Source of the DNA: a virus
DNA length: 64,000 nt
IMG/VR virus record: IMGVR_UViG_3300011390_000002
Span: 3,719 to 67,718 of that record
Direction: 5' to 3' (one strand)
The first letter of the stretch is position 1, and each line of letters begins with the position of its first letter. This document shows positions 1-64,000 of the stretch, piece by piece. The position numbers and the translations under genes were made by a program. The notes beneath the pieces were generated by a model. The model worked only from the letters and a program-made list of their open reading frames with translations, did not search any database and was not told where the DNA came from.

Positions 1-200
1 CGCAAGACGGTGCGCCTCGAAGTCGGCTTTGACTGCGGCGCACTTGCCTATCACAGCGTCACCACCGTCACCACGCCGCAAGATCCTGCCGAAATGAAGC
101 ACTACGACAGCGCGGTATATGGCCCGTCCACGAACGGTTACGGCAACGCGCACGAGGAATTCAAGCGCCGCGTCCTTGCCTTGATCTGAGGAGAGATTCG

Positions 201-647
201 ATGAAACAGTTTTACGCACCCAATGGCTTAAAGATCATCGGCACGGCCGATACCGTGAAGGCGGTCGCCAACATTTCGGGCTGGGAAGAAAACGGCGAGC
301 CGATCTACGCAGGTGGAAGCGACGTGGATTGGGACAGTCAGACCAACCGCACCACGTTCGTCAACGGCGAGGAGACGGCCATTGTCGTCGATGAGGATGG
401 CGAGGAGTGGCCGAAAGCCGAGTGCGTGCTGCGCGAGGACGACACCCCGGAATGGGACGAGGACGAGAACCTCACCGCCGACGCCCTCCAAGCCAAGCAC
501 AGCCCCAACGGCGATGGCGAACACCCCGTCTACACCCGGTCCACCTGGCGTGAGGCGGTCGCGCTGGAACACACGGCGCTTGGTTACTGGGTCTGGATCG
601 AACAGCAGTTCGAGGACGCGGCCGCACATTCGGGCGAAGAGGGCTGA
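201..647 (+). CDS. hypothetical phage/plasmid protein
   Basis: GAGGAG RBS upstream, acidic 148-aa ORF with GC3-biased codons; no recognised family. Confidence 0.7.
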   Translation: MKQFYAPNGLKIIGTADTVKAVANISGWEENGEPIYAGGSDVDWDSQTNRTTFVNGEETAIVVDEDGEEWPKAECVLREDDTPEWDEDENLTADALQAKHSPNGDGEHPVYTRSTWREAVALEHTALGYWVWIEQQFEDAAAHSGEEG

Positions 648-648
648 C

Positions 649-990
649 ATGCACCTGACCAAACGCGAACGCCTGAATCTGCAGTTCACCGCCACGCAGC
701 GCGTGACCCGCAACAATTTGCGCCTGGCACCGCGCCGGCCACCGACCTACGCCCCGGAGCAATCTGAAGCGATCAAGGGCCACTTTGGCGGCAAGTGCAA
801 CCGAACGGCCTGCACGGAGACTGGCGAGGACGTGAAGTGGTGGAACCGCTACACCTATGCCTACTACTGCTCGGACTGCCATCGCCTGATCGGCCGCGCG
901 AACCCAGAAATCACTCTGTTCGATCCAGTCGCGCACGTCGCGCACGGTCAACCGGGAACATCGTCGGGCACCGCAGCACCCAGCAACTAA
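649..990 (+). CDS. hypothetical protein with possible Zn-binding Cys motifs
   Basis: ATG at 649 directly after the upstream stop; CNRTAC...YYCSDCH. Confidence 0.55.
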   Translation: MHLTKRERLNLQFTATQRVTRNNLRLAPRRPPTYAPEQSEAIKGHFGGKCNRTACTETGEDVKWWNRYTYAYYCSDCHRLIGRANPEITLFDPVAHVAHGQPGTSSGTAAPSN

Positions 991-1063
991 CCCCTCGATT
1001 CAGTCGAGACAATACACATATCGAAACCGCGCGACAAAGCGCACAACAAGAGGAGCTTCACAC

Positions 1064-1633
1064 ATGAAAACCGAAAACATTCTCGCCGCTCTGATGGCAA
1101 CCGCAGCCGAAACCGCACGCTGGGAGTCGCGTGTCCAGTTGATGCAGCGGATCGGCGCCCCGAGCGAAGCGATTCGCGCGATCCAGTCGCAAGCCGCCAA
1201 CAACGAAAAGATCGCCTGTCTGATTGCCGAGTCGCTCACGACCGACGCATCCGACGCGATCGAGCAGGGAATGGAAACGCTGCTGGAAGGCGTGGCTATC
1301 TTCGCAGCATTGGGCAGGGACGTTCGGCCGGCCATCCTCGAATCGTTCAACCGGGTCGCGGCGGTGAAATACCCGCCCCACACGGATGAACAGCCCAGCA
1401 AGACTCGCGAGGAATTCATGGCGTCGTGGAAGGAGGGCCGCGACGAGCAGGGTTTCCAGGAACTCAAGGAAATGGCAGCGCAGCCCGACGCCAGCTTCGT
1501 TCCGCAGGGCGTGTTTGTGGTTCGCGGTAGCAGCGAGGCTGAACTGGCTGAGGGTGTGAAAAACCTGCTGGCCGCCATCTTCGCAACGGCGTCAGCAAGA
1601 ACCCGCCGGCAGCACCGGCCCACTGACCTGTAG
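1064..1633 (+). CDS. hypothetical protein
   Basis: AGGAG RBS, 189-aa ORF. Confidence 0.7.
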   Translation: MKTENILAALMATAAETARWESRVQLMQRIGAPSEAIRAIQSQAANNEKIACLIAESLTTDASDAIEQGMETLLEGVAIFAALGRDVRPAILESFNRVAAVKYPPHTDEQPSKTREEFMASWKEGRDEQGFQELKEMAAQPDASFVPQGVFVVRGSSEAELAEGVKNLLAAIFATASARTRRQHRPTDL

Positions 1634-1644
1634 GTAGACAAACG

Positions 1645-1679
1645 TGCAAGAAGTTGCACATTTCCAGCAACTTCTTGCA
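1645..1679. promoter_or_regulatory. inverted repeat upstream of TA operon (probable operator)
   Basis: TGCAAGAAGTTGC (1645-1657) / GCAACTTCTTGCA (1667-1679) perfect 13-bp arms. Confidence 0.55.
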
Positions 1680-1709
1680 TCCACCCATTTGATCTACTAG
1701 GAGATAGAG

Positions 1710-2480
1710 ATGATCCCCCGTGACCAAGTGATTGCGGCGCTTAGCGCGCCCACCGGCTACGCGAGCCAGAAGAAGCGTTTGCAGATCGTTCAGAGCACGC
1801 CCGGTTCGGCGAGCGCATCGTGGCGGACTTCGATTACTCTCGGTTCAGAAAAGCCGCGTAGTATCATGGTGATACAGGGGGCAGATATGGCGATTTCGTT
1901 TATAGGTAAAGTTCAGATGCTGATCGGCGACGAGCCCTTTGACGTCATCGAACAGGAGGACGGACGCCGCTTCGTCATGGTTCCACTCGAGGATTACGAA
2001 AGCGTGAGCGAAACCGCGTATCTGCTGAAGAGCGACGAAAATGCCGAGGACCTTGCGGAGAGTATCGGCTGGCTAAATCACAGTGCCGGCGGGGCACCGT
2101 TCGACGCCCCGGACGAAGTTCAACCGGACGAAGCTGAAATTGTCAAGGTTACGGTCGAGGACGAGACACCGCGTGGGGTGATACCGAAGGACGCTCGAAT
2201 CTATTCTAAGCTACTCGCATGGGCGGAAAAAACCGTCGATTCGCCTCAAGGGCTCACTTCCGATGACCTTGATCACTTCCGCTATCTGGTCGTCGGTCAA
2301 GTCTTGCCGTCACTACTTGAGCCCGTCCCAGAAACATCTGATAGCCGGCAAGATCGGCGAGCAGCGATAGTGAATACTCTGGTTTATGAGCCTGACATCC
2401 TGCTCTCAAAGTTGACTTCCGGACTCGTGCCGGCAGAGCCGACAACTCGCATCAACAAAGAAAAGGCGACGTCAAAATAA
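1710..2480 (+). CDS. extended Phd/YefM-like antitoxin
   Basis: internal VMVPLEDYESVSETAYLLKSDENAEDLAESI matches the YefM C-terminal motif; stop overlaps yoeB start; start could be 1888. Confidence 0.7.
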   Translation: MIPRDQVIAALSAPTGYASQKKRLQIVQSTPGSASASWRTSITLGSEKPRSIMVIQGADMAISFIGKVQMLIGDEPFDVIEQEDGRRFVMVPLEDYESVSETAYLLKSDENAEDLAESIGWLNHSAGGAPFDAPDEVQPDEAEIVKVTVEDETPRGVIPKDARIYSKLLAWAEKTVDSPQGLTSDDLDHFRYLVVGQVLPSLLEPVPETSDSRQDRRAAIVNTLVYEPDILLSKLTSGLVPAEPTTRINKEKATSK

Positions 2481-2746
2481 TGGCGCGAGGAATCCTGTTT
2501 TCCCCAAAGGCCTGGGATGATTTTCTTTATTGGCTTGAGCAAGATCCCTCGATTACGAAACGGCTGACTGAGCTCCTCAAAGAATGCCAGCGCGATCCCT
2601 TCAAAGGCTTGGGCAAGCCCGAGGGCTTACGAGGCAACTTTAAGGGTTGGTGGTCACGACGGATCAATGATGAACACCGACTCGTCTATGCCGCGCGCGG
2701 CGATTTTATCGAAGTGGCCCAATGCCGCTACCACTACGCCAAATAA
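2480..2746 (+). CDS. yoeB: Txe/YoeB family mRNase toxin
   Basis: WDDFLYW...DPFKGLGKPEGLRG...WWSRRINDEHRLVY...CRYHY. Confidence 0.92.
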   Translation: MARGILFSPKAWDDFLYWLEQDPSITKRLTELLKECQRDPFKGLGKPEGLRGNFKGWWSRRINDEHRLVYAARGDFIEVAQCRYHYAK

Positions 2747-2777
2747 TCAAGGCCGTTGGTCAGTGATCAGTAACGAG

Positions 2778-2801
2778 CGCCCGGCAACCCCGGGCGTTTT
2801 T
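2778..2801 (+). terminator. intrinsic terminator after yoeB
   Basis: CGCCCGG-caacc-CCGGGCG followed by TTTTT. Confidence 0.65.
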
Positions 2802-2844
2802 CTTGCGCCTAAGATTGAGTCTTCAATCGAAATCGGGGTGTTTT

Positions 2845-3513
2845 ATGTGTGGTCGCGTCTCCCGCGCACGGCCGGGTCTTGAATACGTGGTCCCGCTCAT
2901 GCCCGACGCCGTGTATCCGGACGATCTCTTCCGCCCAAGCTGGAACGTGGCGCCCGGCACCAAACAACCCGTGATCTTCCCTGACGGGCCGAGGCTGGAG
3001 CATTGGGGCTATCGGCCGGCGTGGGCTGTCGCGCGAAAAGTGCCCATGATGATCAACGCCCGGCTGGACAAGGCGGGCACCTCAACCTGGAAGCGCATGT
3101 GGAAGAGCGGCCGCTTAATCGTGCCGGCAGACGGCTGGTATGAATGGGTGCTCGAGGAGGGCGCCAAGCAACCGTATTTCATCCAGCCGATAGATGGCAA
3201 GCCGCTGTTCTTCGCTGGTCTCTCGACTATTCCGCCCGGCGGCGAACATCACGATGGCGACGGCTTCGTGATCGTGACGGATGCCTCGGACGCCGGCATG
3301 CTCGACATCCACGACCGGCGTCCGCTTGTGCTGAATGCCGAGGAAGCGAAGCAGTGGCTGGACCCTGAGACTACATTCGAGGAGGCAAACCACCTGGCGA
3401 ACACCGTCTCCACGCCGATCGAGGCGTTTCACTGGTTTCGTGTGAGTAAAGGCGTGAACAAGGTAGGTAACGATGAGCCGGCGTTCAACGAGCCAATAGC
3501 CGGGAAACAATGA
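2845..3513 (+). CDS. SOS response-associated peptidase (SRAP/YedK/HMCES)
   Basis: N-terminal MCGR, WNVAP, INAR, GWYEW, IHDRRP motifs. Confidence 0.93.
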   Translation: MCGRVSRARPGLEYVVPLMPDAVYPDDLFRPSWNVAPGTKQPVIFPDGPRLEHWGYRPAWAVARKVPMMINARLDKAGTSTWKRMWKSGRLIVPADGWYEWVLEEGAKQPYFIQPIDGKPLFFAGLSTIPPGGEHHDGDGFVIVTDASDAGMLDIHDRRPLVLNAEEAKQWLDPETTFEEANHLANTVSTPIEAFHWFRVSKGVNKVGNDEPAFNEPIAGKQ

Positions 3514-3520
3514 CCTGTCG

Positions 3521-3913
3521 CTAGCGCTTTAGCCAGTAGCCCACCAATGAGCCGAGCGCACCGTAGGCCCAATCTTTTTGGCCTTGGTCAGAGTCTGCTT
3601 TGACCACAACCACGTAAAGCGCGGCGATCAGGATCACCACCGTGAGTAAGCCTTGCATCATCGGTCTCAGATCAATGCCGGGCTTCCTACTCAGGGTGTT
3701 CAACCGGACGTATTGGTCGATCCGGTCCTCCTCTTCAAGCTCATTAAATATGAATGTCTCAGCCTCAGGATCATCAGGCTTGACATCTTCCAACGCTTTA
3801 CCCTTTTCTTGGAACCTCCTGTCCTTTTCTTGGATCGAGAAATACCAGCCAGAGAGAAATAAAACCGCCACTCCGACAATCGACACCACGAGACTAACCG
3901 CTGTCCAGTCCAT
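3521..3913 (-). CDS. membrane protein (N- and C-terminal TM segments)
   Basis: hydrophobic ends; C-terminus similar to 7276-7533. Confidence 0.65.
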   Translation of the reverse strand: MDWTAVSLVVSIVGVAVLFLSGWYFSIQEKDRRFQEKGKALEDVKPDDPEAETFIFNELEEEDRIDQYVRLNTLSRKPGIDLRPMMQGLLTVVILIAALYVVVVKADSDQGQKDWAYGALGSLVGYWLKR

Positions 3914-4038
3914 AACCGCCTCCCGTTAAGCGATTGTTCCGAGTGTGGTTGCTGAGTCAAGCCTACAGGTGAAGATGAAACTGCGAAAGCCTGATCGTGG
4001 CAAACTGCCGTTCCATACCAATTGGAAAAGCGTGATTA

Positions 4039-4788
4039 ATGGCAGCGTCTCAGATTAAACCGCTTGCACGCGCACGGGCGCTCATATGGGCGGGGCGCGC
4101 TTATTTGTTCGCCTGCGCGGGTCTGCTCGTGTTCGCGATTGTCACACCGTGGTGCTGGCAATGGTCGGAACGCTCTATCCGCAGCAGCAGCTTTGCACTG
4201 CAATTCTGCGGGCTTTGGATCGTCGTGCAGGGTGTGGCGGACACCCGTAAGCAGTTCGGGCAACGGTCATTGCTTAGCCGTTCCGTTCTTTGGGCTAAAA
4301 CGGATCTATATGCAGCCATCAAGCAATTGCTCCGTTTCTTACGGATCATAAAGAAGGCTCCCGGAGTCACCATCGAATTGCATGGAGTTCAGGCGCGAGC
4401 TACGGCTTCGGGCGTCGGCTACGTCGGCATAGCGCCGGCACCCACCATCGAAGGGCGGGTGGCGGAGCTAGAAAAGCTCGTAACTCGGTTGCAAGCGACT
4501 GTTGTGGAAAACCACGTCGATATAACGGAAAGGATCCAGCAGATTAATATCACGGTCGAAAAAGAGCGATCTGATCGACATACCGCCTATGAAGCAATGG
4601 GCAAAAAGCTAGAGGCAACCGCTACTGGTGGGCTAGATTTGTCAATGTTCGGCGTTGTCTTGCTCGCCGCGGGTGCCCTTTACGGCGCGTTTCCTCAAGA
4701 GATTTCGGATTTCATGATCGGTAGCATCACGCCGCATTGCTGGGGTCCGCTCGCGTCTTTAGCCGAGGGCTTACGCGGCACGCTATAG
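4039..4788 (+). CDS. multi-TM membrane protein with coiled coil
   Basis: 249-aa ORF with hydrophobic N- and C-terminal segments. Confidence 0.6.
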   Translation: MAASQIKPLARARALIWAGRAYLFACAGLLVFAIVTPWCWQWSERSIRSSSFALQFCGLWIVVQGVADTRKQFGQRSLLSRSVLWAKTDLYAAIKQLLRFLRIIKKAPGVTIELHGVQARATASGVGYVGIAPAPTIEGRVAELEKLVTRLQATVVENHVDITERIQQINITVEKERSDRHTAYEAMGKKLEATATGGLDLSMFGVVLLAAGALYGAFPQEISDFMIGSITPHCWGPLASLAEGLRGTL

Positions 4789-4935
4789 AAAGCCTGATAG
4801 ATAAATGTCGGCTCGTAGGATCAGCACTCGGCAGCCCAGATGGCCGGGACGTATTGTCTGGACAATATCGTGCGCTACTCACATGAGTGCGCGGCTGACA
4901 GGACGTCAGATCAGAACTCGGTGCCCCTTGACAGG

Positions 4936-5196
4936 GTTTTGCCCGCCAAAGCGGGCGGTGCAGATGCCGAGCGGGACACGGGCAAGCGAGCCCGACAGCG
5001 GCGATCAGGCCGAATTCGGTATCGGAGAGACCTAGCTGAGTCTTCAGCGGAATACCGAGAATCGCGACATCAGCTAGATCGCAAAGCAGATGGTGAAAGC
5101 GAAGGTGCTCGACCACAGCACGCGCCAGGCGTGCGGGTCGGCGGTCGAGGTGTCGTGGACGCCTTGGGTGGCTTGAGATTTGCGTGCGGCAGTCAT
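4936..5196 (-). pseudogene. 5' fragment of NarK/NasA-type MFS nitrate/nitrite transporter, frameshifted
   Basis: AWRVLWSSTFAFTICFAI / AILGIPLKTQLGLSDTEFGLIAA / LGICTARFGGQ in three different frames. Confidence 0.75.
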
Positions 5197-5879
5197 GGAG
5201 CTTGCCTGTCGATTGAGTTTGCGTTTGGTGGGGGGAATCGACTGCAAGATTAGGGAATGGGCGTCGTGCCGCCCATTTGCCCGATGGAAGGGCGCGACTC
5301 CATGTCGCTCCTCCGGCGGGACTACTCCGAAAGGTGTAAAACTTTGAACTATCGAATGAATGGGCTTAGTGCGGAGACCGACATACCGCATGTGCATCGA
5401 AAGAGCGGGTGATACCAGAGGATCACCGAATTATCGGTGTCGTGTCTGCGGAAGCCTTACCCAGCAAGGAAAGGATTTCCCCAAGCCCGGAATACTTCGA
5501 AGCAAATCAACAACGCATTTGCATGAAAAAAGATTCGAATAGGTTTAGGATAGTTTTTGGCAATGAAGCGTTGCCAAAAAACAAAAGCCACCCCGAAACG
5601 AGGTGGCCTTTGGCCAAACTAGGAATGTCGACTGATCAATCTTGGCGGAAAGTAAGTCGACCTTCCTTCCTTCACACTTTTGTCTGAGGACAAAAATGCA
5701 AAACCATCTGTTCTGGGCGAACGTTCTGTTCGCCGCGCACTTTCTGTGTTTAGGCGGTGCGCACCTGATCTTGGCTTTCGTTTCTAAAGGCTAAGATCCG
5801 AGCTGGTCGAACGTGCTCAGTGTTCTCATGTTCTGAGTTCACATTAGCACATATAGCGCATTTTGCGCGATTGTCAAAT

Positions 5880-5904
5880 AAAGGCCCGGCTCGTCCGGGC
5901 CTTT
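5880..5904. terminator. bidirectional intrinsic terminator
   Basis: AAAGGCCCGG-ctcgt-CCGGGCCTTT. Confidence 0.75.
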
Positions 5905-5952
5905 CTTATAGCTAGAACGCGTGGAGCGCGCCGTCGATAGTGGGTCGGTCGA

Positions 5953-6270
5953 TCAATCAACGAGCGCCGGTTCTTGATCGTCGTCCCGCTTGTTAGTCGG
6001 GACCGCGAGCCCTTGCAGTGCCCCGAAACGCGAATGCTGCTCAATCAGGAGCACCCGCGTTTTCTCAATCGCGACCAGGTTGCCGAGGTTCTCTTCCTTC
6101 CATGCCTTGAGGATGGAGGTGAAATACACCTCGATTTCGTGAATCACGTTGCGGTTGTATTGGATCTCGAGGAGAAGGCGTTCGACGTCCGGGTTGCCGC
6201 GGTATTGCTTCCAGAACCGGCGCATCTCTTTGACATCAACCGGGCTGAATTGGGGTAGCTGTTTGGGCAT
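5953..6270 (-). CDS. small SOS-regulated hypothetical protein
   Basis: ATG 6270 (MPKQL) with GGGG RBS and LexA box immediately upstream. Confidence 0.75.
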   Translation of the reverse strand: MPKQLPQFSPVDVKEMRRFWKQYRGNPDVERLLLEIQYNRNVIHEIEVYFTSILKAWKEENLGNLVAIEKTRVLLIEQHSRFGALQGLAVPTNKRDDDQEPALVD

Positions 6271-6285
6271 GGCGCACCCCTGAAA

Positions 6286-6305
6286 TACTGTATGGATGAA
6301 CAGTA
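6286..6305. promoter_or_regulatory. LexA (SOS) box
   Basis: TACTGTATGGATGAACAGTA = CTGT-N8-ACAG with TA flanks. Confidence 0.85.
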
Positions 6306-6589
6306 TATAGCCTCCCAAACGCGTCTAGTTAGGCGGTAAAAGCAGCCATTCGAAAAGCGTGATGTAAATGTTTGATTTAAAAGGCGTAAATGCCTCTTAT
6401 AGGGCGAGGCCGTGGGCGACAGAACTATAAGTCAACTATCAGGCCCGTCGAGTTAGCAAACCGCATCAGAACCGAACTAGACGAAGTGCGTCAGGGGCGC
6501 ATCAAAACGCTCTGCAAACCGCCCTCCAATGATCAGATGAACTCGCAGACGTCTAAACCGGCCGACCGCTCAAAACGTCTCTAAACGCG

Positions 6590-7330
6590 TCAGTTCTTCC
6601 GTTGTTTCAGACGTTCCGTTATGACGGCAATCATCAACGCCAAAATCAAGTAACCAGAAAGTGCTTGGACCGCCGCGACAGGCCGCGCGAGCGGGGTAGG
6701 GGTGAAATCGCCATAGCCGACCGTGGTCAAGGTCATGATGCTGAAGTAGAGGGACGTCGGAAGATCATGGCAGACTGGACTGCATTCATTCGCAGGACCG
6801 TTTATGCCGAGGAAAGAATAGATACAAGCAAACATGAAAGTGAGGCAAAGAACCTGAAACAGCACTGCTGGGATCGGGACGGGCTCCACTTCCGGCTTTG
6901 CGGGACTTAGACCGGCAACGATAGTTCGGGCGGCCCAAAAAACGCTCATACCTGACGAGAAGATGAGCACACACAGCATGCGCACGCTGGGGCTACTACT
7001 CCAACTGTCAAATGTCAGTATCTGTCCGTGCTGGAGCGGGCTATGGAACAGTCCTAGGCCAAAAGCCGCCCCCCACAAGACGGTCGTGTCGGCCACCCAA
7101 GCGGGGGTCTTCAATATTCTCGTGAGAATCCAATGGGTGATGAAGAAAATGCCCAATGAGAAGATGGACGACGCATCCCTGACTAACTGCACATGGGAAG
7201 ACGCAAGTCCGGCAAGGAAAAGGTGGAGCGATGAAAAGTAACTGTCGTTCATGTCGGTGAGCAAGCTGTTAGCAGCTAGGAGCGTTTCAGCCAGAAGCCG
7301 AGCAGAGTCCCGACCGCGCCGATAGCCCAC
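6590..7330 (-). CDS. potassium channel family protein (Ion_trans_2)
   Basis: SLYFSIMTLTTVGYGDFTP selectivity filter between TM helices; start uncertain. Confidence 0.85.
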   Translation of the reverse strand: MGYRRGRDSARLLAETLLAANSLLTDMNDSYFSSLHLFLAGLASSHVQLVRDASSIFSLGIFFITHWILTRILKTPAWVADTTVLWGAAFGLGLFHSPLQHGQILTFDSWSSSPSVRMLCVLIFSSGMSVFWAARTIVAGLSPAKPEVEPVPIPAVLFQVLCLTFMFACIYSFLGINGPANECSPVCHDLPTSLYFSIMTLTTVGYGDFTPTPLARPVAAVQALSGYLILALMIAVITERLKQRKN

Positions 7331-7533
7331 TTCTGGGTAGCGTCACTGGCATCCGCCTTAAACACGATGATGTAGAGGGCTGCCGCCAACACGACTAGCG
7401 AGATCACGATCTGGGGATGCACGGAGGGCCGAGCCGGCCTATCGCCAAAAGTCCACCCGGTGGAAAAGGTGATCCACTGACTTGCGACCAGAACGAATAG
7501 ACCGCAGGTAACAAGTAGCAGAGCGACGTTCAT
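7276..7533 (-). CDS. small membrane protein
   Basis: three hydrophobic segments; paralogous C-terminus to 3521-3913. Confidence 0.6.
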   Translation of the reverse strand: MNVALLLVTCGLFVLVASQWITFSTGWTFGDRPARPSVHPQIVISLVVLAAALYIIVFKADASDATQKWAIGAVGTLLGFWLKRS

Positions 7534-8012
7534 GACATCCTCGAGCAGAGATCGTGAATGGAGAATACCCGGTAGCGCAGTTCCCGGGTGGGGGACAGCT
7601 ATGGAGCGACGAAAAATGTCCCGCGCCGCTCAACTCTTACATTTGCCTCCCAAACAGTCTTGACGCCACCAGTCATTACTGACTATTATTCTTCCCGTTG
7701 CACGGGCACTCCCCGCCCCAAGACTATGAGACCCCTGCCTGGGTTGTCGGGAAGCAAACAGGCTCGAAGTGATCCCGGCATTGAAGGGGGCCGGTTGTCC
7801 AATGAACAGATCGTTGGGCATGAACGTAGCGAGATAGGGGTGACGGTCGAAAGACTGGAGACGGTTTGGGGCTTCCGGGGTTAATAGTCCAGCTACTGAT
7901 GATCGATTGCTTCCATACATCTGCGCTGAGCTTCACCCCAACCCCTTCATTAGTCGAATTGTAGCTGTAGTAGGTATAAGGCGCGTGTGCGCGAGACCCA
8001 AGATCCAAACGC

Positions 8013-8191
8013 CCTAGGCGTAGCCCCAAACGGGAGCCGCGGCCGACACACCCACGGGATTTTCCCACGGGCCTGGCCTGTATATAGGGTTTTGTCCTTG
8101 GTGTAAGAGCCGTGGCCAGTGCCCTATAAGGTTGGCCGTCACCCGAGGGAAAACCCATCTTATAGGGCGGTGCCGAGGGGTTCGGCCTAGG
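8013..8191. repeat. non-coding element A: CCWWGG cluster plus AACGGGAG..GCCGACAC repeat
   Basis: CCWWGG at 8013, 8096, 8186; repeat unit at 8028-8060. Confidence 0.6.
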
Positions 8192-8292
8192 CCGGTGGAG
8201 AGGAGAAAGCCCGAGCCGATGCCCACCACAACGCCTTAGTCAAAACTGAATAATGTAATTGCTGCGACGTGCAGCGCTACCGGAACAGCATC

Positions 8293-8622
8293 ATGAAAAA
8301 GCTCACCACCCTCATCACGAAGGCCATTGAAATGACCAAGCCCTACGACGTTCCCGCTGACCACGCCTGGAGCCGCCAGTCGGTGTATAGCCGCCAGGAC
8401 ATGCAGCACCTGACAACGGTTCCCAACGCTCAGGCCGTGATGGCCTGGCACACCGGCCTCGACATCCAGGCCGTGCGAAAGGCCGACGGCGTGGAGGCGC
8501 TCTTTCTGGCCGGCAAGGAGATCCCGAGCCGCGCACCGGAGCAGGTCGTGTTCTCACTCGCAAGCCAGGATGAGCAGAGCTGCCGCAACCAGGTGAGCTA
8601 CCTCTTCGGAGTGAAGCTGTGA
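8293..8622 (+). CDS. hypothetical protein
   Basis: GC3-biased ORF downstream of an AGTCA-type palindrome (8238); start could be 8269. Confidence 0.65.
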   Translation: MKKLTTLITKAIEMTKPYDVPADHAWSRQSVYSRQDMQHLTTVPNAQAVMAWHTGLDIQAVRKADGVEALFLAGKEIPSRAPEQVVFSLASQDEQSCRNQVSYLFGVKL

Positions 8623-8783
8623 ACCAAGAACACCTCGAATGGGCAGCCGCCCTCGTCATCGTCCTGATCGCAGCGTTTGCCGTCACCTACGGGTGGCTCA
8701 AGGTGATCGACGTCACCCTGTGGCTCACGCGGAGCGCGAAGCCCAAGCGTCTACCCACCACGCCGCCTGAGCTCAAGCTGTAA
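8619..8783 (+). CDS. small single-TM peptide (54 aa)
   Basis: GTG overlapping upstream TGA; MNQEHLEWAAALVIVLIAAFAVTYGW. Confidence 0.5.
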   Translation: MNQEHLEWAAALVIVLIAAFAVTYGWLKVIDVTLWLTRSAKPKRLPTTPPELKL

Positions 8784-8837
8784 GCTGATAAACAGTCAAA
8801 ACTGACGCACACATAACCACCACTGAAGAGAACGACC

Positions 8838-9026
8838 ATGAAGACCATTCACCGCGCCTTTGAACCGTCCACCCAAGCTGCTGCACCGGAGAAGGAGCAG
8901 TTCAAGGCGATGCGCCCGTATCAGTTGATCGAGTGGCTCGAGGAAGAGCAGGAAGAGGCCGAGATCCGTCACCTGCGCCGTCAGATCCGCTCCAACGGGC
9001 GCGTGGGCATGATGGAGATGTATTGA
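8838..9026 (+). CDS. hypothetical protein
   Basis: GAAGAG RBS; follows palindrome at 8794. Confidence 0.6.
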   Translation: MKTIHRAFEPSTQAAAPEKEQFKAMRPYQLIEWLEEEQEEAEIRHLRRQIRSNGRVGMMEMY

Positions 9027-9044
9027 GGGTTGCGGGTGGGACCA

Positions 9045-9319
9045 GGGTGTCGGAGAACGGGAGAGCCCGCCGACACCCCAGTGGGATTGACGCACGCAGC
9101 CTTGGCCAGAAGCCTAGGGCATTGCCCTCGGCAGAGCACCACGGAGGGCAGGGCAGTGGCCAAGGGGCTCGCCTAGGCGTCACCCAAGGACGACGGCTAC
9201 GGGCGAGCGCCTTGGGGTCCAAAACGGGAGCTGCCGCCGACACACTTAGGGAGTTTTGAGCACCACCCTCGGGAATCGACCTAGGCCGATCGCCTACTGA
9301 TCCGCTCGCCGCCCTAGGG
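9045..9319. repeat. non-coding element B: 8x CCWWGG, 2x AACGGGAG..GCCGACAC, hairpin
   Basis: CCWWGG at 9100, 9113, 9160, 9172, 9184, 9210, 9280, 9313; stem GGGTGTCGG/CCGACACCC at 9045-9078. Confidence 0.65.
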
Positions 9320-9435
9320 TGCTCGGAGATGAGGATCATCCTCAGCCTGCCTCGCGTCTAACGCTCCCCGTCGCGCCCGTCAAGCGGACCCGCGCCGATA
9401 CAACAAAAACACATGCAAAAAAAGAAAACGAAAAA

Positions 9436-9479
9436 ACGTGCAAAACGCGCTTGCACGTCTGAAAAAGACTCTTCATAAT
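9436..9479 (+). promoter_or_regulatory. sigma70 promoter with A-tract UP element and overlapping ACGTGCAA-N7-TTGCACGT operator
   Basis: TTGCAC 9451-9456, 17 bp, CATAAT 9474-9479; A-tracts upstream. Confidence 0.75.
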
Positions 9480-9555
9480 TCGTCTTACTCGCTGCAACGT
9501 TGCAACGAGACATACAGTCAAAACTGACTAACACACACTTAAAGAGAAAACGAAA

Positions 9556-10314
9556 ATGAACGCACAAGCTAACGCAACGAACGCAGTTAAGGCAACGAAG
9601 CGCGCAGCACGTAACAAGAAAGCAAGCGCGCCGGTTGACGGTCTGTCGCAAGTCGAAACGCAAGTCGTTGAAACGCTCGCAGTAGAGTCCACCGTCGAAG
9701 CTGCGACGGTCGCAAACGTCACGAGCGCAGAGAAAGCAGAAGCAGCGCAAAGCATGCTGCTTGCTGCGATTCAAACGCGCATCGATAACGCACCGTCTGA
9801 CAACTTCAAAAAGAACATGCTTGCCGAGAAAAACGCGCTCTCCGGTCGTAACGCGCTGATCGCACTTGAAAAGTGCATCGAGTTAGAAGTGGACTTTGTT
9901 GCGCTCGCCAAGAGCTTCGCAGTGGTCGACAACAAAGCGCACGACTATGTGGCAATCTACGCGGCACAGAAAGTCCGTAAAGCTGTGTTTGCTCTCGCGT
10001 GCGGTATGTCGTCCGTGTTTGACGGTTACACGCAAGCGATTCTCAAGAATCTCATTAAGCTTGAATCGCTCTCGAATCGCGGTTCGCAAATGTCGCTCTC
10101 TAACAAAGTCGTCTTTAGCGAAGATATGCAAACGCAAGCGGTGCGCAGCTTCAAAATGTGCGAGCCGTCTACCGCCAGCACGCAAGCGTCAAGCACGCGT
10201 CAAATGTTGCGTTTCTTGAATGTGTGCAATGTCGTGAAGTCGCGCAAAGATGACTCAATTACGCTCACCGACTCGAACGCAGCGAAAAAAGTCGTTTCGA
10301 TGTTTACTGCGTAA
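9556..10314 (+). CDS. putative early protein encoded by CC/GG-depleted DNA
   Basis: 252-aa ORF, AAAGAG RBS, strong promoter; Ala/Lys-rich N-terminus. Confidence 0.8.
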   Translation: MNAQANATNAVKATKRAARNKKASAPVDGLSQVETQVVETLAVESTVEAATVANVTSAEKAEAAQSMLLAAIQTRIDNAPSDNFKKNMLAEKNALSGRNALIALEKCIELEVDFVALAKSFAVVDNKAHDYVAIYAAQKVRKAVFALACGMSSVFDGYTQAILKNLIKLESLSNRGSQMSLSNKVVFSEDMQTQAVRSFKMCEPSTASTQASSTRQMLRFLNVCNVVKSRKDDSITLTDSNAAKKVVSMFTA

Positions 10315-10491
10315 CAGTCAGAATTGACGGTTAGAACGTTCTCTAACCGTCTCGCAGAGCTCAGACACACATTGCACGTCTGACGCTCACAAACCGCTCA
10401 CACACTCTCTAAACGGTTCTCAACATGTTCATTCTCGTTACGCGCACGTTTCACGGTCAGGGCTTCACGTTTCAGCGCACGGTTTATGCAT

Positions 10492-10536
10492 ACGTGCAAA
10501 AAGACATTGCACGTATTTTGTAAGGCGTGCTAGAGT
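10492..10536 (+). promoter_or_regulatory. sigma70 promoter with ACGTGCAA-N7-TTGCACGT operator
   Basis: TTGCAC 10507-10512, 18 bp, TGc-TAGAGT 10531-10536. Confidence 0.6.
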
Positions 10537-10577
10537 CTTAATAACAGTCACAATTGACTATCTCAGGAGGGTGCGCA

Positions 10578-10751
10578 ATGTCTTTCGGTCTGTTCTGTCT
10601 TCTCGCGATCCTCTCTACTGCGTTGGGTGTTGCTGTCGTCGCGTGCATTGTGGAGCGTAACAGCGCGCAGCAGCAGCGCAGGGATCGAGCACGACGCGCT
10701 GCACTCGGACGCGCGCAACGTCGGGCGATTTTCAGCGCATACGGTCGCTAG
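10578..10751 (+). CDS. membrane-anchored peptide with Arg-rich tail
   Basis: AGGAGG RBS; hydrophobic N-terminus. Confidence 0.65.
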   Translation: MSFGLFCLLAILSTALGVAVVACIVERNSAQQQRRDRARRAALGRAQRRAIFSAYGR

Positions 10752-10859
10752 GGGCGGGATCGCGAAAGTCGAAGTCCTAGACTTTTTGCGGTTCTCGATG
10801 GCCCTCCCTTCCTCGTCTTCCACCCCCAAACACCGTCCCTTATAGAGCCAGGCCGCCAG

Positions 10860-11234
10860 GTCCGCGCTTCCTTATACAGCCGCAGCCCCGCAGCACATTC
10901 ACGAAATGTCCCCGTCAGGTCGCCATGTTAAATTTGGGGTCTTACCCACGAGGCATATATGCTGGCTCGTCTGAACGCTTATTCCAAAGGCACCTCACGC
11001 GATGGGATGCAGACATGGCACTTCGATATCGACGTTCGCGATTCGGGCACGCCTCTGTTTGTTGAGACGATCTCGCTCGAGGCAGTCACCCTGATTGCCG
11101 ACGCAAACAAGCAGGGTCCGCTCTACCAACTCTGTCGAGCAATCCGCGACGCGGAAGAAGGGCGCTATGAGGCGCTTGTGGGGACCGAGTTCGGCGTCGA
11201 GTAGCGTCGAGTCCGCGCTTCCTTATACAGCCGC
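10860..11234 (+). repeat. 24-bp direct repeats flanking a single small ORF
   Basis: GTCCGCGCTTCCTTATACAGCCGC at 10860-10883 and 11211-11234. Confidence 0.8.
10959..11204 (+). CDS. hypothetical protein
   Basis: GAGG RBS, 81 aa. Confidence 0.65.
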   Translation: MLARLNAYSKGTSRDGMQTWHFDIDVRDSGTPLFVETISLEAVTLIADANKQGPLYQLCRAIRDAEEGRYEALVGTEFGVE

Positions 11235-11274
11235 GCTTCCTATACTTGGTTGTGATCCGACCTGGAGCGCTGAC

Positions 11275-12024
11275 ATGGCTGAGCCGCAAAACGACGAACG
11301 CAAGGCTGTAGAACCGACGTCGGCAGTTCCAAAGACACGCCGCTTCGCTTGGCTCACTTTTCATTTCTTCGTGGACGTCACGACGCTGCTCGCGTCGATC
11401 GCCACCGTGATCGCACTCATTTTCCTTATTCACGATCGCCGCGATCAAGCCAATATTGCCGCGTGGACCCTGTTGCAGACCTATCTGCAACAGGAGCATC
11501 GAGCGCAATTTAATCAAGGGCAGAGCTTCGCCCTCGAGACATTAGCGAGTCATGGAATAGATCTCCACGATATTGATGCGCATGGCATTGTGCTTGCTGA
11601 CACCAATTTGCGCGCAGTAGACGCTGAGGAAGCATCGTTCGAGCATGCGCAATTGGTGGGGGTCGACTTGTGGAGCGCAGCGCTAAATGGTTCCAATTTT
11701 AAAAAAAGCGATATGTATTCCTGTAATTGCCGTTACGCCTCATTTTCGAATGCAAATTTGACGGGCGCTTCATTCAGAGGAGGCGATTATCGGGATGCCG
11801 ATTTTGGATTTGCCGATGTATCAGATATGACATTGGCGGCAAACCAGGTGGACCAAGACGCATTCAGAAACTCATGCAACCGACCGGGACATCCGCCTCA
11901 CGCCTTTTCGAGCGTTCCTATTGACTCTCCAAAGCATCCTCAAAGCGACGCGTGTCTCAAGGTTTGGAGTAAATCGTGGGACGCATTGGCGAAGGCGCCG
12001 GACGCAAATGCGGGTGGGGAGTAA
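11275..12024 (+). CDS. membrane-anchored pentapeptide-repeat protein
   Basis: TM helix followed by A(D/N)L/ASF-type pentapeptide repeats. Confidence 0.75.
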   Translation: MAEPQNDERKAVEPTSAVPKTRRFAWLTFHFFVDVTTLLASIATVIALIFLIHDRRDQANIAAWTLLQTYLQQEHRAQFNQGQSFALETLASHGIDLHDIDAHGIVLADTNLRAVDAEEASFEHAQLVGVDLWSAALNGSNFKKSDMYSCNCRYASFSNANLTGASFRGGDYRDADFGFADVSDMTLAANQVDQDAFRNSCNRPGHPPHAFSSVPIDSPKHPQSDACLKVWSKSWDALAKAPDANAGGE

Positions 12025-12105
12025 CGGGGCAACCTTACGCAAGCCAACACTCAATGCTTACATTTGTCTATAATCTCGTCGAAATTTTTCGAGGGAGACC
12101 AGACA

Positions 12106-12558
12106 ATGATCAAGACAACTATCGCCGTCGCGCTCGCGGCGCTCGCACTGACAGGCTGCATGACCGCTCAGCAGGAAGCTGAGAACCGCGCGTCGTATGA
12201 GAGGCTCGAGAGCGTGCTCATGAAGGCCCAGGAGAACTCAACGGTCGATTGCACGGGTGCCGACGTGTGCGAAAAGATGTGGACGCTCACCAAGAACTAC
12301 GTGCAGCAGAATAGCGGCATGGCCGTGCGGATCTCCGACGACTCCCTCATCGACACCTTCGCCCCGGTGCAATATGGGATGGCGACCTTTCGCGCGACCC
12401 GGGAGCCGGCCGGCGAGAAGATGATCGTTCGCCTAGAGGGGAGGTGTCGAGGCATGTATAACCGCGACGGCACCGAGGGGCCGAATTACGCGGACTGCGC
12501 CCGCGCGATTGGGGTGCCGCAGAACAAATTCCTGCGATATCTTCACGATCACATGTAA
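12106..12558 (+). CDS. lipoprotein
   Basis: MIKTTIAVALAALALTGC lipobox; GGGAG RBS. Confidence 0.8.
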   Translation: MIKTTIAVALAALALTGCMTAQQEAENRASYERLESVLMKAQENSTVDCTGADVCEKMWTLTKNYVQQNSGMAVRISDDSLIDTFAPVQYGMATFRATREPAGEKMIVRLEGRCRGMYNRDGTEGPNYADCARAIGVPQNKFLRYLHDHM

Positions 12559-12559
12559 T

Positions 12560-12583
12560 AAAAAAGGCACCCGAGGGTGCCTT
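12560..12583. terminator. bidirectional intrinsic terminator
   Basis: AAGGCACC-cgag-GGTGCCTT between convergent genes. Confidence 0.75.
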
Positions 12584-12605
12584 AGTTGTTTCTGGTGGCT
12601 GTAGA

Positions 12606-12902
12606 TCACTTGAGGCTTTCGAGATACGCCTTCTGCTCAGGCGTGAGTGTGGCGAGCTTTTCAATGAGCGCGCTCTTGGTGGTGCGGGTGCTGGTCTTGG
12701 CCTCCCGGCGTGCGTTCAGGTCCGGCGTAAGCGCCTTCAGGTCGGCCTTGTCGATCAGCACTTCAAGCACCTGGCCCTGGCTGATTTTGAACTGCTTGGC
12801 GATCGTGCTCAGACGTGCTTGGGCAGCCTTGTCGAGAATCACGGTGTAGCGTTTGGTGGTCTCTGAACCTGTATGGGGTTGTGCTTGTGTCATGTCTCTC
12901 AT
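12606..12902 (-). CDS. ribbon-helix-helix (CopG/Arc-like) regulator
   Basis: RYTVILDKAAQARLSTIAKQFKISQGQVLEVLI beta-alpha-alpha pattern; palindrome at 12914-12936 upstream. Confidence 0.65.
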   Translation of the reverse strand: MRDMTQAQPHTGSETTKRYTVILDKAAQARLSTIAKQFKISQGQVLEVLIDKADLKALTPDLNARREAKTSTRTTKSALIEKLATLTPEQKAYLESLK

Positions 12903-13190
12903 GGAATCGGTTAACGTGTAAAAGTGTTTTGCACGTAAATTATAGTTAGGTGCTTGCTTATTACACGAAGAAAATGCCCGCGGTGCGCATTCTAAGAGGT
13001 CTGTTCAAACGCCGCTTCGACGCCATCCCGGGCAAACCGAAAAGGCAAGCGTTAGGCAATGGCGCTGTCGTCTGCACGACGTTGCAGCCATCGGCTTGCA
13101 ATGATATACAGTCGGGCGGAATACGCCGAATTTCGAGGTTGTCGGCGTGATTTCGAGGGTCAAAAAATCTACTAAAACGGGAAAAGCAGT

Positions 13191-15287
13191 ATGGCGAGCG
13201 CGACTGTCGAACAATTTGCTAGCGAACTAAAAATGACGCCGCAAGGCCTTTTGGATCGTCTGCATTTGGCAGGTGTGGTTAAAACATCCGCGAAAGAGCC
13301 CATTTTGGACGCCGACAAGCAGAAGTTGCTCGAATATTTCAGAAAAGAGCACATACCGGACGATCGCGAAAAAATTATACTCACAAGGCAGACACCGAAC
13401 GGCCGCGCTAGATCAACGAAAGTTGAAATACGCAAGAAAAGAGTTTTTGTGAGGACTGCCGAACTGATTGGGTCGATAGAGCAAAGAACGAAAGGTATCG
13501 ATGTAGCGGTAACGGACGTGGCGATAGCGAGTCTTAGTCCCGACGCCGGATTGACTTCAGGAAAAAAGATACGCTGGAGTAAGCTTGATTCAGTCGAAAT
13601 TTCGAACTTTAAGGCAATCGACCGACTGACTGTGCCTCTCGCTGAGGTTACCATTCTAGTAGGGCCAAATGGCTCAGGCAAATCGTCCGTCCTGCAAGCA
13701 ATCCACTGGGCTGCGCGGGCAGCTAGCTATATCCCCCCTGGAGTCCAAACTGAAGTCGTATCCTTCGAGCGACTGGACTACTCGCCGTCGAGTGAACCAC
13801 TGAAAACAGCGCACAAGAAGGAGCTTTCATCGGATCGAAATTCTGATCCGACAACTGTGATTTTTAATCATTTTTTTACAAGCGACGGATCTCCGTCCGT
13901 TGCAACCATAAAGATCTGGGCGGCACGAGTCTCCGCAGGCATATCGGTAAACATCGAAGGCGGTGCTGCTGTCACCCCCTTCAAACAACGAGAAGAACTA
14001 ATTACCGCCTACATACCAGGGCTGGCAGGACTGTCGGAGCAGGAGACACTTCTTGTCCAACCGTTGCTTCGTCGACAAGCGGCTGGTGGCAACGCGGGTG
14101 GAGTTCTGCGAAACATCTTGTTTAATATCGCTAGTCGCCAACCAGGCGAAGCAAATAATGACCCAGCGATCCAGCGGGTCAGGCGCTTGAACGAACTCGT
14201 TCAGATTATTCATCCCGGGGTATCGCTCGAGGTTAGCTTCAACGATCGAGAAGACATCAATATCCAGGCAGCGTTCGACGACAATTTGCTCTCCGGTGTC
14301 AAGCGGCCTTTGGAGACAGCAGCGACCGGCGTTCTGCAGGTTGTGCAAATATTTGCTTATTTGATTTTGTTTCGGCCCAAGTTGCTACTTGTTGACGAGC
14401 CTGACGCACACTTGCATCCCGACAAACAGGAACGTTTGATAGAAGCACTTGAAAAAGCCGCTAACGAGTTTGAAGTCCAGGTAATACTGACGACTCACAG
14501 CCCACACATAGTTAGGGCCGCCTCGCCTACTGCTAACCTCTTATGGGTCAAGCAAGGTCAGGTGTTTCAGCAACAGGACGACAATATTCGCGCGCTCTTA
14601 GGGTGGGGCGGTCTCGACAAGAAAATTCTCTTTTTTGTTGAAGATGAAAATGATCACGCGATCAGAGCAATATTGCGCCAGTGGCCCCATTTACACCGAC
14701 AGTTGGGGATTTCCCGATGCTTTGGCGTAGACAATCTTCCCGGAAATGCCTTTCTAAAAGGTCTTTTGTCCGGCGATTCGTTTGACGTGAAGGTCGTCAT
14801 TCACCGCGACCGGGATTTTATGACGTCGAAAGAGTGCAAAATGTGGGCTCAGCGCTATACCGAAGACGGTGTTGCTGTATGGATCACTGAACGTTCGGAT
14901 GCTGAAGCCTATTTTTGCGAGTCGGAATACTTGAGCTGCTTATACAACGTATCTACTGATATTGCTGGTGAATGGATACGCGAAGCCGCGCTCAAATGCA
15001 GGGAGGCAAAAAAAGTTTTTTTCGACAAACGTAAAGTGTTTATTCGCTTGCTCTACGAACACGGCGGCTCACCCGCGTCGAATGAACTTTGGACGGAAAG
15101 CCTTGAAAATCCCGCCGAAATTGTCCTCGGGAAAACGCTTCACAAAGCGCTAAAATGTGAGGTTAAGGCCGCTGGCCATGACGATAAGCTTCTGGACCGA
15201 TTTGCGATTCCGAAAGGGTATGAAGTTGCATCCGATCTCCGGAAGATTCTCGAAGGCCTCCTCGCTGACGGAAATGACACAAAGTAA
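13191..15287 (+). CDS. IF2 N-terminal domain fused to ABC/AAA_21 ATPase and TOPRIM nuclease (OLD/PARIS-like)
   Basis: residues 1-90 IF2-N-like; GPNGSGKS, LLLVDEPDAHLHP, TTHSP; C-terminal FVED..IHRDRD..DAEAYF; AT-richer DNA. Confidence 0.85.
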   Translation: MASATVEQFASELKMTPQGLLDRLHLAGVVKTSAKEPILDADKQKLLEYFRKEHIPDDREKIILTRQTPNGRARSTKVEIRKKRVFVRTAELIGSIEQRTKGIDVAVTDVAIASLSPDAGLTSGKKIRWSKLDSVEISNFKAIDRLTVPLAEVTILVGPNGSGKSSVLQAIHWAARAASYIPPGVQTEVVSFERLDYSPSSEPLKTAHKKELSSDRNSDPTTVIFNHFFTSDGSPSVATIKIWAARVSAGISVNIEGGAAVTPFKQREELITAYIPGLAGLSEQETLLVQPLLRRQAAGGNAGGVLRNILFNIASRQPGEANNDPAIQRVRRLNELVQIIHPGVSLEVSFNDREDINIQAAFDDNLLSGVKRPLETAATGVLQVVQIFAYLILFRPKLLLVDEPDAHLHPDKQERLIEALEKAANEFEVQVILTTHSPHIVRAASPTANLLWVKQGQVFQQQDDNIRALLGWGGLDKKILFFVEDENDHAIRAILRQWPHLHRQLGISRCFGVDNLPGNAFLKGLLSGDSFDVKVVIHRDRDFMTSKECKMWAQRYTEDGVAVWITERSDAEAYFCESEYLSCLYNVSTDIAGEWIREAALKCREAKKVFFDKRKVFIRLLYEHGGSPASNELWTESLENPAEIVLGKTLHKALKCEVKAAGHDDKLLDRFAIPKGYEVASDLRKILEGLLADGNDTK

Positions 15288-15351
15288 GCACGGCGTCACC
15301 ACAGCCAGTCACCACAGCCAGTGCTATAAGCAGTGGTTAAAAAAATGGCTT

Positions 15352-16908
15352 TCACGCCACCTTGCGCGTCGCCAACCCCAGGCCCACGAAGTCGAAGTCT
15401 TTGCCCGCGGCCAGGATGTTTTCGGCGAACCCGGGCGTGCCCTCAATGATGGACCGGCGCGCCTGAGCATGCTCTTTCGTGTGCGAATTCCACGGATCAT
15501 CGAAGTCCACGACGAGCGCGCAGTTCGGACCTTTCTTTTTCGCCCGCAGACCACGCCCCACACGCTGGCGAAGCGCAACTTCCGCTTTCCCGCCACCGGC
15601 AAGCACCACCACACCGACGGCCGGCACATCCACACCGACGTCCAGAATCGTGGTGCCGATCAACACCTGCGTCTCTCCACTTCCCAGCCGCTTGAGCGCG
15701 GCTTTTCGCTCCTTCGGCTTGTTCTCGCCCTGCAGGAACTCGACCGTGACGCCGCGTTCAGCGAGTTGCTCCCGTAAAAGCTCACCGTGCCGCGTCTGCT
15801 GCACGAGAATCATGACGGGGAGCCCCAGCGCCACCCCGCGGCGCGTCTCGAACACAATTTTCGCGTTGCGCTCAACGTTGTCGACGATGCCGATGCGGTA
15901 GGCAGCCTGCCAGGTCGTGCCCCGGAACAGTTTGGCCGGCTTGTGCTCGAGCGCCACGTATTTGAAGTGGGGTTTCGCGAGGATGCCGCGGTCGATCAGC
16001 ATCTTCTCGCTGATCTTGATCCCGATCGGGCCGAACGCCGCCATGAGACGCATGTTCGACTCTTCATCGTCCTTCATGAAGGGCGTGGCAGTCAGTGCCA
16101 GGCGGTAATGCGCGTTCTTGCAGTGCTTGAGGATGTCGTAGTAGCTGTTGCCCGATGCCTCATGCGCTTCCTCGCCGATCACGAGCTCGAATTTCTCCAA
16201 GAGCGCGATCGTTTTGTTGCGAATGCGCGTTTGCTCGTTTTGCTTCTCAACGTCATCGTCTGGACACGGTTCTTGCAAGCGCGCAACGAGCGTCTGAACC
16301 ATGCCAACGCTCATCATCTTCACCGAGTGACGTTCTTGACCGTCGGCACCGACTGTGACCGTCCCAAACTGCCCGTCGCCAAGCACCGAGCACTGCACGC
16401 CCATCTCTTCGAACGCATCCTTCATCTGATACATGAGGATCGAGCGGGTTGTGAGAAACAGGGTGGGGCGCCGGATACGGGCGAAGGCCATGCGAGCGAT
16501 GCGTGACTTGCCGCCACCGGTTGCGACCTGGGCAATGATCTGGCGATGCTTGACCAGCCGACTGACCACCTCCGGCTGATAGTCGTAGCGCGGATCGTCT
16601 GGGAAGCTGTCGATTTTCGGGTTCTCCGGACCCAGCGGCAGCGGGGCGGCCTTGGCCGCATAGCGCACGTTGTGCCCGGCGCGCCGCAGGTGGCCAGCCA
16701 CGTATTGCACGAAGCCGGCGGGGAAGGTGCCTTTCCTGAAGTCGAAGAAGGAGCTGCGCCCGTCCCAGCCTCCGGTCTTGAACGCCATCACGTTCTCGGC
16801 GCCCGACACCTTGTAGGACACGATGCGCTGAATATCCAATTTCAACGCGCGGTCTGTTTCAACGAGCTTCGCAACGGTCGCGTTATAAGCAATGGTGACG
16901 TTAGACAT
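15352..16908 (-). CDS. superfamily 2 (DEAD/DEAH) helicase
   Basis: ATGGGKS, EEAH, LTATP, QRVGRGLR; start MSNV at 16908. Confidence 0.9.
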   Translation of the reverse strand: MSNVTIAYNATVAKLVETDRALKLDIQRIVSYKVSGAENVMAFKTGGWDGRSSFFDFRKGTFPAGFVQYVAGHLRRAGHNVRYAAKAAPLPLGPENPKIDSFPDDPRYDYQPEVVSRLVKHRQIIAQVATGGGKSRIARMAFARIRRPTLFLTTRSILMYQMKDAFEEMGVQCSVLGDGQFGTVTVGADGQERHSVKMMSVGMVQTLVARLQEPCPDDDVEKQNEQTRIRNKTIALLEKFELVIGEEAHEASGNSYYDILKHCKNAHYRLALTATPFMKDDEESNMRLMAAFGPIGIKISEKMLIDRGILAKPHFKYVALEHKPAKLFRGTTWQAAYRIGIVDNVERNAKIVFETRRGVALGLPVMILVQQTRHGELLREQLAERGVTVEFLQGENKPKERKAALKRLGSGETQVLIGTTILDVGVDVPAVGVVVLAGGGKAEVALRQRVGRGLRAKKKGPNCALVVDFDDPWNSHTKEHAQARRSIIEGTPGFAENILAAGKDFDFVGLGLATRKVA

Positions 16909-17548
16909 TGCCGATCTCCTCGAAGTGTTGTTGAAGTCGTTTGCGAAGCGCGCTCTCGTTCCAGCCAAACTCTTTCGCGATCACCCTCAAGCCAGCGAGC
17001 CGCTTGGGGTTCGCGAAGCGCTTGGCAATCTCTGCGACCCCCTCCCTTGTCATGCGCGGCGCAGCAACCTCGAAGAGCTTTTCGACCGGGTATCCCTTCG
17101 CGAACCGCCCGTAGACGGTCGGGAAAGGCAGATTGAATTCTTGAGCCCACGCGGAAAGAGTTTGGCTGCGTCCTTCGAGTTCAATGACGATATTGTTCCG
17201 GCGATTGTTCGCTTGCTGCTTTGCCGTCGCCCAGCGGCAGTTGTCAGGTTTATAGCCTTCATTGACGCGCTCCCGGTCGAGCGTCATGCCTTCCGGCGCC
17301 TCGCCCATGTCGGCGAGGAAGTTCTCGAAACTCATCCATCGCTCACAAATCCCGATGCCGCGGCCGCCGTAGTCGGCGAAGCCGGCATGCTTACTGTTTA
17401 AGCACCGGCCCTTCATGTTCACCCACGCCCGATAAGTCTTATTGTCGCCCGCCATCCCATGCACAAACTTGTGGTGCCGAGAGCTTTCTTCCGTAGTCGC
17501 CATTTCTGATTTGCCATCCAGGTTTAGTTGGCGTAAAGTATAAGTCAA
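16901..17548 (-). CDS. HNH-type homing endonuclease-like protein
   Basis: YRAWVNMKGRC..YGGRGI..W..FENFLADMG..TLDRE..N..Y..DNCRWAT..QANNRR. Confidence 0.85.
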   Translation of the reverse strand: MTYTLRQLNLDGKSEMATTEESSRHHKFVHGMAGDNKTYRAWVNMKGRCLNSKHAGFADYGGRGIGICERWMSFENFLADMGEAPEGMTLDRERVNEGYKPDNCRWATAKQQANNRRNNIVIELEGRSQTLSAWAQEFNLPFPTVYGRFAKGYPVEKLFEVAAPRMTREGVAEIAKRFANPKRLAGLRVIAKEFGWNESALRKRLQQHFEEIGNV

Positions 17549-17581
17549 TACTGACTGTTACTCCTACGCCAAAGAACACAT

Positions 17582-18235
17582 ATGGGTAAGCCCCAAATCA
17601 AGTCGATCGAAGTAGACCCCCGGTCGCTCAAGCCCAACGTTTGGAATACCAACGTGGTCGCGCCTGACGACGAGGCCAAGATCGATGCGAGCCTCGCGCG
17701 GCTGGGCATGTTCAAGCCCATCATCGTGCGTGAGCTTGCCGACGGCACTCTCGAGATCCTCGGTGGCGCACACCGCCGTGATTCAGCGATCCGACTTGGT
17801 CACGACACCGTGCCGGTCATGAACCTCGGGCGCATTGACGATCAGCGCGCCAAAGAGATCGGTCTTGTCGACAACGCTCGCTACGGCAACGACGACACGA
17901 TTCGCCTCGCAGAGCTGCTCGACGGCATGGGCAGCCCCGATGACCTCGCAGCCTTCCTGCCCTATACCGACGCTGACTTCGCTTCAATCTTCTCTTCAGT
18001 GAATATAGCGTTGGATGATTTAGATATACCGGACGATGACGCGGCCCCAAGCCCGTTACCCAAGGAAGCCGCGGTTCAAACCCATCAGATCATGCGGTTC
18101 AAGGTGCCTGTCGAAGACGTCGGCGCCGTCACGGACCTCATCGAAGCCACCATGAAGGCCCAGCGGTTCACCGAGGATGACTCGTTGAGCAACGCCGGCG
18201 CCGCTCTCGTTCACCTGCTCACATCCGGCAAATGA
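17582..18235 (+). CDS. ParB/Srx N-terminal domain protein
   Basis: LKPNVWNTN..KPIIVR..ILGGAHR. Confidence 0.85.
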   Translation: MGKPQIKSIEVDPRSLKPNVWNTNVVAPDDEAKIDASLARLGMFKPIIVRELADGTLEILGGAHRRDSAIRLGHDTVPVMNLGRIDDQRAKEIGLVDNARYGNDDTIRLAELLDGMGSPDDLAAFLPYTDADFASIFSSVNIALDDLDIPDDDAAPSPLPKEAAVQTHQIMRFKVPVEDVGAVTDLIEATMKAQRFTEDDSLSNAGAALVHLLTSGK

Positions 18236-18429
18236 AATTTTCCTTCTGTCGCACCTGCGTGAATCTCGAATACGACCCGCTCCAGTGCCGGACCTGTGAC
18301 GAGGGTTCCAACTATGAAAACAACGGCGAGGAAGACGAATACGACGCGGACCTGCAAAAGCTGCAGGCGCTCGATAAGTCCGACGAAGAAGACCAACCCA
18401 CGATCTGGCTGGAGCTCGAAGCCGCATGA
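18232..18429 (+). CDS. small Zn-finger acidic protein
   Basis: CRTC..CRTC; overlaps both neighbours by 4 nt. Confidence 0.6.
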   Translation: MKFSFCRTCVNLEYDPLQCRTCDEGSNYENNGEEDEYDADLQKLQALDKSDEEDQPTIWLELEAA

Positions 18430-19070
18430 ACGAATTCAAACCCACCCTCAAGCCAGTTGACTGGCTCAAGCCTTACGAGCTGAACGCCAAGACTCATGAC
18501 GACGCGCAAGTGAAGAAGATTGCCGCGTCCATCGAGCAGTTCGGCTGGAACACCGCCATCGTCGTGGAAGCCGATGGCACGATCATCGCGGGTCACGGCC
18601 GGCGGCTGGCGGCCATTTCCCTGGGTCAGACCCACGTTCCGGTCGTGGTTCGCGATGACCTGTCGAAAGAAGAGGCGCGGGCGCTGCGCCTGGCGGATAA
18701 CCGGGTTGCGCTCTCCGAGATCGACGCACGCGTTCTGCAGGAAGAACTCGCCTCGCTCGACTTTGACCTCGCAGGCATTTTCGATGCCAAAGAACTCGAC
18801 TTCATGACGGCGGACCTGAGCGATGTGAACGAGACACCGTTCGTCGAAGACTTGGACGCTGAGGTGCGCGAACAGGCGGCAGAGACGACCAAGAAGCTCG
18901 AGGCGACCGATGCGCGCGATGTGAAGCTCGATAAGGCGCTGGGCTTCAAGGCAATCACCGGCCGCGACGAAAAGCACGTGGCGCGCTTCATGGCGCTGAT
19001 CGAAGAACAGACTGGGTTGACGGGTGCCGACGCCTTTGTCGCGCATGCGAAAGCCGTGGTTTCCGCTTAA
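18426..19070 (+). CDS. ParB/Srx N-terminal domain protein
   Basis: LKPYELNAKTH..SIEQFGW..IIAGHGRRLAA..LRLADNR. Confidence 0.88.
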   Translation: MNEFKPTLKPVDWLKPYELNAKTHDDAQVKKIAASIEQFGWNTAIVVEADGTIIAGHGRRLAAISLGQTHVPVVVRDDLSKEEARALRLADNRVALSEIDARVLQEELASLDFDLAGIFDAKELDFMTADLSDVNETPFVEDLDAEVREQAAETTKKLEATDARDVKLDKALGFKAITGRDEKHVARFMALIEEQTGLTGADAFVAHAKAVVSA

Positions 19071-19088
19071 CCCTCGCATTAGTCAATA

Positions 19089-19598
19089 TTGAATATGCAA
19101 AATGATAACGATCCTGTGCGTGATGGCACTGCTGTCATTGGTAGCGATTGGGTGCTGGCTTCTGAGCCGGGACAAGCTTCAGCTCGAGCCGGCAGAGGTG
19201 CTGGCCGTGCTGATGCTGCTGGCGCTCCTCGACGAGTCCGAACGGTCGTGAAGCAGTTCGACCCGTATGTGGGCATGCCCCGCGCGATTCGGATCGGCAA
19301 CTTCAACTTCCTGGTGAAGCTTGTGAGCGTGGGCGAGTCCCAGGCGACAAACCGGCACGGCCTCATGTGCCCGGTGCAGCAGATCATCGCGATTTCGCCT
19401 GGCCAAAACGCGCAGAACCTCGCCGACACGTTCATTCACGAAGTAATCCACGCCATTCATTACCACTTCGACCTTCTGGACGACAACAACCAGGAGGAGC
19501 AGATCACCACGATGACCGCGCACGGGCTCTGCCAGGTGTGGCAGGACAACCCCAAGGCAATGGCGTGGTGGGCCGCTATCAACGCGCACGGCATCTGA
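19089..19598 (+). CDS. zincin-like metallopeptidase
   Basis: FIHEVIHAIH (HExxH). Confidence 0.65.
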   Translation: MNMQNDNDPVRDGTAVIGSDWVLASEPGQASARAGRGAGRADAAGAPRRVRTVVKQFDPYVGMPRAIRIGNFNFLVKLVSVGESQATNRHGLMCPVQQIIAISPGQNAQNLADTFIHEVIHAIHYHFDLLDDNNQEEQITTMTAHGLCQVWQDNPKAMAWWAAINAHGI

Positions 19599-19599
19599 C

Positions 19600-20262
19600 A
19601 TGACCACTTACACCATCAACCAACGCTTCACCGCCTCGGTTGAACGCACTGACCGGGTGCTGGAGGTCGCGGAAGCCTTCGGCCTGGGTCTGGACGACAA
19701 GGAATTCGTCGTTTTCGACAACCAGCCAATCGACATTCACCCGGGCGACGTCTGCTACGTGACGGGCCAGTCCGGCTCGGGCAAATCGACGGTCCTGCGC
19801 GAGCTCAAAAAGCTCATGGTCGAGGAGGGGCTCTCGGTCTGCGACATCGACGCGATCGAGTTCCAGGACAAGCCGCTCATCAACCAGATCGGCACCGATA
19901 CGAACGACGCGCTGCGCCTGCTCGCGATTGCGGGCATCTCGGACGCCTACCTGTATATCCGCAAGCCCACGGAGCTCTCGGACGGCCAGCGCTACCGGTT
20001 TCGGCTTGCCAAGCTCATCGAGTCCCGCGCCCAAGTCTGGGTAGCGGACGAATTCATGGCTGTCGTCGATCGCGACACCGCCAAGAACATCGCTTTCAAC
20101 ATGCAGAAGGTCGCTCGCACCGCCGGCGCCACGCTGCTCGTTGCCACCACCCATACGGATTTGCGTCAGGACTTAGCCCCAACTCTCTATATTGAAAAAC
20201 GGTATAGGGAAAAAATCGAAATCTGTTATTCGCCCGAGGGCTACCGGGATTCGGGGTGCTAA
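19600..20262 (+). CDS. stand-alone ABC-family ATPase
   Basis: GQSGSGKST, LSDGQRYR, WVADEF, TTH. Confidence 0.9.
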   Translation: MTTYTINQRFTASVERTDRVLEVAEAFGLGLDDKEFVVFDNQPIDIHPGDVCYVTGQSGSGKSTVLRELKKLMVEEGLSVCDIDAIEFQDKPLINQIGTDTNDALRLLAIAGISDAYLYIRKPTELSDGQRYRFRLAKLIESRAQVWVADEFMAVVDRDTAKNIAFNMQKVARTAGATLLVATTHTDLRQDLAPTLYIEKRYREKIEICYSPEGYRDSGC

Positions 20263-20264
20263 GC

Positions 20265-20876
20265 ATGAGTAAGAAGATTGGAATCTATCGCATCACCAAC
20301 ACGGTTGACGGCAAGTTCTACGTCGGCAGTTCGGTGGACATGGACAAGCGGTTTTATCTGCACAAGAACCAGCTTGGGCACGGCAAGCATCGCAACAGCC
20401 GACTGCAACGAGCCTGGTTGAAGCATGGCGCCGACGCATTCCAATTCGAAATAGTGGAGCTGGTCTCGAGCCGTGACGAATTGCTCGCGACTGAGCAACG
20501 CTGGCTCGACGAAACGAGGGCGGTAGAGCTTGGATACAACATCTGCTCGACAGCCCATCACCGGCTCGGCGTGAAAGCAACAGCGGAAACATTGGCTCGA
20601 ATGGCCGCCGCTCAACTGGGTAAGCGACACACCGAGGAGACGCGTGCGCGCATGTCGGCGGCAAAGACCGGGCAACCGAAGCCGCCTCGCACAGCAGAAC
20701 ATCGCGCAAAGATCGGCCTATCCCGGAAGGGCAAGGCCGCTTCGGAAGAAACGCGAGCGAAGTTGAGGGCTGCCCGTGCAAGACGCGCCCCCATGAGCCA
20801 AGAAACCCGAGAAAAGATGTCCGCCTCCATTCGAGCAGCACTGGCGGCAAAGAAAGCCCTATCACTGAATACCTGA
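20265..20876 (+). mobile_element. GIY-YIG homing endonuclease with NUMOD3-like repeats
   Basis: GIYRITN..KFYVGSS; repeated H/EETRARMS motifs. Confidence 0.9.
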
Positions 20877-20887
20877 AGGATACAAAG

Positions 20888-21238
20888 ATGCCGGTCATTA
20901 ACCCCACGAAACACACGTTCGACTTCGCCGTGCGGGAGAAGTCGAAGGAAGAAGCGGTCGTTGTCGCATTCACGGCGCCCTGGTGCGGTCCCTGCCGCGC
21001 ACTCAAGCCCAAGCTTGCGGCGCTTGCGGACGAGTGGGGTTTCACGCTCGCCGTGGTCGATGCGTCGGTTGAGCCGGAGCTGGCCGCGCTCTTTGGTGTG
21101 CGCGCTGTGCCGACAGTCCTCACGATCGAAAACGAGCTGGTGCGCGGGCGTTTCACGGGCGGGCGCACGGATGAAGCGATGCGCGAGTATTTCGCCTCGT
21201 TTGGCCTGAACGAAACCCAGATCAAGCTGGAGTTCTGA
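20888..21238 (+). CDS. thioredoxin
   Basis: FTAPWCGPC..FGVRAVPT. Confidence 0.9.
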   Translation: MPVINPTKHTFDFAVREKSKEEAVVVAFTAPWCGPCRALKPKLAALADEWGFTLAVVDASVEPELAALFGVRAVPTVLTIENELVRGRFTGGRTDEAMREYFASFGLNETQIKLEF

Positions 21239-21378
21239 CATGGAGCTGAGCTTCGCCGTGAGCTGCCCGCTGATGCTGATCATCGTGTTTGGATCCGTTG
21301 CCGTCGCCGTGCAGCGAAAGAAAAAGCGCGATGACGACGATCTCCCGCCCACAGGTGGGGTGCCGGCATGACCTCCGC

Positions 21379-21645
21379 ATGAGCGCGCTCTCCCTCCTGA
21401 TCCTGTTTGCGACCAGCTTCGGGTCAGTCTTTCTGCTCGGGATTCAGTCGAAGAACGTCAATCAGGGACGCTATATCGCGGCCATGGTGACGTCCTTTGG
21501 CATCAGCGTGGGTCAGTTCACCTTTGCGCACGCGGCAGCGTCTGGGACGCTCTCAGCGTTCGCGGCGAGCGCTGCCGGCGGCATGCTGGGAATCGCCGCC
21601 TCGATCGCGTTCTACAAACGATTCATGAAAAAGAAGCGGGCATGA
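21379..21645 (+). CDS. small membrane protein
   Basis: three hydrophobic segments, KKKR tail. Confidence 0.6.
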   Translation: MSALSLLILFATSFGSVFLLGIQSKNVNQGRYIAAMVTSFGISVGQFTFAHAAASGTLSAFAASAAGGMLGIAASIAFYKRFMKKKRA

Positions 21646-22568
21646 CCATCATCACCGACAACGCCGATCTGCTGATCGAGCGGCACCCGACCCCCAAGCG
21701 CCACATGCTGAGCCTGCTGCCCGAGATTTTCGTCGAGCGCGGCAACAAGGCGGACTGGGATCTGCTGCACGAGCTCCACTACAAGGCGGAGAACCTGCCG
21801 TTCGGGCCGAAGTTCTACCGGTGCGTGCTGCGCGACCAGACGATCGGCGTGGGCGTAATGACGGTCTCGAGCGCCATCTCGTCGGGCCGCAACGAGGTTT
21901 TCACGCACCTGCGACCCAACCGCGGCGGCACCGACACGAAGCTCATCAACAAGTATCGGCTGAACTGGATCAACGACAACGCCTGCACGAACTCGCGCCT
22001 GGTGCTCGACACCATGTATCGGGGCGCCGGGATCGCCTACCGCATGCAGAACATCATGATGCGCATGGCGGGCACCCGCATCGTCGAGTTCCAGTCCTCG
22101 ATGTCCAAGTTCAACCCGTTCGCAGCCAAAGCGGGCGTGCAGTTCGTCAAGCCGCGGCCGAGCCAGAAATACGAAGCGGGTCTCGCGTTCTTTAGGCGCT
22201 GGTTCGACTCGATCCCATCCGACTACGTGGGCGTGATGGAAGAGCTCGAGGCGATGCCTGCTGCCGTGCGGGAGAAGTGCATGACGGAGATGCGGGCGTT
22301 CTACTACCGCAATTCGAGCCGCGAAAAGTCGGGCAACAAGCGCTTTGACGCGAAGGAACGCATCGAGGCCATGTCGCCGAGCTGGTTGCTCAAGCAAATC
22401 CAGCAACTGGTGTTCGCAAGCCCCCTTTATGGCGTCTACCTGAATCCGGACTACGACACCGACCTGGGCGCGCCGCGGGAGCTCCCCGCACGTGTGCCGC
22501 TCCTCGCGTTCGACAACCAGCCATTGGACGCGCCCCTTGACCTCTCCAAGCTCCAGGGAGCCGTCTGA
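21642..22568 (+). CDS. GNAT-fold acetyltransferase (ABC-ATPase-associated phage type)
   Basis: LHELHY; SRLVLDTMYRGAGIA (motif A); SSMSKFNPFAAKAG. Confidence 0.75.
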   Translation: MTIITDNADLLIERHPTPKRHMLSLLPEIFVERGNKADWDLLHELHYKAENLPFGPKFYRCVLRDQTIGVGVMTVSSAISSGRNEVFTHLRPNRGGTDTKLINKYRLNWINDNACTNSRLVLDTMYRGAGIAYRMQNIMMRMAGTRIVEFQSSMSKFNPFAAKAGVQFVKPRPSQKYEAGLAFFRRWFDSIPSDYVGVMEELEAMPAAVREKCMTEMRAFYYRNSSREKSGNKRFDAKERIEAMSPSWLLKQIQQLVFASPLYGVYLNPDYDTDLGAPRELPARVPLLAFDNQPLDAPLDLSKLQGAV

Positions 22569-22879
22569 TGCACCTGACCGTCAAGCAAATCGAACTGCTC
22601 TCCGTGATCAACGCCGGCAACCCGGATGGGAGCGTGTGCGACCTGGATCAAGTCATCGAGCGGATCAACTACGAAACCACCAAGGCGTCGATCCAGTTCT
22701 CGATCCGCGCGCTGGTGAAGCACGGGCTGATTGAGAAGAAGGGCAAGGAGAAGCGAAGGGGCCGCCTGCGGGTGCTCATCTCCATTACCGCGACGGGTGC
22801 GCCCTATGTGGCAGTGAGAAAGGTCGCGGGGCCGGCGTATGTCGTCTCTGAAGCTGAAGAAATCTACGAGCCGGACTGA
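22568..22879 (+). CDS. winged-helix (MarR-like) DNA-binding protein
   Basis: LTVKQIELL..SIQFSIRALVKHGLIEK..ISITATG. Confidence 0.7.
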   Translation: MHLTVKQIELLSVINAGNPDGSVCDLDQVIERINYETTKASIQFSIRALVKHGLIEKKGKEKRRGRLRVLISITATGAPYVAVRKVAGPAYVVSEAEEIYEPD

Positions 22880-22953
22880 CTTGGGTCCGCTCCCAGTGAC
22901 TTGGGCTCCCACACCGCTCCCCTTATCTAATACATATCTCTAACAACTATGTA

Positions 22954-23346
22954 ATGAATAAAGAAGAAGAACACATTGATCAATGCTCGGCGGCACGGGT
23001 GATCGGCACGGGCACGGTGAGCCCCGCCCAGATCAACGCATCGATCGCGGCTGCTCTCGGCTTCATCGTCGAGATCCAGGACGGCATCGTGAAGTGCTGG
23101 GACCGGGAAAAGGGCATGCCGGACGAAACCAACTGGGTGCCGGGGCTCGACTTCGCGGGACGGGAAGTGCTCACGCTTGTCGCGCTCGCAAAACGCGAAA
23201 TCCCGGTCTCTACGCTGCCCAGCGATACGGGCGGGTGGGTTTGCTCGTTCGAGCTGAATGGCGAGCGTCTGAGCACGTTCCCGCAGCCCGAAGAAGCATG
23301 CGCGCTCGCACTCGCTCTCTACCACATTATTTGTCATGACTATTAG
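22954..23346 (+). CDS. hypothetical phage protein
   Basis: 130-aa ORF; INASIAAALG..ACALALALY pattern. Confidence 0.6.
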   Translation: MNKEEEHIDQCSAARVIGTGTVSPAQINASIAAALGFIVEIQDGIVKCWDREKGMPDETNWVPGLDFAGREVLTLVALAKREIPVSTLPSDTGGWVCSFELNGERLSTFPQPEEACALALALYHIICHDY

Positions 23347-23359
23347 TCAGAACTGACTG

Positions 23360-23388
23360 TTGACAAACGCCAAGGCGGCGGATACAGT
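23360..23388 (+). promoter_or_regulatory. sigma70 promoter for packaging/head operon
   Basis: TTGACA-17-TACAGT, abutting the palindrome at 23345-23358. Confidence 0.7.
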
Positions 23389-23420
23389 GGAGCCCTGTTT
23401 TCGTTTTCTCTCTCCGAAAT

Positions 23421-23448
23421 GGGCGCTCACCTCTGCGCCCTTTTTTTT
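23421..23448 (+). terminator. terminator-like hairpin in terS leader
   Basis: GGGCGC-8nt-GCGCCC-T8. Confidence 0.6.
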
Positions 23449-23476
23449 GAAGATTTGAAACGAGAAGGACTAGGTA

Positions 23477-24118
23477 GTGACGAAGGCACCTGTAGCAGCA
23501 GCACCGAAGACCAAGCACGCGCGCCTCACGCCCAAGCAATGGGCCGAGGCTGAAGCGCTTTGGGAGTCGGGCGAAGTCACACTCGCTGACCTGGCAGCAC
23601 GCTTTGGCAAGCACCGCTCGGCGTTCTCCGCTCACTTTGACAAGAAGGGCATCAAGCGCGGCGCGAAGAAGGCTGAACACGCGGCCGCCGTCAAAGAAGC
23701 CGTCACCACCGCCGCAATCGACGACGCCACCATCCTGGCCGCCCGGATCAAGGAGACCAAGGAAGAGCACTACAAGATGGCCTCGGGCTTGGCCAAGCTC
23801 TCCTGGAACGAGATCCTGCTCGCCAAACAGGATGGGCGGCCCGTTGCCACCGCACTGAACAACCTGAAGGCGCTCGACGCCGCGATGACTGTGCTCAAGA
23901 AGGCGCGTGAAGAGCGCTGGGCGGTGCTGGGTCTGGATCGCGAAGACGCGATGGATGAAGACGGTCTGCCGGAACTGATCATTAGCGAGCTGACGGCCGA
24001 ACAGATCGAGGCGCTGCGCTCGCGCGAGGAAGACGACGACCTGAAGCTGCCCGATGACCAGGCGGAGCTCGAGGCAGAGCTCGCCGATCTCGACGACGAC
24101 ATTATCGAGACCGAGTAA
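23477..24118 (+). CDS. terS: terminase small subunit
   Basis: N-terminal HTH, acidic tail, coupled to terL. Confidence 0.7.
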   Translation: MTKAPVAAAPKTKHARLTPKQWAEAEALWESGEVTLADLAARFGKHRSAFSAHFDKKGIKRGAKKAEHAAAVKEAVTTAAIDDATILAARIKETKEEHYKMASGLAKLSWNEILLAKQDGRPVATALNNLKALDAAMTVLKKAREERWAVLGLDREDAMDEDGLPELIISELTAEQIEALRSREEDDDLKLPDDQAELEAELADLDDDIIETE

Positions 24119-25386
24119 TGGCGGCCAAAGCAAGCAATCTGAGCCTGCACCCGAAACAGATGATGGTGTTTCAGGACAAGCGCCGCTTTCGCGTGGTCGT
24201 GGCCGGGCGCCGTTGGGGCAAAACCCAGCTCTCGAAAGTGCTGCTCATCAAATTCGCCCAGATCAAGCGGCGAAAGATTTGGTATGTGGCGCCCACCTAC
24301 AAGATGGCTAAGCAGATCATGTGGACCGATCTGCTCGAGGCGATCCCGAAGAAGTGGATCAAGAAGGTCAATGAGACCTCGCTCACCATCTACCTGCGTA
24401 ACGGCACCCGCATCGAACTGAAGGGTGCCGACAAGGCTGACTCGCTGCGCGGTGTGGGTATTCACTTCCTGGTGCTCGACGAGTTCCAGGACATGAGCGA
24501 GGAGACCTGGACGAAGGTGCTGCGCCCGACGCTTGCCGACACGGGCGGGCACGCCATGTTCATCGGCACGCCCAAAGCCTACAACTACCTGCACACCGTC
24601 TACATGATGGGCCAGCGCGGCGAGCAGTATGTGGACGCGAACGGGAAGCTACGCAACAACGAGTGGGCCTCCTGGCAGTTCCCGACGTTCACCTCGCCCT
24701 TCATCCCGGCGGGGGAGCTCGAGGCCGCCAAGCGCGACATGGACGACAAGTCCTACAAGCAGGAGTTCGAGGCGTCGTTCGAAACCATGAGCGGGCGCGT
24801 CTACTACCCGTTCGACCGGGCGATCCACGTCGGCAAGTATGCGTTCAACCCGCGCCTGCCGATCTGGGTTGGCATGGACTTCAACATCGACCCAATGTCC
24901 ACGGTCATTTTCCAGCTCCAGGAGAACGGCGAGCTGTGGGCGGTGGACGAGATCGTGCAGTTTGGATCCAACACCGAAGAGACGGCCGACGCGCTGGAGA
25001 AGAAATACTGGCGCCACCAGAAGCAGATGGTGATCTACCCCGACCCGGCGGGCGGCCAGCGTCAGCACGCGCGCGGTGAGACCGACCTCGACATCCTGCG
25101 CGAGAAGGGATTCAAGCGCATCAAGTTCCGCCGCAAGGCGCCGCTTGTCGCTGACCGGGTGAATGCGGTGAACCGGATGCTGCGCTCAGCCGACGGCGCG
25201 GTTCGCATGCGCATTGACGAGTCCTGCAAGCACTTCATCAAGTCGCTTGAGCAAACCATCTACAAGCCGGGCAGCCGGGATGTGGATAAAGCCGCCGGCA
25301 CCGAGCACAGCGCGGACGCCGCGGGCTACTGCATCGACCTCGAATTCCCGGTTCGCCGTCTCGCGACAGGTGGGCTTTCCATTTAA
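24118..25386 (+). CDS. terL: terminase large subunit
   Basis: AGRRWGKT, LRG..FLVLDEFQD, GMDFNIDP, HSADA. Confidence 0.95.
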   Translation: MAAKASNLSLHPKQMMVFQDKRRFRVVVAGRRWGKTQLSKVLLIKFAQIKRRKIWYVAPTYKMAKQIMWTDLLEAIPKKWIKKVNETSLTIYLRNGTRIELKGADKADSLRGVGIHFLVLDEFQDMSEETWTKVLRPTLADTGGHAMFIGTPKAYNYLHTVYMMGQRGEQYVDANGKLRNNEWASWQFPTFTSPFIPAGELEAAKRDMDDKSYKQEFEASFETMSGRVYYPFDRAIHVGKYAFNPRLPIWVGMDFNIDPMSTVIFQLQENGELWAVDEIVQFGSNTEETADALEKKYWRHQKQMVIYPDPAGGQRQHARGETDLDILREKGFKRIKFRRKAPLVADRVNAVNRMLRSADGAVRMRIDESCKHFIKSLEQTIYKPGSRDVDKAAGTEHSADAAGYCIDLEFPVRRLATGGLSI

Positions 25387-25423
25387 CTTGCATAACAGTC
25401 AATATTGACTAATAATCCAAGCC

Positions 25424-27055
25424 ATGCCAACGACGCTCAACACCAAGCATTTCACCACCGGCGAATCCGGCGTTCTCGATCCGAAAGAGGTCGATAGCGC
25501 GAGCGCCATGGGACTCACGCCGCCAGACGACGAGCAGAAGAAGCTGCGCGCGTTGATCAGCCGTCGGCATCCGGAATACGAAGAGAACATCAACCACTGG
25601 CAATTCCTCGAGTCGACCTACGAGGGCGGGCGCGAGTGGTTTGCGACCAACATCTTTCGCTACATCAAGGAAGGCGACAAGGAATTCAACGACCGCCAGG
25701 CGCGCGCCTACCGCTTTAACCACACGAAGGAAGTCGTCGATCTGTTGAACAAGTATCTGTTCAAGCAGGCGATCACCCGCAACGTGGACGACGCGCCGGA
25801 CTGCGTGAAGCAGTTCTGGCAGAAGGCCACGCGCAACGGTCTGGGCATTCAAGACCTGGCGCGTCAGATCGCCTCGCGCACCTCCCGCAGCGGTCGTATC
25901 GCCATCGTGATCGACAACCCGGCGGGCGCCACACCTCAGACGAAAGCCGATGAAAAGAAGCTGGGCGTGCAGACCTACGCCTACATCGTCGGCCCCGACC
26001 AGTTGCTCGACTACAGCTATGACGACGCGGGCGCCTTGAATTGGGCACTGCTGCAGGAAGCGGCGCGCGATGACGCGAACCCGCTCGACTCCAGTGGCCA
26101 GATCACGCAGCGCTTTCGGCTCTGGACCAAGACCGAGTGGCGTCTGTTCGAGCTGCAGGGCAAGGGCAAGAAGCAAAAGGTCGTGCAGATCGGGCAGGGT
26201 GCGCACAACCTCGGTGAAGTGCCGGTGATTCTCGCTGACCACGTGATTACCGACGAGCTTTACGTGGCGCCGTCGATGATTGACGACATCGCGTATCTGG
26301 ACCGGGCGGTGGCCAACTACCTCTCGAACCTCGACGCGATCATCCAGGACCAGACATTCAGCCAGCTCGCCATGCCAGCGCAGAACATGCTGCCAGGCGA
26401 GGACAGCTACACGAAGATGACCGAGATGGGCACCAAGCGTGTCTTCCTCTATGACGGGGAGGGCGGCGCCGCCCCGCAATACATCTCACCGGACCCCAAG
26501 CAGGCCCAAATGATTCTCGCGGCGATCCACAAGATCATCAACGAGATTTATCACACGTGCGGACTCGCGGGCGAGCGGACCAAACAGGACAACTCGCTCG
26601 GGATCGACAACAGCAGCGGTGTCGCCAAGGCATATGACTTCGAGCGAGTGAACGCTCTGTTGGCTGCCAAGGCGGACTCGCTGGAGGTGATCGAGAACAA
26701 GATCGCTCGGCTTGTCGCGCTCTGGAACGGCGCAGAAGACGAAGTGAAAGGACTGCTCGTCACCTACCCCGATGACTTTGACACGCGTGGCCTCTACGAC
26801 GAGTTCGACATTGCCGCCCGACTGATGCTCATCGACGCGCCGGTTGCACTGCGTCAGGAGCAAATGAAGGCGCTGATCGAAAAGCTCTTCCCGCAGATGG
26901 CTAAGGCGACCAAGGAACAGATCATCAAGGATCTGAAGGACTGGCCGCCGGTGGACCCGTTGCTCGACCCGAGCAACACCGCCGCGCAGCAAACCCAGAA
27001 GCTCTCCGACCGGGCCGTGGCTCAGGAATCACTCGCGACCAAATCGGAAGGCTGA
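25424..27055 (+). CDS. portal protein
   Basis: 543 aa directly after terL; YEGG..RY..E and SGVAKAYDF motifs. Confidence 0.85.
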   Translation: MPTTLNTKHFTTGESGVLDPKEVDSASAMGLTPPDDEQKKLRALISRRHPEYEENINHWQFLESTYEGGREWFATNIFRYIKEGDKEFNDRQARAYRFNHTKEVVDLLNKYLFKQAITRNVDDAPDCVKQFWQKATRNGLGIQDLARQIASRTSRSGRIAIVIDNPAGATPQTKADEKKLGVQTYAYIVGPDQLLDYSYDDAGALNWALLQEAARDDANPLDSSGQITQRFRLWTKTEWRLFELQGKGKKQKVVQIGQGAHNLGEVPVILADHVITDELYVAPSMIDDIAYLDRAVANYLSNLDAIIQDQTFSQLAMPAQNMLPGEDSYTKMTEMGTKRVFLYDGEGGAAPQYISPDPKQAQMILAAIHKIINEIYHTCGLAGERTKQDNSLGIDNSSGVAKAYDFERVNALLAAKADSLEVIENKIARLVALWNGAEDEVKGLLVTYPDDFDTRGLYDEFDIAARLMLIDAPVALRQEQMKALIEKLFPQMAKATKEQIIKDLKDWPPVDPLLDPSNTAAQQTQKLSDRAVAQESLATKSEG

Positions 27056-27132
27056 TCAACCCCGCCGGCCAAGTGATGCGCCGGCTTTTCTTTACCCACA
27101 CGACCTAGAGACTGGTCAAGGAACGAAACGAC

Positions 27133-28062
27133 ATGAATTACCTCTTGCGCAGTTTGATGCACCGCGTCTATCAAGCACCCGCCGGCGATGACGGTGGCGA
27201 GGGCGGTGGTGGAGCAGGTGGCGCCGACAAGATCGCCGCAGCCCTGGCAGCCGAAAAGGAAGCCGCAGCCGCTGCCGCCGCAACCAAGGAAGCTGAAGAT
27301 GCTGCCGCCGCGGCCGCTGAAAAGCTCAAGAAGGAAGGCGGAGGTGACGGTGGCCGCAAGCCCACCGACGAAGAAGCCAAGCTGCTCAAGGAAGTGATGC
27401 AGAAAAAGGGCGCGCTCAACGATGCGAATGCCGCATTGGCCGCAGCCCAGGAGCAACTGAAGAAATTCGAAGGCATCGATCCGGAAGCGGTGCGCGCGCT
27501 GCTCAAGGAAAAGACCGACGCCGAAACCGCGGCGCTCGAAGCGAAGGGCGAGTGGACGCGCCTGAAAGAGCGCATGGCAACCGAGCACGCCGCCGGCACG
27601 GCCGCGCTGCAGGCACAGATTGACGCACTGAAAGCGGACCTCGGCAAGCGTGACGGTCTGATCAACGACCTGACGATCGGCACGCAGTTCACGTCCTCGC
27701 AATTCATCACCAATGAGCTGGCGCTGACACCGGCCAAGGCACGCGTGATCTACGGCGAGCACTTCGAGCTGGTGGACGGCAAGGTAGTGGGCTACGACAA
27801 GCCGCGCAGCGCATCCGACCGGACCCCGATCGTGGACGCATCGGGCAACACGCTCTCGTTTGACGAGGCGTTCAAGAAGATCGTGGACGCGGACCCGGAA
27901 AAGGACTTCCTGCTCAAGAGCAAGGTGAAGTCGGGCGCGGGCTCCGCGTCGTCGGTGGCTGCTGCAAAAGCCGCCGGCACGGTCACGAAGGTGGACCCGG
28001 AAGTGACAGGCGTGTCGCGCATCGCCTCGGGTCTGAAGGGCTTGAATATCAAGCTTAACTGA
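27133..28062 (+). CDS. capsid scaffolding protein
   Basis: Ala/Glu/Lys coiled coil preceding the capsid gene. Confidence 0.75.
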   Translation: MNYLLRSLMHRVYQAPAGDDGGEGGGGAGGADKIAAALAAEKEAAAAAAATKEAEDAAAAAAEKLKKEGGGDGGRKPTDEEAKLLKEVMQKKGALNDANAALAAAQEQLKKFEGIDPEAVRALLKEKTDAETAALEAKGEWTRLKERMATEHAAGTAALQAQIDALKADLGKRDGLINDLTIGTQFTSSQFITNELALTPAKARVIYGEHFELVDGKVVGYDKPRSASDRTPIVDASGNTLSFDEAFKKIVDADPEKDFLLKSKVKSGAGSASSVAAAKAAGTVTKVDPEVTGVSRIASGLKGLNIKLN

Positions 28063-28202
28063 GCCTCTTTTTTGGGTCTGGATAACAGTCAGAACTGACT
28101 ATGCAAAGAAGCCGATTTATGCTATTGTGGCGTCCTATCGGTGACTAAAGCGACCTAGGCCCGAAACGAAACTGTTTCTTATCTTTTTTAAAAGGAAAAG
28201 CA

Positions 28203-29114
28203 ATGCCTCTTTTGAAAACGGTGGCCGACTCGCTGAGCAACAACCAGCTCGTCGCCGGTGTCATCGACGAAATCATCGATCGGGACGACCTGTTCTCGAT
28301 CCTGCCGTTTGTGGGTGTGAACGGCAAAGCGTATGTGTATAACCGCGAAGACACGCTGGCTGGCGCTGACTTCCTCGACCCGAACGACACGGTGAACGAA
28401 AGTGCATCGACCGTTCAGGAAGTCGTGACGAAGCTGCGCATCCTGGCGGGTGACGTGGACGTCGACAAGTTCCTGCAATCGACCGAAAGCGACACCAACG
28501 ACCAGATGGCGATCCAGATCGCGAAGAAGGCCAAGGGTGTTGCACGCGTGTTCCACCAAACGCTCGCGACCGGCGACGCTGCTGCGAACCCGAAGGCATT
28601 TGACGGCCTGGTGAACCTGTCGGTGCAAGCCGGCGGCACGCAGACCATCAAGGCGGGTGCAAACGGCGGCGCGCTGACGCTGACCATGCTGGACGAGTTG
28701 CTGGACACGGTGCCGAACGGCGCTGACGTGCTGGTGATGCGCCGGGGCACGATCCGCGCATTCCGTGGTCTGTTGCGCGCGACCTACGGCACGGACGCTG
28801 TGATGCAACAGCTCCACAACTTCGGCCGCCCGATGCTCACGCACAACGGCATTCCGATCATCATGAACGAGTTTCTGGGCGCCAACGAAACGGTCGGCAC
28901 GGGTGAGAACCTGTGCTCGGTCTACGCGCTGCGCCTGAACGAGTTGGATGGCCTGCACGGCATCTACGGTGGTGGCGACGCCGGTATCGTGGTCGAGAAC
29001 ATCGGCACGGTGCAGAACAAGGACGCGACCCGCATTCGCTTGAAGTGGTATACGGGTCTGGCGCTGAAGTCCACGCGCTCGATCGGCCGCCTCCAAGGCG
29101 TTTCGAACGTCTAA
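28203..29114 (+). CDS. major capsid protein (HK97 fold)
   Basis: LPF..V.G.AY.YNRE; LRILAGDVDVDKF; FDGL; R.RLKWY. Confidence 0.9.
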   Translation: MPLLKTVADSLSNNQLVAGVIDEIIDRDDLFSILPFVGVNGKAYVYNREDTLAGADFLDPNDTVNESASTVQEVVTKLRILAGDVDVDKFLQSTESDTNDQMAIQIAKKAKGVARVFHQTLATGDAAANPKAFDGLVNLSVQAGGTQTIKAGANGGALTLTMLDELLDTVPNGADVLVMRRGTIRAFRGLLRATYGTDAVMQQLHNFGRPMLTHNGIPIIMNEFLGANETVGTGENLCSVYALRLNELDGLHGIYGGGDAGIVVENIGTVQNKDATRIRLKWYTGLALKSTRSIGRLQGVSNV

Positions 29115-29163
29115 AGCAACAGTCAAAATTGACTGGCGAAAGCCGGTCAGCCATGACAAGATG

Positions 29164-29191
29164 AAGGGCGGGCCATGTGCCCGCCCTTTTT
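29164..29191 (+). terminator. intrinsic terminator after capsid gene
   Basis: AAGGGCGGGC-catgt-GCCCGCCCTT-TTT. Confidence 0.8.
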
Positions 29192-29207
29192 CACATCAAG
29201 GAACCCT

Positions 29208-29645
29208 ATGAAACTCCGATTGCTTGACCCCGGCATGCAGAACTACACGGCGCAAATGGGCGCGGTGTTCTTCGTTGATGGCCTCTCGACCACCGACGTC
29301 TCCCACAAGGACGCAACGCGCCTTGCCGCGATTTACCGCTGCGAATACGAGGACGGCACCAACCCGAGCGTGAGCCAGTTCCTGCTCGACCAGATGAACG
29401 TCGAGGCGGTCTCGACTTCGGCCACCACCGTAGTTGTGCCCGGCACCGATACGCCGGCATCCACGCCCGAGGCGCCCAAGGTCGTCTACAACGAGGCCGA
29501 TCTGGCCAAGATTGCGGACGAGAGGGGCATTCAGGGTCTGCGCGACCTGGGCTTGCCGCTTGGCATCAAGGGCAACTCGATTCGTGGCCTGATCGACGCA
29601 CTCGTGAAGGCGACGGGCGGCCGCAAAGACGACGCGAGCGAGTAA
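29208..29645 (+). CDS. virion-associated protein with C-terminal HeH/Rho-N-like motif
   Basis: position in head operon; LRDLGLPLGIKGNSIRGLIDAL. Confidence 0.55.
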   Translation: MKLRLLDPGMQNYTAQMGAVFFVDGLSTTDVSHKDATRLAAIYRCEYEDGTNPSVSQFLLDQMNVEAVSTSATTVVVPGTDTPASTPEAPKVVYNEADLAKIADERGIQGLRDLGLPLGIKGNSIRGLIDALVKATGGRKDDASE

Positions 29646-29649
29646 GCCC

Positions 29650-30510
29650 ATGGACTTCTTTCTCGCAGGAACCGATGTTGAGTGCGTGATTCCGCTGACG
29701 GTTCGCGGCGCGCCGCTTGACGTGACGGCAATCGACTACCGGGTGCTGGATCAGACCGACAAGGAGCTCTCAGAGCGCGCAGCCCTTACAGACTTTGCCC
29801 CGCATGCGTCCTCGGCGATGGTGGTCGTTCCTGCGAGTCTGAATGTCCTGGGTGCGCCCTCGACCGAGCACACTATCCCCACACGCGGCGCGCGCATTGT
29901 CGAGTTGTTCCTCACGCTTGCGAACGGCAACCAGATCGCGATCACCTTTACCTACGGGATTGAGCCGGTCGCGATCCTGGTGCCGGGGGTCAATAGCTTC
30001 CAGACCTACGCAGAGGCGCTGCTGCAGGCCGCTGAGATCCCGGGCACACCTGGATGGGACGAGGCAGACGACGAGGACCGCTACGCGGCCATGATCGAGG
30101 CGCGCTGGCACCTGTGCAAGCTCTCCTACTACCTACTCAATTCGAACATCAATTTTGGCCAGGACAGTCTGAACTTCGTGCCCGAAGGCATTTACAAGAG
30201 CAAATACATTGCAACTAACGGTCTGTTTATGTTCGATGGCAATCTCGAGCTCTTGAACGCCACGCAATTCGCCGCACTCCCGGAACGCTTCAAAGGCGCG
30301 CTACGCAAGGCACAGGTGGCCGAAGCCGATTTCATCCTGACCTCCGACCCGCTGAGCGCCAAGCGTGCGGCTGGCATCACGATGGATGAAGTGGGGCACA
30401 CCCGCCAGGCGTTTCGCTCGACCAAGCCGCTGGAGCTGCCGTGCTGCAAACGCGCGCTCTCCTACGTGAGCTACTTCGTCTCGATGACCAAGAAAATCGC
30501 CCGCACATGA
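29650..30510 (+). CDS. head-tail adaptor
   Basis: NSFQTYAEA..LRKAQVAEA typical of adaptor proteins; position. Confidence 0.65.
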   Translation: MDFFLAGTDVECVIPLTVRGAPLDVTAIDYRVLDQTDKELSERAALTDFAPHASSAMVVVPASLNVLGAPSTEHTIPTRGARIVELFLTLANGNQIAITFTYGIEPVAILVPGVNSFQTYAEALLQAAEIPGTPGWDEADDEDRYAAMIEARWHLCKLSYYLLNSNINFGQDSLNFVPEGIYKSKYIATNGLFMFDGNLELLNATQFAALPERFKGALRKAQVAEADFILTSDPLSAKRAAGITMDEVGHTRQAFRSTKPLELPCCKRALSYVSYFVSMTKKIART

Positions 30511-31142
30511 TCTACGACGACCTCACGAATCGGGTGACGGCAGACTATGAGGCGCTGCTGTTCGCGCTGCGTGGGCTCTACCTGGCGCAAGTCGCGCCCG
30601 GTGCCGCCGTCACACCGGCCAGTATAAGCAACCTCCAACGAGAAGCGCACCGACTCGCAAACGCGCTCGCGCTGCGTGCCGAGCACGAGATGCTCAGCTA
30701 CGCGAGCGAAGTCGGTTCGGACGCGTCTCGTGTCGGTTTCGCGCTCGACGCGCTCAAAGTCACGCTTGCGCAAAACATCAAGACCGTCACGCAGCAGATC
30801 GCAGCGGGACAGGGCGGGATCGCGTCGATCCTGAAGAACGAGTCGGGCGGCATGGGGCTGCTCGTCCAGCAGAAGGTCGGGGGCATCGATTTTCGCAGCA
30901 CCGATTCGCTGGGCCGGCGCTTCAACTCGCAAGTGATCGTGAAAACCCTTGTGCGTCAGTTCGCCGTGCAGACGGCGGTCGATGCGGTGGTGTTGGAGGC
31001 AGATCGCCGCGGCCAGGATCACCTCTGGGTCAAAACGCCTGACGGTTACGCCCAGCGCATGACGCGTGCCGAGTTCGAGCAGGCACGCCAGCGCCTCTTT
31101 CATCCCAACACCCGCGCGGAGGCGTTTGTCACCGATGTTTAA
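30507..31142 (+). CDS. putative minor head/morphogenesis protein
   Basis: F.DSLGRR..S..FHPN motif. Confidence 0.55.
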   Translation: MIYDDLTNRVTADYEALLFALRGLYLAQVAPGAAVTPASISNLQREAHRLANALALRAEHEMLSYASEVGSDASRVGFALDALKVTLAQNIKTVTQQIAAGQGGIASILKNESGGMGLLVQQKVGGIDFRSTDSLGRRFNSQVIVKTLVRQFAVQTAVDAVVLEADRRGQDHLWVKTPDGYAQRMTRAEFEQARQRLFHPNTRAEAFVTDV

Positions 31143-31485
31143 TCCCACCGTGAAGATCCAGATTGAGGTGGCCTCGAGCGAGTCGGACGTCTACGGGATG
31201 CCAGCCGCGGCGCGCATCGTGAACGAGCGATGCAGCGTGGTCTCGCTCACGCAGCGTTCGATGAAGACCTCGGTGCGAGCGGACTCGTCGGCCACGCGCG
31301 GCAACGCCCTCGAGCTCGAGGCGGACGGTGTGCTGCTGCTCTCGCCGAAGACGGCCGCCGGCGTCGATGACGTCGCAACGGTGGCTGGCCAGCGCGTGCG
31401 CATCGTCGCGATCACCCAGCAATTTGACATCAACGGGCGCCTGGATCACCACGAGGTGAGCGTCGTCCACTGGAGTGCGCAATGA
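31135..31485 (+). CDS. head closure/stopper-like protein
   Basis: SDVYG..LDHHEV; position. Confidence 0.6.
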   Translation: MFNPTVKIQIEVASSESDVYGMPAAARIVNERCSVVSLTQRSMKTSVRADSSATRGNALELEADGVLLLSPKTAAGVDDVATVAGQRVRIVAITQQFDINGRLDHHEVSVVHWSAQ

Positions 31486-31871
31486 ACGTTCTTCCACTCG
31501 CGCAGCGCCTGGAGGATAAGAGCGTAGGCAAGCAGGGCAAATCGATTTTCGTCTACATGATGCCGTCCGAGGCGGTGTCGGCCGTGATGGTGCGCAACGA
31601 GCTTGCCGGCACCCGCATTAACCACGAGCTGCCGGGCTACTACAAGACGCGCCTGCAGGTGATCGCACGCGGCGCTAACTACAAGGCGGCCGAGACGCTC
31701 ATGAATAGCGCGGTCGCAGCCCTCACGCTCGAGCCTGGCGCGGTGCTTGGAGACATGACCTTCAATTACTGCCGCCCGCAGACGCTGCCCGTGCCGTTTC
31801 CGCTCTCGGCAGGCAACTTGATCGAGTTTTCCGTCTATTTCGAAGTGTGCTTTGTGCAGGAGCCGGCATGA
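31482..31871 (+). CDS. tail terminator/minor capsid-type protein
   Basis: LQVIARG..Y..AE..M; position. Confidence 0.65.
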   Translation: MNVLPLAQRLEDKSVGKQGKSIFVYMMPSEAVSAVMVRNELAGTRINHELPGYYKTRLQVIARGANYKAAETLMNSAVAALTLEPGAVLGDMTFNYCRPQTLPVPFPLSAGNLIEFSVYFEVCFVQEPA

Positions 31872-32350
31872 GCGTAAGCATCGAGGGGATCAACTTGGGC
31901 CTGCTGATCGAGCAGGTGGGCGACAAGGTGGTGCGCCGCGCGATCGACAGGATGCGCGTGGAAGGCCAGAAGGTCGCGCAGAAGGCGCGCGATTACGCAC
32001 CGGTGGATGAGGGCAACCTCGAAAAAGCGATCAAGGTGTCTGACACCGGGGGTGGTCGCAACGACCTGGGCCAGTTCACCCGCAAGAGCGTGGTAATTTA
32101 CGTCGATGGCGACATGCCCGTGCCTGAGCGGCCCGGCAAGACGGTGGGTGACTACGCCTATGACATTCACGAGCACCTGGAGCCAGTCGGCCCCAAGAAA
32201 CGCGGCGAGCGATCCGAGCAAAAGGATGCTGGCCGCAACGTTGTCGGCGGGGCATTTCTCACCCGCGCGATGAACGACTCGGAAAAGGCCGTCCTCAATG
32301 GAGTAGCCGCTGAAATCAAGGATGTGCTTGACGCTGGTGGTGACTTCTAG
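31868..32350 (+). CDS. HK97 gp10-like neck protein
   Basis: ARDYAPVDEGNLEKAI..FLTRA. Confidence 0.75.
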   Translation: MSVSIEGINLGLLIEQVGDKVVRRAIDRMRVEGQKVAQKARDYAPVDEGNLEKAIKVSDTGGGRNDLGQFTRKSVVIYVDGDMPVPERPGKTVGDYAYDIHEHLEPVGPKKRGERSEQKDAGRNVVGGAFLTRAMNDSEKAVLNGVAAEIKDVLDAGGDF

Positions 32351-32417
32351 TGCCTTTTCTGCTATATTCGGCAACAGTCACAACTGACTGTTAAAACCTC
32401 TTTGCAAAGGAGTTTGA

Positions 32418-32942
32418 ATGGCAAGCGATACAAAGAACGTGAAGCTGGGCGTCTGCACCGTGTTTCTGGACGGTAAAGACCTCGGCTACACGCAGGGTGG
32501 TGTGCAGGTGTCGGTGAAAACCGATACCCACAAGGTGAACATCGACCAGTTCGGTAAGACCACGGTCAACGAACTTATCATGTCGCGCGACGTGTCGGCC
32601 AAGGTGCCCCTGGCTGAAACCACGATCGAGAACATGGTCGCGATTATGCCGGGCGCAACGCTGGTCAACGACGGCGAAGGCGGCAAGCACGTCGAGGTGG
32701 ACTCGGGGATCGGCATCGACTTGCTGTCGATCGCCAAGGAACTGCGCCTGCATCCGATCAACAAGGCCGTGGATGATTACTCGGAAGACTTCGTGATCCC
32801 GCTGGCGGCAACGGCTGGCGGCCTCGATTTCGCCTACGAGGTCGAGAAGGAACGCATCTTCAACGTCGAGTTCACGGGCTACCCCGATCCGGTGACGAAG
32901 AAGCTGTTCAAGGTGGGCTCGGCTCCGGCTGTCGCTCCGTAA
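32418..32942 (+). CDS. major tail tube protein
   Basis: LGYTQGGV..DQFG..VPLAE; position. Confidence 0.8.
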   Translation: MASDTKNVKLGVCTVFLDGKDLGYTQGGVQVSVKTDTHKVNIDQFGKTTVNELIMSRDVSAKVPLAETTIENMVAIMPGATLVNDGEGGKHVEVDSGIGIDLLSIAKELRLHPINKAVDDYSEDFVIPLAATAGGLDFAYEVEKERIFNVEFTGYPDPVTKKLFKVGSAPAVAP

Positions 32943-33028
32943 TCTCTGTAACAGTCATAATTGACTGTTATCTCAACGAACCCAAGCCCCGCTGCCGCAA
33001 GCGGGGCTGCCCACATCTGGAGTAGCAC

Positions 33029-33376
33029 ATGGCAAAGATTCTGAACCTCGACGCATTGAGCGCAGAGGAAGCACGCGAACTCGTTCTCGGCGGCGTGACC
33101 TACAAGGTGCCCGCGATGAGCGTTGAAAACTTCATCGAAACCACCCGGCTCGCGCAAAAGCTCGCAGCGAACCCCGACGCAACCGTCGCTGACCAGGTGG
33201 AAGCGGCCGTCGAAATGATCGTGCGCAGCATCGAAGACGCGCCCAAGAGCCTGCTCATGAAGTGCTCGCTCGCGGTCCTGAACCGGATCACGTCCTTTAT
33301 CCAGGGCGAAGACGAAGAAAAGGTTGAGCAAGTCGCGCAAGCGCAAGCCGCCCAGGAAGCCGCCTCGGGAAACTGA
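33029..33376 (+). CDS. tail assembly chaperone G
   Basis: between tube and TMP; ends in GGGAAAC slippery site. Confidence 0.8.
   Translation: MAKILNLDALSAEEARELVLGGVTYKVPAMSVENFIETTRLAQKLAANPDATVADQVEAAVEMIVRSIEDAPKSLLMKCSLAVLNRITSFIQGEDEEKVEQVAQAQAAQEAASGN
33367..33373 (+). other. -1 programmed ribosomal frameshift site (G/GT)
   Basis: G GGA AAC; the -1 frame is open from 33373 to 33726. Confidence 0.85.
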
Positions 33377-33726
33377 CACGGCCGGCATTAGAGGAAATCG
33401 ACTTCGGTTTCTTCTTTTGCCGGGTTGCCCACTTCTACGGCTACACCGACCAACACCTTCGCAGCATGACGATGAAGCGCTTCTGGCTCGCCCACGAGTG
33501 CATTGATCGGATCTCCGCGCAAAAGGACATGCGAGCCCTCACGGTTGCAGCGGTCTCCCAGAGCGGGGAAGCGGCCAGCGACTACCGGCGCAAGCTGATT
33601 GTCGAGATCGGGACGCTGGCGAAGGTAAGTGAAGCGGCGGTGATCCAGGAGGGTGCGCAGCGAGACGAGGAGGGCTTTGCAGCGCTGAAGTTGATGGAAG
33701 GTCAAACGATAGGGTCGAGGGTTTAA
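33373..33726 (+). CDS. tail assembly chaperone T portion (GT fusion)
   Basis: LTRPALEEIDFGFFFCRVAHFYGY.. in the -1 frame. Confidence 0.8.
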   Translation: MTRPALEEIDFGFFFCRVAHFYGYTDQHLRSMTMKRFWLAHECIDRISAQKDMRALTVAAVSQSGEAASDYRRKLIVEIGTLAKVSEAAVIQEGAQRDEEGFAALKLMEGQTIGSRV

Positions 33727-36700
33727 ATGAGTATTGGCGGCGAGATCAAGGTTGTCCTGACACTGGATGACAATGGCTTCACTCTGAAGACCAAGCGTGC
33801 GAAGGAGACATCCGACGCGCTCGACGCGGGTCTGCAGAAGCTCTCGAAGACGGCATCGGGCGTTGAGGCGCCCCTTGCCAGCGCCGCCAAGACGATGCAG
33901 GACATCGCCGGCAAGCTCGGGCAATTCGCCTCGGGCATGAAGCAGGTTGATTCTGCCAGCACCCCGACCAGCAAGTCTGTGGGTGCGGTGGCCGATTCGG
34001 TCTCCGCACTTGCCTCCGCACTTGCCAAGGCGGCTGAGACCGCCTCGGGCGCAACCAAGGGCATCGCCGGTGTCGGCGAAGCCGCAGCGCCCACCACCAA
34101 GAGCGTCGAATCGACGGCAGCCGCCGCCAACACGCTCGCCCAGAATTTCGACAAGTCGGTTCCGGCGCTGCTTCGCGCACGCACGGGCCTGACTGAAGCG
34201 GGTGCGGCCGCCAATACCGCAGCAAGCCAGATGAACGCGGCGAACAACTCGGTGGCGTCCAGCACCGGGCGCGCGACCGCGGCACTACTTTCCGCACCGA
34301 GCGCAGCGCTTCGGGCGGCGATGGCCAACAACCAGCTTGCAACCTCGACGAACAACGTCGCCAAGGGCAAGACCGCATCGGCTACCGCGGGCACGAAGGC
34401 CACGCAGTCGAACGCCGCGCTCACGAAGGCCATCACGACGCTCGAAACGACGATGGCGAAGCTCTCGGGCACCGTCGTCCAGCTCATTCGCTCGAACAAC
34501 AGCCTGGCGAGCTCGACCAACGCGAACACGAGCGCCACCAACTCGCTCACGCAAGCGGCGCAAGCCAACACGGCTGCGACGATCCAGAACGGCAACGCAC
34601 TGCGTGCGGCCGGCACCAACATGAACACGATGCGTGGGCAGGCTGATGCGCTCGCGGGTTCGCTGCGTGGTGTCGCCGCTGTCTGGGCCGGGATGAAGAT
34701 CGAGCAGGGTCTGAAGGCAAGCGTAGGTGACGCTGACGAGATGCAGCGTGCGAAGATCGCTCAGGGCACCTTCAACCTGGGCGCCGGCCAGAACCAGGAG
34801 TTCTTCGACAAGGCGTTCGATCTCTCCAAGACCACCAAATTCCTGTCGCAGCTTGACGCCGTGAAAGCGCGTATGGCCGCGATCGGTTCGATTGGTTCGA
34901 ACAACGTCAGCATCATCGATCAGACCCTCGAGACGGCGGTGAAAGCTGCCAACAATCTCGAGACGCTCGGCATGACCCACGGCGGCATGCAGAACACGAT
35001 CCGCAACTTGTATGGCGTCGTTGAAACCCGTCAGCAGGTGTATGACCCGGAAGGCGCACGCCGCACGATGGAGCTCATGCAGAAGATCACGACCGCGACC
35101 AACGGCAAAGTCCAGATGCAGGACGCGGAAAACGTGCTGCGCATGATGGGCTCGGGTGCGGCTCGCTTGTCCGATGACGGCATCATCAACCTCATGTCGA
35201 TCGTCGACCAATCGAAGACGATGGGCGGCGGCATGGGTGGCGGTGCAGGTGTCTCGCGCGTGGGAACATCGTTCAAGATGTTCCAGCAATACGCACAGGG
35301 CAAGCAGATGACCGACCAGGCCGTGCAGATCATGGCCGGCGCGGGCCTGCTCGACACCTCCAGCGTCAACTTCGCTAACCCGGATCGGCGCGCAGTGCGT
35401 CGGGATGTGAAGCACGCGGGCTTTAAAGACTCAGCACTTGCCATGCAAGACCCGGTGCAGTGGCTGCAGAACAACTACGACAAGCTCCTCTCGTTCACGC
35501 AGAAAGAGGGCGCAAATCGTAGTAAGTTTTACCAGGGCGCCGACATAAACGACGCGCAGGCGCAGTCGATGGCGTTTGCCAAGCTCTTGACGGGCCTGGG
35601 GATCCAAACGACTGCCGCCTCTGCTATGGCTCAGGCAGCGGACCCGCATTCGGCTCAGCGGATCAACGAACAGCGCGAGACGGTCAACAAGTCCAAGGGC
35701 GTCAACGAGGTCAATGACGAACTGCGCAACAGCTACGCCGGTGCCGCACAGGATGCGAAGGCGGCGCTTAACGACATTGGCGTGATCATCGGCGCCTCGG
35801 TGCTGCCGCAGATTACGAAGCTCCTCGAGATGACCCGCTCGTTCCTGCTCGACGTGAAGCAGTTCGGGCAGGACAACCCGATGACGGTGCAGTTGACCAC
35901 GATCGCCGCGGCCGCAAGCGGCGTGGTGATGGCGTTCACCGGCATTGGCAAGATCTCTGGCATCGTCGGCTCTGCAACCGGCGCACTCGGCGCACTGACA
36001 GGCGCCACAGGGGGCGCCAATACAGCCGCGCAAGCGGGCGCCGGTATCTGGGGCACGTTCCGTCAGAGCATCACCAACGCTGGCGCCGCCTTCAACTCGA
36101 CGCAAAGCTACGGCGCGGCCGCGGCCAACACAGCCACCGCAATCGGCAGCTCGTTTGGTGCGGCGGGCACGGCAGTCGGTGGCTTTTCGGGCTTTCTGAT
36201 CAAGACTGGCACGACCATCGCCGGGAGCCTGGGGCTGCTTGGACGCGTCGTGACGGCGACCGCGAGCCTCATCGGACGCGCCTTTCTGCGCATGATTCCG
36301 CTCGTCGGCACGCTGTTGCTCGCGTGGGACCTGGGCAAACTCGTGCTCGGGCTGGAAGTGGGTGGCCACAAGGTGAGCGAGTGGTTCGGCCACTGGTTTG
36401 ACGGGCTGCTTGCCAAGGCAAACACCTTCTGGAACAAGCTCAAGTCCGGTTTCCGCGAAATGGCTGAAGTTAACGCCATGTCGGAGAACGGCGAGTCGAT
36501 GGACAAGATCCAAGCCCGGATGAAGGCGGGTAAGGATGAGCGCGCGAAGATCGACTCGGATGCAGACGCTGAAGCCGCCAAGCGCCAGCGCAAGTGGAAC
36601 TTCATGTCCACCGAGACGAAGGGCACGGGTGCCCCGATGGGTTTCGGCGGCACGGAAAAGAAGGAATCGCACGCACGCGGTGACGTGGAGCTCGATGACG

Positions 36701-38616
36701 ACGATGCGAGCAAGGTCAACTCTGCGATGGCGGGGCGTGGCCAGCGCGAGTTCGAAGACCCGTTCATCAAGTTCCGCGAACAGATCGCCTCCAAGCTCAA
36801 GGTTGACCAGGGCGACCTGGCAGCACTGCTTGCGCGTCAACCCAAGGGTGCCGATGCGCTGCGTGCTGACGCGCTCACGGAATTCACCGCTAAGTGGCAA
36901 GGCGGTGACTTTGATAAGGCGCACGACCCGCGCAACCGCAAGTGGAAGAACGCTGACGGGTCGCTCAACGCGAACAACGCGGAAGTGAAGGCAGTCGTCG
37001 ACCAGATGGCTCAAACGAAGGAGCTCGCCGAACAGAAGAAGGCGCTGACCTTCGCCAACGAGCGTCTCGCGTCCACTGAAAACGACGTGCACGAGGCGAT
37101 GAGCAATGCCGCTGAGAACGGCATGGCCAAGCAGACGCGCGAAATGACGGCGCTCCAGCGCGAACTCGCACGCGCGGAAGAACGCCTGAAGGTTGGCACA
37201 GCCGGTTGGGAAGCGTGGAGCCGCAAGAAGAACGAGGCGCTCGCAAACCGCGCCGGCGCCGATCTCGTGAACTTCTCCTCGGGCTTTAGGCAAGCCGACG
37301 ACAAGACGGCGATGAGCCTCTTGCCGTTCGCTGGTCAACGCCGGGTGGCTGAGTTCGACGCATCCAATTCCAAGGATCTCGACCAATACAACAAGAATCG
37401 CCAGGCAAGCGTCGATGCGATGACTGCGGCGATGGCCGCGGCTCGCAATGACCCGACGCTCGGTGGCCCCGCGCAGCGCGAAGCCGAAGCGCAGCGGATC
37501 CAACGGGAGTCGCTCGCCGCTCAGCTTCAGGCGGAAGAAGACTTCAACCGGCACCTGAGCGTGGTGGCCGCCGAGCGTCAGCGTATCCAGGAAACGCCGA
37601 TGGATGCGCTCGTGCGTAACTGGCAGGACACGCTCGACCAGATGCAGCAGGCGGAAGCTGCCTGGGCCAACAACGCGATCAATGCGCTCGTGCAGTTCGC
37701 TGAGACCGGCAAGTTCAGCCTCTCCAAGCTCGCTGAGAGCATGGCGCTGGACGTGCTCAAGATCAAGCTGCAGGAGACCTTCTCGGCGCCGCTGAAGATG
37801 GGCCTGGACGCGCTGAGCGGTCAAATCAACAAGTTCGTGTTCCCGAACGCCTCGACCGCGGCCGGCGCTGCTGCAAACAACACCGCAGCCGGCGCACTGG
37901 GTGACGCTGGCGGCGCAGCGGTCACGCAAGGAGCCGACGCACTCACCAAGAGCTTTTCGACGCTCGCGACCCAGGGCGTGCAGACGACGACCAATGCGCT
38001 CGGTCAGCAAGTCACGCAGATGATCACGGCAGGCAACGTTCAGGGCGCGGCGACGAGCTCGATGGGCGCACTTGCGAACGCAGCAATGATCGCAGCGCAA
38101 GCACTCGCCCGTGTGAGCGGCTCCAGCGCGGGTGGAAGCCTCGGCGGACTCTTCGGCTCGCTGGGCTCCGCCTTCGGCATGGGTGGTGCAGGTGCGAGCG
38201 CAGGCAGCTACGGCGTGGGCGCGAACACCTATGGCTTCACCATGCCGGCGTTCGCCAACGGCGGAATCATGACAAGCAAGGGCGTCGCCACGCTGCGCAA
38301 GTATGCAACGGGTGGCGTGGCCAACTCGCCGCAACTCGCGCTCTACGGCGAGGGCTCCGTGCCTGAAGCATACGTGCCGCTGCCCGATGGTAAGACCATT
38401 CCCGTGACGTTGAACGGCGGCGCTAATGCAGGTGGTGCTGGCTCGGCTGTGCCACCGGCAGTCACCGTCAACGTCATCAACCAGACCGGCCAGCAGGTGG
38501 GCGCTCAGCAAGCCTCGCCTCGCTTTGACGGCAAACAACTGATCCTCGATGTGGTTCTGACCGCGGCGCAGTCTCCCGGCCAGTTCCGCGATGGGATGAA
38601 ACAGGCTATCCGATGA
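33727..38616 (+). CDS. tape measure protein
   Basis: 1629 aa, Ala-rich helical, mid-region TM segments, C-terminal FANGG/YATGG..GEGS.PEA. Confidence 0.92.
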   Translation: MSIGGEIKVVLTLDDNGFTLKTKRAKETSDALDAGLQKLSKTASGVEAPLASAAKTMQDIAGKLGQFASGMKQVDSASTPTSKSVGAVADSVSALASALAKAAETASGATKGIAGVGEAAAPTTKSVESTAAAANTLAQNFDKSVPALLRARTGLTEAGAAANTAASQMNAANNSVASSTGRATAALLSAPSAALRAAMANNQLATSTNNVAKGKTASATAGTKATQSNAALTKAITTLETTMAKLSGTVVQLIRSNNSLASSTNANTSATNSLTQAAQANTAATIQNGNALRAAGTNMNTMRGQADALAGSLRGVAAVWAGMKIEQGLKASVGDADEMQRAKIAQGTFNLGAGQNQEFFDKAFDLSKTTKFLSQLDAVKARMAAIGSIGSNNVSIIDQTLETAVKAANNLETLGMTHGGMQNTIRNLYGVVETRQQVYDPEGARRTMELMQKITTATNGKVQMQDAENVLRMMGSGAARLSDDGIINLMSIVDQSKTMGGGMGGGAGVSRVGTSFKMFQQYAQGKQMTDQAVQIMAGAGLLDTSSVNFANPDRRAVRRDVKHAGFKDSALAMQDPVQWLQNNYDKLLSFTQKEGANRSKFYQGADINDAQAQSMAFAKLLTGLGIQTTAASAMAQAADPHSAQRINEQRETVNKSKGVNEVNDELRNSYAGAAQDAKAALNDIGVIIGASVLPQITKLLEMTRSFLLDVKQFGQDNPMTVQLTTIAAAASGVVMAFTGIGKISGIVGSATGALGALTGATGGANTAAQAGAGIWGTFRQSITNAGAAFNSTQSYGAAAANTATAIGSSFGAAGTAVGGFSGFLIKTGTTIAGSLGLLGRVVTATASLIGRAFLRMIPLVGTLLLAWDLGKLVLGLEVGGHKVSEWFGHWFDGLLAKANTFWNKLKSGFREMAEVNAMSENGESMDKIQARMKAGKDERAKIDSDADAEAAKRQRKWNFMSTETKGTGAPMGFGGTEKKESHARGDVELDDDDASKVNSAMAGRGQREFEDPFIKFREQIASKLKVDQGDLAALLARQPKGADALRADALTEFTAKWQGGDFDKAHDPRNRKWKNADGSLNANNAEVKAVVDQMAQTKELAEQKKALTFANERLASTENDVHEAMSNAAENGMAKQTREMTALQRELARAEERLKVGTAGWEAWSRKKNEALANRAGADLVNFSSGFRQADDKTAMSLLPFAGQRRVAEFDASNSKDLDQYNKNRQASVDAMTAAMAAARNDPTLGGPAQREAEAQRIQRESLAAQLQAEEDFNRHLSVVAAERQRIQETPMDALVRNWQDTLDQMQQAEAAWANNAINALVQFAETGKFSLSKLAESMALDVLKIKLQETFSAPLKMGLDALSGQINKFVFPNASTAAGAAANNTAAGALGDAGGAAVTQGADALTKSFSTLATQGVQTTTNALGQQVTQMITAGNVQGAATSSMGALANAAMIAAQALARVSGSSAGGSLGGLFGSLGSAFGMGGAGASAGSYGVGANTYGFTMPAFANGGIMTSKGVATLRKYATGGVANSPQLALYGEGSVPEAYVPLPDGKTIPVTLNGGANAGGAGSAVPPAVTVNVINQTGQQVGAQQASPRFDGKQLILDVVLTAAQSPGQFRDGMKQAIR

Positions 38617-38978
38617 GCAATCCAGTCATGCCCCTCGCTGATCTCCAGGACTCGGCGAAATACAACGTGCAGCAAGAGAACACCGCCCTGGCTCCGAAGA
38701 TGGAAGGCGGTTATGTCGCAACCCGCCCGCGCCACACCCGGCGCCCACGCAAGACATGGAGTTCGGGCTTCACCTCGCTCACCGAAGCGCAAAAGACGCT
38801 GATGCAGGCGTTTTTCGACTCGGTGTATGGCGGCTCGGTGATTTTCGACTGGACCGACCCTGCAACCGGGGCGGTGGTCGCGGTGCGTTTCACGACCGAC
38901 ACGGTGCTGCAATTCACCTACACGGGGGCGGGCGCCATGCGTCGCTACGACACCTCGTTCAAGCTCCAGGAGGCGTAA
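38613..38978 (+). CDS. distal tail protein (lambda gpM-like)
   Basis: MEGGY..RPR..F.W.DP motif after TMP. Confidence 0.7.
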   Translation: MSNPVMPLADLQDSAKYNVQQENTALAPKMEGGYVATRPRHTRRPRKTWSSGFTSLTEAQKTLMQAFFDSVYGGSVIFDWTDPATGAVVAVRFTTDTVLQFTYTGAGAMRRYDTSFKLQEA

Positions 38979-39614
38979 ATGGCCAACAAGCTCTCAGTGG
39001 CGAGCATCATCGAGAAGAACAAGATTTCGAGTGACGTCGCCTACTTGGCGCTGCTCGAAATCGAAGTGCCCGATCCAGCCACGGGCGATGTCCTCGAGAC
39101 GCTGCGCTACGTGAACAACACCGAAGACGTGGTGCGCAAAGGCATCACCTACACGAAGGTGCAGTTTTCCCTCGAACTCAGTTCGGCCTCGGGCGAGACG
39201 CCGCAGATCAACTTGAGCTTTTTCGACTACTCGCAAGAGGTGCTCTCCCGTATGCAGAACTACGGGGGTGGGGTGGGGTTTAACGCGAACATCACCGTGC
39301 TCGCGTCGAACAACCTCGACGGCGACCCGGAAGTGGCCGAATTCTTCGAGGTGATCGCCGCCTCCGCGACCAACTATCAGGTCTCATTCACGCTTGGCGC
39401 GGAGAACGCGCTCACCAAGCAATTCCCGAAGGGCGTGCAGCGGCGCGACTTCTGCCGCTGGAAATACAAGGACGCGCGAACCTGCCGCTATGCGGGCTCG
39501 ATGACGGTCTGCGACCACACGCTCGAGGGGCAACTCGGGTGCCGCGCGCACCAGAACGTCGTCAACTTTGGTGGCCAGCCGAATCTGGTTCCTGGCGGCA
39601 ATCTCTTCAGGTAA
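38979..39614 (+). CDS. minor tail protein (gpL-like)
   Basis: C-terminal CRWKYK..C.Y..CDHT..C..NFGG Fe-S cysteines. Confidence 0.8.
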   Translation: MANKLSVASIIEKNKISSDVAYLALLEIEVPDPATGDVLETLRYVNNTEDVVRKGITYTKVQFSLELSSASGETPQINLSFFDYSQEVLSRMQNYGGGVGFNANITVLASNNLDGDPEVAEFFEVIAASATNYQVSFTLGAENALTKQFPKGVQRRDFCRWKYKDARTCRYAGSMTVCDHTLEGQLGCRAHQNVVNFGGQPNLVPGGNLFR

Positions 39615-39641
39615 AATAACAGTCAATAGTGACTATACGAC

Positions 39642-40043
39642 ATGACCAACGCAGAATTGATCGGCATCCCCTTCGAACGGGGTGGGCGCGGCCCGGACAG
39701 TTTCGATTGTTACGGGCTGTGCATGCACATCATCGAGCGCGACACCGGCATCAAAGTGCCGGACTACGGCGCGCCGGAAGACCAAGGCCGCATCCAGGCG
39801 GTGATGGTCAGCTCCGCGATGTTTTGGAAGCCGATCGACTACCCGAAACCGGGTGCGCTGGTCATGTTCCGAACGGGGCGCTTTATCGCGCACGTTGGAA
39901 TAGTCATTACTGACTGTCGCTTCATCCATACCTGGGAAGACTCTGGTGGGGTGGTGATCGAGCGGCTCGACCAATGGAAGAATCGAATCGTCGGATTTTA
40001 TGAATACTGCGACAACGGCAAAACCCAAGCAGCGCAAAGCTAA
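39642..40043 (+). CDS. NlpC/P60 tail-tip peptidase
   Basis: GIPF..GGR..FDCYGL..HVGI..FIH. Confidence 0.9.
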   Translation: MTNAELIGIPFERGGRGPDSFDCYGLCMHIIERDTGIKVPDYGAPEDQGRIQAVMVSSAMFWKPIDYPKPGALVMFRTGRFIAHVGIVITDCRFIHTWEDSGGVVIERLDQWKNRIVGFYEYCDNGKTQAAQS

Positions 40044-43000
40044 AGCTCCGCAATTCGTATCGGTTCGCCGGATCACCAATCCGTTTGAACCCTTGCGTGC
40101 GGTCGAAACGGAGCAATGGGCGTGGAAAAAGCGCAAGACCCTGGCGACTTACCTGCCTGCAGGGCTTGCGGACGACCACGTGGTGTCGATCAACGGCGCC
40201 GTCGTCGAGCAGGACCAACTGAAAAAGACGTTCCTCGAGCCGAACGACTACGTGGTGCTCTGTCCGATCCCGCGGGGCGGCGGGGGCGGTGGAAAGGGCA
40301 TCTTCCGCATCGTCGCCATGATCGCGGTCGCGGTCGCTGCCGCCTATACGGGTGGCGCAGCAGCAGCGGCCTACGGCTCGGCATTCAACGTCGCAGCGGG
40401 CTCTGGAGCCGCGCTCGCCGCGGGTGCGGTCGCCGCCACCGCCGTCACGGTCGCAGGCTCCCTGCTCGTGAACGCGATCTTGCCGCCCGTCACCGCAACC
40501 AATCAGGGAAATAGCCTCTCGAACAGCCCCTCCTACGGAGCGGACGGCGCGAAGAACACCAGCACCGAAGGCATCGCGATTCCTGTGATCTACGGCGAGT
40601 ATCGCTACGCCGGCAACATCATCGGTCTCTACACCGAGCAAAACGTCAGCGGCTCGGACGCCTCGAACAACGGCAACAACCAGATCCTCTACATGTTGAT
40701 CAGTGCCGGGGAGGGACCGATCGCGTCCATCACCGACATAGAGATCAACGACCGCCCGGTGAGCGAGTTCCTCGACGTCACGACACAGGTGCGCCTGGGC
40801 TACGGGGTGCAGTCGCCCATCGACTGGTTCTCGAAGGTCATCACGCCGGTCAACAAAAACGTCCTGATCCCGTCGGCCGGCACCTATGTCACGGTCTCGA
40901 CCGCCGAGGAGTGCGAGCAGTTCCGCCTGGACTTCGCGTGTCCGTCTGGCCTCTACTCGCTGAACTCGAAGGATGGCTCCTTCAACCCCAATACGGTCGC
41001 GCTCGACGTCGATTACCGCGTGTTCGGCTCCAATGGAGCCTGGACGTCGATGGGCACGACCAAGACGGTCTACTCGACCATCATCATCACGCCGACGCTC
41101 TCAGCGGGCCTGCCGCCCTCTGGCGGCGATCACGGTAGTGGCATCGGTCAGCCGGGCGTCGTGACGGCTCTCACGGTCAGGAACCAGGACGGCAGCCTCG
41201 CATCGGACGCCGATCGCGCGACCGCAATGGCTCAATACGGCAGCTACATCGGAAAGCCCTGGCCGTTCGATACGAACAATGAATGGGGCAGCAACACGAC
41301 GGCCACGCCCGTCACGATGACGGTCTCGCATGAGGCAGCCTCCGGCGACCTGGTGATCACCGACAACCTGCGCGCCACTGTGCGCCGCAGCTTTACTTCG
41401 CCTCAGTTGCCAATGGCGAAGTATGAGATTCGGGTCAAGCGCAATCCGAACTATTCAATCCAGACGGTCAACAACGCCAACAATCAGATCAAGACGGTGT
41501 TTCCGACCGACTCCTCGGAAAACGCGCAAAGCGACACCTACCTCACCGACCTGAACGAGATCACGCTCGACGGCGTGGCCTATAACCATCAGGCACTGCT
41601 TGCGCTGCGCATCCAGATGGATAACCAGCTCTCGGGCGTGCCAACGGTCACGTTCAAGCACGGCGGCAAGCTGATCGAGGTCATGACCCGCACCAACGGC
41701 ACGGTCATGTCGTCCTCGGTGCCGGGCAAGAACCCGGCGTGGATCTGGTATGACATGGCCACGAACCCGATCTATGGCGCCGAGATTGACCCGGCGCGCA
41801 TCGATATGGATTCGATCTTTACCTGGGCGGCTTACTGCGACGCGCAAGGTCTCACGTGGAACGGGCCGCTCGATCAGGTCCAGAACTTCTGGGATGCGTC
41901 CGCGCTCGTGCTGCGCGTGGGTCACGCTCAGGTGATCCGCGTGGGCACGCGCTACTACGTGGCCACCGAAGCGCCGGCCGATCCTGTGATGATGTTCGGC
42001 ATGGGCAACATCGTCCAGGACACGTTCAAGATGACGTGGCTCGCGCTGCAGGACCGTGCCACTGAAATCGACATTACCTACTTCGACAAGACGGACAAGA
42101 ACAAGTCCAAAACCGTTAAAGTCACCAACTCGCAAGCTGCGCTCGCGGGGCAGGTCCAGAACGTCTCGGCGATCACGCTTTTCGGCATCGACGACATCAC
42201 GCAAGCCTACAAGGAAGGCGCGTTCCAGCTCAACCTGAACAAGCTCCTCACCCAGTCGGTGGAGTTCGAAGCGCCGCTCGAGGCAATTGCCTGCACGCCG
42301 GGCGACGTGGTGCTGGTCCAGCACAACATGCCGAACTGGGCCTATTCGGGACGACTTGACCGCGGCTCGGCAAACGACACGTTGGTGCTCGACCAGCCGG
42401 TCACGATGGAAGCCGGCAAGCAATACAAGGCGCTGCTGCTGACCAACTTCGTGGTGCGCTCGAACGCGATCGTGCAGGCGGTGACGGGCAATTTCGTCCA
42501 GCTCGTGGGCGGGGTGAACGTCAACAATCGCATCATGCGCATTCGCAATTCCAACGGCGTCGAAACGGCGATCAACACGATCGTGCCCGATGGCATCTAC
42601 GTGGACGACACAAGCGGCTTTGCGACGGGCCAGTCGGTGCAGCTTTTCGACACGGACGTGGTGACGGACGTGGACGTAGTGACGCAGCCGGGAACGACCG
42701 AGACGCTCGCGCTCAAGAGCGGCCTGGGCTTTGTGCCGGACCAGTTCACGAACTTCATGTTCGGTGAGTCCAACAAGGTCCGCAAGCCCTTCCGCGTGAA
42801 GGCCATCACGCTCGCCACCGATACGAACAATCGACACATCCAGGCGCTGGAATACAACCTGGCCGTCTACGATTTGTCAGCCTATAACGACGTCATCGGC
42901 ACGCTCACGCCTCCGCTGCTGCCACCCGAACAAGCTGTGATCGGGCAGGTGCAGGCGCTGAGCGTCTACGAGGAAACCTACGTCAACGGCACGCAGATCC

Positions 43001-45192
43001 TCTCGAACGTGCGCGCGGCCTGGACGGGTCCGCAAGTGGGCTCGTATGCCGGCGCCGACGTGTATGTGTCGGTCAATGGCGGCCCGCTCAACCTTTACGA
43101 CACCGTGCGCGCGGCAACCAGCTATGTGGTGCCCGGGCTCGTTGCGAAAGATCAGGTGCTCGTGAAGGTCGTGGCTTATGACCTGTGGGGCAAACGAGCA
43201 AGTGTCGATAAGGCGCCGACCGCGAGCTACACGGTCGTGGCTCAGGTGGGCAACATCGATGTGGCGGACGTATCGGGTGCGAACTTCATCTGGGCCGGCC
43301 GCGACTGCAAGATTTTCTGGAACTACAACGCCGTCACGAGCTCCTTTGAGTTCGGCAGCGAGCCCAATGGGGCCGATGGTGGCGCGCGTGATCCGCACTT
43401 CATGGACTACGAGGTCCGTGTCTACGATCACAGCCACAACCTGCTGCGCACCGAGCACACGACCGACAACTCGTTCATCTACACCTACGAGAAGAACGTG
43501 GCCGACGGCACGCATCGCCGCCTGACGTTCGAAATCGCCGTGCGCGACGTGTTTAACAACATCGGCAAGCCAGCGGTGCTCGACGCTTACAATCCGCCGC
43601 CGCAAATCACGAGCGTGGTCAATAACCCGGCGTTCGACCGGGTGCAGATCAACTTCCAGCACACCGACGACGCGGACTATGCCGGCGCTCAGGTCTATCT
43701 GCGCTGGAACGGCGACGTGGATCTGGGCACGGACACGCCCGCCTACGATGGTCCGGACGTTCAGGTGCTCCTCACCAACCTGATGTTCAACGCCGATTAC
43801 AACTTCGTGATCGTGCCATATGACGCATTCGGGCTGGACGAGACGATCCCGTCGCCGCAGTTTCACTTTCGCACCCCGTTCATGGATGTGGAGGCAATTG
43901 CCGACGGCGTGCTGAAGGATTCGAAGCTGACGCCGTTGCTCCAGTCGCGCATCGACCTGATCGACGCTCCGCCGAGCATCCTTGGAAGCGTGAATGAACG
44001 GCTCTCGACGGCTAAGACCGAGATCACCTCGGTCCAGTCGAGCCAGGCTGACGCAATCAGCGCGCTTTCGACCAAAGTGGATACGGTGAGCGCGAAGACC
44101 GACGCCAACGTCGCGCTGATCGTTAGCGAGCAGACCGCGCGCACCGATGCCGATTCCGCCCTCAGCACCCGAATCGACGTCGTGGCGGCAAGCGTCGGGC
44201 CGGGCGTCATTGCCGCGATCCAGACTGAGCAGATCGCACGCGCGACCGCCGACTCTGCGCTGGGTAGTCGCATCGACACGGTGGAAGTGGGTGTCGCCGA
44301 CGCGGGCGCACAGGTGCGAGGTGAAGCGACGGCGCGCGCTACGGCCGACACGGCGCTTGGGACGCGAATCGACACGGTGGTTGCGTCGGTGGGGCAGACC
44401 AACGCCCTGATCCAGCAAGAGACGCTCGCGCGCATCGACGCCGATGGTGCCTCGGCAAGTCAAATCGGCTCGCTGCAAACGCAGGTCGGCAGTAACTACG
44501 CGCTGATCCAGGGCGCCTACTCGTCGATCAACGGTCTGAGCGCGCAATACACGGTCAAGATCGACAACAACGGCTACGTCTCGGGCTTTGGCCTGGCCTC
44601 GTATCCGGTGAACGGTGGCATCGTCAGCGAATTCGCAGTGCGCGCCGACACCTTCTCGGTCCAGCTTCCGGGATACAACGGTGTGCATCCGTTCACGATT
44701 GGCGCGGTCTACGGTGTGCCCCGCGTGATTATCAGCAGTGCGCTGATCGGTGATGCGTCGATTGACAACGCGAAGATTGGCGATCTGCAGGTCAACACGT
44801 TCAAGCTCGCCGGCAACTCGGTGACGGTGCCAAGCTTCATGAGCGGTAGCGGCGGGGCGGACAACCTTGGTCCGGGCAGCATGACGGGGCCGCTTGGCAC
44901 AATAACCCTGAACTTTCAAGATGCGGCGAGCGTGATTGCAATCGTCTCGTGGCAGGCCAGCAACGGCGGTGGTTCAACCAACTCCGTGGCCCAGGTTCGC
45001 GTGGATGGCAACCCCTTCATCAACCAATCTAACTCGGCGCAGCAGGGCTTCACGAGCGCTTTTACGGGGTCGGGTCGCGCAAACGTGGGCGCTGGCACCC
45101 ACACCTTTACCGTCCACTTTGGCAACGACTGGAACAGCGGTTCGTGGTCGGTGAGGGCCTGGTCAGTTACGATTATTGGAGTTATGCGATGA
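40000..45192 (+). CDS. central tail-tip/host-specificity protein (gpI-gpJ fusion)
   Basis: N-terminal Ub-like ..PRGG plus TM; IPVIYGE; FN3-like and coiled-coil regions; YTVKIDNNGYVSGFGL. Confidence 0.9.
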   Translation: MNTATTAKPKQRKAKAPQFVSVRRITNPFEPLRAVETEQWAWKKRKTLATYLPAGLADDHVVSINGAVVEQDQLKKTFLEPNDYVVLCPIPRGGGGGGKGIFRIVAMIAVAVAAAYTGGAAAAAYGSAFNVAAGSGAALAAGAVAATAVTVAGSLLVNAILPPVTATNQGNSLSNSPSYGADGAKNTSTEGIAIPVIYGEYRYAGNIIGLYTEQNVSGSDASNNGNNQILYMLISAGEGPIASITDIEINDRPVSEFLDVTTQVRLGYGVQSPIDWFSKVITPVNKNVLIPSAGTYVTVSTAEECEQFRLDFACPSGLYSLNSKDGSFNPNTVALDVDYRVFGSNGAWTSMGTTKTVYSTIIITPTLSAGLPPSGGDHGSGIGQPGVVTALTVRNQDGSLASDADRATAMAQYGSYIGKPWPFDTNNEWGSNTTATPVTMTVSHEAASGDLVITDNLRATVRRSFTSPQLPMAKYEIRVKRNPNYSIQTVNNANNQIKTVFPTDSSENAQSDTYLTDLNEITLDGVAYNHQALLALRIQMDNQLSGVPTVTFKHGGKLIEVMTRTNGTVMSSSVPGKNPAWIWYDMATNPIYGAEIDPARIDMDSIFTWAAYCDAQGLTWNGPLDQVQNFWDASALVLRVGHAQVIRVGTRYYVATEAPADPVMMFGMGNIVQDTFKMTWLALQDRATEIDITYFDKTDKNKSKTVKVTNSQAALAGQVQNVSAITLFGIDDITQAYKEGAFQLNLNKLLTQSVEFEAPLEAIACTPGDVVLVQHNMPNWAYSGRLDRGSANDTLVLDQPVTMEAGKQYKALLLTNFVVRSNAIVQAVTGNFVQLVGGVNVNNRIMRIRNSNGVETAINTIVPDGIYVDDTSGFATGQSVQLFDTDVVTDVDVVTQPGTTETLALKSGLGFVPDQFTNFMFGESNKVRKPFRVKAITLATDTNNRHIQALEYNLAVYDLSAYNDVIGTLTPPLLPPEQAVIGQVQALSVYEETYVNGTQILSNVRAAWTGPQVGSYAGADVYVSVNGGPLNLYDTVRAATSYVVPGLVAKDQVLVKVVAYDLWGKRASVDKAPTASYTVVAQVGNIDVADVSGANFIWAGRDCKIFWNYNAVTSSFEFGSEPNGADGGARDPHFMDYEVRVYDHSHNLLRTEHTTDNSFIYTYEKNVADGTHRRLTFEIAVRDVFNNIGKPAVLDAYNPPPQITSVVNNPAFDRVQINFQHTDDADYAGAQVYLRWNGDVDLGTDTPAYDGPDVQVLLTNLMFNADYNFVIVPYDAFGLDETIPSPQFHFRTPFMDVEAIADGVLKDSKLTPLLQSRIDLIDAPPSILGSVNERLSTAKTEITSVQSSQADAISALSTKVDTVSAKTDANVALIVSEQTARTDADSALSTRIDVVAASVGPGVIAAIQTEQIARATADSALGSRIDTVEVGVADAGAQVRGEATARATADTALGTRIDTVVASVGQTNALIQQETLARIDADGASASQIGSLQTQVGSNYALIQGAYSSINGLSAQYTVKIDNNGYVSGFGLASYPVNGGIVSEFAVRADTFSVQLPGYNGVHPFTIGAVYGVPRVIISSALIGDASIDNAKIGDLQVNTFKLAGNSVTVPSFMSGSGGADNLGPGSMTGPLGTITLNFQDAASVIAIVSWQASNGGGSTNSVAQVRVDGNPFINQSNSAQQGFTSAFTGSGRANVGAGTHTFTVHFGNDWNSGSWSVRAWSVTIIGVMR

Positions 45193-45560
45193 CAGATATT
45201 GAAACCGGCATCACTCACTTTGCCAAATATGACTCGGCGACGGGTCGAATCACCTTCACAGGCTCCGTTCCGTCCTCGATGCTGTCGCTTCAGGGCGAAA
45301 ATGTGGTGGCAGGCGAGGCCGACCCCCTGCTTGATTACGTGAGCGCTGGGGTAATTTCGCCGCGCCCCGCCAACACAGCGACACTTAAAGGCATGAAGTT
45401 GCGCTCGCTTCCGAAGCCCTGCGTCATTACGGTGGAGGGCGTGGCGCACGAGTGCACCGACGCAACGGCGGACCTGTCCTTTAGCCACCCGGGCACTTAC
45501 ACGGTGACGGTTTCGGCCTGGCCGATGCTCGACGCCACTTTTGAGGTCACGCAAGCATGA
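45189..45560 (+). CDS. tail-associated protein
   Basis: coupled to J. Confidence 0.6.
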   Translation: MTDIETGITHFAKYDSATGRITFTGSVPSSMLSLQGENVVAGEADPLLDYVSAGVISPRPANTATLKGMKLRSLPKPCVITVEGVAHECTDATADLSFSHPGTYTVTVSAWPMLDATFEVTQA

Positions 45561-45748
45561 AGATCCACCACAAAATCGACGTCACGCCGCACCGCGCGGG
45601 CGCCTACATGAAGCTGGGCGACCAGCTTGACGCCATCATGAAGGGGTTCGTCGCCATGCAGGAGCTCGGCATCGAGCTGCCACCGGAAACGCTTGCCTGG
45701 ATTGAGCACTGCAAGACCGTGAAGGAGTCATTTCCGAAGGTTGAATAA
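45557..45748 (+). CDS. small tail-associated protein
   Basis: Y..LGDQLDAI..W...C..VK..FPK motif. Confidence 0.65.
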   Translation: MKIHHKIDVTPHRAGAYMKLGDQLDAIMKGFVAMQELGIELPPETLAWIEHCKTVKESFPKVE

Positions 45749-45804
45749 CAGTCAATATTGACTGTATAATCGGCCATCGACTTACCCCTTGGAAGAACGA
45801 GCGC

Positions 45805-48800
45805 ATGGCACAACTCAAACAGGTCTGCACCGTCACGAATGGATCGCAGACGATCACTGTGATTGGCGTGAATGTGGCGTATCGCATTCGTGCGAACAAC
45901 ATGTTCATGGTGGTCAACGAGTTGGTGCCATACACGGTCGCGACCGACGCGGTGTTCGATGGCGTGAATACGGTGGTCCAGCTCACGGGCGCCTATCAGG
46001 GCGCCTCGAACGCGATGGCGCCGAGCTCGTTTGTGACCGACTTCACCGCGCCTGACAACCTGCCGCTGATCTCTCAGGGGGACGTCGGCACGGCCGCAGT
46101 CTGGACGGCTGCCATGTATCGGCTCCAAGAGATGATCGGCTCCGTCACTCCAGCGGGTTTGACAGCCTTCATCGCCGAGATCAACGCCACCCAAGCGGCC
46201 GCAGCAGCCTCCCAGTTGGCTGCGAAGACCAGTGAAACCAACTCGAAGGCGAGCGAAACGAAGTCAGCAGCCAGTCAATCGGCGGCCTCCAACAGTGCTG
46301 CGGCAGCGCTTGCGTCACAGAATGCGGCCAAGACCAGCGAAACCAACTCGAAGACCAGCGAGACCAACGCATCGAATTCGGCGGGCCAGGCACGCACCTC
46401 GGCTACGCAAAGCGGAAGCTCGGCTGATGCGGCCGCCGCATCGGCATCGGCCGCGTTTGCCAGTCAACTAGACGCCAGCGGATCGGCGGCAAGCGCTCTC
46501 ACGTCCAAGAATGCTGCGAAGACGAGCGAGACCAACAGTGCCGTCTCGGCTGCTGCGGCCAAAACGAGCGAAACGAATGCCGGCGCTTCCGAAACGAATG
46601 CCGGCGCGAGCAAGACAGCGGCAGCCGGCTCTGCTGCGGCAGCGCTTGCGTCGCAAAATGCCGCCAAGTCCAGCGAAACGAATTCCAAGACCTCTGAGAC
46701 CAATGCCGCTGCTTCAGCATCGAGCGCTGCGGCTGATCGCGCGACCGTGCAGGGTATCGTCAAGTCGATGAACGAGCTGTATCTCGGCGAGCAAGCGGCT
46801 GACCCGACGAAAGACAACAACGGCGGTGCGCTCAAGGTCGGGGCGGAATACTTCAACAACGTGCGCAATATCATGCGCGTCTACACCAGCAAGGGCTGGC
46901 AAGACGTAGATATCGATGCACAAACCCAGGCCGCGAACGCCACCGCCAGCGCCTCCGCGGCAGCAGGGTCAGCCGCAGGCGCGCTGTCTTCGGCCGGCGC
47001 CGCTGCAGCGTCACAGGCAGCCGCGCTCGCTTCGCAGAATGCCGCCAAGACCAGCGAAACGAACTCAAAAACCAGCGAGACTAATTCCGCTGCAACTGCC
47101 GCAGCGTCGCTTGCCTCGCAGAAAGCTGCTGCCGCGAGCGAAACGAACAGCAAGACCAGCGAAACAAATGCCGCCGCCAGCGCTGCGCACGCTGACGACG
47201 TAGCTGCCAGGATCGGCAACCCGGTCGCCAAGGGCGGCGACACGATGACGGGCGACCTGTATATGGACGGCGCCAAGGTGGTCTCGACTCGCTACGGAAC
47301 AGGGGGTGCTCTCGTTTTGCGCGCAGCGTCCGGGACGCAAGCGGCTCAGACCGCCCTCACTACAGGGTCGCAGGCTGGCACGCTGACGTATCGTGGCTAC
47401 GACGGCGCGAACTTCCAGGACATGGCTTCTATCGACGCCTGGGCGGATGGCGCCGTATCGAGCACAAGCTCTGCGGCCTACCTGAGCTTTGCCACCACGC
47501 AAAGCGGCGCAACTGGCAAAGCGGAACGGATGCGCCTGACAAGCGCCGGCCGTTTGCTGCTCGGCTCTGTGAGCGACGATGGCACGAGCTTGTTGCAGGT
47601 GAATGGAAACGCACGCTTCAAGGGTGGCGTGCAAAGCTCGGGGTTGGATGCGGCGGGCCAGTTCCGCGCTGTCGCTGGTAGCTATGGGGTATTGCTTCGC
47701 AACGACGGCAGCAATGTCTACCTGATGCAAACCGCCAGCGGCGATCAGTATGGGACGTTCAACAGCTTCCGACCGTTCCAATGGAGCCTGACGACGGGTG
47801 CAGTAACCATTGACGCACCCGGCGCGAGCACGACCTTTGGCGGGGCGGTCATCGTTAATAACGCCTCAAGCTTGGCACTGCGTGGTAACGCGGGTCTCCA
47901 GCGTCAAATCAGTTTCCAGTCGGGGGCTGTTGACCGGTGGAGAGTGATTACTGATTCGTCTGCTGAGGGCGGCGCAAACGTCGGCTCGGACTTTTACATT
48001 CAAGCGATGAGCGACGCGGGCGCCTATCTCTCGAATGCTCTCAAGATCACGCGCAGCACCGGTCGTGTATGGCTTGGAAGCGGGCTGGACGTGCAAGGCA
48101 CGCTTACCACTAGCGGCACTGCGACCATCACCGGCGCGCTAACTGCACAGGCAGGGTTCAATAACACCAACGGCACCATCTACAACTACGGCTGGGGCGG
48201 CTCGACGGGCAAGGCCGTCTACACCTTCTCGGCAGACGGTTCGAAATACCTGCTCTATGACGGTTCCTCCTACACGCTTGCTGGCGGCGGACTATCCGTG
48301 GCCGGGCCACTCAATGCGACAGGCGCTGTCACAAGCACGAGCGGCCAGATGGTTATCAGCGGCTGGTCTAACAATCCCGCGAGCGGCGTCCTCTATTTCG
48401 GGGCCGCAGCCAACAACAAATACCTGTATTACGACGGCACTAACTTCCAGTTTTCTGGTGGGGATTTAAACGCCAACGGGAACAGGGTATGGCACGGTGG
48501 GAATCTGCCAAGCCCGATGCAGACGACTGGCGGCACGTTCTCTGGCCAAGTCGACTACAACACGACCCTCCGAATGTTGAATGCAAACGCGATTCAACTT
48601 TGGGCACCGGGGAATGGCTCCTTTGGCGTGCTGCGCGGCGACGTTGGGTATTGCGGGTTCTTGAATCAAGCCCAAAGCGCGTGGAATTTGACGATCAGTG
48701 ACGGTGGAGCGGTGAATTTTCCGCGTGCTCGACCGACATGGGCGGGACTGGTCCCGTGGGATAACGGCAACTTCAACCCTGGCTCCTATCAGCCTGCTGG

Positions 48801-49266
48801 CAGCTATATCCGCCAGTATGTCTACAACGACGGCAGTGGCTTTGGCCTCACGTCCGGTGCGGCCCCAAGCATTGCCTATATCACGTCGCAATCCGCCTGC
48901 TTGACGTTGCAGAACCAGGGCAACAACTCAGCCTCGTGCGTGATCAACTTCCGCCGTGAAGGGTCGTTCGCCGCTTACTTCGGGCTCGACACCGACAACC
49001 AATGGGCTGTGGGCGGCGGATCGCATGGAACGATCCGTTACCGCCTTTGGCACGAGGGCAACTTGAGTCCAGCAACTGCCGGCGCTACGGTGCGCCGCAC
49101 TGGCACATTCGAGTTGGCGGACATCGACGGTCACGGCAGTCGCGGGTTTCAAGATGCCCCGGACAACGCAGTGGTTATCGGCATGGCTGTAGTCGGGTGG
49201 TATGGACCCAACGGTGACTGCGTTGGAGCCGTCCGCCTGCGCGTATCCCGTCTCGTCAACCAATAA
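45805..49266 (+). CDS. side tail fibre protein
   Basis: Stf-like AASQNAAKTSETN repeats; GDTMTG; C-terminal WHxGN fibre modules. Confidence 0.9.
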   Translation: MAQLKQVCTVTNGSQTITVIGVNVAYRIRANNMFMVVNELVPYTVATDAVFDGVNTVVQLTGAYQGASNAMAPSSFVTDFTAPDNLPLISQGDVGTAAVWTAAMYRLQEMIGSVTPAGLTAFIAEINATQAAAAASQLAAKTSETNSKASETKSAASQSAASNSAAAALASQNAAKTSETNSKTSETNASNSAGQARTSATQSGSSADAAAASASAAFASQLDASGSAASALTSKNAAKTSETNSAVSAAAAKTSETNAGASETNAGASKTAAAGSAAAALASQNAAKSSETNSKTSETNAAASASSAAADRATVQGIVKSMNELYLGEQAADPTKDNNGGALKVGAEYFNNVRNIMRVYTSKGWQDVDIDAQTQAANATASASAAAGSAAGALSSAGAAAASQAAALASQNAAKTSETNSKTSETNSAATAAASLASQKAAAASETNSKTSETNAAASAAHADDVAARIGNPVAKGGDTMTGDLYMDGAKVVSTRYGTGGALVLRAASGTQAAQTALTTGSQAGTLTYRGYDGANFQDMASIDAWADGAVSSTSSAAYLSFATTQSGATGKAERMRLTSAGRLLLGSVSDDGTSLLQVNGNARFKGGVQSSGLDAAGQFRAVAGSYGVLLRNDGSNVYLMQTASGDQYGTFNSFRPFQWSLTTGAVTIDAPGASTTFGGAVIVNNASSLALRGNAGLQRQISFQSGAVDRWRVITDSSAEGGANVGSDFYIQAMSDAGAYLSNALKITRSTGRVWLGSGLDVQGTLTTSGTATITGALTAQAGFNNTNGTIYNYGWGGSTGKAVYTFSADGSKYLLYDGSSYTLAGGGLSVAGPLNATGAVTSTSGQMVISGWSNNPASGVLYFGAAANNKYLYYDGTNFQFSGGDLNANGNRVWHGGNLPSPMQTTGGTFSGQVDYNTTLRMLNANAIQLWAPGNGSFGVLRGDVGYCGFLNQAQSAWNLTISDGGAVNFPRARPTWAGLVPWDNGNFNPGSYQPAGSYIRQYVYNDGSGFGLTSGAAPSIAYITSQSACLTLQNQGNNSASCVINFRREGSFAAYFGLDTDNQWAVGGGSHGTIRYRLWHEGNLSPATAGATVRRTGTFELADIDGHGSRGFQDAPDNAVVIGMAVVGWYGPNGDCVGAVRLRVSRLVNQ

Positions 49267-49275
49267 GGAGCAAGT

Positions 49276-49662
49276 GTGATTACAGCCAATGAGCTTCGGT
49301 TCGCCATGCAAGACCTCTGCCCAAATCTGACCTACGGCAAGGACTATGTTGTGTGGCATGAGATCGATGCGGAAACCGGTGTCCAACTGGTAGACGCGGA
49401 GATCGCAGAGTGGCGCAACCTCACACCGCAGCCGCTCATTGACGTGGTTCGGCAGCGCGCCATTACGTTGCGCCCGGCCCTCGCGGAGATCGGGCTTCGC
49501 AAAAAGCGGAACCAACTTCTGTCGGAAACGGACTGGACACAACAACCCGACGTGCCGAACGCAACACGCGCCAGCTACGCGAGCTATCGCCAGGCGCTGC
49601 GCGACTTGCCTCAACAGCCCGGTTTTCCGAGTGAGGTTGATTGGCCGATCGCACCGCAATAA
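49276..49662 (+). CDS. tail fibre assembly chaperone
   Basis: RKKRNQLLSETDWTQ.PD..YRQALRDLP.QPGFP..V.WP. Confidence 0.9.
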   Translation: MITANELRFAMQDLCPNLTYGKDYVVWHEIDAETGVQLVDAEIAEWRNLTPQPLIDVVRQRAITLRPALAEIGLRKKRNQLLSETDWTQQPDVPNATRASYASYRQALRDLPQQPGFPSEVDWPIAPQ

Positions 49663-49688
49663 CTTTTACCCACCCGAAGGAGTATCGA

Positions 49689-50021
49689 ATGTCTTTGCTT
49701 AAAAGTGTCCTGATTAAGTCGATTGGTGTTCCGGCTGATTTTCACACTGTGACCAACGTGACGCTGAACAAGAGCTCCGAAAACGCGAGTATCAACATCG
49801 CGAGCTATTACACCCAGGAGGTTTACGCCGCGGGCGCCCAAGCGCTCGCGCAGAGCACGATCCAGGTCAATGGGGCACCGGAAGCGAATCAAGATGTCTG
49901 GGCATTCGCCGACGCCGCACTGGCAAAAGCCGCCCCGGCCGGCACTGATCCGGCCGCGATCCTTGAGCAGTTTGCCGCGATCAATCCCTATGTGTTCGCC
50001 GGCGCGACTATCGTTAAATAA
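49689..50021 (+). CDS. tail-region protein, paralogue of 50605-50886
   Basis: AAGGAG RBS; shared motif pattern. Confidence 0.65.
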   Translation: MSLLKSVLIKSIGVPADFHTVTNVTLNKSSENASINIASYYTQEVYAAGAQALAQSTIQVNGAPEANQDVWAFADAALAKAAPAGTDPAAILEQFAAINPYVFAGATIVK

Positions 50022-50035
50022 CCGCAGAGGGTGCC

Positions 50036-50602
50036 GTGGTTTACGCGATCTACACCGTTTTGAACTTGCTTTTCACCGGGCTCGCCTACGTGCTGGCACC
50101 TTTTGTTGCGCTCTTCTGCAAGGACAACGGCTATCTACCACGCTGGCTGTCGTGGTTCCAGACCTTCGATGCGCCGCTCGATGTCGGTTGGCGAGACGGC
50201 TACTTCACGCCCAACGGTGTGCCGACCGAACGATCCTCGCTCTGGCTGTGGTGGATGCGAACTCGATGGCTATGGCGTAACCCCGCCTATGGGTTCGCCT
50301 ACTGGCCGCTGGGCGAGACATTTAACCCTGCGGAGTGGGTCGTCACGACGTTCGTCTCAGGCAAAGACTACACGCGCTTCCACGCGCGCACGGTAGACGG
50401 GCGGCTCTGGTGCGTCAGCTACGACGGCGCGTGGGGCTCGTGGAAGCTCGGGTGGAAGGCATGGAACTACTTCGAAGGCATGGACGAGCAGGGCGCACCG
50501 AAGTGGTCGAGCAAACCGTGGGGTCCGGAATGGCGCATTCCGCACAGCTTCACCCCGAACATTTTCAAGGGCATCGCGCGGCTCTTCTCGCATAAGGAAT
50601 AG
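50036..50602 (+). CDS. Trp-rich membrane-anchored phage protein
   Basis: LPRWLSWFQT.D..LD..WLWRNPAYGF..LGWK. Confidence 0.7.
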   Translation: MVYAIYTVLNLLFTGLAYVLAPFVALFCKDNGYLPRWLSWFQTFDAPLDVGWRDGYFTPNGVPTERSSLWLWWMRTRWLWRNPAYGFAYWPLGETFNPAEWVVTTFVSGKDYTRFHARTVDGRLWCVSYDGAWGSWKLGWKAWNYFEGMDEQGAPKWSSKPWGPEWRIPHSFTPNIFKGIARLFSHKE

Positions 50603-50604
50603 AC

Positions 50605-50886
50605 ATGCCAATCATTAAAGACCTGACGCTCGAGGCGACCGGTGGCAACGCAAGCTGTCACGTGGTTGGGTCCATCTCTCTCGATCTGTTGGCCAAGACC
50701 ACGATGGCGACGCTCATCAGCTTCGTGTCGGAAGACACCTATAAGGCAGGCAAGAACCCGGCAAGCTTCCAGCGAATCATCGCATCGGTCGAGGGATTGC
50801 CAGTAGACAACGAAGCGCCGCTTGCGTTCATCGAGGCGGAGCTTGTCAAGGCGGGAACATTTGCCGGCGGAAGCGTAGTAGCATAG
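50605..50886 (+). CDS. tail-region protein, paralogue of 49689-50021
   Basis: AAGGA RBS; shared motif pattern. Confidence 0.65.
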   Translation: MPIIKDLTLEATGGNASCHVVGSISLDLLAKTTMATLISFVSEDTYKAGKNPASFQRIIASVEGLPVDNEAPLAFIEAELVKAGTFAGGSVVA

Positions 50887-50982
50887 GCCGGGGTGCATGA
50901 ACAGTCAAAACTGACTTGCCATAAAGATCAGTTTTGGCCTATCATCTGGGCTACCCCTTTGCAAGCGATCGACAAAGGAATC

Positions 50983-51342
50983 ATGCAAATGAATACGGGA
51001 ACTGACGAAATGCCGGTCGATCTTGGAGTGCTCGAGGAGCAGGTAAACAACGTCCAAAAAGACGTTGGCGAAATCAAAGGGGCGCTCTCCCAGATCGCGA
51101 GCGCGATCACGAAACTTGCGGTGCTTGAGGACCGCCATCAGAACACGCTCGCGCGCGTCGATAAGCTCGAAACGCGTCTGCAGGCGAACGTCGACAAAAC
51201 CTCAGAACTCGAAAAAGCCCAGATCAAGGCGTTCGCAATGGCTGAAGGCGCAAGTCGCGCCATCAAGATCGTCTGGATGGTGATCGGCGCTGCCGTGGTG
51301 GCTGCTATCGGCAAATACGCGGTCGTCTCTTTCGTCCACTAA
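50983..51342 (+). CDS. coiled-coil plus C-terminal TM protein (lysis-region, XhlA-like)
   Basis: heptads then hydrophobic tail; start uncertain. Confidence 0.6.
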   Translation: MQMNTGTDEMPVDLGVLEEQVNNVQKDVGEIKGALSQIASAITKLAVLEDRHQNTLARVDKLETRLQANVDKTSELEKAQIKAFAMAEGASRAIKIVWMVIGAAVVAAIGKYAVVSFVH

Positions 51343-51365
51343 AACAGTCAATACTGATTATTATC

Positions 51366-51665
51366 ATGAAACACTGGTTTAAATCCTTCTTCGACCATCG
51401 CCTGTTCCTGCTGCTGCTGCCGGCCGCGGCCGTTCTCATGAGCGACCGTCCGGTGTTCTACAGCTTGCTGTTCTCGATCTCGGCGATCCTCTTCATCGTA
51501 GGCGTCGGTCACTGGCTGCGCCAAATGCAGATGCACTACATCTCGATGGGCGAGCTCGCCGGCAAGGCCAAAGAAACCTCGATCGGCGCGGCCACCGTGT
51601 TTTTTGCGACCGCTGCCTATAGCGCCGTGCTGGTGATATGCACGGTGTGGTGGGTGCGCGGCTGA
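51366..51665 (+). CDS. putative holin
   Basis: 99 aa, 3 TM segments, directly before the endolysin. Confidence 0.7.
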   Translation: MKHWFKSFFDHRLFLLLLPAAAVLMSDRPVFYSLLFSISAILFIVGVGHWLRQMQMHYISMGELAGKAKETSIGAATVFFATAAYSAVLVICTVWWVRG

Positions 51666-52279
51666 TGCTGCCCGCACTCGCGGCAGTTTATCTGCCCATC
51701 CTGGTCGCGCAAACGGCGGCGCTCTGGCCCACGATGCCAGCGCCGTCGATGCTTGCCGCTCAGGTCGAGCAGGAAACCTGCGTCTCGCTCAAGAGCAAGG
51801 GCTGCTGGAACCCCAAGACCGAACTCAAGACGGATCGGGAATACGGGTTTGGCCTCGGGCAGCTCACGATCACGCCAAAGTTCAACAACTTCGAGGCTGC
51901 GAAGACGTGGGACAAGTCGCTCGCAAGCTGGAAGTGGGAAGAGCGCTTCGACCCGAAGATGCAGCTCGGCGCGCTCGTCGCCTACGACCGCAACCTCTAT
52001 CGCCAGATCAACTACGGCAAGACCGATACCGACCGGCTCGCCTTCATGTTTTCAGCCTACAACGGCGGTCTCGGCGGGCTCGTCAAGGACCGGCAGGTCT
52101 GCCGTGCCACCGCCGGGTGCAATCCCGATGTGTGGTTCGGGCACGTGGAGAACACGAGCTTTCGCGCACGCACCGCCGTCAAGGGCTACGGGCAGTCCTT
52201 CTTCGATATCAACCGCGGCTACGTGAAGAACATCCTCATCGTGCGCCGGCCGCGCTATGAATTCCTGGACAAGAAATGA
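51665..52279 (+). CDS. endolysin, lytic transglycosylase (SLT)
   Basis: QVEQET..GLGQ..AYNGG; hydrophobic SAR-like N-terminus. Confidence 0.88.
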   Translation: MLPALAAVYLPILVAQTAALWPTMPAPSMLAAQVEQETCVSLKSKGCWNPKTELKTDREYGFGLGQLTITPKFNNFEAAKTWDKSLASWKWEERFDPKMQLGALVAYDRNLYRQINYGKTDTDRLAFMFSAYNGGLGGLVKDRQVCRATAGCNPDVWFGHVENTSFRARTAVKGYGQSFFDINRGYVKNILIVRRPRYEFLDKK

Positions 52280-52902
52280 AAACCCTTTTCAAGCAGATCG
52301 CATTCGCCGCTGTCGTCTTCGCTGCGGGCTTCGCCGCCGGCTTCTTCGCGCATGGCTCGAGCGCACTGAAGCAAGAGATCAAGGAAGTCCAGGCGGTTCG
52401 CCAGACCGACGCGGCCAGCGTGCAGAAGGCGCAGCAAACGAGCATCAAGGTCGAGGGGAAGGTGGCGCAAATCGCCTCGAACATCGACGCGAACAAGAGC
52501 CAGATCCACGACCGTGTATCGGCACAGATCAAACACCACGCCGCGGCAACGGCGCCTCACTCAACCTTTGACCCTACGGAGTATCACGATGAAACGACTT
52601 CCTCTGGCGCTTCGCGCTGCGGCGGCTTCGCTCTTGATGTTGGCACTGTGCGCATGCTCAACGCCAGTCGTCAAGGAGCCGCTTTTGATCGTGCCGGCGG
52701 CCTCGATGAAGCGGGCGACGCCGCTCCAGCCCTTTGCTTTACCGACTTCATCGACGCAGACCAAGACCTGACCAAGCTGTATCTGGACCTGTCCGAGCGT
52801 CACAACTCGCTCGTGCAGTCGGTCGAGGATTACCAGGCCGACCAGCGTAAGCGTCTCGGCATCAAAGACGATCCCGAAGCCACCGAAACACCCGCTCAGT
52901 AA
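52276..52902 (+). CDS. i-spanin (Rz-like)
   Basis: N-terminal TM and periplasmic coiled coil after endolysin. Confidence 0.8.
   Translation: MKTLFKQIAFAAVVFAAGFAAGFFAHGSSALKQEIKEVQAVRQTDAASVQKAQQTSIKVEGKVAQIASNIDANKSQIHDRVSAQIKHHAAATAPHSTFDPTEYHDETTSSGASRCGGFALDVGTVRMLNASRQGAAFDRAGGLDEAGDAAPALCFTDFIDADQDLTKLYLDLSERHNSLVQSVEDYQADQRKRLGIKDDPEATETPAQ
52589..52771 (+). CDS. o-spanin (Rz1-like lipoprotein) embedded in i-spanin
   Basis: GGAG RBS, MKRL..LLMLALCAC lipobox, Pro-rich, +1 frame. Confidence 0.8.
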   Translation: MKRLPLALRAAAASLLMLALCACSTPVVKEPLLIVPAASMKRATPLQPFALPTSSTQTKT

Positions 52903-52957
52903 TCCCGCCAACGGCCTGTCCCAACAGGCCGATTCCATATCCGCCAGGAAGACTCGA

Positions 52958-54259
52958 ATGCTGCAAGACCAATTCGTCATCACCTTCAACAACACGAAGC
53001 AGTTCCCGACCATTCAAGACGTTGCGCAGGAGCTCGGTCTGTCAGTCCAGACGGTCAAGAACAAAGCGGTCGCGCTGCGACGCACGAAGGAATACGCGGG
53101 CAAGATCATCAACCGCAACGGCGTCGAGCTGCCGATGTCGGAGAATGTGAACCGGATTACCGAAGCGACGCCTGAAGCGTGTATCGAGGCTTTGCGCACG
53201 TTCGCGCTGCTGAACCCGGAAAAGCCGGTCACGCGCAATTCGTTCCGCCTCTACGGGCCGCTTGCGGAGTCGGCCTGGAACTGCCACTTTGGATCCTTCC
53301 TCGAGTTCAAGCGCCAGGCGCAGCTTGAGCTCAACCGCCAGCAGCACACGCTTGAGCGTCAGATCGCCAAGCACGTGTCGGTCGATCACTACCGGCGCGC
53401 CAACGAAGACCGCCGCGATTGGGCCGATCGCTACACGCGCACGAACGCACGGCGCTTCAAGACGCTGCTGGTGTGCTCGGACCTCCACGACAAGGAGATT
53501 GACCTCTTCTACCTGCGCGTGCTGATCGACACAGCCAAGCGCGTGCAGCCGGACGTGATCGTGCTCAATGGCGACATTTTCGACCTGCCCGAGTTCGGCA
53601 AATACGGCGTGGACCCGCGCGAGTGGGACGTGACCGGCCGGATTCGCTTCACGCACGAGAACATCCTCGGCCCGCTGCGCCGCGCATGCCCGGGTTCGCA
53701 GATCGACTTCATTGAGGGCAATCACGAAGCGCGTCTGCTACGCCATATGAGCGACGCAACCCCAGCGCTTCGCTCGGTGCTCTCGGACCTGCACGGCATG
53801 ACTGTGAGCAAGCTCCTGGGCCTGGATCAGTTCCAGATCAACTACATCGCCAAAGCCGACCTGGCCGCTTTCACGAAGCGCGACTTCGAAAAGGAGCTAG
53901 CGAACAACTACAAAGTCTATTTCGAGACTGTCCTGTGCCACCACTTCCCGCACGCGCGAAACATGGGCCTGCCGGGTGTCAATGGCCACCATCACCGCCA
54001 TCAGGTCTGGTCGCACTTCAGCCCGATCTACGGCGCCTATGAGTGGCACCAGCTTGGCTCCGGCCACAAGCGCAGCGCCTCCTATTGCGAAGGCGAGCGC
54101 TGGCACAACGGCTTTGCACTGGTGAACGTGGACACAGCCACGCGGGCGAGCAACTTCGACTACATCGCCGTGACCGACTTCGCTGTATCGGGCGGCAAGT
54201 GGTATCACCGCGACGCTTCCGAAATGGACCACTCGATCATCAAATCCCTCATCCACTAA
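52958..54259 (+). CDS. calcineurin-like metallophosphoesterase with N-terminal HTH
   Basis: CSDLH, NGDIFD, EGNHE, GHHHRH. Confidence 0.85.
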   Translation: MLQDQFVITFNNTKQFPTIQDVAQELGLSVQTVKNKAVALRRTKEYAGKIINRNGVELPMSENVNRITEATPEACIEALRTFALLNPEKPVTRNSFRLYGPLAESAWNCHFGSFLEFKRQAQLELNRQQHTLERQIAKHVSVDHYRRANEDRRDWADRYTRTNARRFKTLLVCSDLHDKEIDLFYLRVLIDTAKRVQPDVIVLNGDIFDLPEFGKYGVDPREWDVTGRIRFTHENILGPLRRACPGSQIDFIEGNHEARLLRHMSDATPALRSVLSDLHGMTVSKLLGLDQFQINYIAKADLAAFTKRDFEKELANNYKVYFETVLCHHFPHARNMGLPGVNGHHHRHQVWSHFSPIYGAYEWHQLGSGHKRSASYCEGERWHNGFALVNVDTATRASNFDYIAVTDFAVSGGKWYHRDASEMDHSIIKSLIH

Positions 54260-54268
54260 GGAGCAGAC

Positions 54269-54535
54269 GTGAGCTGGCTTACAGACATCATCAGGGGCAC
54301 CTCGGTGCCTCAGATCGGGCGCGGAGGCGGCGCCTACACCATCGGCACGGTGGTGGACGCCAATGGCGAGCTTTTCAGCCTGGAGTCGTGCAAGAAGGAA
54401 TACGCCTATGACGGCGGAGACAACCTGACGAGCATCAAGGCGACCGAACCCGGCACGAACAAGGTCCGGGTGAAGACCTACACGCTCAGCGCCACGAACA
54501 AGCCTGCAACCGAAAGTGGGTGGGTGCCGCAATGA
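54269..54535 (+). CDS. small beta-rich protein coupled to SGNH gene
   Basis: AAGGAG RBS, GTG start; EYAYDG..LTSI..TYT..SGWV.Q. Confidence 0.6.
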   Translation: MSWLTDIIRGTSVPQIGRGGGAYTIGTVVDANGELFSLESCKKEYAYDGGDNLTSIKATEPGTNKVRVKTYTLSATNKPATESGWVPQ

Positions 54536-55848
54536 GCCTTGACTACGGTGATCTTCAGGTAGGGCTGGCGCTCGCAGGGATCAGCAAAGTCAAGGCGAGC
54601 GCGGCTCCGCGAGCGCTGGGCTTTTCCGCCTGGAACGCGAACGGCTTGCGTAGTGAGCCCGAGTTCAATGTGCGCATCCCGGTCTACTTCCCGTTTGGCG
54701 CCAAGTCGGTCGCCGCAGCGTTCGACGGCAACTATAACGGCGCGCCAAACGAGCCGCTGCTGCCGAACCCGGTGACGATCTCGGGCAAGCTCGAATACCC
54801 GGAGCGGGAGATTTACTCTTCGTTCACCTTCGGGCAGTCGCAGTCCGGCACGCTCATTCCGGGCGGCCAGTTGAAAACGGATGACGTGTTTATCGACATC
54901 CCGCCTGGCGCGACAGCCTGGTTTCAATACTATGGCAAGGTGCCGGCGGGCGGCAAATATCCGACGAACATCCTCGCCGGCGGCCAGTTCCCGGGACTCT
55001 ACGTGGACCACACCGCGGGCGTGGGCAACATCACGGGAGACCCGGACCACCAGTGGCCGTTCGTCTACGAGTTCGTGTTCTCCCACAGCGCGGTGGTGGG
55101 CGAGACGGCGACGGGCTCGAACCTGGCCATCGCGGGCTATGGCGACTCGATCATGGCGGGCACTGGTAGCAATCACCTGTCGCAAGGCTGGCTGGGCGTG
55201 ATTGTGGATGGCAAGTTCCCGCTGATGAACTTCGGATCTCCATCGGACGTGGGTCAGTATTTCCACGCGCGCGATGCACGGGCACGCCTCACCTTTTCGC
55301 GTCACGCTGATGTGGCGGTCTACGCGTATGGGATGAACGACTTTTTGCGCCAGTTGCCCGAGCAGAACCTCTACAACTCGGCGATGGAAGTGTCGGCAGC
55401 GCTCAAGCGGCGTGGGCTGCAGGTGTTCGCCGCGACGACACCACCCTCGACCACCTCGAGCGACGGCATGCTTACCGTGCAGGGCCAGGCGCCTGCGAAC
55501 CCGGCGTTTGCCATCGGCGGGGCGCATGCGCATTGGAATGCCTGGCTGCGAGACGGCGCGCCGATGAGCGGCTCGCTTGCGAAGGGGTTCGTCAACCAGC
55601 CCAGGGGCGTCTCGAGCATGGATGCGTTCCGGATTGGCGACCCGCGGCACCCGATTGCTTACCTGATCGACGTCGCTGCGTCGCTCGAAAGCTCGCCCGG
55701 CAGTGGTCTCTGGCGCGCGGCCGTTGGCGGCGATCCGGACAAGGTGTTTTCGTATGACGGCATCCATCCGGCGGACGCTGGCGTCGAGAGCATCCGGGTA
55801 GAGCAGGGTCCGGCACTGCTGGCCAAACTTGCGAGCCTCGCCCACTAG
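54532..55848 (+). CDS. SGNH/GDSL hydrolase (possible tailspike esterase)
   Basis: GDSI (block I), YGMND (block III), DGIHP (block V). Confidence 0.85.
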   Translation: MSLDYGDLQVGLALAGISKVKASAAPRALGFSAWNANGLRSEPEFNVRIPVYFPFGAKSVAAAFDGNYNGAPNEPLLPNPVTISGKLEYPEREIYSSFTFGQSQSGTLIPGGQLKTDDVFIDIPPGATAWFQYYGKVPAGGKYPTNILAGGQFPGLYVDHTAGVGNITGDPDHQWPFVYEFVFSHSAVVGETATGSNLAIAGYGDSIMAGTGSNHLSQGWLGVIVDGKFPLMNFGSPSDVGQYFHARDARARLTFSRHADVAVYAYGMNDFLRQLPEQNLYNSAMEVSAALKRRGLQVFAATTPPSTTSSDGMLTVQGQAPANPAFAIGGAHAHWNAWLRDGAPMSGSLAKGFVNQPRGVSSMDAFRIGDPRHPIAYLIDVAASLESSPGSGLWRAAVGGDPDKVFSYDGIHPADAGVESIRVEQGPALLAKLASLAH

Positions 55849-55923
55849 TCGGTCTTTCGTCTTTCGTAACAGTCATTATTGACTATATAATGAGGGCTCT
55901 TAGAACCGACCTAGGACGCCCTC

Positions 55924-56682
55924 ATGCCCCGCCAGAAGCAACCGCAGCAACGCCGTCAGAAGACCCGCACCGACCGTCGGCGCAATGAGGATCACAACGC
56001 ACATTACGACCCCGCCCCTGAGCTTGAGCAGCGCAAGGTGGTCAAACCCAGCTTTGACCCGATCCGCGCTCGCACAGATGCCCAGGAGCGCTACATCGCA
56101 TCCATCAAGGGTAAGACGATCACATTCGCGACTGGACCCGCTGGAACCGGCAAAACGTGGGTCTGCGCGTCCCTTGCCGCTGATGCTCTGCGCGAGAAGC
56201 GCATCGAGAAGATCATCGTGACGCGCCCGGCGGTCGAGGCCGGCGAGAGCTTGGGCTTTCTGCCTGGCGAAATGGAAGAAAAGTTCAGCCACTACCTCGT
56301 GCCGTTCGAAGAGGTGATGGTCGAGCGGCTTGGCACCGGCGCTTACGAGTATCACAAGCGCGTGGGCAACATCGAAGGCGCACCGCTTGCCTACATGCGC
56401 GGGCGCACGTTCCGCAACTCGATCGTCATACTCGATGAAGCTCAAAACACGACGCCCGAGCAGATGAAAATGTTCCTGACCCGGATCGGGGAGGGCTCAC
56501 GTCTGATCATAAACGGCGACACGGGGCAGGTCGATATCCGCGGCAAGTCCGGTCTCGCCGACGCAATCGACCGGGTGAGGTGGATTCCGACTGTCGGCCA
56601 CGTGCGCTTCGAAAAGAAGGATGTGGTGCGGCACGGGGTCATTCAGGAGATCCTCGAGAGCTACGAGCAGGCGGCCGCATGA
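55924..56682 (+). CDS. phoH: PhoH family ATPase
   Basis: GPAGTGKT, RPAVEAGE.LGFLPG, YMRGRTF, LDEAQN, GD..Q.D. Confidence 0.95.
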   Translation: MPRQKQPQQRRQKTRTDRRRNEDHNAHYDPAPELEQRKVVKPSFDPIRARTDAQERYIASIKGKTITFATGPAGTGKTWVCASLAADALREKRIEKIIVTRPAVEAGESLGFLPGEMEEKFSHYLVPFEEVMVERLGTGAYEYHKRVGNIEGAPLAYMRGRTFRNSIVILDEAQNTTPEQMKMFLTRIGEGSRLIINGDTGQVDIRGKSGLADAIDRVRWIPTVGHVRFEKKDVVRHGVIQEILESYEQAAA

Positions 56683-56897
56683 GCCACGAGACCGATCTGG
56701 CCAAGAAGATGCACGCGCGGGCTGAGGCTGATGGATTGGCGCCGGATCACGCGCTGCGGCTGCGGGCAGACGAGTTCGACGAAGCCGCGGTGGGCTATTA
56801 CGCGCAGCCGCAAACTTCGAGCGTCAAGCAGTTCATCGGCGCGTGGGCTCGAGCACGATCCGCCTGGTCGAGCTATAGCGGCGAGCCCTTGATTTAA
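56679..56897 (+). CDS. hypothetical protein
   Basis: overlaps the phoH stop; 72 aa. Confidence 0.65.
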   Translation: MSHETDLAKKMHARAEADGLAPDHALRLRADEFDEAAVGYYAQPQTSSVKQFIGAWARARSAWSSYSGEPLI

Positions 56898-57052
56898 GGC
56901 GCCGCGGTTGGAAACGGAGCGGTCTCGGTTGGGGCCGCTCCCTAGACCTGGGTTCCCGGGTCCGTGACTTGGGCTCCCAATGCGTTCCCGTTAGTTTTAA
57001 AGAATCTTAAGACTTAAATATAAATATTGTTGTTTTTAACGAGGCGGAGAGG

Positions 57053-57778
57053 ATGACCCAAACGATCATCGCGGAACCCAAGCTCAAGGAATGGTTTGGG
57101 GATTTTTACGGGCACGACCTGTCGTTCCTGCGCTGCGAAGTGGCGGCGATTGCGAACATTGACGGCAAGCTCCTGAAGCGCGAACCCGAGTTGCTCACGA
57201 CCAAGTGGTTCGACTATCGGCGCATGCACCCGACAAAGGCGACGTATCTCTTCGCGCAGTGCTACCTGAAGGCATATCAGGACTTCATGGTGACGACGCT
57301 CGACTACCAGCGCGGCAAATTCATGCGCCCATTCAAAGGGAGCGAAGACTTCATGCAAGCGAAGGAAAAGAAGGCGCTCTGGATGCTGCGGCAAACGGGA
57401 GATCAGCTCGGCATTCGATACAATTTTTTCCTGCGTTTCGCGATGAACTGGATGATGGCCCGGAACTGGCACCATGCGCCGCGCCCCTCGCACATCAACG
57501 CCAACGAAGAGATGTTGGCCGAGATGGTGATCGCGTGGGAGGAGGAGTGCCGCAACAGCCTGCAAATCTGTCAGGACGAGCGCTACTTGGCCGCCAACTG
57601 GTTTGGTCACGCCGACCAGATTGCCTACGAGCGGTTCCTCATCACCCAGATCAAGCAGCGGCGCCACGCACACTATTCGCTCGCCGCAGCCCTCTATACG
57701 CACGGCGTGCTGCGCATTGAGGCCGCGATCCAGAACTTCCCACCGGGGACACTCGATCAAGCGCTCAAATTAGCCTGA
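57053..57778 (+). CDS. conserved hypothetical protein heading the replication module
   Basis: GAGAGG RBS, 241 aa, after an AT-rich tract. Confidence 0.7.
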   Translation: MTQTIIAEPKLKEWFGDFYGHDLSFLRCEVAAIANIDGKLLKREPELLTTKWFDYRRMHPTKATYLFAQCYLKAYQDFMVTTLDYQRGKFMRPFKGSEDFMQAKEKKALWMLRQTGDQLGIRYNFFLRFAMNWMMARNWHHAPRPSHINANEEMLAEMVIAWEEECRNSLQICQDERYLAANWFGHADQIAYERFLITQIKQRRHAHYSLAAALYTHGVLRIEAAIQNFPPGTLDQALKLA

Positions 57779-57858
57779 GTATATCAGTCAATACTGACTA
57801 TAATGTGCATGTCAGTGTGACGTTTGATCTACCCATTTTCCCCGTGTTGGAGAGTTTC

Positions 57859-58278
57859 ATGACCCCCGAACAACTGCGCATCGAACAACAACGTGAAGGG
57901 CAGCGCCTGGCCCGCTGTGACGATGACGCGATTCCTAGCAGTCGCCCCCGTCTGACCACTCGGCCAGGCTATGAAAGCCCGAGCCGCGCGTCAGCGCCCC
58001 GCATGAGCCGTCCGAAACCCAAAGCGGCCCCGTCTGGCCACCAGGCTTTTCTGAAGGCGCTGCAGGACTCTGGCGCTGAGATTGTGGTGCACCTGCTGGA
58101 TGATGACGATGTGCTCACCGGCAAGATTCGCGCGGCCGACGCGTTCACGATCTCCCTGGAAGTGAAGGGCGACACCCACGTCATTTTCAAGCACGCGATC
58201 CAGCGCTTCAAGCCGCTCCCGCGTCCGCGAGTTCAGGCACAGACCCCGGTCGTTGATGAAATGGGTCTTGCAGCATGA
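57859..58278 (+). CDS. Hfq/LSm-fold protein with disordered N-terminal extension
   Basis: QAFLKAL..IVVHLL..LTGKIRAAD.FTI.L..HVIFKHAI matches the Hfq Sm1/Sm2 pattern. Confidence 0.75.
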   Translation: MTPEQLRIEQQREGQRLARCDDDAIPSSRPRLTTRPGYESPSRASAPRMSRPKPKAAPSGHQAFLKALQDSGAEIVVHLLDDDDVLTGKIRAADAFTISLEVKGDTHVIFKHAIQRFKPLPRPRVQAQTPVVDEMGLAA

Positions 58279-59696
58279 GCGAAGCCACCATCGATCGCGT
58301 CGAGGAATCGGTTGCTGCGATGGTGGGCGCTGCATATAGCGGCGCTGCCGCCGCAACTGCTGCGGGCGAGGAGCCGGATGACTTCATCGCCAACAAGTTC
58401 GAGTTCGACGACGAGTTCCAGAGCACCATCGCGACGCTCGCGCTGCGTGACTCGGAATTCATGCGCCGCGCCGCGCACCTGCTTAAGCCCGAGTATTTCG
58501 AGCAGACCGGTGAAGCGGGTGTGGTGGAGCTCTCGCTGCGCTATTACGAGCGATTTAAACGCGTTCCTGACCCGGCCGTTTTCCCGACCGTCATTCGCGA
58601 CGCCATTGCAAACGCTCGTCTGAGGAAAGACGCCGCCGGCGAAGTCGTCGCGGCATTCAAGAAGCTCAAGGACCGCACGATCGCCGATCGCGATTATGTG
58701 GAAGAGAAGGTTGCGGAGTTCGCCCGGCACCAAGCGGTGAGCCAGGCCATCCTCGAGTCTGTGAGCCTGCTGGAAAAAAAGAAGCTGCCGCAGATCGAAA
58801 AGGCCATCAAGGCGGCAATCGAGATCGGGCTGAATGAGGCCGACGAGGGCTACGACTACTTCAAGGAGATCGAGTCCCGAACCGAGGAGCGGCTCGACAT
58901 TGCGAGCGGCAAGGTGCCACCGCGCGGCATCAGCACCGGCATGCTCAAGATCGACGAGATCCTCTATCACAAAGGGTGGGGCCGCAAGGAGCTCTCGCTG
59001 CTGATGGGCGGGGCGAAGTCCGGTAAGACGACCGCCATGATCACGTTCGCCAAGTTCGCGTCACTCGCGGGCAAGAACGTGCTCTATATCACCCTCGAAG
59101 TGGCCTCACGCATTATCGCGGAGCGTCTGGATGCGACGATTTCCCAAAATCTCGTCAAGGAGCTCGGCAAGAACATCCATGACATTCGCCTGAAGGTTGA
59201 GGCGTTAGAGAAGCGCGCGGGTCTGTTGAAGATCCACGAATATGCGGCGGGCACCTGCACGCCCAACATGATTCGTTCGCTGATCGACCGCTACAAGGCG
59301 AAAGGCATCAAGTTTGACCTAGTGGTGGTCGACTACCTGGACATTATGGCGCCCAACCATCGCTATAACGACCCGATCGAGAACAGCAAGTCCGTGTTTG
59401 TGGACATGCGCGGGCTCGCCTTCGAGGAAGACGTGGCGCTCCTGTCCGCAACGCAGACCAACCGGGACGGGTCCAAGTCTACGGTGGCTAAAGCCGAGCA
59501 CGTGGCAGAAGACTTCAACAAGATTCGGATCGCGGACGTGGTGATTTCCATTAACGCGACGGAAGAGGAGCGGGCGAAGGGCGAAGCACGGCTTTACTTC
59601 GCAGCGTCTCGAAATCAGGAGTCGGGGATCACGGTGTTCATTCGCCAGAACCTTTCGACTATGACTTTCATCGAGAGCATAGTCAGAATTGAATAA
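58275..59696 (+). CDS. replicative DnaB-like helicase
   Basis: GGAKSGKT, YITLE, VVVDYLD, ATQTNR. Confidence 0.92.
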   Translation: MSEATIDRVEESVAAMVGAAYSGAAAATAAGEEPDDFIANKFEFDDEFQSTIATLALRDSEFMRRAAHLLKPEYFEQTGEAGVVELSLRYYERFKRVPDPAVFPTVIRDAIANARLRKDAAGEVVAAFKKLKDRTIADRDYVEEKVAEFARHQAVSQAILESVSLLEKKKLPQIEKAIKAAIEIGLNEADEGYDYFKEIESRTEERLDIASGKVPPRGISTGMLKIDEILYHKGWGRKELSLLMGGAKSGKTTAMITFAKFASLAGKNVLYITLEVASRIIAERLDATISQNLVKELGKNIHDIRLKVEALEKRAGLLKIHEYAAGTCTPNMIRSLIDRYKAKGIKFDLVVVDYLDIMAPNHRYNDPIENSKSVFVDMRGLAFEEDVALLSATQTNRDGSKSTVAKAEHVAEDFNKIRIADVVISINATEEERAKGEARLYFAASRNQESGITVFIRQNLSTMTFIESIVRIE

Positions 59697-59797
59697 TGGC
59701 ACATCCCTGGGTGTTTTTCCTTCTGATGATCATTTTCACAGGTGGCCGGCTGACGGTGCCGGCCCTTGTCACTCTGCTCGCGATGGCGTGCAGCTAA
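59696..59797 (+). CDS. 33-aa hydrophobic peptide
   Basis: TAATG overlap with helicase stop; MAHPWVFFLLMIIF. Confidence 0.35.
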   Translation: MAHPWVFFLLMIIFTGGRLTVPALVTLLAMACS

Positions 59798-59810
59798 TTG
59801 GAGCTATCGC

Positions 59811-60014
59811 ATGACCAAAGAATATCTGCCGCACCAGCAGCGCGTAGTGACGGAGAAGGCGGAGAACGACGAGCGCTTGGAGAAGCTCATCAAATTCTTC
59901 GACACGCCTATCTTCGCGGGCCTGGACAACCTGGAGAAGTTCGACCTGCGTTACCAACACGCGCTGATGCGCGAGCTTTCCGGCGTGCTGGCAAGCAGAA
60001 TCTCCCGCTTCTAA
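59811..60014 (+). CDS. small conserved phage protein
   Basis: GGAG RBS; PHQQRVV.EK.E..E.L.KL..F..RI..F motif. Confidence 0.75.
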   Translation: MTKEYLPHQQRVVTEKAENDERLEKLIKFFDTPIFAGLDNLEKFDLRYQHALMRELSGVLASRISRF

Positions 60015-60092
60015 GGCAATTTCACAGGGGTCTCACAAACCCCTGTTTTCAGCGCGTATCGTGCGCGCATCTGACTAAGAAAGTGTGACGTA

Positions 60093-61175
60093 ATGAGCGA
60101 TAACGCGGAGCTTCAGGAAGCAATCGAGACGCTGGACATCGAGTCGTGGCTCGACGATCAGGGCATCGCGTATAAGCAAGCGCGTGGGGCTCGCGGCCGG
60201 CAAGCAAACGTCAAGGAATGCCCGTGCTGTGGCAACTCGAACTGGAAGGTCTACATCGGCCTGGAGACGGGTCTTGGCAACTGCTTCGCAGGTGACTGCG
60301 AAACGAAGTTCAACAAATGGAGCTTCATCAAGGCGTCGCTCGGCTCGGACAACAACCGCGACGTGGTGGAGCACATCCAGAACTTCGCGAAGAGCCAGGG
60401 CTGGCGCCCCAAGCGCAAAGCGTCGATGGCCGTCAACCTGAATACGGACCTGAAGCTGCCAAAGTCGATCGCGCTGCCGCACAACCGGCGCAACCTGAAG
60501 TATCTGGACAACCGCAATATCACCGGCACGACCTCAAGCTATTTCAGCCTGCGCTACTCGCACGATGGCAAGTTCTTCTACAAGGACGATGACGGCAAGA
60601 CGCGCGCCCAGGATTACAGCCAGCGCGTGATCATCCCCGTGTTCGACCTCGAGGGCGACCTCGTGACGTTCCAGGGCCGCGACATTACCGGCGCGGCGGA
60701 GAAGAAGTATCTGTTCCCGCCGGGATTTGCCTCGACGGGCTCCGTGCTCTACAACGGCCACAACGCGCTTGCGGCCAAGCACGTGGTGATCGGGGAGGGC
60801 GTGTTCGATGTGGCAGCCATGAAGATCGCGCTCGACGAGCAACTGGAGCTGCGCGACGTGGTGCCAATCGGCAGCTTCGGCAAGCACCTGTCGCACGGCG
60901 ATGAACAGTCGCAGATGGCCAAGCTCACCAAGCTGCGCGACGGTGGCCTGCAGGTGGTGACGTTCATGTGGGACGGCGAAGCGAAGGCAATCGATGCGGC
61001 GATTGAAGCGGCCCTGATGGTCAAGAAAATCGGGCTCACATCGCGTGTGGCGGTGCTCCCCGAGAACCGTGATCCCAACGAAGTGCCGCCGGCGGTCGTG
61101 CGTGATGCCTTCTGGAAAGCGACGACCATTAACCCGATGACGGCAACGCGCATGAGGCTCACCAAAGGTCGTTAA
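60093..61175 (+). CDS. DNA primase (Zn finger plus TOPRIM)
   Basis: CPCC..CF, IGEGVFD, WDGE, DPNE. Confidence 0.88.
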   Translation: MSDNAELQEAIETLDIESWLDDQGIAYKQARGARGRQANVKECPCCGNSNWKVYIGLETGLGNCFAGDCETKFNKWSFIKASLGSDNNRDVVEHIQNFAKSQGWRPKRKASMAVNLNTDLKLPKSIALPHNRRNLKYLDNRNITGTTSSYFSLRYSHDGKFFYKDDDGKTRAQDYSQRVIIPVFDLEGDLVTFQGRDITGAAEKKYLFPPGFASTGSVLYNGHNALAAKHVVIGEGVFDVAAMKIALDEQLELRDVVPIGSFGKHLSHGDEQSQMAKLTKLRDGGLQVVTFMWDGEAKAIDAAIEAALMVKKIGLTSRVAVLPENRDPNEVPPAVVRDAFWKATTINPMTATRMRLTKGR

Positions 61176-61278
61176 ATTTCGCCGTTTGCAATAGTCAAAA
61201 CTGACTACAATTCCCGCACATTGATGCGTAGAATGATTTTCATTGAGAGCGCGACAGTAGCGCGCGAGAGAGGAGCGC

Positions 61279-61734
61279 ATGAGCACAGCGATCACTGTTA
61301 GTTCGACCGCAATGATGCACGAGGGTGGCACCAAGTTTTACGAGATTGTGACGTTTGACAACCTCACGAACGGGAACTCTGTCGAGGTCCGTCGCTGGGG
61401 TAAGGCCGATCAGTTGACCAGAGGTGGGGGTCAAGCGAGCGTCGATAGTCACCCGAATCTGAAGGCTATGTCGGCATCGAGCGCCAGACAGGTCAAGGCA
61501 AAGGAGAAGGGCGGCTATCGGTCGATTGCCTCCAAGCACGTCTTCCACTCCAACAACGGCACGCATGGCGAGGCGCAAATCGGCAGCGGCATTGCGGCGC
61601 ACTACAGCGATTCGAAGACGAGGGATTCGATTCTCGAAAAGCTCGGCATCGATCCGACGGCGCCAGCGAGCCCCGAACCCCTCAAGCGCGAAGAGACGCC
61701 GGTCGATCGCGGCGAACAGTGGGGGTCGTGGTGA
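61279..61734 (+). CDS. WGR-domain protein
   Basis: TKFYEI..VRRWGK..GQ..KEKGGY. Confidence 0.6.
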   Translation: MSTAITVSSTAMMHEGGTKFYEIVTFDNLTNGNSVEVRRWGKADQLTRGGGQASVDSHPNLKAMSASSARQVKAKEKGGYRSIASKHVFHSNNGTHGEAQIGSGIAAHYSDSKTRDSILEKLGIDPTAPASPEPLKREETPVDRGEQWGSW

Positions 61735-62006
61735 TGGATGACCACGACGCCGAGAACGCCGCTTATTTCGAAGGTCGCGACGACGGCCGCGCAGAGGCTG
61801 CTGAAGAGCTACTCGCGGCCATGTCACCCGACGTTCGCCGACTCGTCGAATACGACGCCCGATTTCGCCTCACGAGCGTGCTGCGTCAAGCGGCTGCGCA
61901 AGAGAGCAACAAGCGCTACGTCCAGTCGATCTTCGCCCTTCAGGTGCAAGCGCTGGCTACGCTGAAAACAGTAGACGCAACTCGCCCCGAGTGGGGCTCC
62001 TGGTAA
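61734..62006 (+). CDS. hypothetical protein
   Basis: coupled ORF ending in the same PEWGSW-like tail as the preceding gene. Confidence 0.55.
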   Translation: MDDHDAENAAYFEGRDDGRAEAAEELLAAMSPDVRRLVEYDARFRLTSVLRQAAAQESNKRYVQSIFALQVQALATLKTVDATRPEWGSW

Positions 62007-62016
62007 GGAGAGAGCA

Positions 62017-62655
62017 ATGGCTGAAGCCAAGACGCAGTTTGTCGATGACACCAACTACCCGCCGTCCGCATCGTTGGGCGGCAATAACGCCTACTACCTC
62101 GACTACTGCGAGTCGGGTGGCTGCAAACCTGGCTACGCGGTTTGTTTGCACAAGGTGAAGGCAGTCCAGGAGGGGAGGCTGCACGCCGAGCTCGGAAGCT
62201 GCACGACCCGCATCCAGAGTCGCACCTGTCCGGCAATGGGCTTGCGCGATAAGGAGCTGCTCGAGGGCCGTGCGCTCTACTTCATCGACCGCCAGAAGCA
62301 ACTCGCCTGGTGGAACGAGCAGATCAAGCTGCCGATCACGTCGCCGTTCCTTGACGAGCTCAAGGAGGCGAGCAAGGCGACTCGCAAAGCGGCCGCTACG
62401 AAGAAAGCGGGACCGGCGCCGGCCGCCCCAACTTATGCGCCCGTTGTCGATGCCAGTGGCGGTTATGCGGCCGCAATCAACGCAGCGATGCAACAGACAC
62501 AACCGGCTCCGGTCGCCGCTAAACCCACCGAGCCGCCCAAGCCGGTCGAACCGCCCAAAGCCCAACCCATCGCGACGCCCAGCCTGAAACCGGCACCGGG
62601 CGAGTCGATGCTCGAATTCGCCAAGCGCATGCGTGAAGCACGCGCAGCGGCATAA
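62017..62655 (+). CDS. hypothetical protein (Cys-rich N-terminus, Pro-rich C-terminus)
   Basis: AAGGAG RBS, 212 aa. Confidence 0.7.
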   Translation: MAEAKTQFVDDTNYPPSASLGGNNAYYLDYCESGGCKPGYAVCLHKVKAVQEGRLHAELGSCTTRIQSRTCPAMGLRDKELLEGRALYFIDRQKQLAWWNEQIKLPITSPFLDELKEASKATRKAAATKKAGPAPAAPTYAPVVDASGGYAAAINAAMQQTQPAPVAAKPTEPPKPVEPPKAQPIATPSLKPAPGESMLEFAKRMREARAAA

Positions 62656-62681
62656 CCCAGACCACACGCACAAGGAGAACC

Positions 62682-64000
62682 ATGAATTCCAATGACATCT
62701 ACCGCGCGATCGAGGAGATCGCGGCGACTTCCAGCAAGAACGAAAAGCAGGCGCTGGTGAAAAAGCACATCGGCGACGACAAGTTTTCGATGACCCTGAC
62801 CGCGGCGCTCAACCCGCTGATCAGCTATGGCATCTCCAAGCGCCCGATCGTGAGCCCGGATACGGTCGGCACGGGCTTGTTCGAGGACTCGACGTGGGAC
62901 TTGCTGGGTCTACTGATCAACCGCGCGACGACCGGCATGTCGGGTAACGCAGCCATCGATGCGGTGCGGGCTGAGATGGAGCGCCTCGAGCCTGCGTCGA
63001 GCGAACTCTTCTGGCGAATCATCAAGAAAGACCTGCGCGCGGGGTTCTCGGCTGAAACCGTCAACAAGGCGGTGAAGGGTCTGATTCAGACGTTCCCTTA
63101 CATGCGCTGCGTGCTGCCGAGTAAAGCCAAGTTCGACAAGTGGGATTGGGTGGCGGGTGCGTTCAGCCAGCACAAAGCAGACGGCGCATTTACGAACGTC
63201 GATCACGATACGCGCGGCGTGGTGCGGCTGACTACGCGTCAGGGCAGCGAACTGCCGATCGAAAAGTTTGAAAAGATGGTGCCGGAGATCCAGCGCGCGT
63301 TACAGCGCGGCACGCAGACGCACGGCGAAATTGTCGTGAAGGTCGATGGGGTCATCGCAAACCGCGAGATCGGCAACGGCATCCTGAACAGCGTGCTCTC
63401 GGGTGGCGACTTTGCTGAAAACGAAGTGCCTGTGTTCTACGCCTGGGACCAAATCCCGCTGACTGCGGTTGTGCCGAAGGGCGTGTATGAAGTGCCGTAT
63501 CGCGAGCGCTTCACGGCGCTACTGCGTCAGTTGATCCACGCCGGCACCGAGTCGGTCAAGCTGATCCCGACCAAGATCGTCCACTCGCTCAAGGAAGCCT
63601 ACGAGCATTGCAGCAGCCTGCAGGTCGAGGGCAAAGAGGGCACGGTGCTCAAGAACGGCGCCGGCGTCTGGAAAGACACCAAGAGCGGCAACGAGGATGT
63701 GGTCAAGCTCAAGCTCGAAGTCGATGTGGATCTTATCTCGACAGCCATTCTCGACGGCGAAGACGGCACGAAAAACCAGGGGCGTCCGGGTCGCGTGATG
63801 ATGCAAACGCGCGATGGCTTGCTGCGTGTGAATGTTGCGGTGAAAAACGAGGCGCTGCGCGACGCGATCGAAGCCGATCCGCGGGCGTTCATTGGCTGCA
63901 TCTGGGCGGTGCGGTTCAACCAGATCATGAAGCCTTCAGCCAGCAACGACCTGCACTCGCTGTTCCTGCCGCGCATGGTCGAGGCCGGGTTCCGCACGGA
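62682..64000 (+). CDS. ATP-dependent DNA ligase (T4-like), truncated by window end
   Basis: AAGGAG RBS; IIKKDLRAG, KADG (motif I), HGEI, EGTVLK, VKLK. Confidence 0.9.
   Translation, partial: MNSNDIYRAIEEIAATSSKNEKQALVKKHIGDDKFSMTLTAALNPLISYGISKRPIVSPDTVGTGLFEDSTWDLLGLLINRATTGMSGNAAIDAVRAEMERLEPASSELFWRIIKKDLRAGFSAETVNKAVKGLIQTFPYMRCVLPSKAKFDKWDWVAGAFSQHKADGAFTNVDHDTRGVVRLTTRQGSELPIEKFEKMVPEIQRALQRGTQTHGEIVVKVDGVIANREIGNGILNSVLSGGDFAENEVPVFYAWDQIPLTAVVPKGVYEVPYRERFTALLRQLIHAGTESVKLIPTKIVHSLKEAYEHCSSLQVEGKEGTVLKNGAGVWKDTKSGNEDVVKLKLEVDVDLISTAILDGEDGTKNQGRPGRVMMQTRDGLLRVNVAVKNEALRDAIEADPRAFIGCIWAVRFNQIMKPSASNDLHSLFLPRMVEAGFRT

What the first reader, a model, noticed from the sequence alone, without database searches (positions are those of the whole stretch)
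13191..15287. Translation initiation factor IF2 N-terminal domain fused to an ABC-ATPase/TOPRIM nuclease: candidate novel decoy- or ribosome-targeted defence system
Seen: residues 1-90 (MASATVEQFASELKMTPQGLLDRLHLAGVVK..DKQKLLEYFRKEH..KIILTR..GRARSTKVEIRKKRVFV) follow the betaproteobacterial IF2 N-terminus (MAS..V.QFA.ELKM..LL..L..AGV.K..DK..LL..RK.H..KI.LTR..VE.RKKR.FV). A short linker leads to an ABC/AAA_21 ATPase (Walker A GPNGSGKS, DEPD, H-loop) and a TOPRIM-like domain (VED, DRD, EAY). The gene is stand-alone, AT-richer and inserted at a variable locus. Established: ATPase+TOPRIM architecture defines OLD, GajA and PARIS (AriA/AriB) anti-phage nucleases, AriB cleaves tRNA, and IF2-N contacts the ribosome. 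Inference: the captured IF2-N either acts as an integrated decoy that senses phage proteins attacking IF2, or tethers the nuclease to ribosomes/initiator tRNA. Either would be an unusual host-factor-mimic immune design carried by a phage against competitors.
Basis: partly seen in the sequence, partly recalled or inferred. Interest (0 to 1): 0.9.

Follow-up and report, generated by a model that had tools for sequence, protein, structure and literature searches.

The report
OLD-type nuclease carrying IF2's NusA-binding module
A T5-like phage has picked up a stand-alone OLD/PARIS-type ATPase-nuclease gene whose first ~90 residues are a copy of the N-terminal module of host translation factor IF2, a module shown in E. 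coli to bind the transcription factor NusA rather than the ribosome; this may be an immune nuclease coupled to the host transcription machinery.

Summary
ORF 13191-15287 (+) encodes 698 aa. Residues 1-90 are homologous to IF2 Domain I (42-49% identity to betaproteobacterial IF2s, E to 9e-13). A ~40-aa disordered linker follows, then an ABC ATPase (131-445) and a Toprim-type domain (446-698) closest to AriB of PARIS and OLD C-terminal regions. The gene is a ~2.4-kb, low-GC insertion absent from 80 related ~110-kb phages.

The family is not new to databases: dozens of Burkholderia, Pseudomonas and related orthologues carry NCBI names such as 'IF-2 N-terminal domain-containing protein'. I found no paper describing it. 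IF2 Domain I is reported to bind NusA (KH2/AR1) and not noticeably ribosomes, so a NusA tether or sensor is better supported than ribosome targeting.

New here:
- The N-module matches each host lineage's own IF2 (AU test rejects one clade, p=7e-6; 89% identity in Ideonella), while the ATPase-nuclease cores form one clade. This implies repeated capture or gene conversion from infB.
- The same module sits on other proteins, including a MAD3-like ATPase beside a methyltransferase.

Defence function, NusA binding and nuclease substrate remain inferred. A complex prediction gave no verdict.

The parts
12903..13190 (.). Upstream non-coding part of the inserted block, between the start of the conserved 98-aa ORF (12606-12902, minus strand) and the start codon.
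   Evidence: Nucleotide synteny with relatives stops at ~12851 and resumes at ~15350. No sigma-70-like promoter was found on the + strand here.
13191..15287 (+). Whole gene: a 698-aa IF2-Domain-I / ABC ATPase / Toprim fusion protein (P0001), stop codon included.
   Evidence: ORF and translation. The same gene is called on ENA contig k141_128 (118,945 bp) and on a Logan contig. There are more than 1000 homologues.
13191..13349 (+). Residues 1-53: the IF2 N1 sub-domain (Pfam IF2_N).
   Evidence: IF2_N matches 1-52 over the full profile. pLDDT is ~90 in the full-length model. The module profile hits 1ND9, E. coli IF2N, at E 2e-8.
13359..13460 (+). Residues 57-90: the beta-strand segment KIILTR...KVEIRKKRVFV (Pfam IF2_assoc). 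Together with N1 it is the NusA-contacting part of E. coli IF2 Domain I.
   Evidence: IF2_assoc matches 70-88. Alignment to IF2s. Strands at 62-67, 73-81 and 84-87 are modelled at low confidence. The NusA role comes from PMC12297416.
13461..13580 (+). Residues 91-130: a disordered linker containing the conserved motif VTDVAIASLSP (107-117).
   Evidence: pLDDT is 33-59. The motif is shared with betaproteobacterial family members that lack the IF2 module.
13581..14525 (+). Residues 131-445: ABC-type ATPase, with Walker A at 13662-13685, Walker B and catalytic Glu at 14382-14405, and the H-loop His436.
   Evidence: Pfam AAA_15 8e-30 and AAA_21 2e-27. PADLOC NsnB 9e-32, AriA 1e-31, Old 2.5e-25. 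Invariant residues G158-S166, D402, E403 and H436. Foldseek matches to OLD, GajA and PtuA.
14526..15284 (+). Residues 446-698: Toprim-type nuclease domain plus a C-terminal helical bundle. Acidic motifs: E484-D485-E486 (14640-14648), D540-x-D542 (14808-14816), D570-x-E572 (14898-14906).
   Evidence: AF2 model with pLDDT 88 and pTM 0.85. VIA: AriB 8ux9_A Z 8.7 (193 aligned) and 8v46_D Z 7.6; class 2 OLD C-terminal regions Z 5.9; TsOLD Z 5.6; unrelated folds Z 5.0 or less. Invariant acidic residues.
15352..16968 (-). Flank only, not part of the system: a conserved UvsW-like phage helicase, convergent with the gene. It marks the right boundary of the insertion.
   Evidence: phrog_16 2e-95; Pfam ResIII and Helicase_C. 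It is present at 43-86% identity in 80 related phages that lack the target gene.

Best explanation
The gene encodes a stand-alone (class-1-like) member of the OLD/PARIS superfamily.

Anatomy:
- An ABC ATPase acts as sensor or switch.
- It controls a Toprim nuclease whose fold is closest to AriB, the tRNA-cleaving effector of PARIS.
- At the N-terminus, on a ~40-residue flexible tether, sits a copy of IF2 Domain I (the N1 sub-domain plus the following beta-strands).

Proposed mechanism. In E. coli IF2, this exact piece binds NusA (KH2/AR1) on transcribing RNA polymerase and not the ribosome. The most likely reading is that the module docks the enzyme onto host NusA. It then either places the enzyme at transcription elongation complexes or reports a change in NusA's state. 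Such a change could be phage antitermination complexes, which are said to be incompatible with IF2 binding, or a shut-off of host transcription. The ATPase would convert that signal into activation of the nuclease, which cuts tRNA or DNA and blocks phage growth, as an abortive or exclusion-type immunity.

Evolution. The module is kept matched to the resident host's own IF2 by repeated capture or gene conversion from infB. In this window the gene is a horizontally acquired accessory insertion in a T5-like phage, presumably used against competing phages or for host manipulation.

Shown here: the architecture, the homology, the fold, the insertion, and the host-matched evolution of the module.
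Inferred: NusA binding by this protein, the trigger, the substrate and the defence role.
For: - Architecture. Pfam and PADLOC match the ATPase. The full-length model aligns over both domains to the retron Eco8 OLD protein (9lpa_B, 3.4e-14), TsOLD (6p74, 5.9e-13) and GajA.
- Nuclease domain. The C-terminal model's best matches are AriB at Z 8.7 and 7.6, then OLD Toprim regions at Z 5.2-5.9, with unrelated folds at Z 5.0 or less. E484/D485/E486, D540/D542, D570/E572 and the Walker motifs are invariant.
- IF2 origin. E reaches 9e-13 against IF2s. The module aligns collinearly to E. coli IF2 1-99. That region is the N1 domain (1-50) plus strands (57-90) that bind NusA, with crosslinks at positions 13, 50 and 88 (PMC12297416).
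- Tethering. N1 is confidently folded and the linker is disordered.
- Host matching. Fusion N-termini group with their host lineage's IF2: Pseudomonas with support 99/96, Ideonella at 89% identity over N1, and Burkholderia fusions nearest to Burkholderia IF2. One clade of fusion N-termini is rejected (AU p=6.9e-6). The Ideonella fusion shares 80% nucleotide identity with its own infB over 180 nt. The cores of all IF2-N carriers form one clade with support 100/99.
- Accessory, mobile character. Only 1 of 301 Burkholderiales species genomes has a second IF2-N match. There is no conserved neighbour in 19 loci. The insertion sites differ: after rpoD in P. benzopyrenica, beside gyrB in Pandoraea. 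In the phage it is a ~2.4-kb low-GC insertion absent from 80 relatives.
- The module recurs on other conflict-type proteins. P0175 is a MAD3/LmuB/NsnB-like ATPase lying in an operon behind an Eco57I/N6_Mtase gene.
- Precedent. OLD-family and PARIS Toprim effectors act as abortive nucleases or tRNases (PMC10568477, PMC12409363, bioRxiv 10.64898/2026.07.10.737580).
Against: - No experiment or passing computation links this protein to NusA. NusA binding is shown only for E. coli IF2.
- The module in P0001 is only ~50% identical to any IF2 found, and it scores just below Pfam's cut-offs.
- No defence phenotype is known for any member of the family.
- The C-terminal domain matches no Pfam or PADLOC model, and its structural Z-scores are middling.
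- Host matching of the module would equally be expected for a decoy.
- The carrier phage appears virulent, which fits classic prophage-borne exclusion less well.
- No promoter or terminator was recognised around the gene.
Confidence: 0.45

Rival explanations
1. Integrated decoy. The IF2-like module mimics the host IF2 N-terminus so that a phage protein attacking or binding IF2 Domain I is caught by the fusion and switches on the nuclease.
For: The module is kept similar to the resident host's IF2, as a decoy must be. The same N-terminal slot in a related core carries another housekeeping-protein piece, the LigA adenylation domain in P0094. The module also sits on other defence-type proteins.
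Against: No phage factor that targets IF2 Domain I came up in the papers read here. [quoted passage not shown] Host matching is explained equally well by the need to bind a host partner.
Confidence: 0.17
2. Ribosome or initiator-tRNA tether. The module brings the nuclease to 30S initiation complexes, where it cuts tRNA or rRNA.
For: The Toprim domain is most like AriB, a tRNase (PMC12409363). IF2 as a whole is a ribosome-binding factor.
Against: [quoted passage not shown] It places ribosome and 50S functions in the later N2 sub-domain and the G/C domains, none of which is present here. Isolated Domain I localises with the nucleoid, anti-correlated with ribosomes.
Confidence: 0.08
3. Phage offensive tool. 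In this virulent T5-like phage the enzyme is used not for immunity but to attack host gene expression. It would be directed to NusA-bearing host transcription complexes to degrade host nucleic acids or tRNAs.
For: The carrier is a T5-like phage with no integrase found in the record. The gene lies among early-region-type small genes and other accessory genes.
Against: Most family members are chromosomal, sporadic, single genes in bacteria. All 80 related phages do without it. The window holds no phage tRNA genes that could replace cleaved host tRNAs.
Confidence: 0.12
4. Housekeeping role, not conflict. The protein is a transcription-associated nuclease or ATPase, for example processing R-loops or replication-transcription conflicts, recruited through NusA. 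This would be analogous to the archaeal OLD homologue Cran1, which acts in the cell cycle.
For: OLD-family ATPases are not always defensive (PMC12796447). In two genomes the gene lies beside core replication or transcription genes, rpoD and gyrB.
Against: The gene is very sparse: 1 of 301 sampled Burkholderiales species. Its insertion sites differ, it is carried by a phage as a low-GC insertion, and it neighbours another AAA_15 ATPase in Pandoraea. All of this is typical of mobile accessory genes.
Confidence: 0.08

Closest known systems
Class 1 OLD family nucleases (P2 Old, Thermus scotoductus OLD, V. cholerae OLD, E. coli YbjD)
   Same: A single stand-alone gene encodes an N-terminal ABC ATPase followed by a C-terminal Toprim domain. 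The full-length model aligns to TsOLD 6p74 over both domains. PADLOC Old scores 2.5e-25 and Pfam DUF2813 (the YbjD family) hits the N-terminal part of the ATPase. P2 old is likewise phage-borne.
   Different: This protein has an extra ~130-residue N-terminal region made of IF2 Domain I plus a linker, which I found described for no OLD protein. Its Toprim domain is structurally nearer to AriB than to TsOLD (Z 8.7 against 5.6) and matches no Toprim or DUF4435 sequence model.
PARIS (AriA ATPase + AriB Toprim tRNase), including fused AriAB forms
   Same: The ATPase matches PADLOC AriA at 1.4e-31. The C-terminal domain's best structural matches are AriB chains 8ux9_A and 8v46_D, aligned over ~195 of 253 residues including the helical part. 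Its length (698 aa) is like the AriAB profile (694 positions).
   Different: The PADLOC AriAB profile matches only through the ATPase (best stretch 398-445), and no AriB or DUF4435 model hits the C-terminus. It is a single polypeptide, so the release-of-AriB mechanism cannot apply unchanged. No link to Ocr-like DNA mimics is known. The IF2 module is absent from described PARIS systems.
IF2 Domain I (N1 sub-domain plus beta-strands), the NusA-binding module of E. coli IF2-alpha
   Same: It is collinear and homologous over residues 1-90, and nearly all positions conserved among IF2s are kept: V6, A10, L20, L24, A27, G28, D42, K43, L46, L47, K61, V78, E79, R81-K83.
   Different: It is detached from the IF2 G and C domains and fused to a nuclease. 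NusA binding is untested here. It evolves faster than the enzyme core: 54% identity against 81% overall with the nearest orthologue.
Plant NLR 'integrated domains' and bacterial guard-type sensors (e.g. P2 Old or retron Ec48 watching RecBCD; nucleoid-associated proteins reused as infection sensors)
   Same: A piece of a host housekeeping protein is built into an immune-type ATPase-effector and is kept matched to the host original.
   Different: This is an analogy of logic only. There is no homology, and the guarded or mimicked process (the NusA-IF2 contact) has not been implicated in phage sensing before, as far as my searches show.

Membership tests
OLD family nucleases | N-terminal ABC-type ATPase with Walker A, Walker B and catalytic Glu, and H-loop | tested here: met
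   Pfam AAA_15 and AAA_21. PADLOC Old, GajA and AriA. Invariant GPNGSGKS, D402/E403 and H436. Foldseek E 1e-12 to 1e-14 against OLD, GajA and PtuA structures.
OLD family nucleases | C-terminal Toprim domain with conserved Glu and DxD acidic motifs | tested here: met
   This was met by fold and motifs, not by sequence model. The top eight structural matches are all OLD-family Toprim regions, at Z 8.7 down to 5.2. E484-E486, D540-x-D542 and D570-x-E572 are invariant. No Pfam or PADLOC hit on 446-698.
OLD family nucleases | ATP hydrolysis and metal-dependent nuclease activity | not testable with these tools
   Needs biochemistry.
Class 1 OLD (by genetic context) | Single gene with no conserved partner (no UvrD-like helicase, retron RT or separate Toprim gene) | tested here: met
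   No neighbour is shared among 19 bacterial loci apart from two sister Pseudomonas species. Contexts differ. In the phage it is a one-gene insertion.
Gabija (class 2 OLD, GajA + GajB) | Adjacent UvrD/PcrA-like helicase GajB that belongs to the system | tested here: not met
   The adjacent helicase is a UvsW-like core phage gene. It is convergent with the target and present in all 80 relatives that lack the target. Bacterial loci show no such helicase.
PARIS (AriA/AriB or fused AriAB) | AriA-type ATPase together with an AriB (DUF4435-type Toprim) effector | tested here: inconclusive
   The AriA profile scores 1.4e-31, but the NsnB, Old and GajA profiles score similarly. AriB is the best structural match for the C-terminus at Z 8.7. 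No AriB, AriAB or DUF4435 sequence model covers it.
PARIS | Triggered by phage DNA-mimic anti-restriction proteins (Ocr); tRNA cleavage | not testable with these tools
   Needs phage assays and tRNA sequencing.
Translation initiation factor IF2 | GTPase G domain, domain II, and the C1/C2 fMet-tRNA-binding domains | tested here: not met
   No GTP_EFTU, IF-2 or EF-G_D2 domains are present. Residues 131-698 are ATPase plus Toprim. The NCBI name 'translation initiation factor IF-2' on orthologue P0005 is a mis-annotation.
IF2 Domain I module (IF2_N + IF2_assoc) | Sequence homology to the N1 sub-domain and the following strand segment, at the very N-terminus | tested here: met
   phmmer to IF2s reaches E 9e-13 and 75 representatives score at E<=1e-10. 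Pfam scores are just under cut-off in P0001 (24.5 against 25.3; 17.4 against 24), but many orthologues carry both domains in the precomputed lists. N1 is modelled at pLDDT ~90.
IF2 Domain I module | Binds NusA KH2/AR1 | not tested
   This is known only for E. coli IF2 (PMC12297416). No usable computational test was obtained here.

The most novel reading that the evidence does not exclude
The captured IF2 Domain I is a working sensor. On this reading the nuclease, and several unrelated defence proteins carrying the same module, guards the NusA-IF2 contact that links transcription to translation initiation. It would fire when a phage remodels NusA (N-type antitermination or host transcription shut-off) or attacks IF2's N-terminus. 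The module would be continually re-copied from the resident infB to stay matched. That would make it a bacterial counterpart of plant NLR integrated domains, and the first immune system reported to monitor the transcription-translation coupling machinery.
Probability: 0.25. Interest if true: 0.85.

Novelty: new variant of a known kind. Interest (0 to 1): 0.62.

Why it matters
- It adds a new kind of input domain to the OLD/PARIS ATPase-Toprim framework: a piece of an essential host translation factor.
- The module's evolution tracks the host's own gene. This suggests that bacterial immune proteins can recruit and keep refreshing host-protein modules, much as plant NLRs carry integrated domains.
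- It gives an independent, genetically tractable handle on the long-obscure function of IF2 Domain I. If the module works by NusA binding, these fusions are natural reporters of that contact.
- The same module on a MAD3-like ATPase, a coiled-coil membrane protein and a zinc-ribbon/TPR protein points to a wider class of systems wired to the same host node.
- Practically, it corrects database names. These proteins are not IF2.

Tried and rejected
- Complex prediction. I folded B. aenigmatica NusA KH1-AR2 with that genome's own fusion N-module, using alignments A4 and A5. The result was no verdict (score 0.01, mark 0.32), so it counts neither for nor against binding.
- Pfam at E<=10 and PADLOC at E<=1 on the C-terminal 253 aa alone gave no family.
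- Promoter and terminator scan around the gene: nothing on the + strand upstream or downstream beyond chance.
- tRNA scan of the window: none.
- Integrase (PF00589) in the 74-kb virus record: none. The record is only ~69% complete.
- I could not reach the whole genomes of Pseudomonas benzopyrenica and Pandoraea sputorum through loci L088 and L091, because those records are not held. Same-genus IF2s were used instead.
- Search for short split forms of the C-terminal domain: 36 hits. Most come from contigs under about 5 kb or carry the end of the ATPase, so they read as fragments. A few short ORFs on long contigs (P0305, P0315, P0319, P0320) were not examined. No AriB-like stand-alone relatives were seen at this sensitivity.
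- GajB-like role for the neighbouring helicase: rejected, because it is a conserved phage core gene.
- A single ancient capture of the module without later exchange: rejected by the AU test.
- Identifying the phage's host from the module: not possible. The best IF2 match is only 55% identical over N1, to an unnamed metagenomic IF2.
Full report
THE OBJECT

The window lies at 3719-67718 of a 73,874-bp IMG/VR virus record that CheckV rates ~69% complete. ORF 13191-15287 on the + strand encodes a 698-aa protein, P0001. GC is 0.50 across 13-15 kb against 0.56-0.59 in the flanks.

THE N-TERMINUS IS A COPY OF IF2 DOMAIN I

- Residues 1-100 hit bona fide IF2 proteins (856-897 aa, with GTPase and IF-2 domains). 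Identity is 39-49% over 84-95% of the query, and E-values reach 9e-13 in a 5.8-billion-protein database.
- An exhaustive phmmer search over 1.84 billion representatives gave 598 hits at E<=1e-3 and 75 at E<=1e-10. Nearly all begin at residue 1 of the target.
- Pfam IF2_N covers its whole profile on residues 1-52, at 24.5 bits against a cut-off of 25.3. IF2_assoc matches 70-88.
- The alignment shows homology running through both the N1 sub-domain and the segment KIILTR...KVEIRKKRVFV.
- A profile of the module aligns end to end with E. coli IF2 residues 1-99 (3jcj_f) and with the NMR structure of IF2N, 1ND9.
- In the full-length AF2 model, N1 (1-53) is confident at pLDDT ~90. Residues 56-103 contain three low-confidence strands. 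Residues up to 130 are disordered, so the module hangs on a flexible tether.

THE REST IS AN OLD/PARIS-TYPE ATPase-TOPRIM ENZYME

- Residues 131-445 match AAA_15 and AAA_21, and the PADLOC profiles NsnB, AriA, Old, GajA and PtuA.
- The C-terminal 253 residues match no Pfam or PADLOC model.
- A good AF2 model of that domain (pLDDT 88, pTM 0.85) is most similar to AriB of PARIS: 8ux9_A at Z 8.7 with 193 aligned, and 8v46_D at Z 7.6.
- Next come class 2 OLD C-terminal regions (Z 5.9), TsOLD (5.6) and the retron Eco8 OLD protein (5.2). Unrelated Rossmann-like folds score 5.0 or less.
- The full-length model aligns over both domains to the retron Eco8 OLD protein, TsOLD and GajA.
- Invariant across 36 homologues: Walker A, D402/E403, H436, and the acidic groups E484-D485-E486, D540-x-D542 and D570-x-E572. 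This is the Glu plus DxD pattern expected of Toprim.

THE FAMILY

- More than 1000 homologues exist.
- About 690-700-aa members with the IF2 module occur in Burkholderia, Paraburkholderia, Herbaspirillum, Pandoraea, Alcaligenes, Chromobacterium, Ideonella, Pseudomonas and Stutzerimonas.
- NCBI already names several 'translation initiation factor IF-2 N-terminal domain-containing protein'. One (P0005) is wrongly named IF-2, and its start is called 14 codons too late.
- Members of ~600-650 aa, in Alphaproteobacteria, Acidobacteria and some Betaproteobacteria, have unrelated disordered N-termini.
- One member, P0094, carries a LigA adenylation domain in the same position.
- No neighbour is conserved among 19 loci. 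The gene sits after rpoD in P. benzopyrenica, and beside gyrB and another AAA_15 ATPase in Pandoraea.
- Of 301 sampled Burkholderiales species genomes, 278 have one match to the module, which is their IF2. Only the B. aenigmatica genome, the centre of the sample that I had chosen because it carries the fusion, has a second. One of those genomes, G297, is unpublished. It contributes only one IF2 match to this tally.
- By genetic context the family is therefore class-1-like OLD (definitions in PMC10568477).

IN THE PHAGE IT IS AN INSERTION

- The helicase next door (15352-16968, minus strand; UvsW-like) has relatives in 80 viral contigs, many of them 107-116 kb. None of these loci encodes a homologue of the target.
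- In the closest relatives the helicase is followed after ~380 bp by the homologue of the 98-aa ORF at 12606-12902. Here the gap is ~2.5 kb.
- The terminase is ~60% identical to that of Rhizobium phage RHEph10, and more distantly related to T5-like phages of 110-122 kb.
- No integrase was found in the record.
- The same gene lies on a 118,945-bp ENA contig.

WHAT THE MODULE DOES IN IF2

Metelev & Johansson (Nat Commun 2025, PMC12297416) report the following for E. coli IF2-alpha Domain I:
- It is necessary and sufficient to pull down NusA.
- It crosslinks to NusA in vivo from positions 13, 50 and 88.
- It is predicted to contact NusA KH2/AR1 through N1 (1-50) and two strands (57-90).
- It shows nucleoid-like localisation that anti-correlates with ribosomes.
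- The interaction is stated to be incompatible with NusA's antitermination conformation.

The captured segment in P0001 is exactly this piece.

THE MODULE TRACKS THE HOST'S IF2

I collected IF2 N-termini from the very genomes that carry fusions (B. aenigmatica, Burkholderia sp. SRS-W-2-2016, Ideonella MAG2) and from Pseudomonas, Variovorax, Paucibacter and Nitrosomonadaceae.

- Every fusion whose host genus or a close relative of it was represented is closest to that lineage's IF2:
  - Burkholderia and Paraburkholderia fusions, 56-65%.
  - Pseudomonas and Stutzerimonas fusions, 49-55%. They carry the Pseudomonas-type motif AGSK.I.VE.RKKK.
  - The Ideonella fusion, 89% over N1.
- In a maximum-likelihood tree the Pseudomonas IF2s nest inside the Pseudomonas fusions (support 99/96) and the Ideonella pair groups together.
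- The AU test rejects a single clade of fusion N-termini (p=6.9e-6). I had written this hypothesis down before building the tree.
- The Ideonella fusion and infB share 80% nucleotide identity over the first 180 nt.
- By contrast, the ATPase-Toprim cores of all IF2-module carriers form one well-supported clade (100/99), with three nested module-less members.

The simplest account is one ancestral architecture whose module is repeatedly replaced from the resident infB, or several captures into close relatives. Either way, selection keeps the module host-matched.

THE MODULE ON OTHER PROTEINS

Among the best 150 representatives, several are not IF2:
- P0175 (644 aa) is a different ABC ATPase whose best PADLOC hits are mad3, LmuB and NsnB. 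It is encoded directly after a 1283-aa Eco57I/N6_Mtase gene.
- P0183 (423 aa) is a coiled-coil protein with a hydrophobic C-terminus.
- P0144 (1217 aa) has two modules, a zinc ribbon and a TPR-like tail.
- P0213 has what looks by eye like a J-domain.

Their modules group with Comamonadaceae-type or Ideonella/Paucibacter-type IF2s.

MECHANISM

I commit to the following: a stand-alone OLD/PARIS-type abortive or exclusion nuclease whose N-terminal IF2 Domain I docks it to NusA.
- Shown here: the anatomy, the homology, the fold, the mobility and the host-matched evolution.
- Inferred: NusA binding by this protein, what activates it, whether it cuts tRNA (as AriB and P2 Old do; PMC12409363 and bioRxiv 10.64898/2026.07.10.737580) or DNA, and that it restricts phages.

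Rivals are an integrated decoy for a phage factor aimed at IF2, a ribosome tether, a phage offensive tool, and a housekeeping role.

NOVELTY

The sequences are public and auto-named, but seven full-text searches found no description of IF2-module fusions to defence ATPases, nor of NusA as a node watched by immunity. I rate it a new variant of a known kind (the OLD family). The host-tracking IF2/NusA module is the unusual element.

Noticed in passing
window 11095-12024 (+); called 11167-12024 in L097: A pentapeptide-repeat protein (Pfam Pentapeptide, 1.6e-19) lies two genes upstream of the target. None of the 80 related phage loci gave a tblastn hit, so it is a second accessory gene. It could be a DNA-mimic or anti-defence candidate.
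   Followed up: partly
window 6590-7330 (-): A phage-encoded ion-channel-like protein (Pfam Ion_trans_2 1e-14, Ion_trans 1.4e-11).
   Followed up: no
L197:6402-8336 (protein P0175) and L197:2554-6405: A different ABC ATPase (best PADLOC hits mad3, LmuB, NsnB) carries the same IF2_N plus IF2_assoc module. It overlaps the stop codon of a 1283-aa Eco57I/N6_Mtase gene, which looks like a methylation-associated defence operon using the IF2 module.
   Followed up: partly
proteins P0183 (L198:1035-2306), P0144, P0213: Further non-IF2 proteins begin with the IF2 Domain I module. P0183 is a coiled-coil protein with a hydrophobic C-terminus. P0144 is 1217 aa with two copies of the module, a zinc ribbon and a TPR-like tail. 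P0213 is 327 aa with what looks by eye like a J-domain.
   Followed up: partly
protein P0094 (965 aa, JGI metagenome): A member of the same ATPase-Toprim family carries an NAD-dependent DNA ligase adenylation domain (PF01653, PF22745) in the N-terminal slot instead of the IF2 module. In the core tree it groups with module-less alphaproteobacterial-type members.
   Followed up: partly
L086:1501 (B. aenigmatica) versus protein P0005: Orthologue P0005 is named 'translation initiation factor IF-2' in NCBI and its annotated start is 14 codons too far downstream. The open frame begins MASHTVEQFAAELK, matching IF2's own start.
   Followed up: yes
L087 (Ideonella sp. MAG2, G003:C1:1493768-1497064): This genome's IF2-like gene has the N1 sub-domain but lacks the KITLTR...VEVRKKR strand segment. 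It is preceded by a RimP-like ORF rather than nusA. The fusion in the same genome keeps the strand segment. This may be a real variant or a MAG assembly problem.
   Followed up: no
window 13509-13541 (residues 107-117): The linker motif VTDVAIASLSP, just before the ATPase, is conserved among betaproteobacterial family members with or without the IF2 module. Its role is unknown, and it is modelled at low confidence.
   Followed up: no
window 17582-18235, 18426-19070, 19600-20262, 20265-20876, 20888-21238 (+): A run of phage genes downstream of the helicase: two ParB-N-domain proteins, a small ABC-like ATPase (phrog_293), a GIY-YIG/NUMOD3 homing-endonuclease-like gene, and a thioredoxin.
   Followed up: no
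L091:12449-14416 (Pandoraea sputorum): In Pandoraea the IF2-module gene lies tail to tail with a second 655-aa AAA_15 ATPase, next to gyrB-dnaN-dnaA. This may be a small defence islet at the replication origin region.
   Followed up: no
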